IMG/VR virus record: IMGVR_UViG_3300020411_000002
Reading direction: 5' to 3' (one strand)
Origin: a virus
Taxonomy: Duplodnaviria; Caudoviricetes
DNA: 64,000 bases
The notes beneath the pieces were generated by a model that made no database searches, was not told the origin of the DNA, and saw nothing but the letters and a program-made list of their open reading frames with translations. The position numbers and the translations under genes are program-made. Shown in pieces: positions 1 to 64,000 of the stretch (within the stretch, counting starts at the first letter, position 1; each line of letters begins with the position of its first letter).

Positions 1-16
1 TTTTTAATTGTTTAAG

Positions 17-37
17 TTTTTTTTTTTTTTTTTTTTT
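17..37. repeat. 21-nt poly(T) homopolymer at the window edge
   Basis: Run of T from 17 to 37; may be an assembly or end artefact. Confidence 0.8.
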
Positions 38-62
38 GCAATTCCAATCAAAGATTCAATTG

Positions 63-197
63 TATATATGGTCCGAACCGCTTTTCTAAAAGATCTTTAT
101 AATTGCTTAATCTTACATTGATAGAAAATCGGAAGATTTATAATTATGTATCAAGATACAATCTATATATCAACCGAACCGCTTTTCAAAAATCTTT
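63..197. repeat. Imperfect direct repeat pair with core CCGAACCGCTTTTC
   Basis: Core at 73-86 and 174-187 (period 101 nt); each is preceded by TATATAT and followed by an AAA..TCTTT tract. Confidence 0.75.
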
Positions 198-457
198 TCA
201 ATTAAAAAATTCAGGTTAAAAAATCGATCACATATAATTAGTGTATTAGTTTAGTTCAAAGAACTATTTACAGTTTTTCACTTTGCAGGCTTGTGAAAAT
301 CGAACAAAAAACAATCAATTTTTAACGACCTTCAACTTGTTCATTTTCGTGGATTTTCAATTTACTATAGTATATACGCTCTGTGCTTAGTCTATATATG
401 TATAGACAGCAAATTCACCTTTTAACCTAGAACTTTGAGGTGGTCGAAAATATTTTG

Positions 458-470
458 TAAGTCATTGATT
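458..470. promoter_or_regulatory. IHF-consensus site
   Basis: TAAGTCATTGATT matches YAANNNNTTGATW. Confidence 0.45.
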
Positions 471-661
471 TTTAAGAAAAGAAAGTTTTTTTAGTACATT
501 TTATGTACAGTGAAACTTTGAGGTTGTTTGAGGTTTGTAGAATTGCAGTTTTCTTGCGTAGAAATGAGAAAGGGCGCTAGAAAATGCGCCCTGTGTGGAA
601 ATCACGATTTTTGTTGAAAAATAGAAGTTCGAGGCAACTTCGAGGTTTTAGGCAACTTCGA

Positions 662-880
662 CTATTTCTCGTTTTCCAGTCGAACCTTTTCTGCAAGCTG
701 TTTTGAAATTCTGTCCATAACTGCTTTAACTTTTCCGCTATTTCCGCTCTCAATTGCGTCAGCTAACTGCTCACCATTGGTTTGGGACAGCATAGGCATA
801 ACCATTTTAAGCATCATGCTACGTTTGCTTGCTTTTTTACTGCGTTTACGTCTTGATACTGATGATAAGTCTATTTTCAT
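662..880 (-). CDS. Hypothetical protein, basic N-terminus
   Basis: 72 aa ORF overlapping the upstream ORF by 4 nt. Confidence 0.6.
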   Translation of the reverse strand: MKIDLSSVSRRKRSKKASKRSMMLKMVMPMLSQTNGEQLADAIESGNSGKVKAVMDRISKQLAEKVRLENEK

Positions 881-1335
881 TTGTTTTCTCCTAGATTAAC
901 TCTGTAGTATGTAGAACCTTCTTCTTGCTGTATTAGAATAGTAGCTCCCTGTAAGCCGTCTTCTTCCCAACGTACAACTGAATCAGTTATTAGAACAGGC
1001 ATGTGCTTAGAAATGCCATTTATCTTTAAATAGTGCGCTCTGTGTCTGCCTTCGTGCCCTACGCAAATAAACGTTGGATTGCCTGAAATGCTTTCAGTTC
1101 TATGTATTTTTAAATACGGAATGTCTGAAATACGGTTTCCGTCAGTTACGTACTTGTCTATAACTCTAAGCTTGTCTGTATACGGCTCTTTTAGGTTTTT
1201 AGCTATCTTCAAGAACAAGTCTACTTCCATGTACGTGAATGTAGTTCTTGACTTAAACGCATTGCCTTCTGCTATAGCTCTAGTAATTGCGCTTTGCTTA
1301 AATACTTTTAGCATGCCTTGTTTGTTTATAATCAT
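877..1335 (-). CDS. ParB/sulfiredoxin-like domain protein
   Basis: VGHEGRHRA resembles the ParB/Srx GxHR motif, followed by a MPVLI strand. Confidence 0.5.
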   Translation of the reverse strand: MIINKQGMLKVFKQSAITRAIAEGNAFKSRTTFTYMEVDLFLKIAKNLKEPYTDKLRVIDKYVTDGNRISDIPYLKIHRTESISGNPTFICVGHEGRHRAHYLKINGISKHMPVLITDSVVRWEEDGLQGATILIQQEEGSTYYRVNLGENK

Positions 1336-2510
1336 CTTACTTTCGTTCCTTTATAAATATTGCTTAGAGCTTCACTACCTTGCAGCACACGACAGGTTAG
1401 CTCCCACTGTATAATAGTTCTTTCGCTAGTGGTATTACGCGGTGCGTCAGTTACTTTCATAGTGTAGCTTCTACTCGGAATAACAAGCAAATCGCTATTT
1501 CGAATCATACCTATTTTAGCAGGTGCAATAGCTGTTAACTGACCTATGGTAGAACTACGCATGTAATCTAACGTTTCAGCTTCTTGTGATAGATTTATAT
1601 CAATCGGGTCTGCGTCCTGCTTAAAGAATACTGAAACGTGTGTAAACGATGTGCCTATAACGTATACATCTATTTGCTTTCCACGCGCATCGTTTAATGC
1701 TGCTTGTGTTAAACGACGGTTTCCATTTGGGTCTACGTACAAGAATGCATCTACGAATATATCTAAGTTATCGCGTACTGAATACTTTGCTTCTTTAAAA
1801 TACTTGGGCACGTTTATTCTAAAGTGACAATACGCATCGTCAGACAAAGCTTCTATCAATGCAGGCTTTTGGGAGAAATCTACGTTGTAACTTAATGAGT
1901 TTAGTATCTCGTAGTTTGTCAAAACATAATGCGTATGGTTAAGAACATTATACGCCGGTACTATTCCTCGACTATAGCAGATGCCGCAGTTAACTGTAGT
2001 TCCACCGAACAGCGTATCTTCAAACGCTTCTATGCTTTCACCGTCGTCTGCTTCTACTATATCATAGCCTGCATCGCCTGATGCTAGTATATCAGCGGCT
2101 TCGAATTCTTTTATTTGCTCTTCTTTAAGCGTGTTACTTCTATTCTTTCCTATCTGCGCTACAGCACTTTGACCGGGTTCTCCGAAAATATCATCGTCGT
2201 GATCGCCAGCCATTTCAAATGTAATACCATCGTTTTGTGAACCAAATGGTACTAAGTCTGGGTCTTCTCCCGGTCTATTTCCAGACTGATCTAGTTCGTC
2301 CATGATAGGAATCTTTTTACACGTACAAGGTCTGCCTGTATCACAACGTTTGAATATGACTGCATTCACGCTATCTACAGCTAGAGAGTTTTCTATCTGC
2401 TGATGGAAAGGAGCAATCGTTGCATCTAAACGTTTTTGTGCTAGCTCACTTGTAAAGTTTTTTGCTTGACGCCTTCTACCGCGCCTCGCATTTTTAAGCC
2501 AATTGGACAT
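1332..2510 (-). CDS. Hypothetical protein, possibly virion structural/neck-type
   Basis: 392 aa with RBS GGAG; Cys pairs CTC and CGIC; function is only a recollection of jumbo-phage families. Confidence 0.4.
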   Translation of the reverse strand: MSNWLKNARRGRRRQAKNFTSELAQKRLDATIAPFHQQIENSLAVDSVNAVIFKRCDTGRPCTCKKIPIMDELDQSGNRPGEDPDLVPFGSQNDGITFEMAGDHDDDIFGEPGQSAVAQIGKNRSNTLKEEQIKEFEAADILASGDAGYDIVEADDGESIEAFEDTLFGGTTVNCGICYSRGIVPAYNVLNHTHYVLTNYEILNSLSYNVDFSQKPALIEALSDDAYCHFRINVPKYFKEAKYSVRDNLDIFVDAFLYVDPNGNRRLTQAALNDARGKQIDVYVIGTSFTHVSVFFKQDADPIDINLSQEAETLDYMRSSTIGQLTAIAPAKIGMIRNSDLLVIPSRSYTMKVTDAPRNTTSERTIIQWELTCRVLQGSEALSNIYKGTKVR

Positions 2511-2577
2511 ACTATTCTCCTTTATTGCTATTAAATTAACAATCTACTAATTTAAAACAAAATAAAGAAAAACTATT

Positions 2578-3159
2578 ATGAAAACCTTCACAGTATTGAG
2601 TTGTGACCCAGGCACAAAGAATTTTGCTGCCGCCTTAGTTACAGGTACTCTGCATGATGATGGTCGTTTGAAGTTTAAAATTCACGGCACACATCTTATG
2701 CAAAGCACTGTATTAAAACTAACTGAAAGTATTGGATTTGCTTTACGTGGATTCACTGATGAAATAGAATCTCTTTTGAACGACCAAGGTCTTGTGCCTG
2801 ATGCTTTGTTTATGGAGAGATTCCAAAGTAGAGGAATGGGTGGAACTACCATAGAATGTATAAACTTTATGATAGGTAGTTTGGTAAGTAAGTACTACGA
2901 AGATACAGAGATTGCTTTGCTTACTGCCGCCACATGGAAGAACAGGGCTAATGCTAAGATAGACTTTAAAGGTAGTTATACCAAGTATGGTCTAAATAGA
3001 GTTGCCTCAAATAAAACCCCTCACGAACTAGATGCTGCAATGATTGGTATATATGCTTGCTATAAGCACTTTGAGCTTGAACCCTTCACTTGCTTTAGTC
3101 CAGAAAACTTTGATAGATTCATGGAATATTTTCAGACCGTACCAACCCTAAAAGTGTAA
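2578..3159 (+). CDS. ruvC: RuvC-like Holliday junction resolvase
   Basis: LSCDPGTKNFA N-terminal motif, FMERFQ, and C-terminal HELDAAMIG acidic triad. Confidence 0.75.
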   Translation: MKTFTVLSCDPGTKNFAAALVTGTLHDDGRLKFKIHGTHLMQSTVLKLTESIGFALRGFTDEIESLLNDQGLVPDALFMERFQSRGMGGTTIECINFMIGSLVSKYYEDTEIALLTAATWKNRANAKIDFKGSYTKYGLNRVASNKTPHELDAAMIGIYACYKHFELEPFTCFSPENFDRFMEYFQTVPTLKV

Positions 3160-3162
3160 ATA
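3155..3162 (+). promoter_or_regulatory. TGTAAATA phage promoter motif
   Basis: AAAAGTGTAAATAG, recurring before + strand genes. Confidence 0.55.
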
Positions 3163-3194
3163 GTACATGTATTTTAAATAGAAGGGTTTGCATT

Positions 3195-3908
3195 GTGAGA
3201 AGACGTAACAAATCATTAGTAACAAAGTCTACAGGGCTTAAAAAAGTAACTAGCGATTTTGATATAGCCGAACGTATTAAAAGTTCAGTTAATAACTGTC
3301 CTCTTGTTACGAAAGATGCAGACTACTCGTTTGATTACAGATTTATAGGTCGTTGCCCTATGTCTAGCTGTCAGTATAACAATCACGAAACTAAAAATGG
3401 TTGTATGATGCTAGATGTTAAGTTACCTAGTAAAGACCTAACTGACGCCGAAATCTTCTACTATAAAATACGCAAGAATCCAGACTTTAGTGAAAGCGAA
3501 AAACCAAAGCCTAGAACAGTTAACTTGTTACGAAAGAAGTATGCTAGTTCTATAAAGTCAAACATTGTATTTTTCTATTTCGTTGAATACGTATTAGATA
3601 ATTACACACCTGAAGATTCTGAGTTTGTTTATGTTAGGGGAATAAAGCTTTTAGATATAGTTCTAAACTCTTTTCCTTTCAATCAGACCGAAGTGCCTTT
3701 CTCAGAGTGGCAATTGCCTTTCTTGTTTGACGATTCTGTTTACAAGAAGTTTTGCAGTAGTGATAGCAACATGCTAATCAACTCGGCTGATATTAATTTA
3801 AACAGTGTACTCGGATTAACACCCGTGAAGTTTCATAAAGTTCATAAGGTTATCAAGAGCCTTTTAGACGCTAACGAAGCTCATAATATTATACAAAATT
3901 TTACCTAA
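3195..3908 (+). CDS. Hypothetical protein with Cys cluster
   Basis: 237 aa; CPMSSC...GC; Arg-rich N-terminus. Confidence 0.65.
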   Translation: MRRRNKSLVTKSTGLKKVTSDFDIAERIKSSVNNCPLVTKDADYSFDYRFIGRCPMSSCQYNNHETKNGCMMLDVKLPSKDLTDAEIFYYKIRKNPDFSESEKPKPRTVNLLRKKYASSIKSNIVFFYFVEYVLDNYTPEDSEFVYVRGIKLLDIVLNSFPFNQTEVPFSEWQLPFLFDDSVYKKFCSSDSNMLINSADINLNSVLGLTPVKFHKVHKVIKSLLDANEAHNIIQNFT

Positions 3909-3930
3909 CCGTCTTTAAAGGAGACTACCA

Positions 3931-4584
3931 ATGCGTGATGCAAAGACTTTAACCCTTCGTGGTTATCACGATAAGTACGGAGAGAACAAAGCTGCTGCTC
4001 TTTACGTGGTAAACACATCTGATGGTCGTATAGCTTTTACTTGTCGTGGTGAAGTATCTGGTACGACAAACGTTATCATTCCAATCTCTTTTGCGCCTAC
4101 TGACCTAACTGCGTATTCAGAGCGTGATAACGTACTGTCTAACCCGTCTTTCCGTAAGTTCCTAAATGCAGGTATGCTTGTTATTGTTGATAACGATGAT
4201 TTTGAAGATATGCTTGCTAATGACAAAGAGCTACGCGAAGAATATAACTCGGTTAACGAAGTTATAGAAACTAAGGCGCAAGATACGGTACAGATCGATC
4301 TTAATCGCGACAAGAAGCAAGAACAGCATGACGGTCAATTCGCCGATAATGAAGAAGCGTGTTCAAATAACCACTTAGCAAGTATCGTTCAAGAATGTCA
4401 GCTTCTTGACAACGATAATGACGGTAGCCGTCTACGCGGGTTAACAAAGTCTCTTACTAAGAAGATGAACACTTACAAGAAGCACGAGCTTGAAGAGTTT
4501 GTGAAGGTTTGTCCTAATCAGGAGCTACGCGAGTTAGCTATTACGCGTATTAATTACCTAGAACAAAAAGAATCTGAAAACTAA
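3931..4584 (+). CDS. Hypothetical protein
   Basis: 217 aa, RBS GGAG, terminator downstream. Confidence 0.75.
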   Translation: MRDAKTLTLRGYHDKYGENKAAALYVVNTSDGRIAFTCRGEVSGTTNVIIPISFAPTDLTAYSERDNVLSNPSFRKFLNAGMLVIVDNDDFEDMLANDKELREEYNSVNEVIETKAQDTVQIDLNRDKKQEQHDGQFADNEEACSNNHLASIVQECQLLDNDNDGSRLRGLTKSLTKKMNTYKKHELEEFVKVCPNQELRELAITRINYLEQKESEN

Positions 4585-4603
4585 TAAGTTAGTTTTTGGA
4601 TAC

Positions 4604-4632
4604 AAAAAAAGGGAGCGCTTGCTCCCTTTTTT
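4604..4632. terminator. Bidirectional rho-independent terminator
   Basis: A7-GGGAGC-GCTT-GCTCCC-T6 between convergent genes. Confidence 0.85.
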
Positions 4633-4650
4633 AATGTCTTCGATTTGTGT

Positions 4651-5703
4651 TTATTCAAACTCAGGTGCGAGTTTATACTTTAAGTCGTATTCAATTATAT
4701 CCATTAGTTCTTCAATTATTTCCTGATCGGCATTGTCGGGGTCTAACTTGATTAGCTTTCCATTCTTATCGAATTCAACTGGAAGTGGAAAGTTACTGAA
4801 CTTTATTTTGATTGGGCTTATTTCATTATGCAGATAAACAACTTCTTTTATTGTTCTTTTCATTGTCTTTCCACCTGTATCATTATCAGGCATTGTTATA
4901 ATATGCTTAACACCCATCTTAATTATAAAGCGTAACTTTTCTTTAGTGAACTGCTTAGCTCCAAGCACTGCTATCGCTGGAATGCCATTCATTAAAAGTC
5001 TTAATGCATCCCTAGCACCTTCAACGATTACAACATACTTTAGTTTGTACTTCTTGATAAGTTCTTTAGTATAGTTGTGAGGAAAGATACCATAGTCTTT
5101 TGCCCAGTCGCCTTCCATACCAAGATAGCTAGGTCTTCCTTTTACTTTGTTTATGTAAGCTTTCTGTCCACCGTAGAAACGCTTATCTATTTTATTAGGA
5201 AAGAAGCAGACTAACTCTTTTTGAGAACGATGCGGTTCAGATAGGTAATAGCCACCAACTTGTTTAATAAGCTTGCCGGGATATCCACGCCAGTCTATAT
5301 CTTCTGACCAAGGGAAGTAAGCAGGGTTCCCAATAGACTTCATTAGTACTTTTATATCGATAGTGCTTTCAACCATACCGAGCTTTCGTTTAAGTCTTTC
5401 AACTTTTTGGTTAGCTTCTTTAGTACTTTTTATTTTTCCATTAAGTGCAGATATCTTTTTAAGATTTAACTTTTCAGCCAGTTCGTTCCAGTGTCCTTTA
5501 GCACCACAACCAAAGCAATGAAAGAATCCTAATGGAATATCTAAACCGATGCCCATAAAGACACCTAAAGATGGATCTGTGTCTGAATGGAAAGGACATA
5601 CTATTTGTATTGCGTCTGCTGTTGCACCGCGAGGTCCCTCTACTTTATCTAGCTCTTCGAATATTATATCGTAGCTACTTCTTAGCTGGTCACTGTTACT
5701 CAT
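4651..5703 (-). CDS. DNA primase-like protein (CHC2 zinc finger + TOPRIM)
   Basis: CPFH...FHCFGCG zinc finger; VIVEGARDA and DND TOPRIM motifs. Confidence 0.8.
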   Translation of the reverse strand: MSNSDQLRSSYDIIFEELDKVEGPRGATADAIQIVCPFHSDTDPSLGVFMGIGLDIPLGFFHCFGCGAKGHWNELAEKLNLKKISALNGKIKSTKEANQKVERLKRKLGMVESTIDIKVLMKSIGNPAYFPWSEDIDWRGYPGKLIKQVGGYYLSEPHRSQKELVCFFPNKIDKRFYGGQKAYINKVKGRPSYLGMEGDWAKDYGIFPHNYTKELIKKYKLKYVVIVEGARDALRLLMNGIPAIAVLGAKQFTKEKLRFIIKMGVKHIITMPDNDTGGKTMKRTIKEVVYLHNEISPIKIKFSNFPLPVEFDKNGKLIKLDPDNADQEIIEELMDIIEYDLKYKLAPEFE

Positions 5704-5756
5704 AGAAATGATCTACTGTGTTTGTAATTTAATGTAAACAGTGAGTATTTACACAT

Positions 5757-6317
5757 TTGGAATTTATTGTGAAGTTATTTTTAAGCACCTCTTATCCTAA
5801 GTCTTTGTTCATATCAGAAGTAAACATGTTAGACAAGTATAACAGTACTAACAAAGGTCAGCTACGTCTTCTTATTACCAAGTTTAAAAGAACCACTTTA
5901 GGCAAAAGACTGGAACTGTTAGAGAAAAAGAAAAACCCAAAGAGTGCAATACTAATGAGTTTGCATTTTGATCTACAAGTTACTTCGCCTACAAATATAT
6001 CGGCTTTTGAAGCACACAAACATTTACGTGTAGAGCATCTTTTTGGGGACAAGAAAGAAAATATAGCTAGACTGATTTTATTTTTTGACAGTAACAAGAA
6101 ATCATTAAAGATTCACGCTTTAGGTTTTGATACTAAACTTATTGCAACCTTAAAGCCTCATAACTTGAAGTTTAATCCAGACGCTGTATCGCTAGAACTA
6201 TACGGCGTGTATCTTCTAAATCTATTCAGGGATATAGCGATACATTATTCAGTAATGGAATCAGACCCTAAGATTTTTGCTAAATTGAGTGAGAAGCATA
6301 ATGCAGCTAGAGAGTAA
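5757..6317 (+). CDS. Hypothetical protein (start may be ATG 5826)
   Basis: Long ORF in the operon. Confidence 0.65.
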   Translation: MEFIVKLFLSTSYPKSLFISEVNMLDKYNSTNKGQLRLLITKFKRTTLGKRLELLEKKKNPKSAILMSLHFDLQVTSPTNISAFEAHKHLRVEHLFGDKKENIARLILFFDSNKKSLKIHALGFDTKLIATLKPHNLKFNPDAVSLELYGVYLLNLFRDIAIHYSVMESDPKIFAKLSEKHNAARE

Positions 6318-6633
6318 GGTAACAGACCTCACTATATACCCAAAAGACTTTAAACGTCTTAGAACTGTTCTTAGCAATTTTCTTGATGAAGAGTTTTTAC
6401 TAGCTAACGAATTGAAGTTGTCTAACGGCATAGTTGCAGGTTACGTATTCAAAGAACGTATTGGTAAAATCCAGCGTGAGTTAGAAAAGTTTGAATCTGT
6501 TTACGGATTCTCAAATACCGAATACGAAACAAATAAGTATGATATACACGGTCTATCTATTACATACAATTACTTTGGTAAAGCGCAAGAACCGTTCATT
6601 ACTTTAATGATAGATGAAAAGTTCCAGTCATGA
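6289..6633 (+). CDS. Hypothetical protein (start may be ATG 6301)
   Basis: ORF coupled to its neighbours. Confidence 0.65.
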   Translation: MRSIMQLESKVTDLTIYPKDFKRLRTVLSNFLDEEFLLANELKLSNGIVAGYVFKERIGKIQRELEKFESVYGFSNTEYETNKYDIHGLSITYNYFGKAQEPFITLMIDEKFQS

Positions 6634-7745
6634 GAACTTTTGATACAATAGAGGCATACAAGCCTAAAACAGTTAATCCAAACCACCACTCGCCTGTAAG
6701 TGTTGCTGTTCGTGGAGCGTTAGACTCAGAATACTTTACTATGGGCGATAGAGTGCCCAAGCTTAGACCGAGCAGCTTTCCTAAATGTCCAGTGTTAGAT
6801 TGGATGGCCTTGTATAGATACAAGAAGCTAGGTAAGATAGAAGAGCGACATAGTTTTTCACAAGACTACTTTACAGGTGTTGGAACAGTGGTGCATGAAA
6901 TAATTCAGCACCATATTGGAAACACTAAACAGGTGTATGGTAATTGGAAGTGTATTAATCTTAAATGTAAGAAAGGGCAAGAAGCCTGTACTCTCCGTGA
7001 CGCTACTGGTAAAGTAGTACAAGAGGGAAAGATGACTTCTTTTCACACTACGGATAACTTGTGTCCTAGTTGCAAACGTCCAATGTTCTATGAAGAACTA
7101 GAGATTTCTGCAATGGGAAGTACCGGTCACGTTGATTGTGTTTTAGTTATACGTGATGGTAAATGGTGGGTAGTAGATTACAAGACTACTTTGAAAAGAA
7201 AAGTAGATTCAGGTGAGTTGCCCGAAAGCAAACACTTGTACCAACTTAGAGCTTACGCGTATATTCTAAAGTTTGAATACGACTTACCAATTCAAGGCTT
7301 TAGTTTAGTATATCTACCTAGAGATAACCCGTTTAAGTTCTTTGAATACTCGCACAGCTTTGATAACAAAGAAGAGTTTGCCGAAGCTAAGAAAGTTCTA
7401 ACTACTGAGAAGTTTAAGTGGGATGGAGCAGAACGAGCCAACAAAACAGGTAAGTATGAGTATGCAGTAGAACGCAAGCCTTGTAAGTGTACAGAAGACT
7501 ACTACGAAGTTATGGATTTCTATGACCCGTGCCCTCTTCTGGATATTTGTTTTAAGCGCAAAAAGCTTGATTCGTTCTTATACAAATGGAAACATCTACA
7601 TAAAGAAAAGGCTGTGCCTGTTGGAGTTAATCCGAAAGAGATTGTAGACGTTATTATGAATCGAGATTACGAAGACATAAGAAAGGAATATGGATCAAGT
7701 AATTCAAAACGCACTAGAAGAAAACGTAAATCTTCTATGGCATAG
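6630..7745 (+). CDS. PD-(D/E)XK exonuclease, Cas4/RecB-like
   Basis: LRPSSFPKCP; GTVVH; GHVD..VVDYKT; QLRAYA; C-terminal Cys cluster CKC..CPLLDIC. Confidence 0.75.
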   Translation: MRTFDTIEAYKPKTVNPNHHSPVSVAVRGALDSEYFTMGDRVPKLRPSSFPKCPVLDWMALYRYKKLGKIEERHSFSQDYFTGVGTVVHEIIQHHIGNTKQVYGNWKCINLKCKKGQEACTLRDATGKVVQEGKMTSFHTTDNLCPSCKRPMFYEELEISAMGSTGHVDCVLVIRDGKWWVVDYKTTLKRKVDSGELPESKHLYQLRAYAYILKFEYDLPIQGFSLVYLPRDNPFKFFEYSHSFDNKEEFAEAKKVLTTEKFKWDGAERANKTGKYEYAVERKPCKCTEDYYEVMDFYDPCPLLDICFKRKKLDSFLYKWKHLHKEKAVPVGVNPKEIVDVIMNRDYEDIRKEYGSSNSKRTRRKRKSSMA

Positions 7746-8184
7746 CAAACCAAAGCCGTTCCACACCGCGTTTCAAAAAGCATTGTCGTTTATATACATT
7801 CAAAGACATTCTATAAAAGACCGTGAACAGGAACAAGTAATAGCTGATACTTTTCTCATATTTCACAATATTGATTTTTACACTCAGCAAAAAGTATTTG
7901 ACCATTATAAAGTCAGACGCGCTGCCCCTTACGTATACTTGATTAAACGCAACCTTGCTACCTATATTGAAACTAGTTATCTTATTAACGAATTAGTTTG
8001 TGATATAGCAGAAGCCCGCGCATCTAGGCAAACAACTTTTGCTCATGCTGAAATGTTGCAGAATAAAATCGAAGTATTGTGTGAGCGTAAGATTCAATCA
8101 GTTTTAAGAATTCAAAAGTTAACCGATAAACTAGGCGTTTGTATAAAGCCTATAAGAGAGTACTTTAATGAAGATGCTTATTAG
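7690..8184 (+). CDS. Hypothetical protein
   Basis: 164 aa with RBS AGGA. Confidence 0.65.
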   Translation: MDQVIQNALEENVNLLWHSKPKPFHTAFQKALSFIYIQRHSIKDREQEQVIADTFLIFHNIDFYTQQKVFDHYKVRRAAPYVYLIKRNLATYIETSYLINELVCDIAEARASRQTTFAHAEMLQNKIEVLCERKIQSVLRIQKLTDKLGVCIKPIREYFNEDAY

Positions 8185-8530
8185 TCTAAGTGACACATGC
8201 GCGTTAGCGTACAACGCCCGCTCTAAGCAAATGTACAAGATTGGTGATATGTTGGGTGATTATGAAAACCCTGTCGACCCAGAAGTTCGTGATAACTTAG
8301 AGAAGCTTTTTGAAGTTCAAGATGATTTGTCTAAACTTGAAATAGAAGAAATGTTGAGAGAGAAGCGCAAAGAGCTTGAAGAGGAAAAAGAAAAGCGTAA
8401 GAAGAAAGTTAAAGGCAAAGATAAAGACGAAGGCGACTCTACAGAAGATGGTAAAGAAGACGGTGAAGAACCTGAAAGTTCGGAAGATACAGACTCTGAC
8501 GATCCAAATGCCCCTGTAGTTATGGAATAA
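8168..8530 (+). CDS. Hypothetical protein with charged/acidic tail
   Basis: 120 aa ORF. Confidence 0.65.
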   Translation: MKMLISLSDTCALAYNARSKQMYKIGDMLGDYENPVDPEVRDNLEKLFEVQDDLSKLEIEEMLREKRKELEEEKEKRKKKVKGKDKDEGDSTEDGKEDGEEPESSEDTDSDDPNAPVVME

Positions 8531-8548
8531 AGCTATAAAATCAAAAAC

Positions 8549-8556
8549 TGTAAATA
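8549..8556 (+). promoter_or_regulatory. TGTAAATA phage promoter motif ahead of the modification operon
   Basis: AAAAACTGTAAATAC about 45 nt before ATG 8599. Confidence 0.55.
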
Positions 8557-8598
8557 CCCAGTAGATAAAACTGGGTATTTTTATTTCTGAGGTAAATA

Positions 8599-9396
8599 AT
8601 GACTGCAAAAACTCGTACACGCACGGCTAAGAAACCCGTTCCTAGAAAAACTAGTAAAGCTCGTAGCGTAAGTCCAGACGATATTACAACTACAACTACG
8701 GCAGAAGAGCCTGCTCGTAAACGTAAATTCAAAGCAAAGAAAGTTCGTGTTAATTCACGCACTGCTAATCGCTCTGGTGATTGGAAGTTGAAAGACTTAA
8801 AAGGTGCTGAATATAATCCACGTATGATTACAGACAGACGCCTTGATAACATGGGTGATTCATACGAGCGCTTTGGTGACTTGTCTGGTATCGTATTTAA
8901 TAGACGTAGTGGTAAGCTGGTATCTGGACACCAACGCGTAGCTAACATCGAGAAGCGCGGCTATCCTACTGCTGTTAAAACTAATCCAACTAAAGACGAT
9001 CATGGTACAGTAGAAGAAGGCGTACTAGCTGTTAAGACAGACAAGGGCGTTATCCGTATTCCAATGCGTGTTGTTGATTGGGAAGACCAAAAAGCAGAAA
9101 TGGCAGCAAACGTTGCAGCCAACGCACACGGTGGTGAGTTCGATAAACAAAAGCTAAGCAAGCTAATGGCAGACTTAGAAGTTATCGAGGGTGGATTCGA
9201 AATTGGTTTAATTGGTTTAGATGAAGTTTCTATTCGCTCACTTCCAAAGTTGCCTGATCGTCCGTCTTCTAGTTCTGAGTCAAGCTCTGGTTCTAGCGGT
9301 TCAAGTAGTCGTCCTGACGGCTTTGATGCGTATGATGAAAGTTCTTTCGATGAACAGCTACAGCACTGCTGTCCTAAATGTGGATTTGAATTCTAA
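8599..9396 (+). CDS. ParB N-terminal domain protein with C-terminal zinc ribbon
   Basis: AEYNPRMI, LVSGHQRV, ANVAANAHGGEFD, terminal CPKCGFEF; the ParB type often found beside phage MTases. Confidence 0.8.
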   Translation: MTAKTRTRTAKKPVPRKTSKARSVSPDDITTTTTAEEPARKRKFKAKKVRVNSRTANRSGDWKLKDLKGAEYNPRMITDRRLDNMGDSYERFGDLSGIVFNRRSGKLVSGHQRVANIEKRGYPTAVKTNPTKDDHGTVEEGVLAVKTDKGVIRIPMRVVDWEDQKAEMAANVAANAHGGEFDKQKLSKLMADLEVIEGGFEIGLIGLDEVSIRSLPKLPDRPSSSSESSSGSSGSSSRPDGFDAYDESSFDEQLQHCCPKCGFEF

Positions 9397-10463
9397 TGAA
9401 GTTACCAGCCAAGTTACCTACTAAAATTCCTACTATTCGGGAAATAAATAAATCTAAGAAATATTTTTTAGGTATTTCTACTTTCTCTGGTGCTGGTGGT
9501 TCTTGTACTGGTCACAAAATGGCTGGTATCGACATTCAGTATGCAAACGAATTTATACCTGCTGCAAAAGAGGTTTATGAGATTAATCATAACTCTTTTT
9601 GTGACGGCTCTGACATTCGTACTGTTAAAGGAAAAGACATTCTTAAACACTTGGGAATTAAGAAAGGTCAACTTCCTTTCATGGACGGTTCGCCTCCATG
9701 TGCATCGTTCTCTACTTCTGGTAAACGTCAAGAAGATTGGGGACAAGAAAAGAAGTACAGTGATACTACTCAACGTACTGATGACCTGTTCTTTGAATAC
9801 GGAAGACTTGTTTCTGAAATTGAACCTTGGGTTTTCTTAGCTGAAAACGTATCTGGTTTAATCAAAGGTGCTGCTCGTGGATACTTCAAAGAGATTACTA
9901 CTTCATTAAAACAGTGCGGTCGTAAAGGTTATACTGTTCAGTGTTTTAGAATTAATGGAAGTTGGTTAGGTGTTCCTCAGAATCGTGAACGTATGATATT
10001 TATCGGCGTTCGTAATGACTTGGTAAAAGCTGCTGGTGTTAAACCTATCGCTCCTATGCCACTTGATAGACAAGTAGCTGTAAAAGAAGTACTTCCACAT
10101 ATTGCTTACATCAAAACTAAAGATGGTGATATGATAAAGTACGTTCCAGCCGATAGACCGTATCCAACTATTATGGCAAGCGATTACAACACTAGTCACA
10201 CTGCACTATTTAGTTCAGGTGGATTTGTAGAAGACAAGAAAGGCACTCAGCGTAAGATGACTGTAAAAGAACTCAAACGCATTTGTACTTTCCCTGACGA
10301 TTATGAAATCACTGGTAGCATTGCTCGTAAGTGGGAGAGACTAGGTCGAAGCGTACCTCCTCTAATGATGTATCACATTACACGTTCTGTAATTGATGGT
10401 ATATTAATTCCAATTGCAGAGCATAAGAAGTTAGATTATACCAAAGGACCTGTTCATGGATAA
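9396..10463 (+). CDS. C5-cytosine methyltransferase homolog, predicted cytosine carboxymethyltransferase
   Basis: Motif I FSGAGG, IV GSPPC, VI AENV, VIII PQNRER; motif X reads GRSVPP instead of GNSV. Confidence 0.9.
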   Translation: MKLPAKLPTKIPTIREINKSKKYFLGISTFSGAGGSCTGHKMAGIDIQYANEFIPAAKEVYEINHNSFCDGSDIRTVKGKDILKHLGIKKGQLPFMDGSPPCASFSTSGKRQEDWGQEKKYSDTTQRTDDLFFEYGRLVSEIEPWVFLAENVSGLIKGAARGYFKEITTSLKQCGRKGYTVQCFRINGSWLGVPQNRERMIFIGVRNDLVKAAGVKPIAPMPLDRQVAVKEVLPHIAYIKTKDGDMIKYVPADRPYPTIMASDYNTSHTALFSSGGFVEDKKGTQRKMTVKELKRICTFPDDYEITGSIARKWERLGRSVPPLMMYHITRSVIDGILIPIAEHKKLDYTKGPVHG

Positions 10464-11229
10464 AGACAACGTAGTTCCACCTGCTAAGTGGGAGTTCAAC
10501 GAAGAAGTAGCTAAATGTTTTGACGATATGTTACAACGGTCAATTCCAAGTTATGAGACAATGCGTTCTCTTACTTGGAACATCATGCATAACTACCATG
10601 TTAAGCAACAGAGCCATGTGCCTGACTTTAACCTGAATCACTTTAGAGGAAGATTCAAGCTTGGTAGCATTCTAGACTTAGGTGCTAGTCGTGGTGAAGC
10701 ACTAAGACCTTTTATTGAATCAGGTCACTATAGCTGTGATGCAATCGAAGTGTCTGAACCTATGCTAGATGTGCTTAAAGAACTGTACGGCGAGTCTGAC
10801 AATGTTAGAATTCACAACATAGATATGCGTAATCCTGAGTTTATTCAGCGCAATACTGATGGTATGCGAAAATCTTTTACCGGCATTCTTAGCATTCTAA
10901 CTATTCAGTTTACGCCTATCGAATATCGTATGGATATTCTACAGGAAATATATGACAGCTTATCAGAGGGCGGTATGTTTATCTTTGTAGAAAAAGTTCT
11001 TGGTAGCGGTGCGCAAATTAACCGTGTAATGGTCAACACTTACCACGACTCTAAGAATGGTAATGGATATAGTCAAGAAGATGTAGAACGTAAGCGCCTA
11101 TCTTTAGAGGGTGTTCTAGTTCCACAAACAGCTAGTGCTAACGAAGAAATGTTAAAGTTAGCAGGCTTCAAACATGTTGACTGTTTTTATAGACACTTAA
11201 ACTTTGCTGGATGGGTGTGTATTAAATGA
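10456..11229 (+). CDS. cmoA: Carboxy-S-adenosylmethionine synthase (CmoA-like)
   Basis: WEFNEEVA.CFDDMLQRSIPSY, LDLGASRG, LTIQF, FVEK, RKRLSLEGV, AGF...LNF follow E. coli CmoA motifs in order. Confidence 0.85.
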   Translation: MDKDNVVPPAKWEFNEEVAKCFDDMLQRSIPSYETMRSLTWNIMHNYHVKQQSHVPDFNLNHFRGRFKLGSILDLGASRGEALRPFIESGHYSCDAIEVSEPMLDVLKELYGESDNVRIHNIDMRNPEFIQRNTDGMRKSFTGILSILTIQFTPIEYRMDILQEIYDSLSEGGMFIFVEKVLGSGAQINRVMVNTYHDSKNGNGYSQEDVERKRLSLEGVLVPQTASANEEMLKLAGFKHVDCFYRHLNFAGWVCIK

Positions 11230-12203
11230 CTAGGAAACGCAAAGCAAGTAAAAGCAAAGACACCGTTATGGTAGACGGTGTTCCTCACGAAGACATTGAG
11301 GGTATGTTAGTTCCTGCGCACTGGAATGAAAACAACAAAAAGAATTGTCGTAAAGTTCGTTCTAGCGTAAAGAAAATGGCAAGCGCACCACCCGACTTAC
11401 GCCATGCTCTTATGGAATCACTATCTTTGTTTGAAGACGATTGCGGTGTTGCATGTTCTGGTGGACTAGATAGTCAAGCAATACTTTGGTCGCTCATTGA
11501 CTTAGGTAAAAAGCCCACTGTATTTAGTGTGTGCTTCGAACATCAGATTAGCTCTGACTTCTTATCTGCTAAACAAACTGCTGAATATTTTGGTCTAGAG
11601 TTTGTTCCAGTGTTCATACCTTATGACGCCGACAAGTACTACAAGTTCCTAAAGTATATAATTCATAAGCAAGGAATTACCAGTAAGCCTAGTATAGAAT
11701 GTTTGTATCCAATGATGCTTCTAATCAAAGAAGCAGAAAAGCGTTGCAGCTATTTAGCTTTTGGGCATGGTGGGGATATCTACTACAATCTAGCGCGTAA
11801 AGCAGAAATGTTTGGTAAAGATATTTTGTACGAATCTAGACTAGCTCAGTTTAGAGGTGGTGGAATTACTTACGGCCCTAAAGGTCAAGAAACTATTCTG
11901 ACTAGATATGCGTTGAAGAAAGGCATTTTTGCAATGTTCCCTTATCTGCTAGCTAACGTGTATGCTCAGTTCCAGACGATGACTACTTGGGAAGAAACCA
12001 ACAAACCTCAAAAGCGAATCGTCAGAGAAACATGGCCTCAACACTTAAAGCCATGTAAAGTTAAGAACCACTCAAACATGCAGTTAGGTGATGGGGACAT
12101 ATCTGGAAATCTCGGTAACTTGATTCTAGATAGTGAGTATAATGTAGGCAATTGGAAAAGCCAAGTTGGGGTCTACAATCACATTGCAAAACAAAAAGTG
12201 TAA
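11226..12203 (+). CDS. Asparagine synthetase-like ATP-dependent amide ligase lacking a glutaminase domain
   Basis: PP-loop ACSGGLDS; FGHGGDIYY (cf. SGEGADELFGGY); MFPYL; 325 aa with no Ntn Cys1. Confidence 0.75.
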   Translation: MTRKRKASKSKDTVMVDGVPHEDIEGMLVPAHWNENNKKNCRKVRSSVKKMASAPPDLRHALMESLSLFEDDCGVACSGGLDSQAILWSLIDLGKKPTVFSVCFEHQISSDFLSAKQTAEYFGLEFVPVFIPYDADKYYKFLKYIIHKQGITSKPSIECLYPMMLLIKEAEKRCSYLAFGHGGDIYYNLARKAEMFGKDILYESRLAQFRGGGITYGPKGQETILTRYALKKGIFAMFPYLLANVYAQFQTMTTWEETNKPQKRIVRETWPQHLKPCKVKNHSNMQLGDGDISGNLGNLILDSEYNVGNWKSQVGVYNHIAKQKV

Positions 12204-12206
12204 ATA
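12199..12206 (+). promoter_or_regulatory. TGTAAATA phage promoter motif
   Basis: AAAAAGTGTAAATAG overlapping the stop codon of the preceding gene. Confidence 0.55.
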
Positions 12207-12319
12207 GTAGTTCTGTAAATATTAATTTTATAGAGCAAGCGAGTTAGACAAAGTACCTGCTCGTTTTTAATATCATATCCCAAGAGAAGGGTTTTCTCTA
12301 ACCAACTAAGGAGATCATC

Positions 12320-12352
12320 ATGTTGATGAACAGTGGCGGCGCATTCCAATAA
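12320..12352 (+). CDS. Micro-ORF, peptide MLMNSGGAFQ (copy 1)
   Basis: AAGGAG RBS, 6-nt spacer, ATG, 10 codons, TAA. Confidence 0.6.
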   Translation: MLMNSGGAFQ

Positions 12353-12416
12353 GCGCGTAATCATTCGGGCCCTCGCTTAAAAGAGGTTTTTAACTTTCTT
12401 AACTAAGGAGATCATC

Positions 12417-12449
12417 ATGTTGATGAACAGTGGCGGCGCATTCCAATAA
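12417..12449 (+). CDS. Micro-ORF, peptide MLMNSGGAFQ (copy 2)
   Basis: Identical to copy 1, including the RBS. Confidence 0.6.
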   Translation: MLMNSGGAFQ

Positions 12450-12487
12450 GCGCGTAATCATTTGCACTATACGTAGTGTACTTTAAT

Positions 12488-12513
12488 AAAGGGGACTTCG
12501 TGTCCCCTTTTTT
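12488..12513 (+). terminator. Rho-independent terminator
   Basis: AAA-GGGGAC-TTCGT-GTCCCC-T6. Confidence 0.85.
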
Positions 12514-12571
12514 GCGTTCAATTGTCAAAACTGTAAAGAGACATATATCATTCTTAACTTAACTGGCAACT

Positions 12572-13111
12572 ATGAATCTGTTCAAAGTCTTACACGACCA
12601 AGTTAAAAAGAGTCTTCTTCAAGAGACTAAGCTTAGCGAGGACGAACGCCGTTTATTTCAATGGCAGTTCTTATCTAAAATAGGAAACGTTAACTATCTT
12701 GTTGGTAAAGGTGGTGCTAACACTATGTTCTATAGAGTTGGCGACGTAGGCGATCCTAGTTACTGCTATCCAGAAGAGATTCTTGCTATAATTAAGTCTT
12801 GGTCTAAATCCGAATACTCTGCTTATACTATCGATGTTGATGTGATGGGAACATGTGTAGCAGGACCGTTTGTTAAACTGGAAGAAGCAAAAGACTTTAT
12901 TCCAGATGATTCAAAACGCCCGCACTATATTATCGGTCATAAAACAGATGGTAGCTCAGAAAAAGTATTCATTCTGAAAAAATCGTTACAAGGTCTATCT
13001 TGGGTCAAGTATGATGCTGGACTTGAAACTGCTCCAACTAAGCGAGTACGTAAACGTAAACTCGTAAAGTCTACTTCTGCTAAGCCGAGAAGAACACGCA
13101 AGCATAGGTAA
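12572..13111 (+). CDS. Hypothetical protein with Arg/Lys-rich C-terminus
   Basis: 179 aa; preceded by CTGTAAAGA motif variant. Confidence 0.7.
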   Translation: MNLFKVLHDQVKKSLLQETKLSEDERRLFQWQFLSKIGNVNYLVGKGGANTMFYRVGDVGDPSYCYPEEILAIIKSWSKSEYSAYTIDVDVMGTCVAGPFVKLEEAKDFIPDDSKRPHYIIGHKTDGSSEKVFILKKSLQGLSWVKYDAGLETAPTKRVRKRKLVKSTSAKPRRTRKHR

Positions 13112-13116
13112 ATATT

Positions 13117-13698
13117 ATGGCTGCTCGTAAACCACGCAAATCAGGAATTGCCCGTTCTGGTACAACTGGAACTAAACGTTCTTCTACTCGATCTTCACGC
13201 TCTAAGAATTTCAGAGTATTACCCCTAGTAGAAAACGTAGTTGAACAACCGCCAGAGACGGACTTGTCTCGAAGAGGTTTGAGTCTTCGTAGACTTCTAA
13301 TGAATACACCACGTATTAGAAAAGAAGTAGGTCAGTACGAAGTTACAATTAAAAAGTTTAAGAAGCAGAAAACAAAGACAGGTCTAACTGCTCTTACTGC
13401 AATTGCAAACCACAAAGACCCGTTCATGCCTAACAAGACTGTTAAAGATCGTCCAGTTTATATTATTGGACTTGATTCACAAACTAAGCCTGTTACTAAA
13501 CAAAAGCGCGTGATGGTATCTTGTAATTGCGAAGACTTTGTTTTTCACGGTGCTGAATATGCGTGTGCATTACATGGTGCTGCTAGAATCATTTATGGTA
13601 ACGGCGAACCTGCTCACATGACTAATCCGCACAACGTTCCTTTTCTTTGTAAACATTTAGTTGGATTTTCTCACTACTGTTCTCAGAAAGGTTTATAG
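13117..13698 (+). CDS. SWIM zinc-finger protein
   Basis: VSCNCEDF...CKHL (CxC-xn-CxH). Confidence 0.75.
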   Translation: MAARKPRKSGIARSGTTGTKRSSTRSSRSKNFRVLPLVENVVEQPPETDLSRRGLSLRRLLMNTPRIRKEVGQYEVTIKKFKKQKTKTGLTALTAIANHKDPFMPNKTVKDRPVYIIGLDSQTKPVTKQKRVMVSCNCEDFVFHGAEYACALHGAARIIYGNGEPAHMTNPHNVPFLCKHLVGFSHYCSQKGL

Positions 13699-13700
13699 CT

Positions 13701-13949
13701 ATGGCTTGCTCTGGATGTAGTAGACGAAGACAATCTTTAATGGCTAGCCTAGATCAGGGTCTACGTGTTAGCCAAGAAGTTACTAATCGTATTAAACGCT
13801 TACTTCCTAGTAGTGATAAAAAGTACGACAATATTAAAATAACTGCTGAGGGCGTTATTAAGAAATGCTCTAAGTGTCAAAAAGAATCTGAGCCTGCTGC
13901 TAGTGCTGGTCAGATACCCACACTTTCTTGTGATGATTGTAAGGAATAA
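13701..13949 (+). CDS. Small Cys-rich protein
   Basis: CSGC, CSKC, CDDC. Confidence 0.6.
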   Translation: MACSGCSRRRQSLMASLDQGLRVSQEVTNRIKRLLPSSDKKYDNIKITAEGVIKKCSKCQKESEPAASAGQIPTLSCDDCKE

Positions 13950-13951
13950 AA

Positions 13952-14608
13952 ATGGCAAAAGAAAACCCAAGTCCAGCCCAAACAAATGTGCGTAATGTTC
14001 AATACGTAGTTAGCAATTTGCAATTCATTGTAGAGCAGTTGCGTGAAGATTTAGAAGAAGCTCGTGAGCAACGCTTGGGTGCTCGTGTCAGCCTTAAGCA
14101 TTCTAAAGCAAGTTTGGAACAACACCAAAACCGTATCAAAGAACTTGAAGAGCAACTGACTTCTCTTACAGCTAAGGTCGATCAGGCTCGTTCTCAAAAC
14201 GATATCTATTCACGCAGACTTGAAAGTCTTGTTTGGCATCTAAGTCAGGTTACAGGCAAAGAAGTAGACTCTGAGTACTTGAAAGAAGTCTATGAAATGT
14301 TTGAAGACAACAAGGCTGCAAAGAAGCGCAGAGAAAACCAAGAGTCTGTTCGTGAAGCAGTTCGTGAACAGCAAAACCGTGAAGCCGACATTCCAGATAC
14401 AGTAGCTGAGATAGATAACACTATCAAAGAAGTAGAAGAAGTCGTAGAAGTTTCTTTAGATGAAGAAATGCCTATGTCTACCGTTGACGAAGACGGAAAC
14501 GAAGAAGTTAAAGAAGAGAAGACTCTATCTTCTGATCCAGTCGGCAAACCTAACAAGCCTAGACGTATTAAAAACGCAATGAGTGGTAATACTCGCACTG
14601 GTAATTAA
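13952..14608 (+). CDS. Coiled-coil hypothetical protein
   Basis: Heptad-rich N-terminal half, acidic C-terminal half. Confidence 0.7.
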   Translation: MAKENPSPAQTNVRNVQYVVSNLQFIVEQLREDLEEAREQRLGARVSLKHSKASLEQHQNRIKELEEQLTSLTAKVDQARSQNDIYSRRLESLVWHLSQVTGKEVDSEYLKEVYEMFEDNKAAKKRRENQESVREAVREQQNREADIPDTVAEIDNTIKEVEEVVEVSLDEEMPMSTVDEDGNEEVKEEKTLSSDPVGKPNKPRRIKNAMSGNTRTGN

Positions 14609-14611
14609 AGC

Positions 14612-15670
14612 ATGGCTTTAGTTACTAATCCAGATGAAAACCTTTCTGGTGGACAAATCGAACAAATTCTGGATACCCTTCTATATGAGGTTTTACGCCC
14701 TCTTGTGTATCACAGTACTGTCTTCGATACTCAGATTGTGTATGCATTAAGTTTCATATCGAGAAACAAAAAGCGTAAAATCTCAACGTCAAACTCCCGT
14801 GAAGAAAGCATAGACTACCTATCTCGTGCCTTGATTACTGATGACTTGGATGAAAAGTTCGAGTATATTAAAAAGTCAAAGCTAGAGCGTTCTATGATAT
14901 ACGTATTTGCTACTAACATACTTAGGCACTATTACGATTCTTTCTTTACTTTGTATCAAAACTTTTTAGAGTCAGAGCCTGGAGATAGGCTTGTTCTTAA
15001 ACGAAGACTCAAAGTTATACAAGATAGTCTAGCGTGTCCTACGCGTAGTGACCTGTTTATCTTATTGAATGCAATGCATGATGCTACCAAGCAATATAAT
15101 ACATACGTAGAAAGTATTGTAGCTCAGTACATAAAGATATGCAGCAAGCAGGCTAGTTTCTTTGTTGATACAAATCCAAACAATAACTACGACAGAAAAG
15201 AAGTTAGGCAAAACTTTTTAAAGAACGTAGTAACTGCACTGAATAAATACAACAGTGAACACGGTGCTTTAACCTCGTACATAAAGTTTTGGTTTTTGAA
15301 TGCTCAAACTTGTAGCAACTCAGACCATGAGTACGGTATTGCATATCGTATACCACCACAGCATAAGAAAAAACTTGCTACTGGTGATACAGCTTCTGGA
15401 TTCGATATAAACTTTAGTGTCTCATTAGATGCAACTGTTACGGATGATGAAGGTGAAGAAGTTACTCTATACAACAAAGTAGAAAGTAACGAAACCGTAG
15501 ATTCCAGTCTTGAACATTCTAGATTCTCTGAACTACTTTGTACGCTTGCAAAGAATGTAGACCCTCATGGAATTGGAAGACTGACTCTCGGCATCGATGA
15601 ACACTTTTCAGATGCTGACCTAAATAAAATGAAAAAGCACATGATAAAGCAACATTTACTAAAAGTGTAA
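14612..15670 (+). CDS. Divergent sigma70-family transcription factor
   Basis: ALNKYNSEHGALTSYIKFWF resembles region 2.3-2.4; SVSLDATVTDDEGEEVTL resembles region 3.2. Confidence 0.55.
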   Translation: MALVTNPDENLSGGQIEQILDTLLYEVLRPLVYHSTVFDTQIVYALSFISRNKKRKISTSNSREESIDYLSRALITDDLDEKFEYIKKSKLERSMIYVFATNILRHYYDSFFTLYQNFLESEPGDRLVLKRRLKVIQDSLACPTRSDLFILLNAMHDATKQYNTYVESIVAQYIKICSKQASFFVDTNPNNNYDRKEVRQNFLKNVVTALNKYNSEHGALTSYIKFWFLNAQTCSNSDHEYGIAYRIPPQHKKKLATGDTASGFDINFSVSLDATVTDDEGEEVTLYNKVESNETVDSSLEHSRFSELLCTLAKNVDPHGIGRLTLGIDEHFSDADLNKMKKHMIKQHLLKV

Positions 15671-15704
15671 AGATCATCTGCAATAACTTAATGGAGAAAA
15701 TTTA

Positions 15705-16967
15705 ATGGCTCGTGGATTTGATAATATTAATCCAAACGCAAACAGTAGAGGAGACAAGCTTAAACCTGAAGAAATTTGGGACTTATTTAAGTTTACTGAC
15801 CAAAGTGGTTATGTCTCTGTTCGCTTTTTGCCAACCGATATCTTACCAGTTAAAACACACTGGATTAAAATCTTAGCAGGCAAAGATAAGAAAGAAATCA
15901 AGATTCCAAAAATTTGTATCAGCTTTGATCCAGATAACGAAGCAGTTGCATTAGATGGTACTGACTGTCCTTATTGCAATCTATCACAAGGTCAAGACGG
16001 TGCGTGTCAAACTTCTACTGCTTATTATGCAAACGTTATAGTGCGTGACTTGCAAGAAGATATGCCGCGTAAGCTGCCGCCACACACTAAGAGTGAAAAA
16101 GAAACTGGATACAAAGATATCAAGTCTCGCTCTTGGACTCCTGTTCGAGTTGTACGTTTACCAGCAGGTCTTGCGGGTAAGATTCAAGAAATGCGTGAGC
16201 GTAACAAAGACAAGAAAGGCAACATGTATCCTGTATCTCATGAAGAGTACGGAATTGACATTGCTATCAAGTTTGATGACAGTAAATCAGGTACGGACAA
16301 GTATCAAATCGATAAAGAAGAGCGCTCTCCTTTAGACGACGAAGAGTTAGACTATCTAACTTATGATTTAAGCGTTGAGTGTATTGATATGCTTGGTCGT
16401 GAAAGTCAGGAACAGGCTGACACCGAATTTAAACGTCTTGATATTGTCGGTGAAGATGAAATCGAAGATGATGAAGACGATGAAGAAGATGATTTACCTC
16501 GTCGTAGTAAGAAAGGCAGTAAAGGTCGTCGCCGTGCATCAGTAGATGACGAAGATGAAGAAGATGAAGAAGATGATGAAGAAGATGATCTTCCACGTAG
16601 TCGTAGAGGTAAAAAGTCTTCTAGCCGTCGCTCTCGCCGCAGTTCAATTGATGAAGACGATGACGAAGATGAAGACGAAGACGAAGACGAAGAAGAGTCT
16701 CGTAGCTCTCGCCGTAGTAAACGTTCTTCTTCACGATCTAGCCGTCGCAGCCGTCGCAGTGAGCCAGAAGATGACGAAGATGAAGACGAAGATGATGAAC
16801 CTCGTTCTAGACGTAGTAAACGTTCTTCGACCAAGACTTCTAGCAGTAGAAGACGACGCGCACCTGTAGACGAAGAAGAAGATGAAGATGATGAACCTCG
16901 TTCTCGCCGTTCTCGTACATCTTCTAAGACTCGTTCAAGCTCTCGTTCTCGTTCTCGTAGACGATAA
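15705..16967 (+). CDS. T4 gp32-like single-stranded DNA-binding protein with long D/E and R/S tail
   Basis: VRFLP, HWIK, CPYC, YYANVIVR motifs; directly upstream of RecA. Confidence 0.7.
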   Translation: MARGFDNINPNANSRGDKLKPEEIWDLFKFTDQSGYVSVRFLPTDILPVKTHWIKILAGKDKKEIKIPKICISFDPDNEAVALDGTDCPYCNLSQGQDGACQTSTAYYANVIVRDLQEDMPRKLPPHTKSEKETGYKDIKSRSWTPVRVVRLPAGLAGKIQEMRERNKDKKGNMYPVSHEEYGIDIAIKFDDSKSGTDKYQIDKEERSPLDDEELDYLTYDLSVECIDMLGRESQEQADTEFKRLDIVGEDEIEDDEDDEEDDLPRRSKKGSKGRRRASVDDEDEEDEEDDEEDDLPRSRRGKKSSSRRSRRSSIDEDDDEDEDEDEDEEESRSSRRSKRSSSRSSRRSRRSEPEDDEDEDEDDEPRSRRSKRSSTKTSSSRRRRAPVDEEEDEDDEPRSRRSRTSSKTRSSSRSRSRRR

Positions 16968-19843
16968 TGCCAGCACGAACTACAAAGGCGGCTGAGACTA
17001 CAACTCGCCGTCGCCGTCGTTCTACTAGCGTAGCAGCGACCGAGACAACAGGTGTGAGCAAGCCTAAATCTGCTCGTAGTACCAAGCAGGAAGTAGTAGA
17101 AAACAATAAAGAGTTTTTTGATATCGGTCAAATGCTTGATGAACTTCAAGATGAAACTGATAAGAAATACGGACTTGTAAGCTCAGTACTTGAACGCTCT
17201 AGTGACCGAATGAGTACAGGTATTTTATCTTTGGACTTGTTGCTATATGGTGGTATTCAGCCAGGCGGTTGGTATACTATTTACGGTCCTGAGCAAAGTG
17301 CAAAGTCTACTCTTGCTATGACTATTCTTGCACAAGCGTTACATGCACGAATGACTAAAGGTTCTAAGTTTGCTTGTGGTATCTTTGACTACGAAGGTTC
17401 TGTAGATGAAGAATACACTGGTAACATTATCAAGTCATTGGGCATTAAAGGTAATGCAGCGCAAATCTTTGGTGTACGTGATGATGACGGTGGTTGGGAA
17501 ATTCCTCCTCTTGCTCGTTATTACTCACACGATGTTGGTGATGACTTCTTTAAAGCTCTAGCCAAAATTCGCCGTGGACTTCCAGACAAACAAACGATTA
17601 ACGGCGAGCCGTGTTATCTATTTGAACACACGAAAGCTAACAAGTCTAAGTTTGCTGGAATGTACGATACCAAGTACTTGTCTCGTAACAACAAGATTAA
17701 AGTACCTGCACCAGACGGCTTCATGCAAGGTTTATACTTGTGTGACTCTTATCCAGCTATGTTACCAGATGGTCTTGATGACGATGACCGTAACAGTGGT
17801 ATGGCAGAGCAAGCTCGTATGTTCAGTGAGGGTATCAAAAAAGTTAAAGGCGGTATGCGTAAGAAAGCAATGACTGTAATTGGTATTAACCAGTTGCGTC
17901 TACGTCCAGCGACTATGTTTGGTAATCCTGAATACGAACCGTGTGGTGAAGCGTTGAAGTTTTTCTGCTTCCATCCTACAACAAACCTCTTTACTAAAGA
18001 TGGTCTTGTAACAGGACAGGAGTTTTACGATTCTGGAAGCATGTCTAAGATTCTAGGATCTAAAGGACTTGAGAAACCTACTATCTTTGATAGTACGGGC
18101 TACAGTCAGATTAGTTGTCTAACTACTGAACTTGGTAACTTTATCAAAGCTAAACCTGGACATAGAACACTCTCTATTCAAAATAGAGGCTGTATGCCTG
18201 AATGGACAAAGTTGTCCAGCTTTACAGGCACTGTAGATCGTTATGTTCCTGTTAAAGTAGGTAGTGATATTTGGTCAGATACTGATGCACTATTAGATTT
18301 TGAATCTTTTTCAAAGTATGATAATGATGTTTGTATATCCAGTGTTCCTGAATCAATGTCACCTAAGTTAGCGTATGTTCTAGGCTCTTTATGCGGCGAT
18401 GGTCATGTTCCAGGTACTGGTGTTATTCATTTTGTTACTCAAGACGAAGATACAATGGACTTCTTCTTAGAATGTTTCGAGGAATCGTTTTCATTATCAG
18501 GTCTTGAGTACAGACAGGTAGATAATAAGTTTGAATTCAGCTTATCTAGTCGTAGGATTTCTAACTTCTTAGGTTACTTAGGTTCTACAGGTACTTCCCG
18601 AACTAAGTCTGTTCCTTGGGCAGTCAGAACCTCTACTAAGAAGTCATGTTTGATGTTCTTACGAGGCTTGTTTGACTCAGACGGTAATGTAGGCCCTAAA
18701 GGTATAGGTCTTTCAACAACATCTAAATTGCTTTCCGAGCAAGTACACTTAATGTTGTTGAACTTGGGATGTATTGCTAGACTGAAACGTAAAGACCATG
18801 ATTACCATGAGCATAAAGAACTGAATGCGGTTTATAACATAAGCTGTAGTGGTTCAAATGCTGTACGTTTGTATGAATCCGTAGGTTTAACTTCCGCTCG
18901 AAAAGCAGAAGCCTTTGAATCTAAAAGTACTGGCGATCATACTCATAATGAAATGTATTCTCTTGATCTAATACCTTTTGATGTTTTACCTACTGGTAGA
19001 CAGAAGTTTCAAAAGCTTGAGGGTCTTTTGGCGGAATGCAAAGGAAGAGGAGCTTATTATCGCATTAGCCGCTTTACAGAGGATTGGTTTGATGAAGCAT
19101 TTGGTTTTGTTGAGACTTTACGTACCGAGCATGAACGTGAAAAGTATCAAAACTTTCTTATTACACTAAGTAAGTTTATAGACTACACTAGCGAAAATTC
19201 TTTGTTCTGGACAAAAGTTGTTTCTGTAGACCATAACCTAGAGCGTTCGATGACCTATGATGCTAACATGCCTAAAACACATTCAATTGTGACTAACGGT
19301 ATTGTTTCTCATAACTCCGATGTTCGAATCAAGTCTACTCCACGCAGCACAGGTCCTAGCGGTTTCGTTGTTAATAAAGGAATCGTTGAAGAGCCTAGCG
19401 TTACTGGAAGAGGAAAAGACACTTACCGCTTCTTGCGTTTAAAGACTACTAAGAACAAACTTGGTGGTATGCCACAGCAAGAATGTTGGGCACGTATCTG
19501 GATATCTGATGGTACTGGTACTGCTCGGGGTCTTGACCCAGCGTTTGATACGTTTGAGTATCTTTCACTTCTTGGAATGGTTAGCGGAAACAAAAACAAT
19601 TACAAGTTTAGTGAAGATTGCCCACTTCACGGTGCTAAGAAAATCGATTGGATTACATTTAAGAAACTAGTTCTTTGTTCTCCAAAAGAAGTCAAAGCAA
19701 TTTGTGAAGAGCAAGGTATTAAACCTGTTAAGATTCGCGATTGGTGTCAAAAGCGTTGCGCTAACGGAAGTCATCCTAAGTTGTTCAAAGAAATCTTGGT
19801 GTCTGCTGCTACAGGTGGTAAGAAGTCTGACGATGATGAATAA
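16967..19843 (+). CDS. recA: RecA/UvsX recombinase interrupted by an intein
   Basis: STGILSLDLLLYGG, YGPEQSAKST Walker A, DSYPAM, INQLR, GEALKFF|SDVR, KTTKNK. Confidence 0.9.
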   Translation: MPARTTKAAETTTRRRRRSTSVAATETTGVSKPKSARSTKQEVVENNKEFFDIGQMLDELQDETDKKYGLVSSVLERSSDRMSTGILSLDLLLYGGIQPGGWYTIYGPEQSAKSTLAMTILAQALHARMTKGSKFACGIFDYEGSVDEEYTGNIIKSLGIKGNAAQIFGVRDDDGGWEIPPLARYYSHDVGDDFFKALAKIRRGLPDKQTINGEPCYLFEHTKANKSKFAGMYDTKYLSRNNKIKVPAPDGFMQGLYLCDSYPAMLPDGLDDDDRNSGMAEQARMFSEGIKKVKGGMRKKAMTVIGINQLRLRPATMFGNPEYEPCGEALKFFCFHPTTNLFTKDGLVTGQEFYDSGSMSKILGSKGLEKPTIFDSTGYSQISCLTTELGNFIKAKPGHRTLSIQNRGCMPEWTKLSSFTGTVDRYVPVKVGSDIWSDTDALLDFESFSKYDNDVCISSVPESMSPKLAYVLGSLCGDGHVPGTGVIHFVTQDEDTMDFFLECFEESFSLSGLEYRQVDNKFEFSLSSRRISNFLGYLGSTGTSRTKSVPWAVRTSTKKSCLMFLRGLFDSDGNVGPKGIGLSTTSKLLSEQVHLMLLNLGCIARLKRKDHDYHEHKELNAVYNISCSGSNAVRLYESVGLTSARKAEAFESKSTGDHTHNEMYSLDLIPFDVLPTGRQKFQKLEGLLAECKGRGAYYRISRFTEDWFDEAFGFVETLRTEHEREKYQNFLITLSKFIDYTSENSLFWTKVVSVDHNLERSMTYDANMPKTHSIVTNGIVSHNSDVRIKSTPRSTGPSGFVVNKGIVEEPSVTGRGKDTYRFLRLKTTKNKLGGMPQQECWARIWISDGTGTARGLDPAFDTFEYLSLLGMVSGNKNNYKFSEDCPLHGAKKIDWITFKKLVLCSPKEVKAICEEQGIKPVKIRDWCQKRCANGSHPKLFKEILVSAATGGKKSDDDE
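17966..19315 (+). mobile_element. 450-aa LAGLIDADG homing-endonuclease intein in RecA
   Basis: Starts CFHP after ALKFF; ends NGIVSHN before Ser; LAGLIDADG blocks LGSLCGDG and LRGLFDSDG. Confidence 0.92.
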
Positions 19844-19851
19844 TCAAAAAG

Positions 19852-19859
19852 TGTAAATA
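19852..19859 (+). promoter_or_regulatory. TGTAAATA phage promoter motif ahead of the RNA island
   Basis: AAAAAGTGTAAATAG just after the RecA stop. Confidence 0.55.
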
Positions 19860-19864
19860 GTAAG

Positions 19865-19932
19865 TATGGCAGTAGTTCAGTTTTTATTTGCTCATTGCAG
19901 TTAAAATCTTTTCTACCTGAACTACTGCCGTA
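19865..19932 (+). other. 16-bp hairpin
   Basis: TATGGCAGTAGTTCAG (19865-19880) pairs with CTGAACTACTGCCGTA (19917-19932); one G-U pair on the + strand. Confidence 0.8.
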
Positions 19933-19941
19933 TTCTACAAT

Positions 19942-20169
19942 CAACATAGCGATACTTTCTTGAAAGTCTAAGATAACGACACACGTAACCTCATCTACGT
20001 TGAGTATCAAAGACTAGAAACTAGGAACGTGCTGAGGAGCAAGATAGAGGGGCTTCCAATATGCAGACCGAAAGTGAGCGGGGATTCTCACAATGACTTA
20101 TTGAACGCAAGCGATTTGATCACGTAAGCTATTAGATAGGTTGTTTTGTTAGAAAGTATCGCTATGTTG
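19942..20169 (+). ncRNA. Candidate structured RNA closed by a perfect 19-bp stem
   Basis: CAACATAGCGATACTTTCT (19942-19960) / AGAAAGTATCGCTATGTTG (20151-20169); internal hairpins. Confidence 0.5.
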
Positions 20170-20178
20170 TTTTTCAAT

Positions 20179-20313
20179 GCAGAGAATCACGGTAACAGAT
20201 TGGCTAGTCTAAATCCGTAGGTGTAATAACTAGTGTACATCAGGAATACAGGACATGTGTTGCATGAGCTGGCGCAAAGCCTGTGTTGGTTCGATTCCAA
20301 CTCTCTGCTCCCA
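20179..20313 (+). ncRNA. 135-nt tRNA-like RNA
   Basis: Acceptor GCAGAGA/TCTCTGC, T-arm GTTGG-TTCGATT-CCAAC, 3' CCA; enlarged interior with no clear anticodon arm. Confidence 0.6.
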
Positions 20314-20329
20314 ATTAAACGAGGTATGT

Positions 20330-20866
20330 ATGAACATGAACGTTAAGGATATAATAAATAGATATAAATCCGAAATAGATTCTCTTAATGAGCTTGTTGA
20401 ATCCTTACAATCTCATAATGGTTCACTACAAGAACAGATTCATAATATGGTAACTGAGTACGGCGATGTTTGGTATGACGGTTATTGTGCTGCACAGAAA
20501 AATCAGAAAGAGCTTAATGAAAACTTTGTTTCTGAAAAACGTGAAGCAGGTGAAGACTTCGAACTTCCACCGACAATAGATGAACTTTACTCTGAACAAG
20601 AAGTCAGAGAAATGAGTGAGAACGCCGAGTCTCTTTACGAAGCTAAATCTGTCGGTCGCAAGTTCGTTATGGAATCCAGCGGTTACTACGGTGAAGTTAA
20701 ATTGCCTGCTGCGATATTCAATGAACTTAATCCTGAATTTGTTTTAAGTAGGTCTACTGATACTACCAAGTTCATGTGCGCTAATCCAGAAGAAACAAAA
20801 TACTTGCAGAGCCTGGGTGTTAAAGTAGTTGAAGTTTGTGACTGGTACAAGTTAATAAAAGAATAA
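20330..20866 (+). CDS. Hypothetical protein (start moved from 20255 to ATG after GAGGT)
   Basis: The longer ORF would overlap the tRNA-like RNA; RBS GAGGT lies upstream of 20330. Confidence 0.7.
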   Translation: MNMNVKDIINRYKSEIDSLNELVESLQSHNGSLQEQIHNMVTEYGDVWYDGYCAAQKNQKELNENFVSEKREAGEDFELPPTIDELYSEQEVREMSENAESLYEAKSVGRKFVMESSGYYGEVKLPAAIFNELNPEFVLSRSTDTTKFMCANPEETKYLQSLGVKVVEVCDWYKLIKE

Positions 20867-20870
20867 ATAA

Positions 20871-20941
20871 GGAGACAGACGGTCAGCTAGAGGATTTCAA
20901 CCCTCGATTGCTGGTGGGTTCGAGTCCCCCTGTCTTCACCA
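20871..20941 (+). tRNA. Atypical tRNA, anticodon ambiguous (TTC/TCA), short D-arm
   Basis: Acceptor GGAGACA/TGTCTTC-A-CCA; T-loop TTCGAGT; anticodon stem GAGG/CCTC around ATTTCAAC. Confidence 0.65.
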
Positions 20942-20954
20942 ATTTAAGGAAAAA

Positions 20955-21116
20955 ATGATGCAACTCTTTATTACAATGATTTCTGTTTGTGCTTTTATAG
21001 GTTTATTACTTTTACTGCATATAATCTTTGTAGTACCTGCTATCAACCGCTTCCGTATGTGGAAACACAGTCCATCAAGGAAAAAAGAAAGTCATGCAAG
21101 ACATAACAAACTATAG
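20955..21116 (+). CDS. Small membrane protein (53 aa, not in ORF track)
   Basis: AAGGA RBS; MMQLFITMISVCAFIGLLLLLHIIFVVPA hydrophobic segment, then a basic tail. Confidence 0.55.
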   Translation: MMQLFITMISVCAFIGLLLLLHIIFVVPAINRFRMWKHSPSRKKESHARHNKL

Positions 21117-21444
21117 GCATGAGATTTACATTGCTCTTATCGATTGGGGTTACTCTTTAATTCTATTTAATGAGGATGCACCTAACATAGCTACTTTCTC
21201 TGGTGATACTGTTTCGTTTCCCGATATGGAAACTATATCTTTTGATTCACTTGATACGCTGCATGACCTTGTACGTGCCCGATGTAAAGATTTCCAAAGC
21301 AGATTAAGTACTGACTACTCTGGAACTTTCCATCGTTACTGTATGTTCTCTGAACCTGAATTGGTAGGGGAGCTATGGCAAATGAAGATTGCCTTTACTG
21401 AGATCCGAATTAACAATTTCGTTAATCGCCGTGTCTCTCTATAA
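21094..21444 (+). CDS. Hypothetical protein
   Basis: 116 aa ORF. Confidence 0.6.
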   Translation: MQDITNYRHEIYIALIDWGYSLILFNEDAPNIATFSGDTVSFPDMETISFDSLDTLHDLVRARCKDFQSRLSTDYSGTFHRYCMFSEPELVGELWQMKIAFTEIRINNFVNRRVSL

Positions 21445-21624
21445 AATATAATTTAAGATTATCCGAATTCAGAGTTATGCACACGCTCTGGGTATTGTAA
21501 TAAGTGTGCAACCACAGGAGCAAAGTTATGTTGAATAACTGAATGCGTTAGAGGTCCACCTGAATATCTGTTTATTGTTTTGTTTTATTTTCCGATTTAC
21601 AACTCACTATACAGGTAATCAGTT

Positions 21625-21960
21625 ATGTCTAAATTTCTTAAAGTTAAAATCAAATCACTTGCAGAAGAACAACGAATCATTAAACGTGAAGAGCAGCGTT
21701 ATCGGGGACCCAAATGGGGCGCTAATTGGACGCGTGTTGCCTTAATGATTCATCGCTTACATACCGTACGTCCCGAGATTAGGGCTAGTCACTTGGCATA
21801 CGGTTATCTTCGAGGAAAGCCACTTCACTGTATTGAATCTAGTGCCAGCCGTTCCCAACCCGATTGGCATCGAGTGTTCGCTATGGTAAAGAAGTACGGT
21901 ACTTTCCAGCAAGTTCAAGACTTTGAGCAATGGAAACAACCTCAATCCAAAGCCGCTTAA
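21625..21960 (+). CDS. Hypothetical phage protein
   Basis: 111 aa, RBS AGGT; KIKSLAEE...HLAYGYLRG. Confidence 0.75.
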   Translation: MSKFLKVKIKSLAEEQRIIKREEQRYRGPKWGANWTRVALMIHRLHTVRPEIRASHLAYGYLRGKPLHCIESSASRSQPDWHRVFAMVKKYGTFQQVQDFEQWKQPQSKAA

Positions 21961-21970
21961 CGTGGTAATC

Positions 21971-22700
21971 GTCCCCTAGTCTGACGTAGAGACAGGGGAC
22001 TCCCTTTTCGACAGAGTGATTTCTCCATTGTTAGCAAAGTGACATTGCTGTTCATTCTGTCTTTTCAGTGAGTGTAGTGCAAAGTCACCATGCTGGGTTT
22101 CCATGCCTGTTAGCCTAACATGTTGCACTATACTCCCCTTACACTGCAAGAGCTAACTGACGAAAAAGTCTATTGAGACTGTTCTTTACTAAGAAACTAA
22201 TAAAGTCACTAGCACCCAAGCGTTCTTTAACAATTTGAATCATATTTAGGTAGTCGACCTATGTTTGTATATCGCGACAAATGCTCGGAAGGCAGGTTGC
22301 TTACGTATTGAATTACGACAAACATTCTCGGCTATCTGATAACAACTGCAACATACTCCTCACTTAGCGGCCAAAGCCATTACATCTACTGCTAAGCGTT
22401 ATGCGGTTGTTAATATTCATGTAGATGTTGCGTACTCTTTCTGACATACGAATCGGATAGATACAAAGTAGGTTTAATTCGTATGCTCGGTGGCACTCCC
22501 GTTCTACTTATATTATTTACAAGACGAGTGCTTCTTGTGAAGAACATCTATCTGGAATTTTCAAGCTTTTATACAGATAGTGAATATAGCCGCTGCCGAA
22601 AACAAGGAGCGCCTATCGATGAAAAGCCAGAGTGTGCGGCAATTGGCGGTAAGTACAGAGTATTACTTACTGCTAGCCGCATGTTCGCCAACTAATTATT
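21971..22700 (+). ncRNA. Candidate large ornate ncRNA (~730 nt)
   Basis: More than 10 stems of 6-13 bp, G-U pairs consistently on the + strand, crossing stems; no credible CDS. Confidence 0.6.
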
Positions 22701-22715
22701 TGGAGATTTTCAATT

Positions 22716-22994
22716 ATGGGTCAAGGTTTTCTAGTTCCACAAGGTACTTTTGTAAACCACAAAGCTAACTACAAGAATACTGTTAAGTTTGTGAACGTAC
22801 CAATTAACTTTTCTGCTGTTATTATGACAATGGTTAAGTCAATGAGTAACCCAATGGAGGAACACCCTCACCACAAATACTCTATTGAATTTTACACTTC
22901 ATCAAACGACCACGCGGCTTCTTGGGTTTATGATGACGAAGATGCGCGTGACGCAGATTACGATAGACTTCTATCAACAACCTTCTTTGGTTAA
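22716..22994 (+). CDS. Hypothetical protein
   Basis: 92 aa with RBS GGAG. Confidence 0.7.
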   Translation: MGQGFLVPQGTFVNHKANYKNTVKFVNVPINFSAVIMTMVKSMSNPMEEHPHHKYSIEFYTSSNDHAASWVYDDEDARDADYDRLLSTTFFG

Positions 22995-23012
22995 ACCTTT
23001 GGAGCCTCCACA

Positions 23013-23348
23013 ATGTCTAAAACAGTAACCACGACTTCTAACTTTGTTAAAGCAGAGTTCAATGCCTCTACGTTAAATAAAAGAATCACTGACGTTATCG
23101 AGCAGATAAAAGAACTTGTTGAGCTAGCAAACAAATTCACAACCTATCCAATGCCTAGTCTGAATCACGAAACGCGACCGACTAAGTATATGGAATTAGC
23201 TGAATTGCTAAACTTTGTTTTGGAAGTTCGTCGTCAAGTCCGTTTTGACATTCAAGGCTACATAGAAGAGATTAACAAAATCCAAGAAGAAGCAGACAAG
23301 AAAATTAAAGGCTACGTCAAACCAACCGTAGCTCCTATTAATTCATAA
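23013..23348 (+). CDS. Hypothetical protein
   Basis: 111 aa with RBS GGAG. Confidence 0.7.
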   Translation: MSKTVTTTSNFVKAEFNASTLNKRITDVIEQIKELVELANKFTTYPMPSLNHETRPTKYMELAELLNFVLEVRRQVRFDIQGYIEEINKIQEEADKKIKGYVKPTVAPINS

Positions 23349-23354
23349 GTTTTT

Positions 23355-23745
23355 GGGAGCTGTCAGTCCCCAAGTTCTCTACTAAGCTCTCCATACCTCG
23401 GCGCTTTACGCCAGCGCTTCCCTAGGCTTATAGAGTCTGACAGCTTCCGTTTTATTTGAGTATATCGGAATGCATACCGTATTCCGATGTGCTTACTTGT
23501 ATCCCAAGCGCATTAGTATAATGTCATGCGTTACCCTTTTTTGCGTGATCATTGTATCCTCTGAAGGTTCTGCTTGTTCGTTTCATTCTTGCAGAATCAT
23601 TTTTATGCCCGCTGTTACGGTATGTTTCAGCGGGTTTTTTTCGTTCTGGTTGATAATTTTAGAGTAGAGTCTCCCTTGGACTTTTTGCCTGTGTGAGTAC
23701 ACTCTACTCTTTATCTATCTGGCTTTGGACGCAGGCTTTTTTATT
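23355..23745 (+). ncRNA. Candidate structured RNA / hairpin array
   Basis: Stems 23355-23366/23437-23448, 23462-23471/23481-23490, 23608-23614/23628-23634, 23661-23670/23701-23710. Confidence 0.5.
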
Positions 23746-23757
23746 TAGGAAACATAT

Positions 23758-24306
23758 ATGGAACTAGGACAGAAAATAAAGTCTACTACGCTTACATGGC
23801 CTGTAGTCTATAGAATGTTTTGCTTGCTCTATGCCGAGCGTGAGTACTTTAAGAAAGAAGCATTCAATATTGAAAATAGATACCTATCTATGATGCAGTT
23901 TAAAACTGGAATGCAGTTTGAGGATACTCCTATATTAGATAGAACATGGCTAGTAATGTCTACCCGAACAAAAGATATTCTTGATTTCTTGCGTAGGTTT
24001 AAAGTAGTCAAAGCCTACAAAGTCGTAAACGTTTACGAACAGTCTAAACGAAAAGGAACGCCGCTTGCTGTTAAAGATTTGTTCAACCTACGCATATTTC
24101 CTAGTGCGATACCTGACGTACTGGAAGCCGCTTTGTCTAGACAGTTTCCACAATCTAATTGGGACTTGATGCTAGAAGAGCAGTCACGAAACAACCTAAC
24201 GTTGTCTGTTTATAGAGATAACAACCCCATTCATTTTTTCCATCTAGACCAGAGAAACCGTGCTTGGACTAGATATGCGTATATGTCGAGGACTCTAAAT
24301 GCCTAA
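23758..24306 (+). CDS. Hypothetical protein
   Basis: 182 aa with RBS AGGA. Confidence 0.7.
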   Translation: MELGQKIKSTTLTWPVVYRMFCLLYAEREYFKKEAFNIENRYLSMMQFKTGMQFEDTPILDRTWLVMSTRTKDILDFLRRFKVVKAYKVVNVYEQSKRKGTPLAVKDLFNLRIFPSAIPDVLEAALSRQFPQSNWDLMLEEQSRNNLTLSVYRDNNPIHFFHLDQRNRAWTRYAYMSRTLNA

Positions 24307-24868
24307 GTACTCAGATGTTAAAGACACAAAAATAACCGTACAGTCGATTTATTCAATATTCCTCCGTACGTTAGAAGATGCCGACACGTTCAGAAAAAAT
24401 CCAAGAGTTAGTCAATACGATACCGTAGATGGTAGAGGAAGATCGCTTGATTCTGGGCGAGCTAGATACAGACGAAAGAAAGGGTGGGCATCTGATACCG
24501 TAGAACGCTATATGTCTAAAAACGAAGCGGCGTTTCTTTTGTTGTGTGATCAAGCCGAAGAAATTTCTAAAGTAATGTATAAGTACAAACTAGAATCGGC
24601 GAAAAAAGTTTACGCATTTGCAAAAGGAAAAGCGAAGAATCCAGACCTTGCGAAACGATCTTTTCTCAAAAATAGCTTAGCTCAATGTATCAGTGAATTC
24701 TCGGCGTTTATATTGAAAGCAAAAATAGGTCGATCTTTTACCGTACAATTCCAGAATGGAAGAGCTAACATAAAAGACGATATTTCGGGCGAGTTTAAGA
24801 TATTCGATTACAGTGCAATAGAAGATGCAAAAACACTTGTGGAAGTGGTAAAACAGACCTTTACATAG
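24299..24868 (+). CDS. Hypothetical protein
   Basis: 189 aa, RBS GAGG, terminator follows. Confidence 0.7.
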   Translation: MPKYSDVKDTKITVQSIYSIFLRTLEDADTFRKNPRVSQYDTVDGRGRSLDSGRARYRRKKGWASDTVERYMSKNEAAFLLLCDQAEEISKVMYKYKLESAKKVYAFAKGKAKNPDLAKRSFLKNSLAQCISEFSAFILKAKIGRSFTVQFQNGRANIKDDISGEFKIFDYSAIEDAKTLVEVVKQTFT

Positions 24869-24882
24869 TAGAACAACGCATG

Positions 24883-24905
24883 GGGAGCTAAATAGCTCCC
24901 TTTTT
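24883..24905 (+). terminator. Rho-independent terminator
   Basis: GGGAGCTA-AA-TAGCTCCC-T run. Confidence 0.8.
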
Positions 24906-25060
24906 TGTATCTGTATTATGTGCTTTGTTGAACAAAATAACGCTATACAGAGCGATACAGAGCGCCTTACATTGATAAATACAGCGCATAAATAGCTATA
25001 CTATATATAGGCAGTAAAAATAATTCGAAAATAGCTGGAAGTGAGCCAGGTCAGTGGTTC

Positions 25061-25144
25061 TGTAAGTTACTGATTTATATAGCTTTTTCAAATGGTATCG
25101 TTTTGTCCTAACTTAATAGTGCTGTAAGTGCTTGATTTATATAG
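25061..25144. promoter_or_regulatory. Pair of IHF-like sites in a 22-nt direct repeat
   Basis: TGTAAGTTACTGATTTATATAG (25061-25082) and TGTAAGTGCTTGATTTATATAG (25123-25144). Confidence 0.5.
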
Positions 25145-25173
25145 AAAAAGTGCTGCTAATTATTTTTTATCAC

Positions 25174-25215
25174 GGACAAAATTGTAGTAGAAAACCTCAT
25201 TGGATTTGCTATACT
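25174..25215 (+). promoter_or_regulatory. GGACAAAA-N28-TATACT promoter
   Basis: GGACAAAA 25174-25181; extended -10 TGCTATACT. Confidence 0.65.
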
Positions 25216-25314
25216 ACACCCAAGTTGAGCGCAACAACAAACGCACAACGAACTGAGCAAAAACCTGTTCAGTTTTTAACTTCTATTTACTTTTGTTATT
25301 TGAGGAAATCTATC

Positions 25315-25905
25315 ATGGCACTAACTATCGCTAACGTTAAAAAAATCTCTGCTTCTATCGCTGCTGCTGTTGCTTCTGTTGAAGAAGAGTTTGGTATCAC
25401 TATCGACCTTGGTACGCCGTCTGGTCGTGGTAACGAAAAAGAAGTTGTTATGACTATCGCTGAATCAGAAGAAGCTCCAAAGAAAACTTCGGGCAAAACT
25501 GGCGGCAAGTCTGGTGGCAAGAAAACAACTACTACCAAGCAACAAGCAACAAGTGAAGAAGATCGTCTTGTTGAACTTGGATTGATTCCAAACTTGATTG
25601 GCAAAGTTGTTACTTTGACCTCTCAGAAAACAGGCGACAAGCAAAAAGCGAAAATCGTTTCAACTAGTCGCTCTGCTCGTATGCCACTTAAAGCGATTCT
25701 TAAAGAGTCAGGCAAAGAGGTGAGCTTGCCGCTAAATGTTCTACCAAAAGCTGCTTTCTCAAAAGCTGCTCCAAAAGCTGCTCCAAAGTCAACTGGTAAA
25801 GCTGGTAGCAAAACTCCGGCGAATGGTGGTGCTAAAGCTCCACGTCGCGGTGGCAAGGTAACTCCAAAGGGTAAAGTTGCTCGTCGCAACTCTGCTAGCA
25901 AGTAA
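25315..25905 (+). CDS. Lys/Ala-rich histone-like protein with central small beta-barrel-like domain (start moved from 25132)
   Basis: GAGG RBS before ATG 25315; KAAPKAAPK tail. Confidence 0.7.
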   Translation: MALTIANVKKISASIAAAVASVEEEFGITIDLGTPSGRGNEKEVVMTIAESEEAPKKTSGKTGGKSGGKKTTTTKQQATSEEDRLVELGLIPNLIGKVVTLTSQKTGDKQKAKIVSTSRSARMPLKAILKESGKEVSLPLNVLPKAAFSKAAPKAAPKSTGKAGSKTPANGGAKAPRRGGKVTPKGKVARRNSASK

Positions 25906-26010
25906 TTAGCTACTCTCTTTGTTATGGGGGCAACTCGCCCCCTACATTTTCAAAAGCATTAACTTAGTGCTTTTCAGAATGTACTTAACACAACTCAGGA
26001 AATTTTTATT

Positions 26011-26364
26011 ATGACTAGCGGTCAATCTGTTACTTTCGTTCCAAGCTCTAACAAACAAACTCACTCAGTTGAAGTTGATCTTCTAATCGCTTTAAGTTCA
26101 TCAGGCGAAATTCTTGATCAGTCTGCTATCGATATTGATGCAGATGAATATAACACGACAACTATTCTTGCGGCGTATGATCTGTCTGTTGAAGTTCTAG
26201 AAGTGAACGGGCCAGCGGGTGGCAATCCATTTGTTCGCGTGTACGGCACCAAGAAAAATCTAAAGCGTTGGTTAATCAATTGCATGTGTTCTGACCTTTA
26301 CGGCGAAACTGATAATGAAATTCTCGAAAACAACTGCTTTGAGATTCAAAAAGTTAAAAGATAA
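26011..26364 (+). CDS. Hypothetical protein
   Basis: 117 aa with RBS AGGA. Confidence 0.7.
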   Translation: MTSGQSVTFVPSSNKQTHSVEVDLLIALSSSGEILDQSAIDIDADEYNTTTILAAYDLSVEVLEVNGPAGGNPFVRVYGTKKNLKRWLINCMCSDLYGETDNEILENNCFEIQKVKR

Positions 26365-26413
26365 TTCGCCGTATCTAATTCACCTTTACTTTCATTATTT
26401 GGGAAACCTATTT

Positions 26414-27070
26414 ATGTCACGTATCAGTCAAAAGCTAACTAAGCATTTAATCACTCTTCAAAACGAACGTATTCCGTTTTTGGTAGACGTTATTCTTCGC
26501 AAGTCTATCGATGCCAAAGGCCTGCCTAGACACTTCGAAAAGTCGGCAGATTTTTACAAAGGTCTACTGGCTGCCGCGTATGCTGAAATGGAAACATTCC
26601 TTTCAATGCATAACTTGTACAACGGGTATCGCTCTGCTACTGTTCGTGATGTTGAGATTCGCCTGTACACTCTTTCTTTTTCTTCGAATTTTGATCGCAA
26701 ATCTTTGGCGGAAATAAAAAGCTTGTGTTTGTATAAATATGTTTCTGCCGTAACTATCAAAGCTCAAAATGCTGGTATTGAATACAAACCTGAAGCAGGG
26801 GTAGATTACACTATCGACCAAATTGAAAATGTTGTGTCTACTACGGACAGACCGTACATTCGCGTTAAAAATAAGCACGGCGAATACGTCTATCTCAACA
26901 CAAAAACTAAAATTGTAAATTGTGCGATACTAGCAGGCGCGTACTTTAGCTTTGTTTGCTACACACCTGATAACGTTGCTGTTTACGATTTTGTTAACGC
27001 CTATAAATTTCAAAATCTAATTGTGCCTGGAAATGAGCAAGAAGACTTTTTCAAGCTAGTCCACTCTTAA
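26414..27070 (+). CDS. Hypothetical protein (start moved from 26315)
   Basis: ATG after GGGA avoids overlap with the upstream gene. Confidence 0.65.
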   Translation: MSRISQKLTKHLITLQNERIPFLVDVILRKSIDAKGLPRHFEKSADFYKGLLAAAYAEMETFLSMHNLYNGYRSATVRDVEIRLYTLSFSSNFDRKSLAEIKSLCLYKYVSAVTIKAQNAGIEYKPEAGVDYTIDQIENVVSTTDRPYIRVKNKHGEYVYLNTKTKIVNCAILAGAYFSFVCYTPDNVAVYDFVNAYKFQNLIVPGNEQEDFFKLVHS

Positions 27071-27123
27071 ACTAACGCGGCAGATTATGCCGCTTCTCTA
27101 AGTCCATTACGAGGAAACTATTT

Positions 27124-27561
27124 ATGGCGACTGTAAAACAAGCAAAAGCTAAACTTACCCGTTCTTCTAAAGATATTGATTCAATCAAGTCTCGCATTGC
27201 AGACCTTCAAAAAGAACTTGAAGAGCTAGGTGATAAACTAGAAGAAGCTGAATGGAAAAGACAGCAAGCGTATAAAAATCTTAAAGCTGTTCGCGCCGAG
27301 CAAGATCCAGAAGGAATAACTTTTGAAGTTCGCGGCACTAAGTCAGATGCATGCCGAATTGAATTCATGTCTGTTTCGTTTGAAACTTTTAGCGCTGCCT
27401 GTCGTGCAATCAATAAAAAAGAATTGCCGAGTAACATGAGTCCAAAAGAACTCTTAAAAATTCCAAACTCACCTAAAGCTGGACGCAAACAAAGTCTTGC
27501 ATCCTTTGAGAAAGGAGATTGGAGATTTTCGAGAATTGCAAGCAATTTCCTTAAAAAGTAA
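27124..27561 (+). CDS. Hypothetical protein with N-terminal coiled coil
   Basis: 145 aa with RBS GAGG. Confidence 0.7.
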   Translation: MATVKQAKAKLTRSSKDIDSIKSRIADLQKELEELGDKLEEAEWKRQQAYKNLKAVRAEQDPEGITFEVRGTKSDACRIEFMSVSFETFSAACRAINKKELPSNMSPKELLKIPNSPKAGRKQSLASFEKGDWRFSRIASNFLKK

Positions 27562-27598
27562 AAAGCGCGTTTCAAAATCTGCCTAAAAGGAAGCTATA

Positions 27599-28195
27599 AT
27601 GAAAATCATTCCAGAGTTCCATACTGATTGTTCAAACATGCCGTTTGTCAAGGTTATATCTAGCCTAACAGAAGAAGAAATTCAAGCTATAGATAGAGGG
27701 CGCATTTATCAGCACTTTAACATGGAGGGGCACAACCTGCTTTACAGTGATGTTTTAGGAATTGTCAAGTTCGGCATTTACTCATACACAGGTGGTACGG
27801 GCACTGATATGTTCCAAACTACTTGTGATGAAACTTTACGTGTTCGAATAGACGGTGAGATCTTAGCTATCAAATACAACCGCTATTCTAGTTCCAGACC
27901 TGACGTTGTTAACTTTGCGTATGACCTAGACTTTAGTGACAAATATATTTCTTTGTGTCGTGTGTATGTTACAAGTAAAAATGGAGGTTTGATCGAAGTT
28001 GGCTATTGTAGTGAAGCACTACTAAAGCAAGCTGTACAAGATTCACCTGTTGCTATTTTGAGGTGCCGTGATCGAGTTGGACGTATTCAGTTTTTGCCGA
28101 GCTTAGACAAAGAGCGCTTGAAATTCAGCGATGACTTAGACTGCTGGAAAACAAAAGAAGCTGAGTCTGAGTATACCGTATTAGAAGCCCTATAA
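27599..28195 (+). CDS. Hypothetical protein
   Basis: 198 aa with RBS AAGGA. Confidence 0.7.
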   Translation: MKIIPEFHTDCSNMPFVKVISSLTEEEIQAIDRGRIYQHFNMEGHNLLYSDVLGIVKFGIYSYTGGTGTDMFQTTCDETLRVRIDGEILAIKYNRYSSSRPDVVNFAYDLDFSDKYISLCRVYVTSKNGGLIEVGYCSEALLKQAVQDSPVAILRCRDRVGRIQFLPSLDKERLKFSDDLDCWKTKEAESEYTVLEAL

Positions 28196-28203
28196 CCGAG
28201 GTA

Positions 28204-28575
28204 TTGAACATGTTAAGTAAAATAAAATTCAACAAGCTTTTTCCAGGCTTAGACCAAGATCATTTTCCGTCTGACCAGATTCCTGATCTTCTTTCTGCTT
28301 TTGTAGAGAAGAATAAGAATCTTCCAATATCGTATGACGAGTTTTGGGGCGAACCTGTTATATCAATCGATGGATCAGTTGATCGCACGTTGGTAGTTCG
28401 CGGTGACTATTGCTACAAAAAAGAATGTTTCATATATCAAGGTGTAAGCGTTCTATACGCACCGAGAGAAGTCCTGATAACCGAATACTGCGCAAGCATT
28501 GAAGAAGCTTTTGAAAAGCTGTCTGAGATAGTTGCGAATGACGGTGGCTCTTCGGAAGAAGACATTTACGAGTAA
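28204..28575 (+). CDS. Hypothetical protein
   Basis: 123 aa ORF. Confidence 0.65.
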   Translation: MNMLSKIKFNKLFPGLDQDHFPSDQIPDLLSAFVEKNKNLPISYDEFWGEPVISIDGSVDRTLVVRGDYCYKKECFIYQGVSVLYAPREVLITEYCASIEEAFEKLSEIVANDGGSSEEDIYE

Positions 28576-28637
28576 GTTTTTTCTGAGGGTGGCAACTGCC
28601 GCCCTTTCTTTTAGGCAATTTATCTGAGGAGATTACT

Positions 28638-28997
28638 ATGCCTGCTGCAATTGAAGTTCAACACAAGAAATGGAATGATGTAACTGTATTACTTGACACG
28701 GGTGAATTTTCTTTCATCAGTGGCTACTATATGGGTTCTAAAACTTTGAATATTGCAATGCGCTGGAATGGAGAAGGCGACGACCCTGGCTATCCAAAGC
28801 TGTTCGGCAATCCAGTTTGGTTTAACTTACCTAAGTCTATGAACTTTTTCATATTACGTATGTTGAGTAGCTATGTGGAACTAAACACGCCTGAAAATCT
28901 AGGGTATAAAAACGTTCCTATGCTCAAATCAGACTACGATATGTATACGCTACGTATTAAAGAAGCTATTTTAACTACCTTAAATCAGGGAGATTAA
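28638..28997 (+). CDS. Hypothetical protein
   Basis: 119 aa with RBS GAGGAG. Confidence 0.7.
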   Translation: MPAAIEVQHKKWNDVTVLLDTGEFSFISGYYMGSKTLNIAMRWNGEGDDPGYPKLFGNPVWFNLPKSMNFFILRMLSSYVELNTPENLGYKNVPMLKSDYDMYTLRIKEAILTTLNQGD

Positions 28998-28998
28998 T

Positions 28999-29775
28999 AT
29001 GTGCAAGTGTACATTCAATGTGGCCTGGAAAGGCAAATGTGGTAAATCTGTTGTGTCTGATAATGATAGATGTAAAGAACATGCGTCAGTTAAATGTGGC
29101 GTATGTGGAAAGAAGGCATCTTATGGATGTGCGCAAACGTCAGGTCTGGTTTGCGGCTATCCTCTCTGTGATGATGAAGACTGTATGATTGAACATAGAT
29201 ATTCAATGCATTATTCGAGCGGTGCTTTTTCATCTTTGATTATTCCTATGGTCGTTGCCGATATGTCAATGCTCTACTCTAGTCTGGACGATACAAGCAA
29301 GATGGAGCTTGTATACAAATCGCTACAGAAAGGTTTAGACCGAGAGCTTGCTTTTTATTCTGAACATCTTCCTGTTCATTTTGAAAACCGACAATCTCAA
29401 TATAGGCAGTATCAGGCGTTTATTGACTTGATTAAATTATGCATAGAACACAAGGTTTTTCTACCTGACTTAAAACGCTATGAATATTATCTTAATGATG
29501 TTACTTTTGAAGGGCACACCTCAAAAATGTTTGTCGTTTGCGATACGCTAAAGTCTACTGCTTCGGTTTTATTTATGAGACCCGAACTAGCAAACGAGTA
29601 CCGTAATTTGCCTAGCGTTACTTTCGATACTTTAAGTTATGTTGGAAGTTTATGCTTTGAACAGTTTATAGAGGGAATGCCTTTCGAAGAAGCTTTTCCT
29701 ACAAGTTTGCAAGACTACAAACACCTACTCACTTACGGCACTTACGAAAACGAAATTAAGGAACAAAAATGCTAA
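28999..29775 (+). CDS. Hypothetical protein with N-terminal Cys/His zinc-binding domain
   Basis: About 9 Cys plus His residues in the first 70 aa. Confidence 0.7.
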   Translation: MCKCTFNVAWKGKCGKSVVSDNDRCKEHASVKCGVCGKKASYGCAQTSGLVCGYPLCDDEDCMIEHRYSMHYSSGAFSSLIIPMVVADMSMLYSSLDDTSKMELVYKSLQKGLDRELAFYSEHLPVHFENRQSQYRQYQAFIDLIKLCIEHKVFLPDLKRYEYYLNDVTFEGHTSKMFVVCDTLKSTASVLFMRPELANEYRNLPSVTFDTLSYVGSLCFEQFIEGMPFEEAFPTSLQDYKHLLTYGTYENEIKEQKC

Positions 29776-30080
29776 ATGTTGGATACACATATACACTCGC
29801 CAAAATTTACCAAGAAGACCTTACGGATATACCTAGTCTGTCTGTTATAGTCAATGGTGAAGACTGTCCGATACAGCAAAGTCACATGACTGTAAAAGAC
29901 TTTCTTGATAACCCAGATTGGGCGCAAAGTGAATGGGTATATCTTCTTACTACCAATGAAGAGATTCCTTGCTTTGTAGCACTGAACAGTGACAGAGTTT
30001 TAAATCTTGTAGATGTGTCTGAGTCTATTTACGGTGGTTACTGGGTTGTACCTAAATCGCATCCACGCGAAGAGTACTAA
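29769..30080 (+). CDS. Hypothetical protein
   Basis: 103 aa ORF. Confidence 0.65.
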   Translation: MLNVGYTYTLAKIYQEDLTDIPSLSVIVNGEDCPIQQSHMTVKDFLDNPDWAQSEWVYLLTTNEEIPCFVALNSDRVLNLVDVSESIYGGYWVVPKSHPREEY

Positions 30081-30089
30081 AATATAGCA

Positions 30090-30131
30090 GGACAAAATAC
30101 GTACAAAGTGCAAATGTAAATGTGTTATAAT
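30090..30131 (+). promoter_or_regulatory. GGACAAAA-N28-TATAAT promoter
   Basis: GGACAAAA 30090-30097; TGTTATAAT. Confidence 0.65.
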
Positions 30132-30193
30132 GTACGTGAGTTAATTATAAGAGTCGAGTATTTCGCTTGACTCTATTTATTGGAGAAATAAAA

Positions 30194-30541
30194 ATGGCAG
30201 GTCTATTAAACTCAACTATCAAGTCTACTGTTCTAGAAGATTTGATCGCGGTGGCAAAAGAAAACTCTTTATATCTGAAAATGGCAGTTTCAAATTTAAG
30301 AGCAGTTGCCAAACAAGACCCAGCTAAAGCCCAGTCTTTAGATGCAGATGTAATGAATCTAAAAGAAACCTTTGATACCCAATTGGATTCAATGTTTCAA
30401 ACTAAAGCGTATGTGTTGGTACTTAACAACGTTACAGTAGATCACTACGTAGAAAAATCAGAGTTTTTTGACAAGCAGGTGGAGATATTTAAGGGTCACA
30501 TTCAAAACCTTTACAATCGCATCATGCAAGAACTAGCTTAA
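30194..30541 (+). CDS. Hypothetical protein (start moved from 30167)
   Basis: GGAG RBS before ATG 30194. Confidence 0.7.
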   Translation: MAGLLNSTIKSTVLEDLIAVAKENSLYLKMAVSNLRAVAKQDPAKAQSLDADVMNLKETFDTQLDSMFQTKAYVLVLNNVTVDHYVEKSEFFDKQVEIFKGHIQNLYNRIMQELA

Positions 30542-30555
30542 TCAGGGGAATACAA

Positions 30556-33500
30556 ATGGATACAATTAAAAAATTACGCCGCACTTTAACAGGCACTACA
30601 GTTACAGAGTGGGCAGTTTTAGCAAGTGGTAACATTGACATTTACAGCACTATCGACCAATACACTACGCAAGGGAACAGACACCCTGTTCTTCTTAGGT
30701 CTGTAAAGCAAGAAGTTCAAAGCGGTACAGTTAACTTAGATGACGCAAACCGTAATGTTCTTGCGTTTAACATTTACTTAGACCCGAACTTTGTAACGTT
30801 TCTGAACGATCTAGGTGAAGAGTTCTTTAAGAGCTTTGTACTAAAGATGGAAGATTCTTTGAAGGCATTGCCTGCAATGTTTGCAAAGTTTTGTACTTGT
30901 AAGATTTATACTACAGTGTACGAAGAAGACCAACCTATCGATACTGATAAAGCATTTACTATTGAATTCGATGTAGGTGAAGACGGCGACTTTGATAAAC
31001 TAACTTCAATCTTTGGTGACTTCAATCTGTTGCGCTCTACGCGTATGCAAGATTCAGATGTTCAGCCTTACTCGACCACGTTTATGTCTTACTTCTTGGT
31101 GCTTTTCGAAAAAGAGTCTTGGGTGACTTTAGCCATGAAGAAAAACATTGAAGACAACTTTTTATCTAAGCGCTTCTGGTCTGCTGTTGTAGAAATGTAT
31201 TCTGGCGATTTGCGAGTACACGACTACAGAGAAGGTTTTACTATTAAAGACTACATGGGCAGAATCCTATCTAATGCTTTAACTATGATTGGTACTTTCT
31301 TCTATGTTAGTGCATCAGGTATACGTGAAGGTCTTAGACTGGAAGACTTAGAAAAGTTGCCGTCTATAAAGAGCGAATTCAAAGATATAAACGAAGAATC
31401 ATACGCGCCCACTGATGTGTTTAAAGAGCGCCATGCGTTTTGTCTAGAACTAATTGCGTACTTCCGCAAACATCTTAATGACCAAGAATGGTCTTTATTG
31501 AAATGTATATTTACTACACCGAATCTTGCCGAGTCTTTCATACAGAATGCGCGTGAGTTAGAGTTTATTGAAGCGCTTGAGTACGGCAGTATAGAGTACA
31601 ACGACCTGTACAAAGGTTTTCTTTCTTCTCTTGGGGATGACGCTGAGCCATTTGATAAAGCCTTTGATAAGACTCAAGCTCCCGAAACCGAACAACGCAC
31701 TCTTACACTTGAAGACGAAGACGAGATTCTTGTTCCGGTGAAAGAAGACTTAGAAGCGGCAGCGCTTGTTACAAAGCTGGAAGAGTTGAAACATCCTGAC
31801 TTGACGGATCGATTGATTGGAAAAATGACTTTTACCGAAATGCAAGAAGCTTATGAGAAGTACAAAGACTACGTTCCAAGCAAAGACCTTAAAGCTGTTT
31901 GTACTGACTTGCGAACTAAGCTTAAAGAAAATCCTCCTAAAGCAGGGTACAGCAAGTCAGTGCTAGAAACTCTAGCGCAAGATAGAATTTTAGGTCTTGC
32001 AGTGAACTACATTCCAAACTATGTTCCAAGTGAAATACTTCCAGACCTAACTAGCCCTGATGTGACTGGAATATTTAGCTCTTCTATAAAAGAGTTGTTC
32101 GAAGTAGCAGTATCTATGGGTATAACATCTTCTCTTGCACTGGATTCAAAAGCGGCGCAAATTGCTTTTATATGTGACTACGCCGAAGAGCATGAAGAGT
32201 TTGATTTAATAATTAAGCCTATGCTGTCACCTACGTATCTTACTAACAGTTATGCAAAAGTTAGATTTGACAACATATCAAGCACTTTGGTTTCTTTGTG
32301 TTCTGGTTATCTACCTATAAACCCAGACGCTGAGCGATATGATAGTATTCCACAAAGTAAAAAGCCGGGCTACTTAATAGGCTTTATAGTACAGCTTTAC
32401 TTACTGCGTATCTTGTTAAAGACTTTATTTAAAGAAGTTGAAGCTACATCAGGTCTATCCTTAGATGACTTTACGCTTAATGAACTTCATAAACTACTAT
32501 TTTGTATAGTAACTACGTTCAAAATATACAAAGGCGACCCTGATGACTTAGTGTGGACTTACGGTACTATGCTAGACAAGACACTTGAACATTTTTCAGT
32601 AGACGTGCCTTCGCAAATTGATGATGCTGCATTGCGATCTTTTTTGAAAGAGTCAGAATACTACTCGATTGAAGACATGGAGCAGGTGTTTGCTGATGAA
32701 GTATTTGAGCCTGATCTTGATTGTGTTATATATTACTTTAAGAGCAGACCTGATTGTGATTTTCACGGCTACTTGGATAAAGTTATTCCTAAGTGGACTG
32801 ACGAGAACCCACCGACTGACGAACAATATGCAGAGTTAGGCGGAATTACGGTGGTTCTTGATAATGAAGAGGCGTTTGAGGATTTAGATATGAACTTAGA
32901 GCGTGAAAGACTAATCACCTCTATATGCTATACGTTTGATTATATTCCTATTGCTGCTGTTAAGCATTTAGGGTTCACCCCTTTAAGAGAACTTTATCAC
33001 TATTCTACATCGGGGATGCGTACTTTAGATTTGGATTACATTCTAGTTTCAAGGCTTGAGTCTATTGGATATGAAAAAAATTATTTAATGGAAATGTCTC
33101 AACAGGAGCTTATAGAACTGTACATTGAGTATCTTAATAGTGAGGGTTCAGAAGTTCTTCCGAAAGACTTTAATATTAAGAAAGTTCGAAAGTTCATTCG
33201 CAAAAACTCGTTCATTGAAAAAGAGATTTTAGACAGACTAGAACCTCTTCCAATCTATGCTATGTTCGATACTTTGCAGAGTATTAAAAAGCTAGCGAAT
33301 AAGATCGCGAAGAAACCTAGAACCCAAAGCAAAGTTGTAGATAAGATTTTGGATTACTACGAGAAGAATATACAATCCGTTGACTCCTCAATATGTTCTT
33401 ACTTGATGCATTTGATGGTTGTTAAAAGTCGTCAAATGTCGGTTAATATAGATCAAGCTAACTTTGATAAGTGCAATGAAGTGAGCTTTGAAGATTTACA

Positions 33501-33873
33501 AAAACCGATAGAAGCTCTAAGTATAGATTATTGTACTACTTGGGTTCAGCCTGACGAGTTTGTTGATTTTGTTTTGGATATGCTGGATAGAATGGGTTAT
33601 GACTCTTTACCTAACGAAGATGAAGAAGCCGACGACGATGACGAACTTCTTACTTTCAGTCATGTTTGTGCTAAAGCCGATATTCCTCAGGACAGCTTTG
33701 ATTATAAGACTAATGAAAAGTTAAAGCGAAAGCTTGCAAAGTCTATTAGAAACTACATAGCATTCCTGCGCGATTCGAATCGTTTTATTTCAGATGTGGA
33801 GCTTGCGGAAGCTGACCTTAATAAATTCAGCAATGACGAATTATTAGAGTTCTTTGAGTTTGACCTAAGTTAA
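30556..33873 (+). CDS. Large acidic hypothetical protein (1105 aa)
   Basis: Uninterrupted ORF with RBS GGGG; degenerate helical repeats in the C-terminal two-thirds. Confidence 0.8.
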   Translation: MDTIKKLRRTLTGTTVTEWAVLASGNIDIYSTIDQYTTQGNRHPVLLRSVKQEVQSGTVNLDDANRNVLAFNIYLDPNFVTFLNDLGEEFFKSFVLKMEDSLKALPAMFAKFCTCKIYTTVYEEDQPIDTDKAFTIEFDVGEDGDFDKLTSIFGDFNLLRSTRMQDSDVQPYSTTFMSYFLVLFEKESWVTLAMKKNIEDNFLSKRFWSAVVEMYSGDLRVHDYREGFTIKDYMGRILSNALTMIGTFFYVSASGIREGLRLEDLEKLPSIKSEFKDINEESYAPTDVFKERHAFCLELIAYFRKHLNDQEWSLLKCIFTTPNLAESFIQNARELEFIEALEYGSIEYNDLYKGFLSSLGDDAEPFDKAFDKTQAPETEQRTLTLEDEDEILVPVKEDLEAAALVTKLEELKHPDLTDRLIGKMTFTEMQEAYEKYKDYVPSKDLKAVCTDLRTKLKENPPKAGYSKSVLETLAQDRILGLAVNYIPNYVPSEILPDLTSPDVTGIFSSSIKELFEVAVSMGITSSLALDSKAAQIAFICDYAEEHEEFDLIIKPMLSPTYLTNSYAKVRFDNISSTLVSLCSGYLPINPDAERYDSIPQSKKPGYLIGFIVQLYLLRILLKTLFKEVEATSGLSLDDFTLNELHKLLFCIVTTFKIYKGDPDDLVWTYGTMLDKTLEHFSVDVPSQIDDAALRSFLKESEYYSIEDMEQVFADEVFEPDLDCVIYYFKSRPDCDFHGYLDKVIPKWTDENPPTDEQYAELGGITVVLDNEEAFEDLDMNLERERLITSICYTFDYIPIAAVKHLGFTPLRELYHYSTSGMRTLDLDYILVSRLESIGYEKNYLMEMSQQELIELYIEYLNSEGSEVLPKDFNIKKVRKFIRKNSFIEKEILDRLEPLPIYAMFDTLQSIKKLANKIAKKPRTQSKVVDKILDYYEKNIQSVDSSICSYLMHLMVVKSRQMSVNIDQANFDKCNEVSFEDLQKPIEALSIDYCTTWVQPDEFVDFVLDMLDRMGYDSLPNEDEEADDDDELLTFSHVCAKADIPQDSFDYKTNEKLKRKLAKSIRNYIAFLRDSNRFISDVELAEADLNKFSNDELLEFFEFDLS

Positions 33874-33970
33874 GTTCCCCCTTGACCTGCTACCGTTTCT
33901 TTTTCGCAAGCTCTTTGTTTGCATCTTTGGTAGCAGGTCTTTTTACTAGATTCTATTATCGGAAATAAAA

Positions 33971-34396
33971 ATGAAAGACTTTGATTTAAAGAAATTAATT
34001 GTAGATAACCTTGACGACCTGCATGAGTCTGTTCGAACTTCTGTTATTACTATGGTTGACGCAAAATGCGACATTGGAAGTATTTTTAAATACGAATCCA
34101 AAGCGTATAGAGTGACCTCTTTTAATGACGGGCACCTTACAGCAACTACTTTGTCAGGTCAGCATACGATAAAATTAAATGAAGAAGAGGCTTTGTCGGT
34201 TTCACCTTCTTTATATCCAGAAAAACTTTATAAGACTCCGCTTTCCTCTGAATTCGTTAGAACTTACAAACAGCTTTTGCAGCATTCAGATAAAATGAAC
34301 AAGCTGGATGCTATGCAAAATAATATAGACATAGGAAAAAAGAGAACGGGTGAAGCTATAGAATACTTGGTTGAAAGAACTCAGGCAATACTTTAA
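33971..34396 (+). CDS. Hypothetical protein
   Basis: 141 aa ORF. Confidence 0.65.
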   Translation: MKDFDLKKLIVDNLDDLHESVRTSVITMVDAKCDIGSIFKYESKAYRVTSFNDGHLTATTLSGQHTIKLNEEEALSVSPSLYPEKLYKTPLSSEFVRTYKQLLQHSDKMNKLDAMQNNIDIGKKRTGEAIEYLVERTQAIL

Positions 34397-34458
34397 TACT
34401 TTTCTCTATTCCATAATAATGTAAACAGAATACATAAGTTATATAGCATGAGAATTGC

Positions 34459-34776
34459 ATGGAGAAAAAACCTGAAGTTAAAGTTCATAAGCAAAAGTCC
34501 GTTTTAAAGTTCCTACGAAGACGCTTTTGGATTTTTTGTATTGAACAAGGTGTATACGAGGTTGGACTCTCTTCTTTAACTTGGTCATGTTCTAAGATAA
34601 GTAAAGTAATCGAGTATGCCACAAAGAGCGAGTACACCAATCTAATAGTATTAGACACAAAGACAGGCAACTATTTATCTGTTGATGAAAATATGAAAGT
34701 GATTCAATTATCTCTTGCCGACATAATACGAAAGAATCAAAAAGAGTTTGAAGTACTTCATAAAAAGTTTAACTAG
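34459..34776 (+). CDS. Hypothetical protein
   Basis: 105 aa ORF. Confidence 0.6.
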   Translation: MEKKPEVKVHKQKSVLKFLRRRFWIFCIEQGVYEVGLSSLTWSCSKISKVIEYATKSEYTNLIVLDTKTGNYLSVDENMKVIQLSLADIIRKNQKEFEVLHKKFN

Positions 34777-34859
34777 TTTTACCCAATACGCACACTACTC
34801 TCGTGTCAGACCTCTCCCAAAGGTTAGCGTATTGGGTTTTTTACTTTGAGGAAGAAAAG

Positions 34860-35549
34860 ATGGTACTGTTAAAACTAAATGAACATGAGACTATCGGTGT
34901 TAAAAATGATTACCAGTTGCGTGAGTGCAGTTTTGCTATAGCAGGTATGAATTCGGTTCACTACGATATACACTATGTACCAGTCGTTAGAGGTACTAAA
35001 GTTGTTAAATCGCGAATCGCCTGTCCAGGTGAAGGGTGCAAGTATTGTGAAGTTCAAAAGCAAGTTAAAAACGAAAAGAAAGGAAAGTCCTTTGAAGAAA
35101 TTGCAAAGCTTTCTTTAGACACACGAGCTGTTACTCATACTTTGAATATGCATCTTGTTCAAGTGTTTCAAGATAACGACACCGAGCAGCCTTTTTACGC
35201 TGTTGCACATGTTCCAGTCTATCTTGCTGTAAGTTTGTTGAAAGAATTAGGTATTGACCGCTCTAGCTCTAAATACTACTTTCCTGCAAATTTAGGTGAA
35301 GAGTTGCGACATAATCTTTTTCATCTTGTTTATGAAGATATTAAGCCTATGCGTAGGTGCAGTCTGGGCTCAGTATCGCGAGACTTTACCGGTGTGGAAA
35401 TGGTTTCTTCCACTTGGTCTGACTCTTATAAAGAGTACGTGAAAAACCGTACTAGTGTCGAAGCAGTTGATATTATATTTGCAGAAGCGCAAGCTAAGTT
35501 AACTGAGCTAGCAGAGAAAGACCCAAAGTATAAAAGGTACATTGCATAA
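34860..35549 (+). CDS. Hypothetical protein with CxxxxCxxC (start moved from 34803)
   Basis: GAGGA RBS before ATG 34860; ACPGEGCKYC. Confidence 0.65.
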   Translation: MVLLKLNEHETIGVKNDYQLRECSFAIAGMNSVHYDIHYVPVVRGTKVVKSRIACPGEGCKYCEVQKQVKNEKKGKSFEEIAKLSLDTRAVTHTLNMHLVQVFQDNDTEQPFYAVAHVPVYLAVSLLKELGIDRSSSKYYFPANLGEELRHNLFHLVYEDIKPMRRCSLGSVSRDFTGVEMVSSTWSDSYKEYVKNRTSVEAVDIIFAEAQAKLTELAEKDPKYKRYIA

Positions 35550-35923
35550 TGGATATGTTTTATAGCTTTATCAATTCGCTTGCAGCTTTTATAGGGTTTG
35601 CCGTTCTATTTCTAGGTAGTGCCTACGTTGCGTACACTTTCTTGATAGAGTTTTTGATTCGTCACATTGTTATATCAATAACGTACTTTGTGTTTGTTGT
35701 TAAGATTGAAAACATTTACGGTAAAGGAACTGCTATACGCCCTGGGTTTATTAAGAAGTATCCAAAGACTTATTATGTTCGTGTATTTTTTATGAGAATG
35801 TTTTCAAAGAACAAACTGCGTAACTACTCTACTACCTTAGATTCCCCTTACGGAACTTTTAGTACGCATACGTTTATACCTAGATTTAAAATAAGAGGAA
35901 AATTCGTAGATGAAAAAGAATGA
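35549..35923 (+). CDS. Membrane protein
   Basis: Hydrophobic N-terminal segments. Confidence 0.65.
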   Translation: MDMFYSFINSLAAFIGFAVLFLGSAYVAYTFLIEFLIRHIVISITYFVFVVKIENIYGKGTAIRPGFIKKYPKTYYVRVFFMRMFSKNKLRNYSTTLDSPYGTFSTHTFIPRFKIRGKFVDEKE

Positions 35924-36545
35924 CCTACCACCTAATATAATAAATGCGATTAAAGCGATAGACAAGTACATCAGCTTAGACGAATTCAAGTACACTATTG
36001 AAAGCTTGAAAAAGGCATTGCAAAATCTTGAATCTACGATTTACGCTTTAGACAGTTACGTAAATAAAAAAGACTTTCAGTGGGCTGCAAGTAGAGAACA
36101 GTCCTTGAATCACGGCATCGATGCATACATTGAAGCTACTTCAAAGTTTGTATCTTTTAATTCGAAAGTCCCATACGAATTGGTTTATGAAGAACTAGAA
36201 AAACAAAAGCAACACGTTCTAGACTCTAAACCTATCTACGATATTATTCAGCACTTGATAGACTTGAAGAATATTCCGTCTACTGGATTATGTATTATTC
36301 CGCATAGAGCCTTTCGTTATCCTGTAAAAGATATATACCGTTTATGGGTAGCGTATCCAGAGTTCAAGTACGGTGATGTTCCAGAGCATAGGCGAAATGC
36401 TTTCTTGGAAGATAAAGGTCACGACTGGAATTTATCTGGAAAAGGAATATCGTATTCTGGCATCTTACGCAACTATGGTGAGGACTCTAGAGGCAATGGT
36501 AGAATACTCGTTGAATACAAAGTCGAAAGAAAGACGAAAAAGTGA
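35910..36545 (+). CDS. Hypothetical protein
   Basis: 211 aa with RBS GAGG. Confidence 0.7.
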   Translation: MKKNDLPPNIINAIKAIDKYISLDEFKYTIESLKKALQNLESTIYALDSYVNKKDFQWAASREQSLNHGIDAYIEATSKFVSFNSKVPYELVYEELEKQKQHVLDSKPIYDIIQHLIDLKNIPSTGLCIIPHRAFRYPVKDIYRLWVAYPEFKYGDVPEHRRNAFLEDKGHDWNLSGKGISYSGILRNYGEDSRGNGRILVEYKVERKTKK

Positions 36546-36557
36546 TTTGGGCAGGTT

Positions 36558-36689
36558 ATGAAGTTAGTAAACGTATTCGTTAATTGGTACTCGTTGCCTG
36601 TAGACCCAATGTGTTGGTACGATATAAGAACGTTTCTTGGTAAGTGTTTTGCTTGGTTTGTTCTTGCATTGATTAACTATTTTATCTAG
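36558..36689 (+). CDS. Small hydrophobic protein (43 aa, not in ORF track)
   Basis: Fills the gap between genes; MKLVNVFVNW...FAWFVLALINYFI. Confidence 0.4.
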   Translation: MKLVNVFVNWYSLPVDPMCWYDIRTFLGKCFAWFVLALINYFI

Positions 36690-36697
36690 GAGAAGCT

Positions 36698-37213
36698 ATG
36701 CCTCATAAAGTACATGGATCTGTAGAGTTTGAAAATCCTATGGGTCGTTACAAGAAAAGCTTGTGTCCAGACAACTGTGACCCATCTTATTTCAAAGACA
36801 GCATTGCGCGTCATGCAATAAGACAGGAATTAGAAAGCTGGCTACAGAACGGCTGTAACGGTTTCTTTCTTATCAAAGAAGAAGGCTATCCACACCAACT
36901 TCCGAACAGTCCTAATCGCTTAGGTTTGGATTGGTTATTCGTAGAGATTGATTTCTCTAATATGCGCGAGATAATGAAATTCGTCGGACTGACTAATAAG
37001 AAAGCTGATGAAGAAATGAATTTCTTTATAGGTGGAGATTCTTTTATCTTTACTGATGTGAACGGGAGCGATGTTGAGCTAGGTCCTGAAACTGATTGGA
37101 AGTCAGGTCAATGCTTTGTGATGAAGAACGAGCAAGGATGCTACATGCTTTCTTTGCAGATGTTCAAAAATATATTTGGGGACTATGATGGGACTAAGAA
37201 GACTACTGCGTGA
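36698..37213 (+). CDS. Hypothetical protein
   Basis: 171 aa with RBS GGAG. Confidence 0.7.
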   Translation: MPHKVHGSVEFENPMGRYKKSLCPDNCDPSYFKDSIARHAIRQELESWLQNGCNGFFLIKEEGYPHQLPNSPNRLGLDWLFVEIDFSNMREIMKFVGLTNKKADEEMNFFIGGDSFIFTDVNGSDVELGPETDWKSGQCFVMKNEQGCYMLSLQMFKNIFGDYDGTKKTTA

Positions 37214-37415
37214 AGAGCGTGAGTTAGAAGAAGATGCAGACCATTACAACTACCAGATAAATGATTGTGATGATGACTCACTGGAAACTCTTGAAAGCGC
37301 ACGAGAGGTTGACCGCAAGCTTCTCAAAGTAAGACAACGAATAGTTAATTCTATGAAAAGTAATCTGGAAAGGCGTGAAGACTGGTTACGTAAACACGCT
37401 AAGGAAACAAAATGA
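37176..37415 (+). CDS. Hypothetical coiled-coil protein
   Basis: 79 aa ORF. Confidence 0.55.
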   Translation: MGTMMGLRRLLREERELEEDADHYNYQINDCDDDSLETLESAREVDRKLLKVRQRIVNSMKSNLERREDWLRKHAKETK

Positions 37416-37648
37416 TTATATTCAAGTTGCCTTTTATTTTAATGTGTATGTTGCTTGCTCTGATTTATACGATATTCAAAATCGTAATAATAACTTTATT
37501 TGTATGCCTGTTCATTTGGTTTACGGAATCAGGTCCGAATAGCTCTAGAATATATGAAGACGTATCTTTTTCGAAAGACTACAATCGCATTAAAGACATT
37601 TTTAAATCTATGTACAATTGGATTAGAGAAGAGGTTAAATCAATATGA
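37412..37648 (+). CDS. Small membrane protein
   Basis: Long hydrophobic N-terminus. Confidence 0.65.
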   Translation: MIIFKLPFILMCMLLALIYTIFKIVIITLFVCLFIWFTESGPNSSRIYEDVSFSKDYNRIKDIFKSMYNWIREEVKSI

Positions 37649-38130
37649 AATTTGCTCAAGGAAATAAATGGTTAAACAACGGTAACGGGTATTCACAAGA
37701 CGAACTTCGTGAATTGATTGCCCAAAGCGAGAAAGCTGAGTGCAGTATGGATGAAGTTTTAGCAGGTGGTGACGAGGCTGCGTCCAAAGAAATTATTGCA
37801 TCTTTGCTAGATAGAATCGCTGAACTTGAAGCATCAGGTCCGAATAAGATTGAAACTGCTGATTACCACACTATTACTTGGACAATAGCTACAGACAAGA
37901 AAACTCCGCAAGCAGGTGAACAGGCAGTTAGTTTGCTAGTGACTGCTGTAGAAAACGCTTACGCCAAGTACTTCAAATCAAGCATGTTTGAAAAGCTCTT
38001 AAAGAAAGGTCGCTATTGCGGTGTAGTTAATACAATTCAGTTAGATTCTCCAACAATTGAAGACGGTGAGTTTAGAGGAATCTACGATAACTTGATTCTA
38101 TCTGATGTTAAGAACAGAGACATACTGTGA
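37645..38130 (+). CDS. Hypothetical protein
   Basis: 161 aa with RBS GAGG. Confidence 0.7.
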   Translation: MKFAQGNKWLNNGNGYSQDELRELIAQSEKAECSMDEVLAGGDEAASKEIIASLLDRIAELEASGPNKIETADYHTITWTIATDKKTPQAGEQAVSLLVTAVENAYAKYFKSSMFEKLLKKGRYCGVVNTIQLDSPTIEDGEFRGIYDNLILSDVKNRDIL

Positions 38131-38618
38131 TAGTGTGTGGTACAGGCCATCGACCTGAAAAGATCGGTGGCTATTCGTACTCCGCGTTTAGAAAGCTAGT
38201 TGACTTTGCTAAACCTCATTTAGAAAATCATGACCCTGACGAAGTTATAAGTGGAACAGCTTTGGGTTGGGATATGGTTTTACTTGTAGCTGCACTAGAA
38301 CTTGGATTGAACGTTCACGCTGCAATACCTTTTAATACATTTGGGAGTCAGTGGGGTCTAGAAACAAAGCGCTGGTGGAATGAACACATAGAGCAATGTA
38401 ATAATGTTACTATAGTTACTGATTTAGATGATGAACCTAAACGCTTTGAGGTTCTAAACGCTTTAAATACTCGTAATAAATTTATGGTAGATAGAAGCAA
38501 TAGAGTAATGGCATTATGGAACGGCACTAGCGGTGGTACTGCGAATACTGTACACTATGCAGAAAGCGTTAGAAAAACCGTAGACAACTACTGGTATTTT
38601 TGGGAAAGATATGGTTGA
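38127..38618 (+). CDS. SLOG-superfamily protein (YspA/DUF1273-like)
   Basis: GTGHRP, ISGTALGWD, AIPF, RNKFMVD, GTSGGTANTVHYA. Confidence 0.8.
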   Translation: MIVCGTGHRPEKIGGYSYSAFRKLVDFAKPHLENHDPDEVISGTALGWDMVLLVAALELGLNVHAAIPFNTFGSQWGLETKRWWNEHIEQCNNVTIVTDLDDEPKRFEVLNALNTRNKFMVDRSNRVMALWNGTSGGTANTVHYAESVRKTVDNYWYFWERYG

Positions 38619-39162
38619 ACAACTAGAGTTTACATTAGGTGAAAAGATTACTAGTGTTAATGGAAATAGATATCCGGCAGAGTCTATTTCTCCTTTTTCA
38701 TTCGTACAGAATCCGACTGGTAATAGACACTTCAAAAAGAACATGTTTGTTCTAGATAAAGTCCTTACCGACAGGTCATGTACTTTAACTGTGGCTTCAT
38801 CAGTTCCTTTGGATTTAGATTACTCGGAACACGAAAGACTTTATTCAATGTCCAGTCCTACTGAACCTACCGAACTGTCTATTGATGCTTACTTGTATTC
38901 TCAAGGGTGTAAGATACATAAAGTAGAACCCGTTATTGCTAAACCTGTACACACTGACTGTAAATGTTGTGGTCATCCATTCATAGAAGGTGAAGAGATA
39001 TTTAAGCTTTATATAATGTCGAATCCAGTAAATTCAAATTTTCGATTTATACGAAAGCCCGTTCAGCCTAGAGAAGTAAATATATCCATCCACCGCAATC
39101 CAAAGCAATGCAAATCTGGAATTGCATTTATACGAAAACTTATTAGGAGTCAAAATTTATGA
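38611..39162 (+). CDS. Hypothetical protein with Cys pairs
   Basis: 183 aa; CKCCG. Confidence 0.6.
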   Translation: MVEQLEFTLGEKITSVNGNRYPAESISPFSFVQNPTGNRHFKKNMFVLDKVLTDRSCTLTVASSVPLDLDYSEHERLYSMSSPTEPTELSIDAYLYSQGCKIHKVEPVIAKPVHTDCKCCGHPFIEGEEIFKLYIMSNPVNSNFRFIRKPVQPREVNISIHRNPKQCKSGIAFIRKLIRSQNL

Positions 39163-39791
39163 GACTAAACTACGAACAAGCAGTAGAAATAATCCACCCT
39201 AAGTACAAAGAGCCGTGGAGAGTTTATCACACTTGGGAACACATAGACGACGGTTTCACCCATATCGAAGAATTTGTAGACGGCGAAGTAGATGCAGATA
39301 TTTTCGATTCACTTAATCGCAACTTGAATCTTTTCAATCTAGCTTGGATGATGCATGACTGTGTTTATGTGCCTAAGAATCCGTACAATGAACTTGCTAG
39401 CGCAATGACTTTGCCTGTAGTTGCAAAGCATCTTGATTATTCTGTTGCAGATTGGGAACTAGACTTAGGTCACAAGCTTATCATGTGTACCAAAAACCAT
39501 TTGCCTAACGAAGACGGTTCTGAGGACTTACACCGTCTATCTAAGTTAATGTGCGATATAGATTTGGCAGGCTTCTCTACTCAGCACGAGAAGAACAAGC
39601 GCAATGTTTACGAAGAGTTTAAAGGTTTCTTGCAGTTGCCAGACTTTGACGAGCAGTGGCGAAAAGGTCAGACTGCTTTCTTACAAAGCCTATTAGACCG
39701 AAAGCGCATCTTTCACACTGAGTACTTCCATAGTATCCACGAAGAGAATGCCCGTAAAAATATTCAAAGCGAGATAGACAGCTACAAGTAA
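39159..39791 (+). CDS. HD-superfamily phosphohydrolase (COG4339-like)
   Basis: Y.EPWR.YHT.EH, AWMMHD.VY, NE..SA, TKNH, CDIDLA. Confidence 0.75.
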   Translation: MRLNYEQAVEIIHPKYKEPWRVYHTWEHIDDGFTHIEEFVDGEVDADIFDSLNRNLNLFNLAWMMHDCVYVPKNPYNELASAMTLPVVAKHLDYSVADWELDLGHKLIMCTKNHLPNEDGSEDLHRLSKLMCDIDLAGFSTQHEKNKRNVYEEFKGFLQLPDFDEQWRKGQTAFLQSLLDRKRIFHTEYFHSIHEENARKNIQSEIDSYK

Positions 39792-39800
39792 AATATAACG

Positions 39801-39842
39801 GGACAAAAGACAAAAGTTTCGTACTGTAAATTGTGCTATAAT
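39801..39842 (+). promoter_or_regulatory. GGACAAAA-N28-TATAAT promoter
   Basis: GGACAAAA 39801-39808; TGCTATAAT. Confidence 0.7.
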
Positions 39843-39870
39843 ATATTTTTAAATTTAAGGTTACATTATT

Positions 39871-40314
39871 ATGATATATCAAAAAGAAGAAATTAAGTTA
39901 GGTGATGACGGCAATACCGCTTTTGCAACTGTCGGTAAGATAAATGCATTGATTACAGTATCTGCCGCATTAAGCTATGAGGATATAGCGTGTATATTTA
40001 TGAATAGCTTCTTCCTTAGTAAATACTTAGATGGGCAGGTGGAAGATTTTTCCACTATAAACACAGAAAGAGCTATACGTGATATATGCCAAAGTGAAAA
40101 AACCCTGTTTGAGTTTATACAGGACAACCATGTAACTACCCATAGCGTAAACTCATGTATATCTAATTTTGACGTTGAAGATACTCTTAAATATCTTAAA
40201 GAAGATTACGCTATTTTAAATGATTCACAGAAGAATCAAATTGATAGGATATATAGGGATAGTGTGAAACATTTTTCCACGTATGGAAGTAAGTTTGTAT
40301 ATAATAAAAGTTGA
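39871..40314 (+). CDS. Hypothetical protein
   Basis: 147 aa ORF. Confidence 0.65.
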   Translation: MIYQKEEIKLGDDGNTAFATVGKINALITVSAALSYEDIACIFMNSFFLSKYLDGQVEDFSTINTERAIRDICQSEKTLFEFIQDNHVTTHSVNSCISNFDVEDTLKYLKEDYAILNDSQKNQIDRIYRDSVKHFSTYGSKFVYNKS

Positions 40315-40322
40315 GGTGTTCT

Positions 40323-40826
40323 ATGCCACGTAAAGTAACCAAGACTATGCGCGAAGCCCGTAAACGTGCGGCTCAACAAAAAGCAGAAAGGCGTAAGTAT
40401 AAAGAAGCTTGTGACCAAGTTGATTTTAAATGGGGTTCTTGCACAGGTCGAATAGGTGATTCGACTTTGGAACTACATAATGTACGTGCCGGTGTTAGAG
40501 TTCAAAGGAAAGTAGCTAAAGCTAGACCTACTAAATCTGATTATGATTCTGTTTTTCTCGATATTGATTTTGGTAGCTTCGAAGAGTCTATGCTAGAGTC
40601 TGAGCCGAAAAAGCCTAAGACTACGACTGGTAGATTTTCTAGCAAGGCATTCTCACGTTGCAACATTCCGAAGACCATGAGTGAAGAAGAGTACAAAGCG
40701 CGTGAAGCTGCGGCAGCGTTAGAAATAGAACGCAAGAAGTCTTGTATTGCACCAGCCTACAATAAAGGTGCGTATCAATACATCGCTAGTCCAGAAGCTG
40801 CGAAAGATGCAGGTAAAAAACAATGA
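40323..40826 (+). CDS. Basic hypothetical phage protein ending IAPAYNKGAYQYI
   Basis: GAGG RBS before ATG 40323; the C-terminal motif recalls a small protein common in myoviruses. Confidence 0.7.
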   Translation: MPRKVTKTMREARKRAAQQKAERRKYKEACDQVDFKWGSCTGRIGDSTLELHNVRAGVRVQRKVAKARPTKSDYDSVFLDIDFGSFEESMLESEPKKPKTTTGRFSSKAFSRCNIPKTMSEEEYKAREAAAALEIERKKSCIAPAYNKGAYQYIASPEAAKDAGKKQ

Positions 40827-41296
40827 ACTTGATTGGTAATAAATTTGATAAGTTTGATCTTTTATATAGCATAGGGTCTGCTTTTCTATATGTCTGTTCG
40901 ACCGTGTTTACTTTTAACGGCTTTCTTGATTACTTAAAAGAAAACGTTTCGTACCTGTCTGTGCCTATAATGTACTTGATTGCTATAGCTTTTACTATTG
41001 CTATAGTAATTCCGTTCTCATATTGGCTGATAAGAATGCATAAGTCGAATAGATCGAAATCTGCCAAGGCGTCAGAGAATTATTTTCTGATGATGGAAAA
41101 GCTTTGCTTCAATAAATGTCCGTGCTGTAGGACTGAACTGGAAGTAAACGCAATTGGTTGTGATATTCGATTGTTCTGCACCTCTTGTGATTTTACTATC
41201 ATTATGGTAGGGTCTGTGCCGTTATACGAATCGACTGGAAAGAAAATAGTTGGACGTAAAAGTCTGCCTCATTACTTAATGGATAACTCTAAATGA
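40823..41296 (+). CDS. Membrane protein with C-terminal zinc ribbon
   Basis: Two hydrophobic helices, then CPCC...CTSC. Confidence 0.7.
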   Translation: MNLIGNKFDKFDLLYSIGSAFLYVCSTVFTFNGFLDYLKENVSYLSVPIMYLIAIAFTIAIVIPFSYWLIRMHKSNRSKSAKASENYFLMMEKLCFNKCPCCRTELEVNAIGCDIRLFCTSCDFTIIMVGSVPLYESTGKKIVGRKSLPHYLMDNSK

Positions 41297-41757
41297 ATCA
41301 TGTAAACGCTCTTTATTCTAATGTGCAACAAGCTGAAAATCTTTTTGTTGATTACATTAAAAGCCTGAATACACCCGTCGCTTATTTGTTCTTTGAGAAT
41401 GAAGAGCAAATTATGCAGGCTAGAGACCTTCTTATTAGAAGACAGATTAAAATACTAGGTGTTTCTGTAGATAGTCTTTTTATTAAAGTGCGTTTGACTA
41501 TGGAAGACGAAGCTCCGTATCTTATTAGTCGAGCCAACGTCTATTCAGCATTAACATCACGCGTACCTCCTGTTGACCCAAACATAGAGAAGTGCTATTC
41601 AATCTGTAAATCTGCTGGATACAATATAAGAATACATAGACCTATAAGTTCTATGCCTATGAACGAAAAGCGCAAGTTACATACTGCTTGCTTAATGCGA
41701 ATTGCACACGCACCTATACTTAATCATGCTCAGTGCATAGAAACCTTTTCTTATTAA
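41293..41757 (+). CDS. Hypothetical protein, paralog of the next gene
   Basis: Aligns by eye with the N-terminal 155 aa of 41767..42570. Confidence 0.7.
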   Translation: MNHVNALYSNVQQAENLFVDYIKSLNTPVAYLFFENEEQIMQARDLLIRRQIKILGVSVDSLFIKVRLTMEDEAPYLISRANVYSALTSRVPPVDPNIEKCYSICKSAGYNIRIHRPISSMPMNEKRKLHTACLMRIAHAPILNHAQCIETFSY

Positions 41758-41766
41758 GGAATAATA

Positions 41767-42570
41767 ATGAAAACAATGGAAGCTATAATCTCAAACATGA
41801 GAAACGCCGAAGACTTGTTTATTACTTACTTAAACGAGCTAGGAAAAACAAACCGTTCTATTTATATGTTTTTCCGTAACGTACAAGAACTGTCCTACGC
41901 TGCCGAAAAAGTTGCAGCAATTAAGAGCGCTGAAATATTGGCTGCTAATTCTAATCAGTGTTACTTAGTAGTATCGCTGAATAAGGCGTTGCCTGAAAAC
42001 CACCAGCATAGCGTATACAGCTACCTTATTCAAAACGTAGAACAGACGAGCGATAACTTAAAGAAAGCTTTCGATGTATGCGACTCTAACGGTTTAGATA
42101 TTGATGTATTTAAGCCTATGAACCTTATGTCTGAAAGCATGAAGTTGGAAATAAAAGACGGGCTACTAAAGCGTATAGCGTATGGAAACTTATTAGACCT
42201 AGAGCAGTGTAAAGAACTGTTTGGACTGTCGGACGAAACCGACGAAACCGAAGACGAAGTTCCTGTGCGTGAAGTTCATATACACGAAGTATTACCAGTT
42301 ATTTCATCTTACGCTAAAAACGAAGCATTCAAAGCAGTAAAAGATTTGTCCGAGGAAGACCGAGCTAAGTTTATAGAAAAAGCTTTGAAGTATACCCAGC
42401 AAAGCTTTTTCTTGAAAAAACTTCCAGAGGGTTCAGACCTGCACTCTGTTATGTTTAGAGTCGGTGAAGAAGTTGGAGACTTCAATTCGTTTGATTCTAA
42501 AACAAAAGCACTCATACTTATATCGGAGTGTTCGGCTGCGTACTTGGTAAAACTTTACGACTGCATATAA
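41767..42570 (+). CDS. Hypothetical protein, paralog of the previous gene plus a C-terminal domain
   Basis: AEDLFITYL vs AENLFVDYI; KRIAY..LL.LEQC vs MRIAH..IL.HAQC. Confidence 0.7.
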   Translation: MKTMEAIISNMRNAEDLFITYLNELGKTNRSIYMFFRNVQELSYAAEKVAAIKSAEILAANSNQCYLVVSLNKALPENHQHSVYSYLIQNVEQTSDNLKKAFDVCDSNGLDIDVFKPMNLMSESMKLEIKDGLLKRIAYGNLLDLEQCKELFGLSDETDETEDEVPVREVHIHEVLPVISSYAKNEAFKAVKDLSEEDRAKFIEKALKYTQQSFFLKKLPEGSDLHSVMFRVGEEVGDFNSFDSKTKALILISECSAAYLVKLYDCI

Positions 42571-42580
42571 GGAGATTAAA

Positions 42581-42943
42581 GTGAAAGAAGTATCTGAATA
42601 TATTGTTTTGGGCACTGTGCATAAAAACACATTATGTATGACTCCTAAGAACATTCTTGTTGTTGCTAGAAACGTTGGTTACAAAGTAGATAGAGAGCGT
42701 AATCCTCAAAAATGGGCAGAGCAGTATATTGAAGGTGCTTCTTTCATGAACGTGTTGCCCGGAGTTTACGAATCTAAAAAGCTATGTATCCAATGGCGAC
42801 ACCAGCTACCATACAGCGTAGCGGAACAGTGCGACATTATTGTCGTTAATCATGACGGAGAGCAGGACTTTCCGGTTAACAAAATTAAAGTTCTGGAAGA
42901 ACTTGTTTCATGTGGATTGATATATGAAAGAGAAGTTACATAA
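42581..42943 (+). CDS. Hypothetical protein
   Basis: 120 aa with RBS GGAG. Confidence 0.65.
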   Translation: MKEVSEYIVLGTVHKNTLCMTPKNILVVARNVGYKVDRERNPQKWAEQYIEGASFMNVLPGVYESKKLCIQWRHQLPYSVAEQCDIIVVNHDGEQDFPVNKIKVLEELVSCGLIYEREVT

Positions 42944-43307
42944 TATTCAAAGTTCTTCTATACCTACAGAAGAAATGTTAAATCGGTTTTGGAAATTGTC
43001 TATTGAGCAAATTGCCGCAATCTTTGTGAACAATTTTCATGACATAGATCCAGAAGAAGATAGTGTATTCAACAAAGAAGGCTTTACGGCAGTAGTAACC
43101 AAACATCTAAGAAGTTACATGATGGATGCGGAGTACGTTGTTTGCTTTACGATTAGATCGCTTGATGAATCTAATGACCCGAATGCCGAAGCAAGTCTTA
43201 CGTTTGCACGACAGTTCTATAGAGCTTTGGACGTAGACGAAGATGACTTTGAAATAGGTTTTGACCTATGCGTTGAACACTTTACGATTGTTCTAGGAGG
43301 TAAATAA
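42924..43307 (+). CDS. Hypothetical protein
   Basis: 127 aa ORF. Confidence 0.6.
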   Translation: MKEKLHNIQSSSIPTEEMLNRFWKLSIEQIAAIFVNNFHDIDPEEDSVFNKEGFTAVVTKHLRSYMMDAEYVVCFTIRSLDESNDPNAEASLTFARQFYRALDVDEDDFEIGFDLCVEHFTIVLGGK

Positions 43308-43642
43308 TGCCTGCGTTTCAATGTTCCAAATGCGGTAGAGTAGATAATACAGCTACTGGACTTGGTAACATTCTTAGACGAACCAAAGACCTTTTCGATT
43401 GGTCTGATATAGAAGAACAGTATCACGGTAAACAGCTTTGTGCGGAACATGCACCTGCCCGTTATCGTGACGGTACTGCTACTGACTACGGAAAGTGGCA
43501 CAACACGTTTCCAATCATGTATCTACCAAAGAACATGTTTGAAGAAAAGAATTTCAACTTAGTACATAAAGAAACTGGTGAGCCGTACGGCGAATGGGTT
43601 AAACGTACTAGTTGGGACACCAGCAAAGAAGACAAACAATAA
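43307..43642 (+). CDS. Hypothetical phage protein with CxxC
   Basis: MPAFQCSKCG..DNTA; RBS GGAGG. Confidence 0.75.
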   Translation: MPAFQCSKCGRVDNTATGLGNILRRTKDLFDWSDIEEQYHGKQLCAEHAPARYRDGTATDYGKWHNTFPIMYLPKNMFEEKNFNLVHKETGEPYGEWVKRTSWDTSKEDKQ

Positions 43643-43661
43643 GTTCAAAAGGGAGCTTCAA

Positions 43662-44078
43662 ATGAAACAAATCACTGGCTTAGAAATAGCAACAATATTA
43701 CGTTCAATGTATAGTAGCGGCAAGAAGCCGCATCAAATAGCTTTCTTGCTTTTGCTTCATTACAAGAAAGACTTGTCTGTAGCTGAGTTTACGTACTTTA
43801 TGGGCGACCTGAAAAATTCGTCAGGAAAGCTACTAACTCGGTCTATGGTTTACTCTTATTTGTATGCTCTAGAAAAGCAGCACTACGTACAAAAAGAAAA
43901 GATGATTAGTGAAGAAGGTGCGTCATGTAACGTATACTCATTGACTCCAAAAGGGTATGGCTTAGTTCTTCCAATTATAGAACTAACAGACAACTGGGAT
44001 ACAGTGCGGTCTAGCTCTACTATTGTATCATTGTTTTCTACCGTGAACAGTACTGCATCGAGTAATACTACTCACTAA
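43662..44078 (+). CDS. Winged-helix (MarR/PadR-like) DNA-binding protein (start moved from 43578)
   Basis: SMVYSYLYALEKQHYV.K...NVYSLTPKG wing motif; GGAG RBS. Confidence 0.65.
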   Translation: MKQITGLEIATILRSMYSSGKKPHQIAFLLLLHYKKDLSVAEFTYFMGDLKNSSGKLLTRSMVYSYLYALEKQHYVQKEKMISEEGASCNVYSLTPKGYGLVLPIIELTDNWDTVRSSSTIVSLFSTVNSTASSNTTH

Positions 44079-44112
44079 TTTAAAAGGGTGAGAACATAAA
44101 GAGTATCACCCT

Positions 44113-44889
44113 ATGAAAAAACTATTACTTCTGTTAGTGCTATGTTTTAGCGCACAAGCAGACAGAAGCATTATTGTAAATGTTTCAGAGGACTTTGCAT
44201 TCCCCTTGGGACAAGAAGTATTTTCAGACCTCGTCAGCGAATTGTATGTAGATGTTCCAGTAACAGTGGAAGTTACATACTTGCCCGCTAGACGGGGTTT
44301 ATTGCTTTTAAATGCAGACGAAATCGAAGCTGATTTGTACAAGTCAAAGAATGTCTTAGAACCTTACTCAAATTTGCTAGTACTTGAAGAACCTTTAATG
44401 GAAATCAGAGTAGCTATATTTTGCTTAGAGCGTAGTAACTGCGTACTGAACAAAGATACTATTTATTTAGTTCCAAGAGGTTTAGAGTCGGCAATGCAGT
44501 ATTGCTTAGAGAGTTCTTTAACTTGCGCTTATGTGTCTAGCGACCATGCATTTAAGGCTCTTGAACAAAACAAAGGTGACGCACTCTTTATGGATATGGC
44601 AGGTGCTACTCGGTTCTTATGTGGTTATTCTTTTCCAAAGATTTATTATTTGGAAATGTCCGAACTAAGTACAGAAGTATATCATGTAGTATCTAAAAGT
44701 ATGGAAGAATATGTACCTATGCTCACTCAGTCTATTGTTACTGTCAATAGAACTGGATATGTAGAAAAATCTATAGGTGCTTTTTGGAATGAATTCTACG
44801 GTTGTACCTCCTCTATTCCAATTAATGTAAATAGTGAGTATCAGCAATTGTTGGAGAATCTAAATGGAACAGACGCGACAAAACGATGA
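44113..44889 (+). CDS. Periplasmic substrate-binding-protein-like (class II) with signal peptide
   Basis: MKKLLLLLVLCFSAQA signal; LPARRGLLLLN..EIEAD; AF..LEQNKGDAL. Confidence 0.65.
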   Translation: MKKLLLLLVLCFSAQADRSIIVNVSEDFAFPLGQEVFSDLVSELYVDVPVTVEVTYLPARRGLLLLNADEIEADLYKSKNVLEPYSNLLVLEEPLMEIRVAIFCLERSNCVLNKDTIYLVPRGLESAMQYCLESSLTCAYVSSDHAFKALEQNKGDALFMDMAGATRFLCGYSFPKIYYLEMSELSTEVYHVVSKSMEEYVPMLTQSIVTVNRTGYVEKSIGAFWNEFYGCTSSIPINVNSEYQQLLENLNGTDATKR

Positions 44890-45253
44890 GCTTTATTGGG
44901 CACTACCTAAAGGAAAAGAAAATACAGAAGATAATTGGATAGTTGTTCTGTTCGATGACGGCAAGTTTCGTAAGATTGGAACTACGCACTCGTATAAGGA
45001 ATCCGACTTTTCTATAGTAGGTTTCCAGACGTTACATAACTATACGCGTATGGCAAGACTGGTTTCAGAGCAACAAAAATTCCCTGTAAAACGCCCTGTA
45101 GATAAGGTTGAAAAGATTCTTAGTATACTGAGAACTCTTAAAGACGACTTCGAAGGCAATGGAAGTCTAACCGATTCTTATCGACAGAATGAAGTGCAAA
45201 AGATATACAGGCTAATGGATGCGCTAGACGATGGAAACAATAAGACTGGATAA
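44864..45253 (+). CDS. Hypothetical protein
   Basis: 129 aa ORF. Confidence 0.65.
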   Translation: MEQTRQNDELYWALPKGKENTEDNWIVVLFDDGKFRKIGTTHSYKESDFSIVGFQTLHNYTRMARLVSEQQKFPVKRPVDKVEKILSILRTLKDDFEGNGSLTDSYRQNEVQKIYRLMDALDDGNNKTG

Positions 45254-45872
45254 AGACTACCCTGTAGTAACGTTTTCTGATCTGTTAGATCAGCCCATAC
45301 TCTTTAAACTGAGAAGCAATGAAGTAATTACTTTTTCAGCTATTGGTTTTTGGAGAATTTATTCAATATCTAAAACAGGAGAACCTCTGTATCGATACGA
45401 GCTATTAAGAATAAAAGAGTCTGAATCTGAATTTGAACATGACAAGCTCCCAGAAGATGTAGAGTGCGGTAGTTTTCATATTTTGTTTATACGAGATATG
45501 AGAGATTGGGTCGACAAGATTTTAATAGTCGATGACATTATCTTAAAAGTTGTACAAGATATAATGGAAAGTATAAAGCCTGTAGAAGGTTACGAAGATT
45601 ATTTTTGCCTTCGTGTAGTGATAAATGATGAATTACCTATACATCACTCCTGCTCCATTTTAAGCTATAGCACTTCTGATAGATCTATTATCGAAAAAAT
45701 GGGACAACAAGGAACTTTAGATAGCAGATCTTCGTCTTTTATAATAAGGCACTTGGGTCGAAAGTGTAGTATTAAGCAGTACAAGAAGCTTATGAAGGAA
45801 CATTCTGCCGATGTTACTCTGCTAAGTCAAAGTTCAGGTTCTGGATCTAAGCTAAAATTATCCTATAACTGA
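45231..45872 (+). CDS. Hypothetical protein
   Basis: 213 aa ORF. Confidence 0.65.
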   Translation: METIRLDKDYPVVTFSDLLDQPILFKLRSNEVITFSAIGFWRIYSISKTGEPLYRYELLRIKESESEFEHDKLPEDVECGSFHILFIRDMRDWVDKILIVDDIILKVVQDIMESIKPVEGYEDYFCLRVVINDELPIHHSCSILSYSTSDRSIIEKMGQQGTLDSRSSSFIIRHLGRKCSIKQYKKLMKEHSADVTLLSQSSGSGSKLKLSYN

Positions 45873-45881
45873 GGAAAAGAA

Positions 45882-46448
45882 ATGTTATCCTTCTATCCGT
45901 TAATAACAAAGAACAGGGACTTGTTCTCTTATGAGATAAGGAAGAGCGTAGTAGAAGATCTTTCTATGGGTAAACGCCCAGGTGAGATTCTTGTGCTAAC
46001 TCATGACAATCGAATCAGTTTCTTGTTGGATGAACTTCGTAGAAACGTTACAGTATCGAATGAATCGGACTCGTTGCCTTTCAACCTGTTCGATTCATTC
46101 AGCCCTTTCCAATTAGATAGAAAAACTGTAAAGACACGAGCAGTAGTTAACACAAGCTATACAAGTACGATTGGTACGAATTTAAGTCGAACCGGATTTA
46201 GAACAGTTTATATGGTCATACCAAAAGCTTGGGAAGACTTTATAGGTTCTCTTTCCAGTGATCTTACATTCGACGATTTTTGTAAGTATCTAGCCCGAGT
46301 AAATGGGCAAAGCTTTTTGCAGTTCCTACATAATATCTCTAGACCAACATCTTTTGAATTTGAGTTAGAAATACACATAGTCTGCTCTAGTCGAAAGACT
46401 TACACGGCTCTAAAGAAATATTTAAGGAAGGCAAAAGCGGTAGAATAA
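45882..46448 (+). CDS. Hypothetical protein
   Basis: 188 aa with RBS GAGG. Confidence 0.65.
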   Translation: MLSFYPLITKNRDLFSYEIRKSVVEDLSMGKRPGEILVLTHDNRISFLLDELRRNVTVSNESDSLPFNLFDSFSPFQLDRKTVKTRAVVNTSYTSTIGTNLSRTGFRTVYMVIPKAWEDFIGSLSSDLTFDDFCKYLARVNGQSFLQFLHNISRPTSFEFELEIHIVCSSRKTYTALKKYLRKAKAVE

Positions 46449-46458
46449 TAGGAAAGAA

Positions 46459-47478
46459 ATGAACAAAATTGGATTCGCCTGTAAATTTGTTTATCCTGAC
46501 CGAAGTCTGCCTCTAAAGCAGATTAACGAAATTGAACGGCAGTACAATATGAAATCTACTACCGTTAAATGGTTACGCGATAATAAAAAGCAGGCACATG
46601 GAAAGCTAGAAGAGATTTGCCTCTACAACGCACAGTGTATACTTAACTTAGTCAGTATGGTAAGTAGCTGGCCTGTGTCGCTAAGAATGGTACGTATAGG
46701 GAGTGATGTACTCCCTGTATACACCCATGCTGAATTTCGTGACTTCTACAAGAAAGCTAAATTCATGGATAAAGTAGAGTCACTACTCAGTGAAGCTGGG
46801 CATATCGCCCGAACTAAAAACGTCAAGCTATCTATGCACCCCGGTCAGTTTTGCGTTCTTGCATCTGACAAACCCCACGTACTAACAAACTCTATAGAAG
46901 AATTTGAATATCATGTTGATTTAATTCGCATGATGGGCTTCGGAAAGTCTAAACTTGATTTTAAATGTAATGTACACTTGTCTGGTGCAGGTGGAGCGGA
47001 AACATTCAAGCAGACTTACAAGAAACTTTCAAATGAGGCTAGAAGGGTTATCACTCTAGAGAACGACGAATTCAGTTCAGACCTGAATGACTTGTTGCCT
47101 CTATCCAAACTCGTAGGAATTGTTTTAGACTTGCACCACTATTGGGTCTATAATGAAAAGTACATTGAGTCCAACGACCCGCGATTGAAAATAATCGAAG
47201 ACAGTTGGCAAGGTGTTACTCCTACCATCCACTACTCCTATAGCAGAGAAGATTACGTATCTGATGTATTCGGGCAGAGACCTGATATGCGTACACTTCT
47301 GTCCCATGGAACTCCCAAAACCAAACTACGCGCACATAGCGACTTCTATCCAAACGCTACAGTTAACCGTTATGTCCTTTCTTTTCTCAAACGCTTTGAT
47401 ATCATGTGTGAAGCAAAAGCTAAAAACCTAGCTAGCTGGCAATTGTACGCTCAGGCACAGCAGGTTAAGTACTTATAA
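46459..47478 (+). CDS. uvsE: UV-damage endonuclease UvsE/UvdE
   Basis: IGFACK, SMHPGQF.VLAS, EFEYH, LENDE, LDLHH, RAHSD, MCEAKAKNLA. Confidence 0.9.
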   Translation: MNKIGFACKFVYPDRSLPLKQINEIERQYNMKSTTVKWLRDNKKQAHGKLEEICLYNAQCILNLVSMVSSWPVSLRMVRIGSDVLPVYTHAEFRDFYKKAKFMDKVESLLSEAGHIARTKNVKLSMHPGQFCVLASDKPHVLTNSIEEFEYHVDLIRMMGFGKSKLDFKCNVHLSGAGGAETFKQTYKKLSNEARRVITLENDEFSSDLNDLLPLSKLVGIVLDLHHYWVYNEKYIESNDPRLKIIEDSWQGVTPTIHYSYSREDYVSDVFGQRPDMRTLLSHGTPKTKLRAHSDFYPNATVNRYVLSFLKRFDIMCEAKAKNLASWQLYAQAQQVKYL

Positions 47479-47492
47479 TTATTTTTTAGACG

Positions 47493-47535
47493 GGACAAAA
47501 CTGCTCTGTTTTTATAGCGCATATTGTAGTATAGT
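47493..47535 (+). promoter_or_regulatory. GGACAAAA-N29-TATAGT promoter
   Basis: GGACAAAA 47493-47500; TATAGT 47530-47535. Confidence 0.55.
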
Positions 47536-47637
47536 AGCACAACGCTGAGTTAAGCGTTAAAACGTGTGTTTTTGTATAAAAAACATACACCTAAATAAAA
47601 GTGTAAATAGTAATATATAAACTATGCATTTGGGGAA

Positions 47638-47872
47638 ATGATGAATCTTTTTGATCAACTTGATAAAGCATTCGAAAAGGAATTCAAACAGGTAGCTAAG
47701 AAAACTCCTAGCAAACCTGTAGACTGTAAAAGGAAAGAAAATGGTAATAAAAAGCAGCAACAAAAACTACAATAAAGCTAAGCGCGTTTTTATGGATATA
47801 CTATACAGTCCAGTCGGCGCTATTTTATTTGTGCTATTGATAGTGTTAGTATTAGCTCTATTTGGGGAATAA
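47638..47872 (+). CDS. Two overlapping small ORFs, 47638-47775 (45 aa, basic) and 47741-47872 (43 aa, C-terminal TM)
   Basis: Lie between TGTAAATA motifs at 47602 and 47876; weak RBS GGGG / AGGA. Confidence 0.4.
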
Positions 47873-47931
47873 AAGTGTAAATAACGGTTATGGGGACTTT
47901 TTAGTTCCCATAAATTGTTTCTATTCGATAT

Positions 47932-48321
47932 TTGGAACACCCTATGGAAAAGTTAAACGAACTATTAAATGGAATTCCTTATGACCTAATGCGTGTGTAT
48001 TATGCCAAGCGTATTGGTCGATATATAAAGAAAGCGCACAAATGCCCTAAGAACGAATCGCGTTTGTTTTTAAAGCGCGTAGTTAAGACGATAGACCTAG
48101 TGTATTCAATGCGCAAATATGATGAACGTGTGTTTTTAACCTATCGCGCCTTGATTCAAAAGACTTTTGGAACTTCTGCATTCTTGTTCTATGTGCAACA
48201 CTTAGATAGAGATAACTTTTCAAGCTTTTCTAGGCATTATTTTTTAAACCATTTAACGGTCGATGATGTGTACGCCGAGATCGATAGAAATATAACGGGA
48301 CAAAACTTACAAGAAACTTAA
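47932..48321 (+). CDS. Hypothetical protein
   Basis: 129 aa ORF. Confidence 0.6.
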   Translation: MEHPMEKLNELLNGIPYDLMRVYYAKRIGRYIKKAHKCPKNESRLFLKRVVKTIDLVYSMRKYDERVFLTYRALIQKTFGTSAFLFYVQHLDRDNFSSFSRHYFLNHLTVDDVYAEIDRNITGQNLQET

Positions 48322-48339
48322 ACTGTTCTTTGCTATACT
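48298..48339 (+). promoter_or_regulatory. GGACAAAA-N28-TATACT promoter
   Basis: GGACAAAA 48298-48305; TGCTATACT. Confidence 0.65.
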
Positions 48340-48377
48340 TTCATTACTGCACTAAACAGTAAACAAGAGGAAATACT

Positions 48378-48704
48378 ATGAATGACAAACAAATGCAAAA
48401 CGCATTCATGTCGGTTAGATTTGAAACCGCATGCCTTGATAAATCTTTGCAGAAATCTGGACGCTCACTTTCAGACGATAGCGTTTGGGAAGAAGTCTTT
48501 AAGTCTGCGGAAGAATGCGGCAAACTGTTCTATCAATTTGCTGGCGTGATTGTTGAGCCAAGCTTTGAGAACGAAGATGAAGAAGCTATGTCTGCGTATA
48601 GCGACTTTGTAGAGAACAATTCAAACTGGCCTAACTGGATTAGTTCTGTCCTAGATTCCAATTGGAAGAAAGTTGCAGAGCTTGTTAGAGAGAACGGTTA
48701 CTAG
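48378..48704 (+). CDS. Hypothetical protein
   Basis: 108 aa with RBS GAGG. Confidence 0.7.
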   Translation: MNDKQMQNAFMSVRFETACLDKSLQKSGRSLSDDSVWEEVFKSAEECGKLFYQFAGVIVEPSFENEDEEAMSAYSDFVENNSNWPNWISSVLDSNWKKVAELVRENGY

Positions 48705-48758
48705 GTTATAAGCTAGTGGGTTTTACGAAATCCACTGACGTATAACTTAACTATAGCG

Positions 48759-48800
48759 GGACAAAATGTTCAAAACATCACTGCTATATTTTGCTATACT
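48759..48800 (+). promoter_or_regulatory. GGACAAAA-N28-TATACT promoter
   Basis: GGACAAAA 48759-48766; TGCTATACT. Confidence 0.65.
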
Positions 48801-48863
48801 TGTAGACGCTGGAAACAGCACACTTTTGTATTTTATTTTTAATCTTTCGTAGGAAACAGATAT

Positions 48864-50678
48864 ATGTCTATTTTAACAGATGCAAGCATGGTAGGTAAAA
48901 CAGTTAAAGCGCTAAACGGCGACCGTTGTAAGATCGTTAAAGCGTTAAAAGACAACTACAAGCTTGATAACGGAAATCTAATTCGTGCAAAGCAAGTTAT
49001 GCAGAAAGGGCGTGGATTTGTTCAGACTGACCTTACAATGCGCGATCTTGAAGACTCAGGTGCTGGATACGTAACACTAAAAGATTCTGGTACATCGAAG
49101 ACACCAGCAAAAAAGCCTGCAAACAAACCGGCTTCGAGTGGAACAAAGCAATCCAAAAACTCGGCGAAATCCAAAGAAGAAAAAACTGAGACTCGCCGCA
49201 AGCGTAAGCCAAAGCAAGAATCTAAAGAAGAAAAAGCTTCTACTCCACGCCGTACTCAAAGTTCAAAAACTAAGACACCAGCTAAAACACCTGATAAGAC
49301 ACCAGCTAAAACTAAGTCTAAGATTGAGCGTGTAGCGCTTGAAGGCAACAGCAAGTCTACATTGGAAAAGCTGCGTAAATTTATTGATATCACCGTGAAC
49401 GAACATTTAGTTACGTATCACTCAAACATTAATGCCGTAACTACAGGCGTATTAGTCAACAAAGACTATGACCAGATCGAATTCCAAGTTCGAGTAGCTC
49501 TAGACGTTCCTAAACCTGAACATCACAACAACGAATATTACTTTGCAATTGCTAAAGAAATCGGCGCGAACCTTAAAACACCTAGCTCAAAAATTCAAGC
49601 TATGCTTGCTACTCGCTTAGATATTGACGAAGCGGATCTTGAAGAAGAGTTTGTATTGAGTGTCGGCGATATCTTGCTTGATGAAGAAGGCAATCACCTT
49701 ATCTTCTGTGGTATGACTAAACGCTCTGGTAAGAATCAAATTGTTCTTGTCGATGTTAAGAATGAACAAGCGCTTGAAGTTGACCTGAAGTTCTTTGATA
49801 CGCTTGATTGGACTAGCTCTACACTAACTGAAATGTTCGGTCCTAGCATTGAAGATGTTGACGTTGCCGATGATGACCTGACTGACGACTTCGATATTGA
49901 AGATGAACTTGTACCAATTGCAGAACTTGATTGGGAAAATACAGACCGCGAAACCTTGATTGATTTACTATCTCTGAGCTACTCTGACGAAGACATTATT
50001 GAGTTCTTGGAAAACAACGATGACATCGAAGTGACCAAAGAAGATCTTGAAGCGCCGATTAATGAGTTGATTGAAAATCTGGTTTCTATCATGAAAGATG
50101 AAGAAATCGATTTTGAAGAAGATGATGATCTTGAAGCCGCTCTTGAAGAAGGCGACGACCTTGAAGATGATGAACTTGAAGATGATGAACTTGAAGATGA
50201 TGAACTTGAAGACGACCTAGACGAAGAGCTTGAAGACGAAGAGCTTGAAGACGATCTAGACGACGACCTAGAAGACGGTGAAGAAGTTGAAGTAGAAGAG
50301 CTTGATGTTGATGATATGCTTGAAGAGCTTCTAGCAAGCAATGCAATTACGGCAGCGCAATCTCGTAAAATGTCTGATGAAAAAATCGTAAGCAAATACT
50401 ACGAAGTGTTCGGCGAAGACGAAGACGAAGACGAGCTTGAAGAAGAGGCGGAAGAGTTAACAGTGGATGAAATGGCAGATGCCTTACTTGATGCCGATGT
50501 TATCTCTGCAAAAGAACTTCGCAAAATGAGCGATGAAGATATTGCCGAAGCATACGCTGAAAACTTTGATGCCGAACTTGATGCCGAAGAAGAAATCGAA
50601 GACGAAGACGAAGACGAACTTTTGGATGATGAAGAGCTTCTAGACGAAGACGACCTAGAAGACGACCTAGAAGACTAA
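48864..50678 (+). CDS. Charge-segregated protein with Lys-rich N-terminal linker and Asp/Glu-rich C-half carrying helical repeats
   Basis: 604 aa; KTPAK repeats; EDDELEDD runs; two RKMSDE.I repeats. Confidence 0.8.
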   Translation: MSILTDASMVGKTVKALNGDRCKIVKALKDNYKLDNGNLIRAKQVMQKGRGFVQTDLTMRDLEDSGAGYVTLKDSGTSKTPAKKPANKPASSGTKQSKNSAKSKEEKTETRRKRKPKQESKEEKASTPRRTQSSKTKTPAKTPDKTPAKTKSKIERVALEGNSKSTLEKLRKFIDITVNEHLVTYHSNINAVTTGVLVNKDYDQIEFQVRVALDVPKPEHHNNEYYFAIAKEIGANLKTPSSKIQAMLATRLDIDEADLEEEFVLSVGDILLDEEGNHLIFCGMTKRSGKNQIVLVDVKNEQALEVDLKFFDTLDWTSSTLTEMFGPSIEDVDVADDDLTDDFDIEDELVPIAELDWENTDRETLIDLLSLSYSDEDIIEFLENNDDIEVTKEDLEAPINELIENLVSIMKDEEIDFEEDDDLEAALEEGDDLEDDELEDDELEDDELEDDLDEELEDEELEDDLDDDLEDGEEVEVEELDVDDMLEELLASNAITAAQSRKMSDEKIVSKYYEVFGEDEDEDELEEEAEELTVDEMADALLDADVISAKELRKMSDEDIAEAYAENFDAELDAEEEIEDEDEDELLDDEELLDEDDLEDDLED

Positions 50679-50696
50679 TCTCATTCGGAGGCACTA

Positions 50697-51080
50697 ATGG
50701 AAAATCTTGAATCGATGTTTCTCGGTGCTGTCTATAGTGCAATTATTAAATCTGCAATCTCTAGTAAAGACGGGTACATGACTGTGCCCGAACTTACTAG
50801 CTACATTAACATTCTGCCTAAACGCGGTGTGGAAATGGCAAAGATTGTAAATGCAACTTTGTTGAAGATATCTAAGTTTGAAGCAAAGCACGGTCGACCT
50901 ATGCTCACTGCTATTGTCTGCAAGCAAGACAAAAAGAACAATGATATCTTTCCTAGTGATTGGTTTTTTACTTGCGCTAAAGAAGCGGGTTACGATGTTC
51001 CAGAAAACGAGACAGAAAGACTGACGTTTTGGAAATCTCAATTCGATGAAGTTCACGAATATTGGAACCTAAAAATCTAA
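50697..51080 (+). CDS. Small wHTH-like protein
   Basis: YMTVPELT...RPMLTAIVC...PSDWFF pattern. Confidence 0.55.
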   Translation: MENLESMFLGAVYSAIIKSAISSKDGYMTVPELTSYINILPKRGVEMAKIVNATLLKISKFEAKHGRPMLTAIVCKQDKKNNDIFPSDWFFTCAKEAGYDVPENETERLTFWKSQFDEVHEYWNLKI

Positions 51081-51091
51081 CTGGAAATATT

Positions 51092-52441
51092 ATGTCTTAT
51101 ATAAGAATATTTGACGAAGTAGACCCAGATGGAATTCGCGCACTTGTACATGAGAAGTTAATTTTTCCAGCAGACCCAAAGTTAGACGGGTCTGCTTTAA
51201 CTGTAAAAATTCATGTGCCCGGTGAAGTGTATAAACATACTCAGGTGTTTGAGTTGCGAATATCCAAACACACGTTGAAAAGTCTAATTAAGCAAGCAAG
51301 CAGTGAGTACTCGCCTACGGTGTGTACAAAGATTGCAAGCTTGTATAGAGTTGGTTTAGGTCTGCCTCATTCAAAAGAATGTCATTTGCTATGGACGCAC
51401 TTAGCAGCAGGGTTTAGCCCAAAAGTGAACGGAAGAGTTTTTTCTTATTCTAATATGTTGCGTATACTTCGTGAGCATTGGAAACAGGTGAACTCTTCTA
51501 GTGTAGACCCGAACTGGTTTTATTTTAATACACAAACGGCGCACTATAAAGATTTGTTAGCTAGTACTTTTAGCACACTGAGTACGGAACGATTTATTCA
51601 AAAGAATCCTCCTTTCTCAGCGGCTCCAAGTCTGGATGGTTTAGAGTGTACGTTGGTATATCGCATTGATAAAGGTGCAAACAAAGCTCACCTGTATGCA
51701 GCATACTGTAAAGTGAACAATAAGTTTATGAACTTCACTGTTCAAGCTATGCAGTTTGTACGAAAGGAAATAGAATCAAACGTTCTAAGTTCATTCGGTC
51801 CGTACTTATTTGTTAGTGGTGTAGTGAGTATAAAGGCTCGTAACCTATCTAAACTTAGAAAGTATTGGGGAAAAGATTCTTCGGTCAAACAGCTTATACG
51901 TTGTTCTTTAGACCAAGACGTATTTTCACTTTCTGAAATGGATGGTGTTGATTTGCCTAGCTCTCACCCTAGCAGTGCGTTTGTTAAGAACTACAGATCG
52001 AAGTACAAGAAAGCAGTACGCTTCATTGTAGATAATAGTTCTAAGAAGCGACTCAGCCGCAATACGGTTATAATGCTAAGTAAAGCTACTAATCTGGTAG
52101 AGAAATACGAAGAGCATGAGCAGGTGGTTAACGAAGCAAAGGAAGAGAAACGTAAACTTCGTGAATACGATATCATCCCTAGCCTGTCCTTTGTTGCATA
52201 CGATATGTATAGCTACTGGAACGAAGAGTTAAAGCGGGTTTCAAATCCGCATGAGTCAGTACTAAAATTTCTTAGTACTATGTTTGAAACAATTACAACA
52301 ATAAAGCCGTTGTCTACACCTGAGCGTACTGCGCTAAAGTTGAGTAATAACACTCCACCCGGGTATACGAATAGCGGTGTGATGTACCGGTTAGCAGATG
52401 TATCAAGTACAAAAACTGTAAACTGGATTAAAGTTAAGTAA
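51092..52441 (+). CDS. Hypothetical protein (start moved from 51062)
   Basis: About 450 aa ORF. Confidence 0.7.
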   Translation: MSYIRIFDEVDPDGIRALVHEKLIFPADPKLDGSALTVKIHVPGEVYKHTQVFELRISKHTLKSLIKQASSEYSPTVCTKIASLYRVGLGLPHSKECHLLWTHLAAGFSPKVNGRVFSYSNMLRILREHWKQVNSSSVDPNWFYFNTQTAHYKDLLASTFSTLSTERFIQKNPPFSAAPSLDGLECTLVYRIDKGANKAHLYAAYCKVNNKFMNFTVQAMQFVRKEIESNVLSSFGPYLFVSGVVSIKARNLSKLRKYWGKDSSVKQLIRCSLDQDVFSLSEMDGVDLPSSHPSSAFVKNYRSKYKKAVRFIVDNSSKKRLSRNTVIMLSKATNLVEKYEEHEQVVNEAKEEKRKLREYDIIPSLSFVAYDMYSYWNEELKRVSNPHESVLKFLSTMFETITTIKPLSTPERTALKLSNNTPPGYTNSGVMYRLADVSSTKTVNWIKVK

Positions 52442-52457
52442 TAAAGAGGATTATACA

Positions 52458-53909
52458 ATGTCTAATGATCACGATCAAAATAAAGAAAACGTTTCTGCAA
52501 ATACTAATGTAGTAGAACATGATTCAACAAATTGGAAGCCTTCTGAAAAGAGCGCCGACGCGGAGCAAGTTACACAAGCAAATGTGGAAACTGTAAATAA
52601 TGAGCAGAACGAAAGTTCTAGTGAAATAACTCAACCTGATAATAAGGAAAACGAAGTGACGAATTCAAATGATCGTCAGCGTGCCGTAGCGATGGGTGCT
52701 AAGCTATCTCCCGAAGCTCGCGATGAAGCAATCGCTGAACAAAAAGAACGTAGTAACATTCCAGACCCTGTTACTACAGAGACTGCGAATGCAGACGTTG
52801 AAGTTGAGCTTACTACCGAAGACGCTGTTATGGGTATGGGCGTCGGTGTAGACGTTAGTGAAGCAATGGAGCTTGGTCAAGGCATTAGCAACACATTGCA
52901 AATCAACAAAGACTTGTTTGTTGATATGATGGACACCTACTCGCCGCGCATCGTAGTGCAGTTTATTGTTCCTGCTGGTAACATCGATACAGGTATTGAC
53001 TATCGTGAATTACATGAAGCCGAAGACGGTACTGAGTACAATCGAAACCTTACGATAGCTGTTCCAAAAGAAGGTAAGCCTGGCGGTCTGATGTACGATT
53101 CAGTTATGGAGCTTGTAACTAAAGCTTCTGAGTTCAATAATCTTGAATTCAATCTTGTGTCGGAATCTAACTTGATGGATTCTATGGGTCAGTTCGTAAT
53201 GCGTCGCTTTATCTCTGCACTAAGCGAAAACCCTTTCCCAATGGATGTAGAAGATATGCCGGAGCAACTTGGCTTTAACGCATTTACTTCTGCGGGTCTA
53301 CACCAAGACGACCCTGATACAATCGTAGTATCGCAACTTCTTCCGATACCGACATTAAACGGTGCAGCGAATAAAGCGGAACGTGCTGCAAAGCTTGTTC
53401 AGTACTTTGAACAACAAATCATGAATGCCGACTTAAATGTAGACGTTGAATTCGTTTATGTTGTCGATGCAGAAGAAGCTATCCTAGATAATGCCGCTAC
53501 TGAAATGGTACGCGCACTTACTACGGAACATGACTTCGAAACTGTGACTCTTGGCGATATCTTGAAGTATACAGAAGACAAGATGTTAGATGAAGACGAA
53601 CAATTATGGGACGACGAATACGAAGACTTCTACGAAGAAGAAAGACCTTACGACCCATCTGATGACGATGACGCCTTCGACCCGTCTGATGACGACGAAG
53701 ACGCTGATGAAGAATCTGATGATTTAGACGAAGAAAATGATGATTCTGATTCTGAACTTACTAATGTAGATGAAGACGAAGAAGAAAACTATTCTCTTCC
53801 TCTATCGATTTCACAAGATGCAACGCCTGAGTTGATGTTGGTAAGCACCCGCTTCTGCATCGAAAGCGCTGTAATCAATAACCCAATCTTTTTGGTGAAG
53901 AAGCTTTAA
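52458..53909 (+). CDS. Acidic hypothetical protein
   Basis: 483 aa, RBS GAGG, D/E-rich insert near the C-terminus. Confidence 0.8.
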   Translation: MSNDHDQNKENVSANTNVVEHDSTNWKPSEKSADAEQVTQANVETVNNEQNESSSEITQPDNKENEVTNSNDRQRAVAMGAKLSPEARDEAIAEQKERSNIPDPVTTETANADVEVELTTEDAVMGMGVGVDVSEAMELGQGISNTLQINKDLFVDMMDTYSPRIVVQFIVPAGNIDTGIDYRELHEAEDGTEYNRNLTIAVPKEGKPGGLMYDSVMELVTKASEFNNLEFNLVSESNLMDSMGQFVMRRFISALSENPFPMDVEDMPEQLGFNAFTSAGLHQDDPDTIVVSQLLPIPTLNGAANKAERAAKLVQYFEQQIMNADLNVDVEFVYVVDAEEAILDNAATEMVRALTTEHDFETVTLGDILKYTEDKMLDEDEQLWDDEYEDFYEEERPYDPSDDDDAFDPSDDDEDADEESDDLDEENDDSDSELTNVDEDEEENYSLPLSISQDATPELMLVSTRFCIESAVINNPIFLVKKL

Positions 53910-53937
53910 GCTTCTTCCTTTTTCTCGGAGTAAAGAA

Positions 53938-54468
53938 ATGAAACGTAATACTAAAACTACTGCTAAGAAAACTAAAGCCCCTGCCCGCGGTCGTAAGACT
54001 GGTACTGCTGTAGCTAAAGCTGGTCTTGTTCGTAACTCTCGTTTGCAGAAGCACGAAAGCCGTATCAACAACATGGGTACTGGTAAGCTTAGTGCTAAAC
54101 AGCTTTCATCTGTAGGTGCTTCGGTTGTTGTTCGCGCTAAAGACCAAGTTAGTCAAATGGTTGGTTTCTGCCTATCTGCTGATAACGACAAAGTTGTTAT
54201 TCGTACTAACAAGCGCCACGGTTCTTCTAAAGTAGTTATCAAAACAATCAAGCGTGAAGACATTGCGTATATGATTGGTGACGAAGGTTCTCACACTATG
54301 CTAGGTGTTATCAAAGAAGGCGAAGTGTTAGCGTTACCTAAGTGTACTGTTGAAATGAATGGTTCTATCGCTATCGTTACTGACTTGAAAACAGGTGACG
54401 TTATCGAAATTGACCAGTCTAATCCTAAGCTAGACGTTCAAATCGAATTTGACGAAGCTGCTGCATAA
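53938..54468 (+). CDS. Basic-tailed beta-barrel protein (possible Sm/Hfq-like fold)
   Basis: K/A/R-rich N-terminus; VVVR..MVGFCLSADNDKVVIR..IKREDIAYMI. Confidence 0.6.
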   Translation: MKRNTKTTAKKTKAPARGRKTGTAVAKAGLVRNSRLQKHESRINNMGTGKLSAKQLSSVGASVVVRAKDQVSQMVGFCLSADNDKVVIRTNKRHGSSKVVIKTIKREDIAYMIGDEGSHTMLGVIKEGEVLALPKCTVEMNGSIAIVTDLKTGDVIEIDQSNPKLDVQIEFDEAAA

Positions 54469-54488
54469 AAAGCTGCAAAAGCAAAAAC

Positions 54489-54496
54489 TGTAAATA
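54489..54496 (+). promoter_or_regulatory. TGTAAATA phage promoter motif
   Basis: AAAAACTGTAAATAG before 54557. Confidence 0.55.
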
Positions 54497-54556
54497 GTAC
54501 TCGTAAGCAATTACAATCCAACATTCAAAAACAAAACATCCTTTAAGGAAAAAGAA

Positions 54557-55513
54557 ATGCCAAGAAATGCAAAATCAAAAGCACCTGCAAAGCGTACTGC
54601 TAAGAAGACTAACGAAGCAATCGAGCTATTAAAGTCTTTATTAGTTGGTCTTTCAGAAGCGGCTAACGACGGTGACGCGGAATCTATTGAAATTCTTGAA
54701 GCCGCTGGTCTTTCAGTATCAGGTGAAGCCGTTGAAGATGACGAAGACGAAGAGCTTGAAGATGACGAAGACGAAGACGAACTTGAAGACGACGAAGACT
54801 TTGACCGTGATGAAATCATTGAAGCCTTAGCTGCCTTAAAGATTCGTGGCATTACCAAAGCCAAGTTAAACAAAGCTTCTGATGAAAAACTTCAAGAGCT
54901 TGCGGACAAGCACTTAGAAGACGAAGACGAAGAGCTTGAAGATGACGAAGACGAAGAGCTTGAAGACGAATTTGATCGTGAAGCAGTTATCGAAGAGCTT
55001 GCAGGTTTGCGTATTCGCGGTATCACAAAAGCTAAGCTGAATAAAGCTTCTGATGAAAAACTTCAAGATCTAGCCGATGAACACCTTGGTGAAATCGAAG
55101 ACGAAGAAGACGAAGAGCTTGAAGAAGACGAGGACGAAGTTCCAGATCTTGAAAGCATGGACGACAAAGAGCTAATCGCTCTTGCTAAGAAATTAAAACT
55201 TGGCAAAGGTCGCATGACTGCTGATAAGGCTTTTGACCTTCTTGACGAGCACTTCGCTGAAGGTGAAGAAGACGAAGAGCTTGAAGACGAAGAAGACGAA
55301 GAGCTTGAAGAAGACGAGGACGAAGCTCCAGATCTTGAAGAAATGAGCGAAAAAGAAGTTATCGCTCTAGCCAAGAAACTTGGATTGGTTAAAGGTCGCA
55401 AGGTCTCTTACGACGATGCATACGATGCGCTTGAAGAACACTTCGAAGGCGAAATCGATGAAGACGAAGACGAACTTGAAGACGAAGAAGACGATTGGGA
55501 AGACGATAATTAA
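54557..55513 (+). CDS. Highly acidic protein with two pairs of helix-extension-helix-like repeats
   Basis: IRGITKAKLNKASDEKLQ x2; PDLE.M..KE.IALAKKL.L x2; DEDEELE linkers. Confidence 0.8.
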   Translation: MPRNAKSKAPAKRTAKKTNEAIELLKSLLVGLSEAANDGDAESIEILEAAGLSVSGEAVEDDEDEELEDDEDEDELEDDEDFDRDEIIEALAALKIRGITKAKLNKASDEKLQELADKHLEDEDEELEDDEDEELEDEFDREAVIEELAGLRIRGITKAKLNKASDEKLQDLADEHLGEIEDEEDEELEEDEDEVPDLESMDDKELIALAKKLKLGKGRMTADKAFDLLDEHFAEGEEDEELEDEEDEELEEDEDEAPDLEEMSEKEVIALAKKLGLVKGRKVSYDDAYDALEEHFEGEIDEDEDELEDEEDDWEDDN

Positions 55514-55609
55514 TATCGCCGTTTAATCTCTAAATCCAAATAACTAACTTTTACTTTTAATTACAGGGGGCTGCCCGCCCCCTTACTCTTACAATAATGG
55601 AGAATAAAA

Positions 55610-56152
55610 ATGGCGAAAATGGTATCACTTAAAGCGACTGACTTTAAAGCTGCTGGAACTAAAGTAAGTCAAATTCAAAAATCAATGGAAGGTTTTGCCT
55701 CTATTTCTGCACAACTTGAAGCGCTAGCTGCTAAAGTTGAAAATCCTCGTCTTGCTAAATCAATCACTACTCAGCAAAACAAAATCAATAAAGGTATCGA
55801 GCGCGTTGAAGGTCTTATTGAAGTACTTGTTGAAAAGATGACTTCGGAAGATGCTCCTGTTCCTGCGGCTGCTAAAGCTCCTGCAAAAGCAAAAGCACCT
55901 GCTAAAGCTCCTGCAAAAGCAAAAGCTGCTGCTACTAAAGCTCCTGCTCGTGGTAAAGCTACTGCTAAAACTCCACGCGGTAAAGCTGCTGCTACCAAGA
56001 CTGCAACCAAAGCAAAAGCTCCTGCTCGTGGTAAAGCAAAAGCTGCTGCTACTAAAGCTCCTGCTCGTGGTAAAGCAAAAGCAACTAAAGCACCAGCCCG
56101 TGGTCGCCGTTCAAAAGCTGCTGCTGGCGACGAGTTCGATTTCGAAAGCTAA
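55610..56152 (+). CDS. Histone H1-like Lys/Ala-rich DNA-binding protein
   Basis: N-terminal coiled coil, then AKAPAKAK / ATKAPARGK repeats; GGAG RBS. Confidence 0.8.
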   Translation: MAKMVSLKATDFKAAGTKVSQIQKSMEGFASISAQLEALAAKVENPRLAKSITTQQNKINKGIERVEGLIEVLVEKMTSEDAPVPAAAKAPAKAKAPAKAPAKAKAAATKAPARGKATAKTPRGKAAATKTATKAKAPARGKAKAAATKAPARGKAKATKAPARGRRSKAAAGDEFDFES

Positions 56153-56240
56153 GTCTAGCGCTAGTTTTCTAGCTTAGATTTATATTGGGTCTGTAACATT
56201 AGAAGTGTTCAGACCCTTTACTCGTTTCATTGGGGTTTTT

Positions 56241-56774
56241 ATGCCAGCTTTTGTAGATGATATACAATTTGATAGGTGGTATGTTTCTGACCTAGTTCGC
56301 AAGGCAGAAAGTCTTACTTTTCTAACTGCTCAGTTAGAGTCTATGCGTTCACAAATAGAAAGTCATTTAGATGTTGTCGATGCCGAGCTTAGATTAGAGT
56401 ACTTCGAGATAAAAGAGGATGCTAGGTCAAAGTTTAATTCAGTTCAAGATATTGAAAATTGTGTCTTGGAATTGAGAAGAGCTAAGGCACGCCAGTCTAA
56501 ACTTACCAATCAAGAATATGTAAAGACATTAGAGTTAATCAAACTTCTATTGCGCTCCATTGCTAAGTACGTATACGATAACCTATCTAACGATGATAGA
56601 AAGACATTTGAACTCCGTTCATCAGACCCGTTCTTTGCTGACGTAGACGACAATGCTTTTTCAATGAGCAAACGCATTACAGAGGTTTTATCTAAGCAAA
56701 TATTAGAATATAAATCTGGTAAACAAAATGTCAGAATATCAAACAACCCAATACAAGGGTCTAAAGCTACTTGA
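56241..56774 (+). CDS. Hypothetical helical protein (start moved from 56205)
   Basis: GGGG RBS before ATG 56241. Confidence 0.65.
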   Translation: MPAFVDDIQFDRWYVSDLVRKAESLTFLTAQLESMRSQIESHLDVVDAELRLEYFEIKEDARSKFNSVQDIENCVLELRRAKARQSKLTNQEYVKTLELIKLLLRSIAKYVYDNLSNDDRKTFELRSSDPFFADVDDNAFSMSKRITEVLSKQILEYKSGKQNVRISNNPIQGSKAT

Positions 56775-57132
56775 TGATACTCTTAAAAAGCTTCGCAACG
56801 ATATCTACAGAATTATAGAACTTCCTAACGGTTACTACTTTTGCGGATACGTTGAATTTTCTTCACTATCTTCCGATATCCTAAATGTTGAAATCGCACT
56901 TCTGGATATGAACTTTTCAAAAGTGGAAAGTGTTGACTTGGTTAGCTTTAATAGAGTTGTAGCCGAAAGCTTTTTAAGAATAAGAGCAGACTATCAAGCT
57001 TGGATTCAAACCTATTTAAGCGGTGGTGAATCTAGCTTTAGACGCGACGAAGAAGCTGAAAAGCTTTTCTCCGATTTTATTAACAAGTCTGATACTGAAC
57101 TAGATTTAGATATCAGAGAATTTTCATTGTAG
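56728..57132 (+). CDS. Hypothetical protein
   Basis: 134 aa ORF. Confidence 0.6.
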   Translation: MSEYQTTQYKGLKLLDDTLKKLRNDIYRIIELPNGYYFCGYVEFSSLSSDILNVEIALLDMNFSKVESVDLVSFNRVVAESFLRIRADYQAWIQTYLSGGESSFRRDEEAEKLFSDFINKSDTELDLDIREFSL

Positions 57133-57141
57133 GGAACGCTA

Positions 57142-59187
57142 ATGGCAATTAGAAAAAGACGAACCAGCCCCGCGAAGACCCCTGCCAAGTCTCAATCGTA
57201 TGACGAAGATAGCATTAAGTTCCAAGAAGGTCTTAATGGTATTCGTGCCAATCCATCTATGTATTTAGGTGCGCTTGGTAATCCTATGGTATTCCGAATG
57301 GTAAAGGAAGCTGTAGATAACGTGTACGATGAATTTGCAGCAGGTCGTAACACAGGTGCTGAGATTATTGTTAATCCAAAAGACAACTCGTATATTATTG
57401 CTGACTACGCTCAAGGTATTCCAGTTGGATTAAAGCAGACCGAACACGAAGGCAAAGTTAGTGCAATGACTTTGATTCTTACCAAAGTTCATGCTGGTGG
57501 TAAGTTTGATGATACTGCATATAAAACATCTAGTGGTACTCACGGTGTTGGTATCGCAGCCGTTAACGCCGCATCTAGTGTTATGGAAGTTTGGACTAAG
57601 CGTGAAAAAGTTTGGTATGTGCAAACGTTCAAGAAAGGTGTTGCTGATGCCAAAGTTAAAAAGCTTGGTACACGAGCACCTGCCGCATTCAAGAACTTTG
57701 ACTTAGCAGAAAAAACTATCAGCAAGTATGGAACTATTGTTAGATTCATACCAGACCAAACCGTTGTGTCCGAAGACGCTGCTCGTGGTTCACGTAAAGT
57801 AGCAGAAGACAAGTTGACTGTAGCAAAGCTTGAACTTGGTACAGCCGGTAGCTGGTTACGCGACTTAGCAATGCTTAACCCAGGCTTCCACATTACTTAC
57901 ACTTGCGTTGGTAAAGGTTCTAAGAAGTTTGTGAACACTAAAGGTCTAGACTGGTTAGTGTTGAACAGAATCAAAGAAGCAGAAGCACAAGCTGTATCCC
58001 GTAAACCTTTCATGTACGAAGATGAAGACCTGTCTTGTGCTATCACTTGGACTGACCAAGCAGACGATCATTTATTTACTTCGTATGTTAACAGTTCACC
58101 TACAGTAGAACATGGTACTCACGTTGAAGGTTTCCGTTCTGCTCTACAAAAAGCTATCAAGCCGCATCTTACTGATCGTGACAAGAAAGCAAAGTTCACT
58201 GTTCATGATTTGATGATAGGTGCTTGCGGTGTGTTGAACTTTAAAATGAACTCTGCTCAGTATAGTTCACAGGTTAAAGATAAGCTAGTATCAAAAGTTG
58301 CTAAAGACGTTGAAACAAAGCTTGAAGAATCTTTATTCGAATGGTTCAAAGATAATCCGCGTATTGCAAAGAACATTATCAAGAAAGCTACTACTGCTAA
58401 CAATGCCCGCGAATCTCTAAAGAAAGTCATGAAGTCTATGACAGAAGTTCGTAAGAAGTCTCGCGGTGTTTTGCCTGAGAACTTAACAGAAGCACCAAAC
58501 GTTAAACCTGACCAACGTGAAATATACATCGTTGAGGGGGACTCTGCTGGTGGTACTGCAAAGAATGCTAGAAACTCTAATCAAGAGATATTGAAAATGT
58601 CTGGTAAGCCTGCCAACGCCCTCAATATATCTTTGGATAAGCTGTTAAACTCGCAAGCAGTACTAAACATTATTATTTCGTTAGGTATTGACCCAGGCTC
58701 TCTAGACATACAAGCTGACAGTCCTAAGTTTAGCTCTGATAAGTTACGTTGCCAACGTGTTTACTTGCTCTCTGACCCAGATCCAGACGGTGCTCACATT
58801 AACGTATTGCTTTTGTGTTTCTTTTTCCGCTTGCTACCAGACTTTATAAAAGAAGGTCGATTGTATTGCGTAGAAGGTAAACTTTACTCTGCTCTATACA
58901 AAGGAAAGCTTTATTCTGGTGACACGTTTGATGAATGTTATAGCTCGATGCCACAAACAGAAGAAGCTAAGAAAGCAATAACACGTATCAAAGGATGGGG
59001 AGAAGTTAACCCAGATATGCTTGACCCAATCGCTTTCGATCCAGATACAAGACTGGTACGTCAAATATCTTGGAACGATGACCCTGCAAAAATTGCTTAC
59101 TTCCGAAACATTGCTGCCGAGTCTGCGGCTGAGAAGCGTAAACTTCTTGGACTTAAAGAATCGCGTCCAGCTTTAGAAGAAGCTTAG
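57142..59187 (+). CDS. gyrB: Type IIA topoisomerase B subunit (GyrB/ParE-like)
   Basis: EAVDNVYDE, HAGGKFD, SSGTHGVG GHKL motifs; IVEGDSAGG; SDPDPDGAHI; IKGWGE. Confidence 0.92.
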   Translation: MAIRKRRTSPAKTPAKSQSYDEDSIKFQEGLNGIRANPSMYLGALGNPMVFRMVKEAVDNVYDEFAAGRNTGAEIIVNPKDNSYIIADYAQGIPVGLKQTEHEGKVSAMTLILTKVHAGGKFDDTAYKTSSGTHGVGIAAVNAASSVMEVWTKREKVWYVQTFKKGVADAKVKKLGTRAPAAFKNFDLAEKTISKYGTIVRFIPDQTVVSEDAARGSRKVAEDKLTVAKLELGTAGSWLRDLAMLNPGFHITYTCVGKGSKKFVNTKGLDWLVLNRIKEAEAQAVSRKPFMYEDEDLSCAITWTDQADDHLFTSYVNSSPTVEHGTHVEGFRSALQKAIKPHLTDRDKKAKFTVHDLMIGACGVLNFKMNSAQYSSQVKDKLVSKVAKDVETKLEESLFEWFKDNPRIAKNIIKKATTANNARESLKKVMKSMTEVRKKSRGVLPENLTEAPNVKPDQREIYIVEGDSAGGTAKNARNSNQEILKMSGKPANALNISLDKLLNSQAVLNIIISLGIDPGSLDIQADSPKFSSDKLRCQRVYLLSDPDPDGAHINVLLLCFFFRLLPDFIKEGRLYCVEGKLYSALYKGKLYSGDTFDECYSSMPQTEEAKKAITRIKGWGEVNPDMLDPIAFDPDTRLVRQISWNDDPAKIAYFRNIAAESAAEKRKLLGLKESRPALEEA

Positions 59188-59195
59188 GAGTTACT

Positions 59196-59663
59196 ATGGA
59201 TAGTGTAAACCCTGTTGAAGTTTTTATGATAGTAGATATTGTGTTTACTTCGCTTTATGATGATTCTACTAGCGGAATGTATAACATGAATATTTCTAAA
59301 CCTACTTGGGTTAGTGCTACGTTACATCAGATGAACGACGAACTTGTATTTCCAACGTTTGCACTATCTGTAATTTGTCCTTTCGTTATAGGCAAAGATG
59401 GAACAATCTATAAATGTTCATACAATAAAGATATTGAAGGAGTTGAATACTTTGGATATGAAATGGAATTTGTTGAAGGAATATGCTTGAATACAAATGA
59501 CGGTCTTTGGGACTGGAAAGAAAAAACAAGCAAGAGAGCTGTTATAGGTACTATTAAAAGAGTCTACGGTAGTATAGCCAAATTCAGACAGCAAATTGAA
59601 AAATACCCCTATGACAATTCTCTTTTAAAATCCATTATAACAGGAGCAGAGTTGGAACTATGA
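59196..59663 (+). CDS. Hypothetical protein
   Basis: 155 aa with RBS GGAG. Confidence 0.7.
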   Translation: MDSVNPVEVFMIVDIVFTSLYDDSTSGMYNMNISKPTWVSATLHQMNDELVFPTFALSVICPFVIGKDGTIYKCSYNKDIEGVEYFGYEMEFVEGICLNTNDGLWDWKEKTSKRAVIGTIKRVYGSIAKFRQQIEKYPYDNSLLKSIITGAELEL

Positions 59664-60196
59664 GCACACACGAGATTTCGAAAACAGAATTTGATAGTAA
59701 AGTTATTTTGTATCTAGATCCTGGGTCTCGTCCTATCAATCAGGAGTACACGCAACGCTGGTTTAGCTTGCCTGCTTTTGTAGATGAAGACTCCAAGCAG
59801 ATAATAGTGCCTGGGTCTATCTCTACTTTGTATCGTGCGCGTATAGTTATAACTGACGATAGAACAGTCCGCAAGTTCGGCAAAGCTCTTAATCTTAATG
59901 GAAAGAAGTTGCTACCTCCCACTTACGATGATCTTATTTCAAAGTGTGTTCACGTAGAGGAAGGCTTCAACGAGTTTGTTAATACTGAGAACTGGATCAA
60001 AACAAGTTCTTTTAAATCGTATTCTCACTATCAGAAGTTTTGGCAAGAGGGCGAACCTTTTACAATTCCGAATCCTGAATATATTGACTTGTACAAACTG
60101 TTTAGAGATATAAGCGTTAAAGCTTGTCCGTCATTGCACGGCAATCCGAGTGGTGAAAGTACCGACACTAATCACGTAGTATGTAGCGATTGCTAA
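59660..60196 (+). CDS. Hypothetical protein
   Basis: 178 aa coupled ORF. Confidence 0.7.
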   Translation: MSTHEISKTEFDSKVILYLDPGSRPINQEYTQRWFSLPAFVDEDSKQIIVPGSISTLYRARIVITDDRTVRKFGKALNLNGKKLLPPTYDDLISKCVHVEEGFNEFVNTENWIKTSSFKSYSHYQKFWQEGEPFTIPNPEYIDLYKLFRDISVKACPSLHGNPSGESTDTNHVVCSDC

Positions 60197-60198
60197 AC

Positions 60199-60206
60199 TG
60201 TAAATA
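60199..60206 (+). promoter_or_regulatory. TGTAAATA phage promoter motif
   Basis: AAACTGTAAATAA before 60238. Confidence 0.5.
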
Positions 60207-60237
60207 AGAACTAACTTTATACTTAAAGGTTTTTCCA

Positions 60238-61818
60238 ATGAGAAGAAGAAAGTCTGCTACCGAGGCAGAAAGCCCACCAGCAAGAAGAACGAGAAAGAGA
60301 AGAAGCTTATCTGCTTTACGCGATAAGACAAAAACTGGTACTCGCAGAAAAGCACCTAGTACGGCAACGCCCTCAGAAGACTCTGTATCTATAGATTCTT
60401 TTGCAGCCGCATCATTAAAACAATATGGTAGCTACGTTGTAGAAGAAAGGTCTATCACTGATTTTCGTGATGGACTAAAGCCCGTTCACCGTTACATTTT
60501 ATGGGCTATGAAGAACCTTGGTTTGAACTCCAAGTCTAAATATAAAAAGTCTGCTCGTACTATTGGTGACGTTCTTGGTAAGTACCACCCTCACGGCGAC
60601 CAAGCTGCTTACGGTGCAATGGCAACTCTAGTTAACTACAAGCTATCTCCACAATTGGTAGATGGACAAGGTAACTGGGGTACTCCTGTTGATAACCAAG
60701 CTGCTATGCGTTATACAGAAGCACGACTTAGCGCAATGAGTGATATCTTTCTATTGGATAAAGGTTATCTTAAAACTGTTCCAATGGTAGACAACTTTGA
60801 TAACTCAGAGAAAGTACCTCTATACCTACCAGCGACCTTACCAATGCTTCTTGTTCTTGGTAGCTCTGGTATAGGCTTTGGTGTTAAGTCTGACAGTCCT
60901 CCGTTTAACATAGATGGAGTATACGAACTTGTTCTGCTTGGATTGAAAGCGTTCAGAGCCAACAAGAAGCTGGGTCCTAATAATTGTGCTAAGCATTTAC
61001 GTATAGATTATTCTTACGGTGGTGTTCAAGTTAGTGAAGACGAAGACGTTGCTAATCTTATCAAGTACGGTAAAGGAAGTATCAAGTTTGCACCAGAAGT
61101 AAATGCAGACTGGAAGAACAAACTGATTGAGATTAAGTCCTTCTCTCCAGGCTTTAGAAGTTCTAATGTTATTCAGAAGAAGCTTGCTAAGTTTGCAGAA
61201 ATGGATGCAGTGTCTAAAGCTGGCGACGATTCAAACGAGAAGAATCCTAAGTCAGGACCTCTTGGTGCTTACTTCTACATAAAACCTGCTCGTGGACTTT
61301 CAGAAGAAAAGTTCTTTGACTTGGCAGAGCAAGTATTCAAAGAGTTGGTATCTAGCGAGTCTTATGATTTAGGCTTTACGGTTCGTAGAGCAGATGACTC
61401 CAACATGTTTGTTAAGTCTAGCTTTGTAACATTCTTCAATAACTGGATCAAGTATCGTGTACAGTTAGAGATTGATTACCTACAAGCCTTAATAGATGAA
61501 TGCTTAACTCAGATAGAAAGAACTGAACTTCTTATCTTTGGTGTAGATAACAGACAAGTAATCATCAAGTCACTAGATAGTAAGGACCCAGATAAGTTCC
61601 TTATTACTAAGCTGAAAATTTCTGCTGAAAAAGCAAAGGCTATACTAGACCTTCAAGTTCGTAAACTTGCTAAGTTAGAAAAGCCAGCACTGCTTCAAAA
61701 GATTAAAGAGTTAAAGGCAGAGATTAGACAGTACAAGCAAGACCAAGAAGATCCAACGCCTAGAATTGCTGCTAAGACAAAAGAGCAATTCAAAGCCTAC
61801 AAGTCCCGTGTTAAATAA
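60238..61818 (+). CDS. gyrA: Type IIA topoisomerase A subunit (GyrA/ParC-like) without C-terminal pinwheel
   Basis: DFRDGLKPVHR, KSARTIGDVLGKYHPHGD, AAMRYTEARL (catalytic Tyr); 526 aa. Confidence 0.92.
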   Translation: MRRRKSATEAESPPARRTRKRRSLSALRDKTKTGTRRKAPSTATPSEDSVSIDSFAAASLKQYGSYVVEERSITDFRDGLKPVHRYILWAMKNLGLNSKSKYKKSARTIGDVLGKYHPHGDQAAYGAMATLVNYKLSPQLVDGQGNWGTPVDNQAAMRYTEARLSAMSDIFLLDKGYLKTVPMVDNFDNSEKVPLYLPATLPMLLVLGSSGIGFGVKSDSPPFNIDGVYELVLLGLKAFRANKKLGPNNCAKHLRIDYSYGGVQVSEDEDVANLIKYGKGSIKFAPEVNADWKNKLIEIKSFSPGFRSSNVIQKKLAKFAEMDAVSKAGDDSNEKNPKSGPLGAYFYIKPARGLSEEKFFDLAEQVFKELVSSESYDLGFTVRRADDSNMFVKSSFVTFFNNWIKYRVQLEIDYLQALIDECLTQIERTELLIFGVDNRQVIIKSLDSKDPDKFLITKLKISAEKAKAILDLQVRKLAKLEKPALLQKIKELKAEIRQYKQDQEDPTPRIAAKTKEQFKAYKSRVK

Positions 61819-61827
61819 AATATAGCG

Positions 61828-61868
61828 GGACAAAACACATTGAGTTCAATATTAATGTGTGATATAAT
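61828..61868 (+). promoter_or_regulatory. GGACAAAA-N27-TATAAT promoter
   Basis: GGACAAAA 61828-61835; TGATATAAT. Confidence 0.65.
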
Positions 61869-61987
61869 GTTGCAAAGTGTGGTATCTGAAAATCATAATT
61901 TAGAACTATGCTTTTGCAACATCGTACCTTTAAGGTACTTGGGAAATATCCCATTCAAGCTTCGCGCTTTCCAAAGGATAAAATAAT

Positions 61988-63394
61988 ATGACAAAGCAAA
62001 TCGAACTACTCTCGGCGTTAGAGCAGGTCTCTAATCATGTTTTAGATTTTCAGTCTAAACTGAGGGCAGAAAAGTCTCCACTTCGTAAACGCTCCAATGT
62101 GCTTAAAGCACTTGAAAACCTATCAACCGAAGTTACTGTAACTATCGATGTTTCTAAGTCGGTAAAGAACAAGCCACGTTCACTTACAAAACAACTTCGC
62201 TCAGTCTTGCATTGTATAGACGCTATACATCACGGTATACTTGAAAAAGAACTATCGTTTAATGAAGCTCGTACTATGTCAGGGTTGACCCTCTTAACAC
62301 GTATCCAACGTGTGATCGAATCTTCCCAAACTCTATCAAAAACCAGTGCGTTAGAAGCTAAAGCTCGGTCTAACATCCGTGAGCGTATCTACGCTATGGA
62401 CGAATTAGCTAGTCAGGCATCTGACCAGAAAAACCAAGAAAGTGCTTTCGTTGAAGCATTGAAGAAAGTTACAACTGAAAACGATTCTGATGATATGAAG
62501 GATATGCTTCGGTCAGAAATGGAATCTCTTCAAGAAAACGATGTGGAAACACTAGAGTTAACAAGCCAAAAGGTTCTAGCTTACAAAAAGCACGAACAAA
62601 AACTTCTTACCAAAAGTAGTGCAGACTACAAACGAATGGTTGAGACAGGAACAAGCTTGCCTACAGTTTGCCCTGTATTCGTTTCATTTTCAAAAGGTAG
62701 ACTACGAGAATCCGATGTTCTTAACCAACTCGGTTTTAAGTTTACTAACATATCCACCCGCAGTAGTAACGTTGCTGACGTAGCTTTGATTATAGAAGAC
62801 CAAGTTATTTTGCAGTTTAGCAAAAAGGCAGCACAGGTGTTCTTTGAAAACAAAGTTAAAGCAATGTCTAAAGAGATTACTTCCAGCGATATATCTAAAC
62901 AACTTAAACAAAAGCGTAAGTCTTTGAAGACAACCGTATCTAAGATAGAAAAGTATACAGCAACTTCTTCAAAGATTAATAAAAAGACACAAGCGTTAAT
63001 CGCTGAAAGATTATCAGAATTAACCGCTACAGCCGAAAGCTTAGAGCGAGACATTGAAAAGCTAGAAGCGCAGATAAAGCACAAACGTCACAAGATAACT
63101 TTATTAAAGCGTGAGCTATTCAGAACATCAAACCTTAAAACACAGGAGGGAAAGAAAAGAAAGCTTTTAAACGAGAAAGCTTATGATCAGTATATCGGGT
63201 ATATACTTGGGGAGTTTCATAACAAAGGACACAGCTATTCTCTATTAAGTAGCAAGTATGAAAACCATCCTAGCATATCAGACGTACTGATAGCTTGGTT
63301 AGTACCTAGTGAAGTAGCAGACGTTGTAAGATCTCTATATGGCGATCAGAATATCGTTACTAGCTGGGGTCTTCCTTGGAAAGTACATGTCTAA
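61988..63394 (+). CDS. Hypothetical coiled-coil protein
   Basis: 468 aa with RBS AAGGA. Confidence 0.75.
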   Translation: MTKQIELLSALEQVSNHVLDFQSKLRAEKSPLRKRSNVLKALENLSTEVTVTIDVSKSVKNKPRSLTKQLRSVLHCIDAIHHGILEKELSFNEARTMSGLTLLTRIQRVIESSQTLSKTSALEAKARSNIRERIYAMDELASQASDQKNQESAFVEALKKVTTENDSDDMKDMLRSEMESLQENDVETLELTSQKVLAYKKHEQKLLTKSSADYKRMVETGTSLPTVCPVFVSFSKGRLRESDVLNQLGFKFTNISTRSSNVADVALIIEDQVILQFSKKAAQVFFENKVKAMSKEITSSDISKQLKQKRKSLKTTVSKIEKYTATSSKINKKTQALIAERLSELTATAESLERDIEKLEAQIKHKRHKITLLKRELFRTSNLKTQEGKKRKLLNEKAYDQYIGYILGEFHNKGHSYSLLSSKYENHPSISDVLIAWLVPSEVADVVRSLYGDQNIVTSWGLPWKVHV

Positions 63395-63980
63395 CACCGC
63401 AAAGACGGTTGTAAACAAGTTACCGCCCGAAACAGATGGTGACTTCACTAAATGTTGTATATGTCATCAATGGACTCGAAACATCCATTGGCATCATACT
63501 ACACCTCAAGCCCTTGGTGGAAAAGATAGCTTGCAGATTCCTATTGACGGAGACTGTCACACAACACTTCACGCAAAAGCAGATGCAGCAGCTTCGTTTT
63601 TGCGAGGAAATAGGAATGAGCCACCAGGCAGATATTGGGACAGTTGGGAATCAGAACAAAGAGCCCAACCATATCTAGAGATATTAGTTAGTGCGTTACT
63701 TAATCCGCCTATATCGGATGGGGAAAAGCGAATTAAGTTGGCGAATCCAGAGGTAGATCTACCGACTCGTGAGTTGTTAGATCGTTTAAAGAAAGATTTG
63801 CCGGGCGTTACTAATATGTCACAAGTTATCGATTATTGCATACATTATACATTAAAAACTAAAGGATACAGCAATGAAGAACTTAATCAACGTACAACTG
63901 CCAGTAAGAGAAATCACGAAGGGATACCTAACGTGTGGGGAATGCGTAGGACTAAACGTAGAAAATCTGATTGGCGGTGA
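63387..63980 (+). CDS. HNH endonuclease-domain protein (start moved from 63339)
   Basis: CCICH..HWHH..P..LGGKD...DCHTTLH. Confidence 0.75.
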   Translation: MSNTAKTVVNKLPPETDGDFTKCCICHQWTRNIHWHHTTPQALGGKDSLQIPIDGDCHTTLHAKADAAASFLRGNRNEPPGRYWDSWESEQRAQPYLEILVSALLNPPISDGEKRIKLANPEVDLPTRELLDRLKKDLPGVTNMSQVIDYCIHYTLKTKGYSNEELNQRTTASKRNHEGIPNVWGMRRTKRRKSDWR

Positions 63981-64000
63981 CGTTAGTAGTTGCTCAGAAG
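63874..64000 (+). CDS. Partial ORF running off the window
   Basis: AAGGA RBS; MKNLINVQLP...LTCGECVG; open to the window end. Confidence 0.5.
   Translation, partial: MKNLINVQLPVREITKGYLTCGECVGLNVENLIGGDVSSCSE

What the first reader, a model, noticed from the sequence alone, without database searches (positions are those of the whole stretch)
20179..20313. 135-nt tRNA mimic with acceptor stem, T-arm and CCA but a multi-hairpin body
The 7-bp acceptor and canonical T-arm are perfect. The D/anticodon region is replaced by about 100 nt with stems ACGG/CCGT, AGATT/AGTCT, ACAGG/CCTGT and CATG/CATG, and two nt (TC) precede CCA. It has no G3-U70 pair and is too short for tmRNA. It may be a decoy for tRNA-targeting defences or sensors, or a new TLS RNA class.
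Basis: partly seen in the sequence, partly recalled or inferred. Interest (0 to 1): 0.62.

Follow-up and report, generated by a model that had tools for sequence, protein, structure and literature searches.

The report
Phage tRNA-like RNA with self-pairing loop
A marine giant phage and its relatives keep a 135-base RNA that has the top half of a tRNA. Where the anticodon should be it has a six-letter self-complementary loop, so it is probably a stable, non-decoding tRNA mimic that may pair with itself.

Summary
Window 20179-20313 has a perfect 7-bp acceptor stem, a canonical T arm (GUUGG-UUCGAUU-CCAAC) and a 100-nt multi-hairpin body.

- **Detectors:** ARAGORN and Rfam call nothing.
- **Homologs:** they occur in about 10 related uncultured marine jumbo phages, in Phage NCTB and in one further contig, single copy where a whole or near-whole record was searched. 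All fold into the same five-way junction: acceptor, H1, H2, H3 and T arm.
- **Covariation:** 18 of 37 base pairs show compensatory double changes, so this is a selected RNA and not a decaying pseudo-tRNA.

- The CCA is accidental. Only U73-C74-C75 is conserved.
- The CATG/CATG stem is not supported, and the H2 stem (GGUGUA/UACAUC) was missed.

H2 sits where the anticodon arm would be. Its 9-10-nt loop always carries a 6-nt palindrome: ACUAGU, ACCGGU or AUCGAU. The changes are symmetric, as in a kissing-loop dimerisation site.

The RNA lies in an "RNA island" with a structured 234-nt domain, a second armless tRNA-like element and, in some relatives, a tRNA-Met. Each tRNA-like unit abuts a stop codon upstream and a ribosome-binding site downstream.

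The closest known analogue is phage T4 RNAC (species 1 RNA), whose function is still unknown.

Best reading: a non-decoding mimic of the tRNA top half, matured by the host tRNA-processing enzymes and probably dimeric. Its function is not established. The scan had not noted this RNA on other DNA.

The parts
20179..20313 (+). TLS1, the whole tRNA-like RNA: a five-way junction plus the tail UCCCA
   Evidence: The covariance model R1 scores it at 167 bits. Homologs score 52-173 bits. In the 10-sequence alignment, 18 of 37 pairs show double changes.
20179..20185 (+). Acceptor stem, 5' strand (GCAGAGA). It pairs with 20302-20308. The base before it (-1) is U.
   Evidence: Three of the 7 pairs show compensatory changes. 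U at -1 is also seen in NCTB and L051.
20189..20218 (+). H1 arm. Outer stem ACGG/CCGU, a 4x4 internal loop, and an inner hairpin AGAUU-GGCU-AGUCU.
   Evidence: A-U changes to G-C in L019, L020 and L026. NCTB has CUGA/UCAG instead.
20220..20241 (+). H2 arm at the anticodon-arm position. 6-bp stem GGUGUA/UACAUC with the 10-nt loop AUAACUAGUG.
   Evidence: U-A changes to C-G at two stem positions, with U-G intermediates.
20229..20234 (+). 6-nt palindrome ACUAGU in the H2 apical loop, the candidate kissing-loop dimerisation site
   Evidence: The same columns read ACCGGU in L020 and L026, AUCGAU in NCTB and ACUAGU in L051. This is the only all-palindromic window among 94 variable 4-column windows.
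20248..20284 (+). H3 arm at the variable-arm position. Stem ACAGG/CCUGU directly abuts the T stem. Inner helix UGUGU/GCGCA, with a variable tip.
   Evidence: All 5 outer pairs covary: GCUGU/ACAGC in NCTB and AGGAC/GUCCU in L051.
20285..20301 (+). T arm: GUUGG UUCGAUU CCAAC
   Evidence: L051 has GUCAG/CUGAC, two compensatory pairs.
20302..20313 (+). Acceptor stem 3' strand (UCUCUGC) plus the tail U73-C74-C75-C-A
   Evidence: UCC is invariant. The fourth base is C or U and the fifth is A or U.
19939..20172 (+). I1 domain: four hairpins closed by a 19-22-bp stem. It ends 6 nt before TLS1 and lies on the same transcript.
   Evidence: Inverted repeat found. Consensus fold with 5 compensatory pairs. 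Present in NCTB and L051, where the closing stem covaries.
19851..19932 (+). Promoter-like GTGTAAATA (19851-19859) and the leader hairpin I2 (19865-19880 pairing with 19917-19932)
   Evidence: The motif recurs about 40-50 nt upstream of several ORF starts and 13 nt upstream of TLS1 in L051. That it is a promoter is an inference.
20871..20941 (+). TLS2, a second tRNA-like element. Three-way junction, no D arm, ACCA encoded. It flanks the 178-aa ORF on its other side.
   Evidence: 94% identical in NCTB. The acceptor stem covaries in L051.

Best explanation
TLS1 is a gene for a small, stable, non-decoding RNA that mimics only the 'top half' of a tRNA: the acceptor stem stacked on the T arm.

**Proposed steps**
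1. It is transcribed as part of a longer RNA. In this window that RNA probably starts at the GTGTAAATA motif at 19851 and runs through the I2 hairpin, the I1 domain, TLS1, the 178-aa ORF and TLS2.
2. The top half recruits the host's tRNA maturation enzymes. RNase P cuts between U20178 and G20179. The 3' side is cut and trimmed back to U73-C74-C75, and the CCA-adding enzyme completes the end. This yields a discrete RNA of about 134 nt. It also frees the upstream RNA and leaves the downstream mRNA with a short leader just ahead of its ribosome-binding site.
3. The body (H1, H2, H3) replaces the D and anticodon arms and cannot read codons. Its H2 apical loop carries a conserved 6-nt self-complementary sequence, through which two molecules most likely form a kissing-loop homodimer joined end to end at the 'anticodon' tips.

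**What is shown and what is inferred**
- Shown: the conserved structure, the covariation, the palindrome rule, the genomic arrangement and the absence of an anticodon loop.
- Inferred: processing by RNase P and the CCA-adding enzyme, RNA stability and dimerisation.
- Unknown: the downstream cellular role. A stable scaffold or sponge for a factor that binds the tRNA top half is the simplest guess.
For: **Structure**
- The window, L008, NCTB and L051 sequences each fold on their own into the same five-way junction.
- On the 10-sequence alignment, 98.1% of cells are paired and 18 of 37 pairs have double changes. None of 500 shuffles reaches this, and slid controls give 1-4 such pairs. Every helix has at least one compensatory pair.

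**Not coding**
- A 2-nt indel in L008 and L026 lies inside the only overlapping ORF extension.

**Not a decoding tRNA**
- ARAGORN and Rfam find nothing.
- The H2 loop is 9-10 nt, and U8 and G18G19 are not conserved.

**Features of a processing substrate**
- A 12-bp acceptor/T stack and a canonical T loop.
- U at position -1 in the window clade, NCTB and L051.
- Invariant U73-C74-C75. By established knowledge, the two C's pair with the L15 loop of bacterial RNase P RNA.

**Punctuation pattern**
- TLS1 and TLS2 sit 2-16 nt after a stop codon or RNA domain, and their 3' ends lie 5-10 nt before the next Shine-Dalgarno sequence, in the window, L008, NCTB and L051.
- No sigma-70-type promoter and no intrinsic terminator is found between 19700 and 21200.
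- RNA-library contigs from two studies begin at 20319 and 20321, just 3' of TLS1, and one contig spans the element. These are weak hints only.

**Palindrome**
- ACUAGU, ACCGGU and AUCGAU occupy the same loop columns, with symmetric changes at positions 3/4 and 2/5.
- It is the only such window among 94 variable ones.
- Duplex energies are -4.3 to -8.3 kcal/mol, against -7.9 to -10.9 for the two HIV-1 DIS hexamers.

**Analogue**
- T4 RNAC is 139 nt, lies in the tRNA cluster, and has a T arm plus an acceptor-like stem and a multi-hairpin body.
Against: - No direct evidence exists for processing, stability, CCA addition or dimerisation. All RNA runs were available only as assembled contigs, which cannot show RNA ends.
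- The palindrome rule rests on three sequence types, that is two independent changes, and was noticed after the fact.
- A 6-bp A/U-rich kissing contact is weaker than the HIV-1 DIS.
- Nearly all homologs are close relatives. Only NCTB and L051 add depth, and their alignment was fitted to the model, although each also folds the same way on its own.
- Pfam scans of 28 window ORFs found no tRNA-related enzyme or obvious protein partner.
- The host is unknown.
Confidence: 0.55

Rival explanations
1. It is a purely cis-acting processing signal ('tRNA punctuation'). TLS1 exists only so that RNase P and the 3'-end nucleases cut the polycistronic RNA. This defines the 3' end of the upstream I1 RNA or mRNA and the 5' end of the downstream mRNA. 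The released 134-nt piece is a by-product with no function of its own.
For: - TLS1 and TLS2 abut stop codons and Shine-Dalgarno sequences tightly in four genome types.
- The order of the RNA modules and ORFs is shuffled among relatives, but the 'TLS then ribosome-binding site' junction is kept.
- RNA contigs start at 20319 and 20321 in two studies (a weak hint).
- No terminators or sigma-70 promoters lie in the tract.
Against: - RNase P needs only the acceptor/T minihelix, yet H1, H2 and H3 are all kept by compensatory changes.
- Several unpaired stretches (GUAGG, AAUAA, GGAA) and the loop palindrome are conserved from the window clade to NCTB.
- A 70-nt element such as TLS2 would suffice for cutting.
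Confidence: 0.2
2. It is an aminoacylatable tRNA-like RNA. After CCA completion, a host synthetase that reads the acceptor end charges it. The G1-C72, C2-G71, U73 set resembles glycine identity, and NCTB has G3-U70, the alanine mark. The charged RNA would then feed or block a translation-linked or aminoacyl-transfer process.
For: - The acceptor end G1-C72/C2-G71/U73-C-C is invariant.
- NCTB has G3-U70.
- The T loop is canonical, so by established knowledge it could be a substrate for EF-Tu, TrmA and TruB.
Against: - G3-U70 is absent in 9 of the 10 distinct sequences in the final alignment, which have A3-U70.
- No conserved anticodon-like triplet is available for synthetases that need one.
- A76 is not encoded.
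- None of the 28 window ORFs scanned against Pfam is a synthetase or aminoacyl-transferase.
Confidence: 0.1
3. It is a decoy or sponge against host tRNA-targeting defences or toxins. The mimic would soak up an enzyme that recognises the acceptor/T domain and so protect real tRNAs.
For: - The top-half mimicry is exact.
- The one relative scanned in full (contig estimated 93% complete) carries only one canonical tRNA, and none is called in this window or in the fetched parts of the other relatives, so TLS1 is not part of a codon-supply set.
- From my own knowledge, not checked here: phages are known to counter tRNA-cleaving defences with their own tRNAs.
Against: - Most known tRNA-targeting defences cut anticodon loops, and TLS1 has none. 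Its loop is a palindrome that changes sequence between lineages.
- No defence or anti-defence gene is linked to it.
- Nothing here tests the idea.
Confidence: 0.1
4. It is a decaying pseudo-tRNA, a former class II tRNA that picked up insertions and is drifting.
For: - The topology recalls a class II tRNA: five helices, with H3 at the variable-arm position.
- There is weak similarity to tRNA-Sec (16.5 bits) and to T4 tRNA-Leu (19.5 bits).
- The neighbouring tRNA-Met is gained or lost among relatives.
Against: - 18 of 37 pairs show compensatory changes, and 98% pairing is kept across relatives whose flanking proteins are only about 65% identical.
- The element is more conserved than the start of the neighbouring ORF.
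- It was found in every related locus checked in the window clade, and as a single copy in the L008 contig and in NCTB, the two records searched whole.
Confidence: 0.03

Closest known systems
Phage T4 RNAC (species 1 RNA, rnaC) and RNAD, the small stable RNAs of the T4 tRNA cluster
   Same: - Size is about 140 nt (T4 RNAC is 139 nt).
- It is encoded in the phage's tRNA region.
- It has a canonical T arm (CCGGG-UUCGAAU-CCCGG), an acceptor-like stem formed by the two ends, and a multi-hairpin body in place of the D and anticodon arms.
- It gets the same faint Rfam tRNA-Sec score (17.5 against 16.5 bits).
- Its function is still unknown (PMC3014915, PMC9697503).
   Different: - No sequence homology. 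Model R1 does not hit rnaC.
- T4 RNAC's acceptor stem has two U-U mismatches, while TLS1's is perfect.
- The number and order of helices differ.
- I saw no palindromic apical loop in RNAC.
- The phage lineage is different: Straboviridae, against the NCTB/PaBG-like jumbo phages.
Class II tRNAs and tRNA-Sec (Rfam RF00005, RF01852)
   Same: - 7-bp acceptor stem, 5-bp T stem and a UUCRANY loop.
- One nucleotide lies between H1 and H2, as position 26 does in a tRNA.
- An extra arm (H3) lies just 5' of the T stem, like a long variable arm.
- The inner H1 hairpin has a 4-nt loop, as the tRNA-Sec D arm does.
   Different: - No 7-nt anticodon loop, no U33 context, and no conserved U8, A14 or G18G19.
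- There are 0 nt between H3 and the T stem.
- H1 is about 30 nt long.
- ARAGORN finds nothing, the Rfam tRNA model does not hit, and tRNA-Sec scores 16.5 bits against a gathering score of 47.
HIV-1 dimerisation initiation site and other palindromic kissing loops (review PMC7357161)
   Same: A 6-nt self-complementary sequence sits in a 9-10-nt apical loop with flanking unpaired bases. The palindrome is kept while its sequence changes between lineages.
   Different: - The RNA context (a tRNA-like small RNA of a DNA phage) is unrelated.
- The palindromes are A/U-richer and predicted to be weaker.
- Dimerisation is untested here.
MALAT1-mascRNA type tRNA-like 3'-end processing modules, and tRNA punctuation of mitochondrial transcripts
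   Same: A tRNA-like fold embedded in a longer transcript directly follows a structured non-coding RNA (the I1 domain ends 6 nt before TLS1). RNase P cleavage would therefore make the upstream RNA's 3' end and release a small tRNA-like RNA.
   Different: - Those are eukaryotic systems, and mascRNA is a 61-nt cloverleaf.
- In NCTB and L051, TLS1 follows a protein gene rather than I1, so this role cannot be its only one.
tmRNA tRNA-like domain, and bacterial YrlA (Y RNA-like) tRNA mimics (PMC4201824)
   Same: These are non-decoding RNAs that keep an acceptor-like stem and a T arm and drop the anticodon function.
   Different: - tmRNA: TLS1 has no G3-U70 in the window clade, no tag reading frame and no pseudoknots, and ARAGORN makes no tmRNA call.
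- YrlA: there is no Ro-binding stem, no Rfam hit at E<=10, and no Ro/TROVE match among the 28 ORFs scanned.

Membership tests
Canonical tRNA (Rfam RF00005) | 7-bp acceptor stem stacked on a 5-bp T stem with a UUCRANY T loop and a G53-C61 pair | tested here: met
   Read directly from the sequence. My motif scan returns four sites in 64 kb, of which only TLS1 and TLS2 carry a canonical T loop. The stems are kept by covariation.
Canonical tRNA (Rfam RF00005) | Anticodon arm: 5-bp stem with a 7-nt loop, U33 and a purine at position 37 | tested here: not met
   H2 has a 6-bp stem and a 9-10-nt loop, and no register gives U33 plus a purine at 37. ARAGORN finds no genes. The Rfam tRNA model gives no hit even at E<=10.
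Canonical tRNA (Rfam RF00005) | D arm with conserved U8, A14 and G18G19 forming the elbow with the T loop | tested here: not met
   Positions 8-10 read AUC in the window clade, CAAU in NCTB and UAC in L051. GG in the H1 loop is present only in this window; relatives have AG.
Canonical tRNA (Rfam RF00005) | 3'-terminal N73-CCA, encoded or added | tested here: inconclusive
   U73-C74-C75 is invariant. The next base is C or U, never a conserved A. Addition of A was not testable because only contigs were available.
tRNA-Sec (Rfam RF01852) | Score at or above the gathering score, and an 8/5 acceptor/T arrangement with a UCA anticodon | tested here: not met
   16.5 bits against a gathering score of 47, E=4. 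The acceptor/T arrangement is 7/5, and there is no UCA loop.
tmRNA | G3-U70 alanine identity pair, a tag reading frame and pseudoknots between the halves of the tRNA-like domain | tested here: not met
   A3-U70 in 9 of the 10 distinct sequences in the final alignment. The element is 135 nt with nested hairpins only. ARAGORN makes no tmRNA call.
T4 RNAC-type phage stable RNA (a kind defined by analogy, not an Rfam family) | An RNA of about 140 nt in a phage tRNA region, with a T arm, an acceptor-like terminal stem and a non-tRNA body | tested here: met
   T4 rnaC folded and compared. TLS1 lies beside TLS2 and, in L008, L020, L026 and L029, beside tRNA-Met.
T4 RNAC-type phage stable RNA (a kind defined by analogy, not an Rfam family) | Sequence or profile homology to T4 rnaC | tested here: not met
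   Model R1 hits T4 tRNA-Leu, tRNA-Thr and tRNA-Arg weakly but does not hit rnaC.
T4 RNAC-type phage stable RNA (a kind defined by analogy, not an Rfam family) | Accumulates as a stable processed RNA cut out of a tRNA-type precursor | not testable with these tools
   Only assembled metatranscriptome contigs were available. One spans TLS1, and two from different studies start 6-8 nt after it.
Palindromic kissing-loop dimerisation site (HIV-1 DIS type) | A self-complementary hexamer exposed in an apical loop, with the palindrome kept across sequence variants | tested here: met
   ACUAGU, ACCGGU and AUCGAU occupy alignment columns 52-57 and lie in the loop in every independent fold.
Palindromic kissing-loop dimerisation site (HIV-1 DIS type) | Physical homodimer formation that depends on the loop | not testable with these tools
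   Needs native gels or structure determination with loop mutants.
Bacterial YrlA / Y RNA | A Ro-binding helix formed by the 5' and 3' ends, linkage to the rsr gene, and a match to the Rfam model | tested here: not met
   No Rfam hit at E<=10 between 19500 and 20700. No TROVE/Ro match in 28 window ORFs, but not every ORF was scanned.
3'-terminal tRNA-like structures of plant RNA viruses | A pseudoknotted acceptor arm at the 3' end of an RNA genome | tested here: not met
   The acceptor stem is an ordinary 5'/3' duplex, and the element is internal to a DNA-phage transcript.

The most novel reading that the evidence does not exclude
TLS1 is the founding member of a new class of phage RNA. It is a tRNA top-half mimic whose 'anticodon' tip is a dimerisation site, so the functional unit is a symmetric tail-to-tail pair of tRNA-like molecules presenting two acceptor/T ends. 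Such a dimer could bridge or titrate a host factor that handles tRNAs, for example a dimeric processing enzyme, a synthetase or a tRNA-sensing defence. It could also assemble with the other large RNAs of the same island. It would also offer a testable model for what T4 RNAC-type RNAs do.
Probability: 0.2. Interest if true: 0.8.

Novelty: new variant of a known kind. Interest (0 to 1): 0.55.

Why it matters
Phage-encoded tRNA-like stable RNAs have been known since T4 species 1 RNA, yet reviews and recent omics papers still list their function as unknown (PMC3014915, PMC9697503).

This element gives that old problem a second, independent example, with three advantages:
- It has a clean, covariation-supported secondary structure.
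- It has a concrete, testable feature: a conserved self-complementary loop at the anticodon position.
- It has a conserved genomic grammar, with tRNA-like units punctuating ORFs and other structured RNAs in a jumbo-phage RNA island.

If dimerisation and processing are confirmed, it would show a new way to reuse the tRNA top half. It would also add a small member to the growing list of natural RNAs that self-associate.

Tried and rejected
- **Standard detectors.** ARAGORN and Rfam at gathering and at E<=10 give no family.
- **BLAST of the gap against 50,697 phage records.** No match.
- **Recombinase gaps of NCTB and PaBG.** No homolog at that spot. The NCTB copy lies 2.4 kb further on.
- **IMG/VR pattern scans.** Four TLS1-derived patterns found only L008 plus chance tRNAs. 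One TLS2 pattern found only L008.
- **Metagenome pattern scan.** It gave 2 true hits, of which only L019 added a new sequence, plus 5 ordinary tRNAs.
- **Model R1 on other genomes.** Nothing in PaBG, two more distant jumbo-phage contigs, L052, L064 or L065. The family seems confined to the NCTB-like group.
- **H1-loop to H2-loop intramolecular kissing (both contain CUAG in this window).** Rejected. It fails in L020, L026 and NCTB, whereas self-complementarity holds in all.
- **I1 as a mobile element with terminal inverted repeats.** Rejected. There is no other copy in the window, and the closing stem covaries in L051.
- **RNA-seq.** All runs are contigs only. They cannot show ends, strand or level. 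In run X5, TLS1 is uncovered while both flanks are covered, but a hole proves nothing.
- **Pfam on 28 window ORFs.** No tRNA-handling enzyme, Ro protein, RNA ligase or synthetase.
- **Literature searches.** The search for 'species 1 RNA' returned nothing. One search call failed on a term that was too short.
- **Whole genome.** None is held for this window.
Full report
**Setting.** The window comes from an uncultured marine jumbo phage. Its SSB-like protein is 66% identical to that of Phage NCTB (LT598654) and 47% identical to that of Pseudomonas phage PaBG. The finding lies in a 487-nt gap. Upstream is an intein-containing UvsX/RecA gene (16967-19843). Downstream is a 178-aa ORF of unknown function (20330-20866).

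**Observation.**
- The sequence at 20179-20313 has a mismatch-free 7-bp acceptor stem (GCAGAGA/UCUCUGC).
- Directly 5' of the acceptor's 3' strand is a canonical T arm, GUUGG-UUCGAUU-CCAAC.
- A scan for this 'top half' arrangement returns four sites in 64 kb. Only this site and a second at 20871-20937 carry a canonical T loop; the other two look like chance. Shuffles give 0-1 loose matches.
- ARAGORN calls no tRNA or tmRNA.
- Rfam gives nothing at gathering level. At E<=10 it gives only tRNA-Sec at 16.5 bits, against a gathering score of 47.
- The minimum-energy fold is a five-way junction:
  - the acceptor stem;
  - H1 (ACGG/CCGU enclosing AGAUU-GGCU-AGUCU);
  - H2 (GGUGUA/UACAUC with a 10-nt loop);
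  - H3 (ACAGG/CCUGU with an inner helix);
  - the T arm.

**Homologs.**
- *Window clade.*
  - An exact-pattern scan of IMG/VR found a close relative, L008.
  - A metagenome scan added L019.
  - Look-ups of the neighbouring 178-aa protein gave seven more contig sets.
- *More distant copies.*
  - A copy lies in Phage NCTB, in a different gap 2.4 kb beyond recA.
  - Another lies in L051, reached through the conserved 111-aa ORF.
- *Model R1.* It was built from the window clade. It scores NCTB at 64 bits (E about 1e-16) and L051 at 52 bits (E about 1e-13).
- *Copy number and absence.*
  - R1 finds one copy in each of the two records searched whole, the L008 contig and NCTB.
  - It finds nothing in PaBG or in more distant jumbo-phage contigs.

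**Structure is under selection.**
- The window, L008, NCTB and L051 sequences each fold independently into the same junction.
- On the 10-sequence alignment, 98.1% of cells pair and 18 of 37 pairs carry double (compensatory) changes. None of 500 shuffles reaches this. Slid controls give 1-4 such pairs. Every helix has at least one compensatory pair, and all five pairs of H3 covary.
- The NCTB and L051 rows were aligned to the model, which favours it. Their own folds agree with it.
- A 2-nt indel in L008 and L026 falls inside the only overlapping ORF extension (ATG at 20255), so the tract is not coding.
- Across close relatives, the RNA tract is more conserved than the beginning of the next ORF.

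**It is not a decoding tRNA.**
- H2 stands where the anticodon arm should, with one nucleotide after H1 as at position 26. However, it has a 6-bp stem and a 9-10-nt loop, and no register gives U33 plus a purine at 37.
- U8 and G18G19 are not conserved.
- H3 stands where a class II variable arm would, but it abuts the T stem with no spacer.

**The CCA is accidental.** The ten distinct sequences in the final alignment end UCCCA, UCCCU or UCCUA. Only U73-C74-C75 is invariant. NCTB happens to have G3-U70; the other nine have A3-U70.

**The palindrome.**
- In alignment columns 52-57, inside the H2 loop, the sequence is ACUAGU (window type and L051), ACCGGU (L020, L026) or AUCGAU (NCTB).
- All three are 6-nt palindromes. 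They differ by symmetric changes: U-A to C-G at positions 3/4 and C-G to U-A at positions 2/5.
- Among 94 variable, gap-free 4-column windows, this is the only one that is palindromic in every sequence.
- A hexamer inside a 10-nt loop cannot pair with itself within one molecule. The simplest reading is intermolecular kissing between two copies, as in retroviral dimerisation sites (general principles in PMC7357161).
- Predicted duplex energies are -4.3 to -8.3 kcal/mol, against -7.9 and -10.9 for the two HIV-1 DIS hexamers.
- The evidence is suggestive, not proof. It rests on two independent changes and was seen after the fact.
- I rejected an H1-loop/H2-loop contact, because it fails in three lineages.

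**Context: an RNA island with a fixed grammar.** Upstream in the same gap lie three features:
- A GTGTAAATA motif at 19851. It recurs about 40-50 nt upstream of several ORF starts in the window and 13 nt upstream of TLS1 in L051.
- A leader hairpin.
- A 234-nt domain (I1, 19939-20172) closed by a 19-22-bp stem, with 5 compensatory pairs. It ends 6 nt before TLS1.

After the 178-aa ORF comes a second element, TLS2 (20871-20941). It is a three-way junction without a D arm, and ACCA is encoded in all relatives.

All three RNA modules recur in NCTB and L051, but in different orders and with different ORFs between them:

| Genome | Order |
|---|---|
| Window | I1 - TLS1 - orf178 - TLS2 |
| L051 | I1 - TLS2 - ORFs - TLS1 |
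| NCTB | I1 - orf - TLS2 - orf - TLS1 |

- In every case a TLS begins 2-16 nt after a stop codon or RNA domain, and its 3' end lies 5-10 nt before the next Shine-Dalgarno sequence.
- No sigma-70-type promoter or intrinsic terminator lies in the tract.
- The relative scanned in full (L008's contig, estimated 93% complete) carries just one canonical tRNA. It is a tRNA-Met(CAU) right after TLS2, and it is present in some relatives and absent here.

**Expression.**
- Only assembled metatranscriptome contigs were available.
- One 645-nt contig from a related strain spans 19761-20407.
- Contigs from two other studies begin at 20319 and 20321, that is 6-8 nt after TLS1 and at the ribosome-binding site.
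- One contig covers only the interior of I1.
- These are weak hints of processing and no more.

**Mechanism proposed.**
- The acceptor/T stack, U at -1 and the conserved C74-C75 are the features that bacterial RNase P, the 3'-trimming nucleases and the CCA-adding enzyme read. This is established knowledge of tRNA maturation and was not tested here.
- I therefore read TLS1 as a top-half tRNA mimic. It is cut out of a longer transcript and finished like a tRNA, and the same cuts separate its neighbours.
- The conserved body and loop argue that the excised RNA has a job of its own, most likely as a dimer.
- What it binds is unknown. Pfam found no tRNA-handling protein among 28 window ORFs.

**Comparison with known systems.**
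- The closest analogue is T4 RNAC (species 1 RNA):
  - It is 139 nt, lies in the tRNA cluster, and has a T arm plus terminal stem and a multi-hairpin body.
  - It gets the same faint tRNA-Sec score.
  - Its function remains unknown (PMC3014915, PMC9697503).
  - There is no sequence homology.
- TLS1 fails the defining tests for tRNA, tRNA-Sec, tmRNA, YrlA and plant-virus TLSs (see the membership table).
- I class it as a new variant of a known kind, namely phage tRNA-like stable RNAs. The new feature is the self-complementary 'anticodon' loop.

**Verdict.**
- Interest is 0.55.
- The scan had not noted this RNA on other DNA.

Noticed in passing
window 20871-20941: TLS2 is a 71-nt tRNA-like element with a 7-bp acceptor stem (GGAGACA/UGUCUUC), a T arm with one U-C mismatch, no D arm, and a single long arm (CAGC/GCUG plus GAGG/CCUC). 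ACCA is encoded. It is 94% identical in NCTB and its stems covary. Its 8-nt loop AUUUCAAC shares UUCAA with a tRNA(UCA) in L052 and an odd tRNA in L064, so it may be a derived opal-reading or armless tRNA.
   Followed up: partly
L008:2916-2991; L020 and L026:6606-6682; L029:3897-3972; compare window 20955-21116: A canonical tRNA-Met(CAU) follows TLS2 in some relatives. In this window and in L023, L030, L031 and L033, that spot holds a 53-aa hydrophobic ORF instead. The L008 contig, scanned in full, has no other tRNA.
   Followed up: yes
window 19939-20172: The I1 domain has four hairpins closed by a 19-22-bp stem. It shows compensatory changes and is conserved in NCTB (record 17833-18076) and L051 (about 1015-1245), where the closing stem covaries. 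It matches no Rfam family and is likely an independent structured RNA. It was noted earlier as e1-5319615.
   Followed up: partly
window 17966-19315, within ORF 16967-19843: The UvsX/RecA gene carries an intein of about 450 aa with a LAGLIDADG endonuclease domain. Relatives (RecA of 502-509 aa) and NCTB lack it, so this is an intein presence/absence polymorphism.
   Followed up: partly
window 3154, 5746(-), 8548, 12198, 12213, 19851, 54488, 60198 and others: The motif (C/G)TGTAAATA recurs about 40-50 nt upstream of ORF starts on the coding strand. In L051 it lies 13 nt before TLS1 and is doubled before I1. It is a candidate phage promoter (-10-like) element.
   Followed up: partly
L001:13370-13462; L051:2035-2139; window 20955-21116: Short hydrophobic ORFs of 30-53 aa, each predicted to have a single transmembrane helix, start within about 10-25 nt of the 3' end of a TLS in three genome types.
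   Followed up: no
L064:4874-6995 and the P0013 contig: In more distant jumbo phages, the homolog of the window's 111-aa ORF (21625-21960) sits among odd tRNA genes, a SpoU methylase, RF-1/PCRF-domain proteins, Gad2 and a T4 Rnl1-type RNA ligase. This looks like a translation and tRNA-repair island.
   Followed up: no
window 20871-20941, in run X1 (record 8): A 2855-nt metatranscriptome contig with mean depth 170 carries a TLS2-like 71-nt stretch (4 differences) in an otherwise unrelated context. TLS2-like elements therefore exist in at least one other abundant entity.
   Followed up: no

Follow-up and report, generated by a model that had tools for sequence, protein, structure and literature searches.

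A gene-free gap between two phage genes

What occupies the 755 nt that separate two neighboring genes in a phage genome otherwise densely filled with them? The window analyzed here is the whole stretch of 64,000 nt under study, and all positions refer to it. Its source is a marine jumbo phage of ~243 kb related to phage NCTB, and the 64-kb window is gene-dense and almost wholly encoded on the + strand, as are both genes flanking the gene-free gap at 21961-22715. The upstream coding sequence (CDS; 21625-21960, 111 aa) has its stop codon at 21960, and the downstream CDS (92 aa, + strand), preceded by the Shine-Dalgarno sequence UGGAGA at ~22702-22707, starts at 22716. A gene for RecA with a LAGLIDADG intein lies upstream of the gap, and genes for type II topoisomerase subunits and UvdE are found further on.

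A preliminary description of this DNA had pointed out about 750 nt without a credible CDS, and this is borne out by the length of the gap and by the stop codons in every frame (11-17 per frame in all six frames). Neither single-stop readthrough nor alternative genetic codes opened any frame of the gap, and no protein remnant was seen in any of its translated frames. The same description had allowed that small ORFs could turn out to be the conserved function of the region. The ORF of 70 aa at 22483-22695 (+ strand) was judged not to be a gene: its differences comprise 7 non-synonymous versus 3 synonymous changes, with 7/0/3 variable sites at the three codon positions, no Shine-Dalgarno sequence is present ahead of it, and it has neither a family match nor a counterpart in the more distant relatives described below as clade B. 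This candidate was rejected, as codon selection, ribosome-binding site and relatives all fail.

Other signals were also sought in the gap. A repeat search showed that the arms of its hairpins are not copies of a dispersed repeat, and a scan of its + strand for sigma-70 promoters and terminators found nothing inside; the same promoter scan gave two promoter-like sites on the - strand, the total number of sites being below the chance expectation. Searching the rest of the 64-kb window for sites of CATGCCTGTT and of the TTCTCC loop, described below, gave no meaningful extras.

Distribution of the gap among related phages

The closest deposited phage is NCTB (LT598654, 258 kb), with 64% identity in the 111-aa protein and 60% in the topoisomerase, followed by Erwinia jumbo phages. 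NCTB has been grouped with PaBG, Lu11, and the Dickeya and Erwinia jumbo phages, and Tara Oceans contigs >200 kb are close to it (PMC7412058). Variants resembling the window were found in marine assemblies, many of them from Tara, on contigs of ~240 kb. The same two flanking genes enclose a gap in three lineages, namely clade A (the window, L003, and L013-L022; 752-755 nt), clade B (L001, identical to L004 and L006, together with L023, L024, and L027; 805-811 nt), and NCTB itself (1028 nt). Against 50,697 phage records, megablast and blastn retrieved no match to the window gap, and the NCTB gap had NCTB itself as its sole match.

Purifying selection and strand-specific base pairing

Between the window and L003, the gap diverges by 4.7%, versus 12.5-26% at the codon third positions of the four nearest genes; therefore, the gap is under purifying selection. 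Within clades, it diverges 3-5 times more slowly than nearby codon third positions. Folding of the + strand gives a minimum free energy (MFE) of -228.9 kcal/mol with a z-score of -6.1, versus -1.4 for the - strand (20 dinucleotide shuffles per strand, as for all fold z-scores given here), so the packing of stems noticed in the preliminary description goes beyond chance. The clade-B gap has z-scores of -10.9 (+) versus -4.0 (-). In a sliding fold scan of the 12-30 kb region with segments of 150 nt, the signal lies mainly at 21901-22200 and 22576-22725, the middle of the gap being unremarkable at that segment size. All seven stems listed earlier are present at the positions given for them; their lengths range from 6 to 13 pairs, and none has more than one G-U. 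The polarity of the G-U pairs, which had been placed on the + strand, agrees with the clade-A consensus obtained by RNAalifold from eight sequences, in which a G-U is found in 32 of the 226 pairs (32-33 such pairs per clade in A and B).

Only 15 pairs of the clade-A consensus vary, and 14 of these stay canonical whereas 1 breaks. Three variable pairs have changed on both sides and yet remain paired (A-U/G-C and A-U/U-A in the + strand helix 22070-82/22123-35, and C-G/U-A in 22341-50/22402-11), and 11 have changed on one side through G-U. In this alignment, 99.9% of the cells are paired, a figure that drops to 36-44% once partners are shifted by 1-3 columns. The clade-B consensus (four sequences, 234 pairs) has 23 variable pairs, among which 17 are canonical in every sequence and 4 have changed on both sides. 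Variation is ~2.4-2.5 times lower in paired than in unpaired columns (4.0% vs 9.5% in clade A, 5.8% vs 14.7% in clade B). If read on the - strand, 3 of the 15 variable pairs of clade A and 6 of the 23 of clade B would survive; this pattern excludes both DNA hairpins and an antisense RNA. The region thus displays the one-strand-specific compensatory evolution, above controls, that is taken here as the mark of a structured RNA. Covariation, whose absence had been named as evidence against such an RNA, is indeed found within both clades and between them. The diversity behind these counts is thin, with two alignable clades, a doubtful third and within-clade identities of 93-100%, and the independent substitution events are therefore few.

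Comparison between clades

Across clade A, clade B and NCTB, MAFFT, blastn and nhmmer gave no alignment beyond short blocks (13-22 nt between A and B). A covariance model built from clade A alone (R1; 21961-22140, comprising the hairpins H1-H3, with 180 positions and 50 pairs) matched all four clade-B loci over its full length and at the syntenic site (E 9e-8 to 7e-6), and these matches begin where the upstream gene ends or slightly ahead of that point. In the resulting alignment, which was fitted by the covariance model and so leans towards its structure, 21 of the 50 pairs are compensated between the two clade consensuses, 17 are unchanged, 3 have changed on one side and 9 are lost. The lost pairs belong mostly to the apical helix of H2, where clade B has another helix instead. 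Clade B folded alone predicts the same three hairpins. Between the two clades, the loops are identical in sequence at CCCUUUYC after H1, at UUCUCC..UUG in H2 and at CAUGCCUGUU at the tip of H3.

Two further models cover more of the gap. The matches of R2 (22215-22415) to clade B are collinear and marginal (E 0.013-0.037), and they align the block UCUUUAACAAUUU together with the hairpin Hb, in which 9 pairs are compensated. R3 (22545-22695) gave a marginal match (E 0.021) in L001 only, aligning the conserved hairpin AGCCG..AAAACA..GGA..CGCC. A scan of IMG/VR for the block TCTTTAACAATTT(N)GAATC returned 15 loci, of which R1 matched just the known clade-B contig, the rest being attributable to chance. 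At the loci of distant homologues of the 111-aa gene (L005, L007-L012, L029), the three models R1-R3 found no significant match; in most of them the next gene follows directly, with no such RNA tail.

The models R1-R3 also gave no significant match on NCTB. The NCTB gap has in common with the window gap a collinear chain of short exact blocks, and both gaps open with a terminator-like H1 and CCCUUUUC and close with AUGAAAAG and a long terminal hairpin. From these sequence likenesses, the NCTB gap is a probable expanded homologue of the RNA in the window.

Anatomy of the RNA

All the elements described here lie on the + strand. Upstream of the 111-aa CDS, a conserved leader (21445-21624) diverges by 2.8% between sub-clades, versus 12-26% at third positions, and is the probable promoter region; judging by its sequence, a TATAAT-like hexamer at ~21447-21452 could serve as part of the promoter. 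Directly after the stop codon of the CDS, H1 (21971-22000) is an 11-bp G+C-rich terminator-like hairpin (z -3.7), 4 pairs of which are compensated between clades A and B. Its equivalent in NCTB is a canonical terminator with a U-run, and the contig of metatranscriptome run X1, presented below, reads through H1. Directly after H1 comes the conserved CCCUUUUC (22001-22009), from which CUUUUC (22004-22009) could pair with GAAAAG (22621-22626) in a candidate long-range helix predicted in clade A. The equivalent helix CCUUU/AAAGG is predicted independently in clade B, and both motifs are present in NCTB. No true covariation was found in this helix; clade B shortens its U-run and its A-run by one matching base.

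In H2 (22010-22061), a conserved internal loop separates a basal stem of 10 bp from an apical stem of 6 bp. Comparison of clade A with clade B shows compensation at 7 of the 10 basal pairs, and clades A and B and NCTB all retain the loop motif TTCTCC..TTG/ATTGT. This internal loop, UUUCUCCAUUG (~22020-22031), resembles an anti-Shine-Dalgarno sequence. H3 (22070-22135), with stems of 13, 4 and 6 bp and a conserved apical UUUCCAUGCCUGUUAGCC, has double changes within clade A (G-C/A-U and U-A/A-U) plus one wobble change, and between the clades ~10 of its pairs are compensated while CAUGCCUGUU remains identical. A small hairpin (22167-22180) and then a conserved, mostly unpaired block, CGUUCUUUAACAAUUUGAAUC (22221-22241), follow. 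This block is the sole BLAST match between clades A and B, with the exact 13-mer TCTTTAACAATTT, and it anchors the collinear matches of R2.

The hairpin Ha (22246-22339; 12 + 8 bp) contains a three-way junction (22274-22300, 22304-22317) and has two wobble-preserving changes in clade A, its alignment to clade B being inconsistent among sequences. Hb (22341-22411; 10 + 9 bp) carries, in addition to the pairs compensated in clade B, one C-G to U-A compensation in L003. The apical loop of Hb, ACAUCUAC (22382-22389), is complementary to GUAGAUGU (22421-22428), and the arms of the pseudoknot proposed here in the preliminary description (6 and 8 bp) are perfectly complementary and invariant in every sequence found. 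A small hairpin competing with this pseudoknot (22412-22429) carries the sole broken pair of the clade-A structure. Further on, two mutually exclusive hairpins are predicted, one by the alignment consensus (22432-22444/22453-22464) and the other, already listed in the preliminary description, by the single-sequence MFE (22445-22453/22477-22485), and they are followed by two more (22493-22503/22523-22531 and 22548-22554/22574-22580), with a U-G/U-A change in the second.

Near the 3' end, the conserved hairpin AUAGCCGCUGCC-GAAAACAA-GGAGCGCCUAU (22586-22616) is the one that R3 aligns to clade B in L001; its sequence similarity to clade B is evident, with one U-A to C-G compensation seen by eye. 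The terminal hairpin of 23 bp (22630-22686; z -4.6) is the probable 3' end of the abundant RNA. Two wobble changes keep its pairing, and an equivalent long hairpin stands after AAAGG/GAAAAG in clade B and in NCTB.

The order of H1, H2, H3, the conserved block and Hb is kept in clade B despite the unalignable sequence, and the position of Ha, the conserved 3' hairpin and the terminal hairpin also appear to be kept there, on weaker or by-eye support. The 14-bp long-range helix 22181-95/22532-45 is, like the pseudoknot, plausible but invariant, and the long-range helices predicted in clade B are not equivalent to those of clade A; it is the hairpins that covariation supports. Since no covariation was seen in the long-range helices, and the predictions for the two clades disagree on them, the region could be a string of hairpins. 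As for the "ornate" RNA of the preliminary description, its local helices covary, and a complex tertiary fold may accompany them, the long-range helices and the pseudoknot being invariant or inconsistent between the clades.

Abundance in metatranscriptomes

Fifteen runs recorded as RNA contain the region (20 runs listed, belonging to 11 studies), and contigs from four runs of four studies were placed on 19500-25200 (5.7 kb). The assembled contigs give mean depth rather than strand or true ends, and the + strand of the RNA is deduced from the evolution of its pairs. In run X1, a single contig of 1208 nt (21482-22689) has a depth of 53, ~10 times that of the pieces from neighboring genes (4.6-8.8), and it ends 3 nt past the base of the terminal hairpin, the depth then falling from 53 to 4.6. 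Because this one contig spans both, the gap RNA and the 111-aa gene upstream share a transcript. Assembly in X7 yielded nothing of the 5.7 kb except 21547-21975 (depth 36) and 22243-22648 (depth 56), and in X14 nothing except 22151-22613. X2 has a flat depth of 3.5-7, compatible with DNA carry-over or uniform expression.

Fewer RNA runs contain a 10-kb control stretch of this phage (30000-39999). The fraction present was 0.70 for the RNA region versus 0.09 for the control in X5, and 0.40 versus 0.11 in X12, while X7-X10 and X14-X16 fell below the listing threshold for the control stretch. The RNA region and its upstream gene thus rank with the most abundant transcripts that this phage makes in nature. 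The lack of a discrete transcript had also been put forward as a reason to doubt the RNA; a transcript is present in the contigs at ~10 times the flank depth, and it may be a discrete one. Short abundant RNAs are present in neighboring gaps as well, for example at 19951-20112 with a depth of 58.

The upstream protein and the RNA neighborhood

The 111-aa protein encoded by the co-transcribed + strand gene is basic and all-helical. Compared with L017, its CDS has 1/0/8 substitutions at the three codon positions, mainly at position 3. Homologues are widespread in phages. Searches of the protein against Pfam, PHROGs and PDB sequences gave no match, and its AF2 model (pLDDT 89) retrieved only its own uncharacterised family with Foldseek in PDB and the AFDB clusters. 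The fold is uninformative, and no evidence emerged for binding of the gap RNA by the protein. Because the wider family of this protein occurs without the RNA, an obligate protein-RNA pair is not indicated.

The gap had been described as part of a tRNA island, which does not hold for the window, since ARAGORN and Rfam find no tRNA gene in the whole 64 kb. A tRNA-like element with T-arm, acceptor and CCA lies at ~20870-20941 and is common to clades A and B; in clade B, a true tRNA-Met stands beside it, ~900 nt upstream of the clade-B copy of the RNA. The nearness of the RNA to tRNAs therefore holds only loosely. The surrounding 6 kb form what could be called an RNA island, in which at least two more conserved gaps with structure occur besides tRNA-like elements, annotated so far as hypothetical proteins or left blank.

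Nature and possible role of the gap RNA

A large structured non-coding RNA on the + strand, possibly of a new class, had been proposed for this locus, and this proposal is supported by the transcript, by the covariation and by the lack of an Rfam match. The data establish that 21961 to ~22686 (+) is a selected, abundant and highly base-paired non-coding RNA domain of ~720 nt, without counterpart among the families described so far. The reading that we favor, and consider reasonably likely, is that this domain acts in trans. It may not be a gene in its own right but a 3' UTR, or an RNA derived from one. In such a scheme, transcription would start from the promoter of the 111-aa gene at ~21460-21480 and read through H1 as a weak terminator-like hairpin, and the transcript would end at the terminal hairpin (22630-22686) or be trimmed back to it, so that little transcription would pass beyond this hairpin into the next gene. 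What persists would be a stable RNA, in the form of a long 3' UTR or of a processed product, and its folded domain could act in trans as a scaffold or decoy, although a cis-acting 3' UTR would fit the co-transcription equally well. Putative contact sites are the UUCUCC..UUG of H2, CAUGCCUGUU at the tip of H3, UCUUUAACAAUUU, and the hairpin AGCCG..AAAACA..GGA, and the partner could be a protein, the ribosome or the Shine-Dalgarno sequence of an mRNA.

The cis-acting alternative, in which a structured 3' UTR would do no more than shield the strongly expressed 111-aa mRNA from 3'-to-5' exonucleases and RNase E and insulate the downstream gene, deserves attention, even if we find it unlikely. It agrees with the X1 contig, which joins CDS and gap at equal depth, with the tenfold drop in depth after the terminal hairpin, and with the resemblance of H1 and the terminal hairpin to terminators or protective stem-loops. 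However, ~720 nt and at least 20 helices far exceed what the protection of an mRNA needs, and the conservation of loops across clades while stems drift points to specific contacts; distant homologues of the 111-aa gene do without such a tail, and the gap is deeper than the CDS in X7 or assembled without it in X14. Were the RNA instead a long 5' leader controlling the 92-aa gene together with the operon that follows, whether through attenuation or because the UCUCC loop of H2 covers the Shine-Dalgarno sequence, the exact complementarity between the UCUCCA of H2 and UGGAGA at 22702-22707, which has equivalents in clade B and NCTB, and the 10 times lower downstream depth would find an explanation. 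This is improbable, as CUCC motifs pair with Shine-Dalgarno sequences in general, which makes the complementarity weak evidence, and the pairing of H2 with UGGAGA is part of no predicted fold. Moreover, leaders of 700 nt are unusual in phages, and the RNA accumulates far above the gene that it supposedly controls.

The unity of the RNA can also be questioned, since the supported helices are all local hairpins, X2, X7 and X14 yielded separate contigs, and short abundant RNAs occupy neighboring gaps. An array of independent small RNAs or processing products would account for these observations, but we hold this to be quite improbable in view of the single 1208-nt contig of X1, the lack of any promoter or terminator consensus found inside the gap, and the collinearity of all elements in two clades. 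The richness of the gap in inverted repeats and the nearby RecA intein, which bears a homing endonuclease, could suggest an element acting at the DNA level (an origin, a packaging or a recombination site) or mere junk in decay, left by a dead gene or a mobile element. A hairpin in DNA would require Watson-Crick pairing on either strand, whereas the G-U pairs (32 of 226) and the wobble-preserving changes work on one strand only, and the gap is more conserved than synonymous sites, transcribed, and devoid of protein remnants, which makes this explanation hardly credible.

Returning to the trans-acting structured RNA, a more speculative and rather doubtful extension would make it the first known representative of a new class of giant structured RNAs (700-1000 nt) in marine jumbo phages. 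It would adopt one defined fold closed by CUUUUC/GAAAAG, and its conserved loops, including an anti-Shine-Dalgarno mimic, would serve during infection to sequester something of the host, for instance ribosomes, mRNA leaders, or a defence or regulatory protein that binds RNA.

Comparison with known RNA families

At gathering thresholds, Rfam cmscan gave no match in the whole 64-kb window, and in the 1.7-kb region at E up to 10 it gave four matches at noise level, none to GOLLD or ROOL. The preliminary description had been unable to assign the RNA to either of these families, and cmscan agrees: neither covariance model matched, even at E up to 10, and membership in GOLLD or ROOL was rejected. 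A literature search found no description of this RNA. Bacterial and phage RNAs of more than 500 nt with conserved structure are rare. The gap RNA is best filed as a new family among the large structured RNAs of phages and bacteria, and it probably represents a new class of large phage RNA. If so, it would add a further large structured RNA unrelated to GOLLD, ROOL and OLE, carried by an abundant and globally distributed lineage of marine jumbo phages and visible in existing metatranscriptomes. The hundreds of natural variants in public assemblies make deep covariation analysis and structure determination feasible; two variants of the flanking proteins (P0050 and P0051) already account for more than 250 indexed blocks of the assembly collection.

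A lone intrinsic terminator was considered and rejected, as H1 fits this loosely but is read through and is accompanied by at least 20 further conserved helices. Several known systems have features in common with the gap RNA. The species 1 and 2 ("band C/D") RNAs in the tRNA region of T4 and the non-coding RNAs of phiKZ are stable, abundant and ~100-150 nt long. Like them, the gap RNA is an abundant non-coding RNA found among small early or middle genes and tRNA-like elements in a large lytic phage, but it is much longer (~720 nt), and homology is not expected. Small RNAs derived from 3' UTRs, such as CpxQ and SroC, and structured 3' UTRs resemble it in lying directly after a stop codon, in using the promoter of the mRNA and in having a stable end hairpin; in contrast to the CpxQ/SroC type, the gap RNA is 5-10 times longer, has at least 20 helices and has no defined seed-like single-stranded region.

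OLE RNA (~600 nt, Firmicutes) is likewise a large structured RNA within an operon, transcribed with the flanking protein genes. However, OLE is bacterial and the gap RNA belongs to a phage, where it has no Rfam match and no evidence for a partner protein. GOLLD and ROOL are large ornate RNAs often found in phages and prophages, and in phage genomes they are frequently adjacent to tRNA genes. To our knowledge, the functions of GOLLD, ROOL and OLE have remained unexplained for 15 years, and these RNAs have recently been seen to form RNA-only assemblies. The gap RNA differs from GOLLD and ROOL in that no common motifs were seen, no tRNA gene is adjacent in the window, and it is co-transcribed behind a protein gene; a complex multi-junction or oligomeric architecture would be conjecture in its case. 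GOLLD/ROOL-like ornate RNAs assemble into homo-oligomers made of RNA only (PMC12286853). Nevertheless, the gap RNA resembles GOLLD and ROOL in its size class (500-800+ nt), in being phage-borne and abundant, in combining many helices with few conserved loops, and in having tRNA-like elements nearby.

Elements neighbouring the structured RNA

Other elements lie around the main structured RNA, among them one at 20870-20941 that spans about 72 nt and resembles a tRNA: its acceptor-like stem has 7 bp (GGAGACA/UGUCUUC), its T-arm reads GGGUUCGAGUCCCC, and it terminates in ACCA. This element is approximately 95% identical between clade A (the window and its close relatives) and clade B, and the remainder of the same gap is unalignable. 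Neither ARAGORN nor the Rfam tRNA model called it, and its sole match was a weak resemblance to a tmRNA end (8.9 bits). A genuine tRNA-Met(CAT) lies directly 3' of the tRNA-like element in clade B and has been lost from clade A. The preliminary description had also proposed a second tRNA mimic at 20179-20313. This stretch folds into a closing stem of 7 bp and a hairpin resembling a T-arm (GGUUCGAUUCC), and its 3' end is UCCCA. Its folding z (folding energy relative to shuffled sequences) is only -1.9, it is without a match in ARAGORN or Rfam, and the beginning of an ORF (20255-20866) lies within its 3' part.

An element at 19939-20172 is flanked by the arms of an inverted repeat of 22 nt, which are 95% complementary. 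In the marine metatranscriptome X1, the stretch 19951-20112 is covered by a contig of 162 nt at a depth of 58, an abundance equal to that of the main RNA. Segment 20001-20068 bears a weak, sub-threshold likeness to the Ocean-VII motif (14.1 bits against a gathering score of 53.5), and the gap holding the element diverges by just 1.2-4.4% among sub-clades. The most conserved gap of the neighbourhood is the 180-nt leader (21445-21624) located 5' of the 111-aa gene, which shows 2.8-3.3% divergence, is included in the abundant contig, and may contain a promoter and a regulatory 5' UTR. Downstream, the top local folding signal in the scan of 12-30 kb was found at 23326-23625 (gap 23349-23757), with a z of -7.0 on the + strand versus -0.4 on the - strand. 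This region is T-rich and diverges by 0.7-4.7% among sub-clades; none of the four RNA runs whose contigs were examined assembled it at notable depth.

Neighbouring genes

The window encodes a RecA with a LAGLIDADG intein (16967-19843, 958 aa). Among otherwise near-identical natural variants, L014 and L017-L019 carry an intein-less RecA of 509 aa and L015 a form of 647 aa; therefore, the intein is polymorphic in wild populations. In phage NCTB, the annotated 62-aa CDS BN7874_028 (minus strand; 5215-5403 of locus L002, 22356-22544 of the NCTB record) lies within the 3' part of this phage's version of the structured gap, overlaps the next gene, and is probably a spurious call.

A promoter-like motif

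The motif TGTAAATA occurs 14 times in the whole window versus 4.8 expected, with 11 of the 14 copies on the + strand. No + strand copy lies upstream of the main RNA; one copy lies inside the main RNA region on the - strand (22514-22521). Several others are located immediately 5' of genes or gaps (8549, 12199, 12214, 19852, 47876, 54489, and 60199). The motif is consistent with a phage promoter akin to the T4 late TATAAATA.
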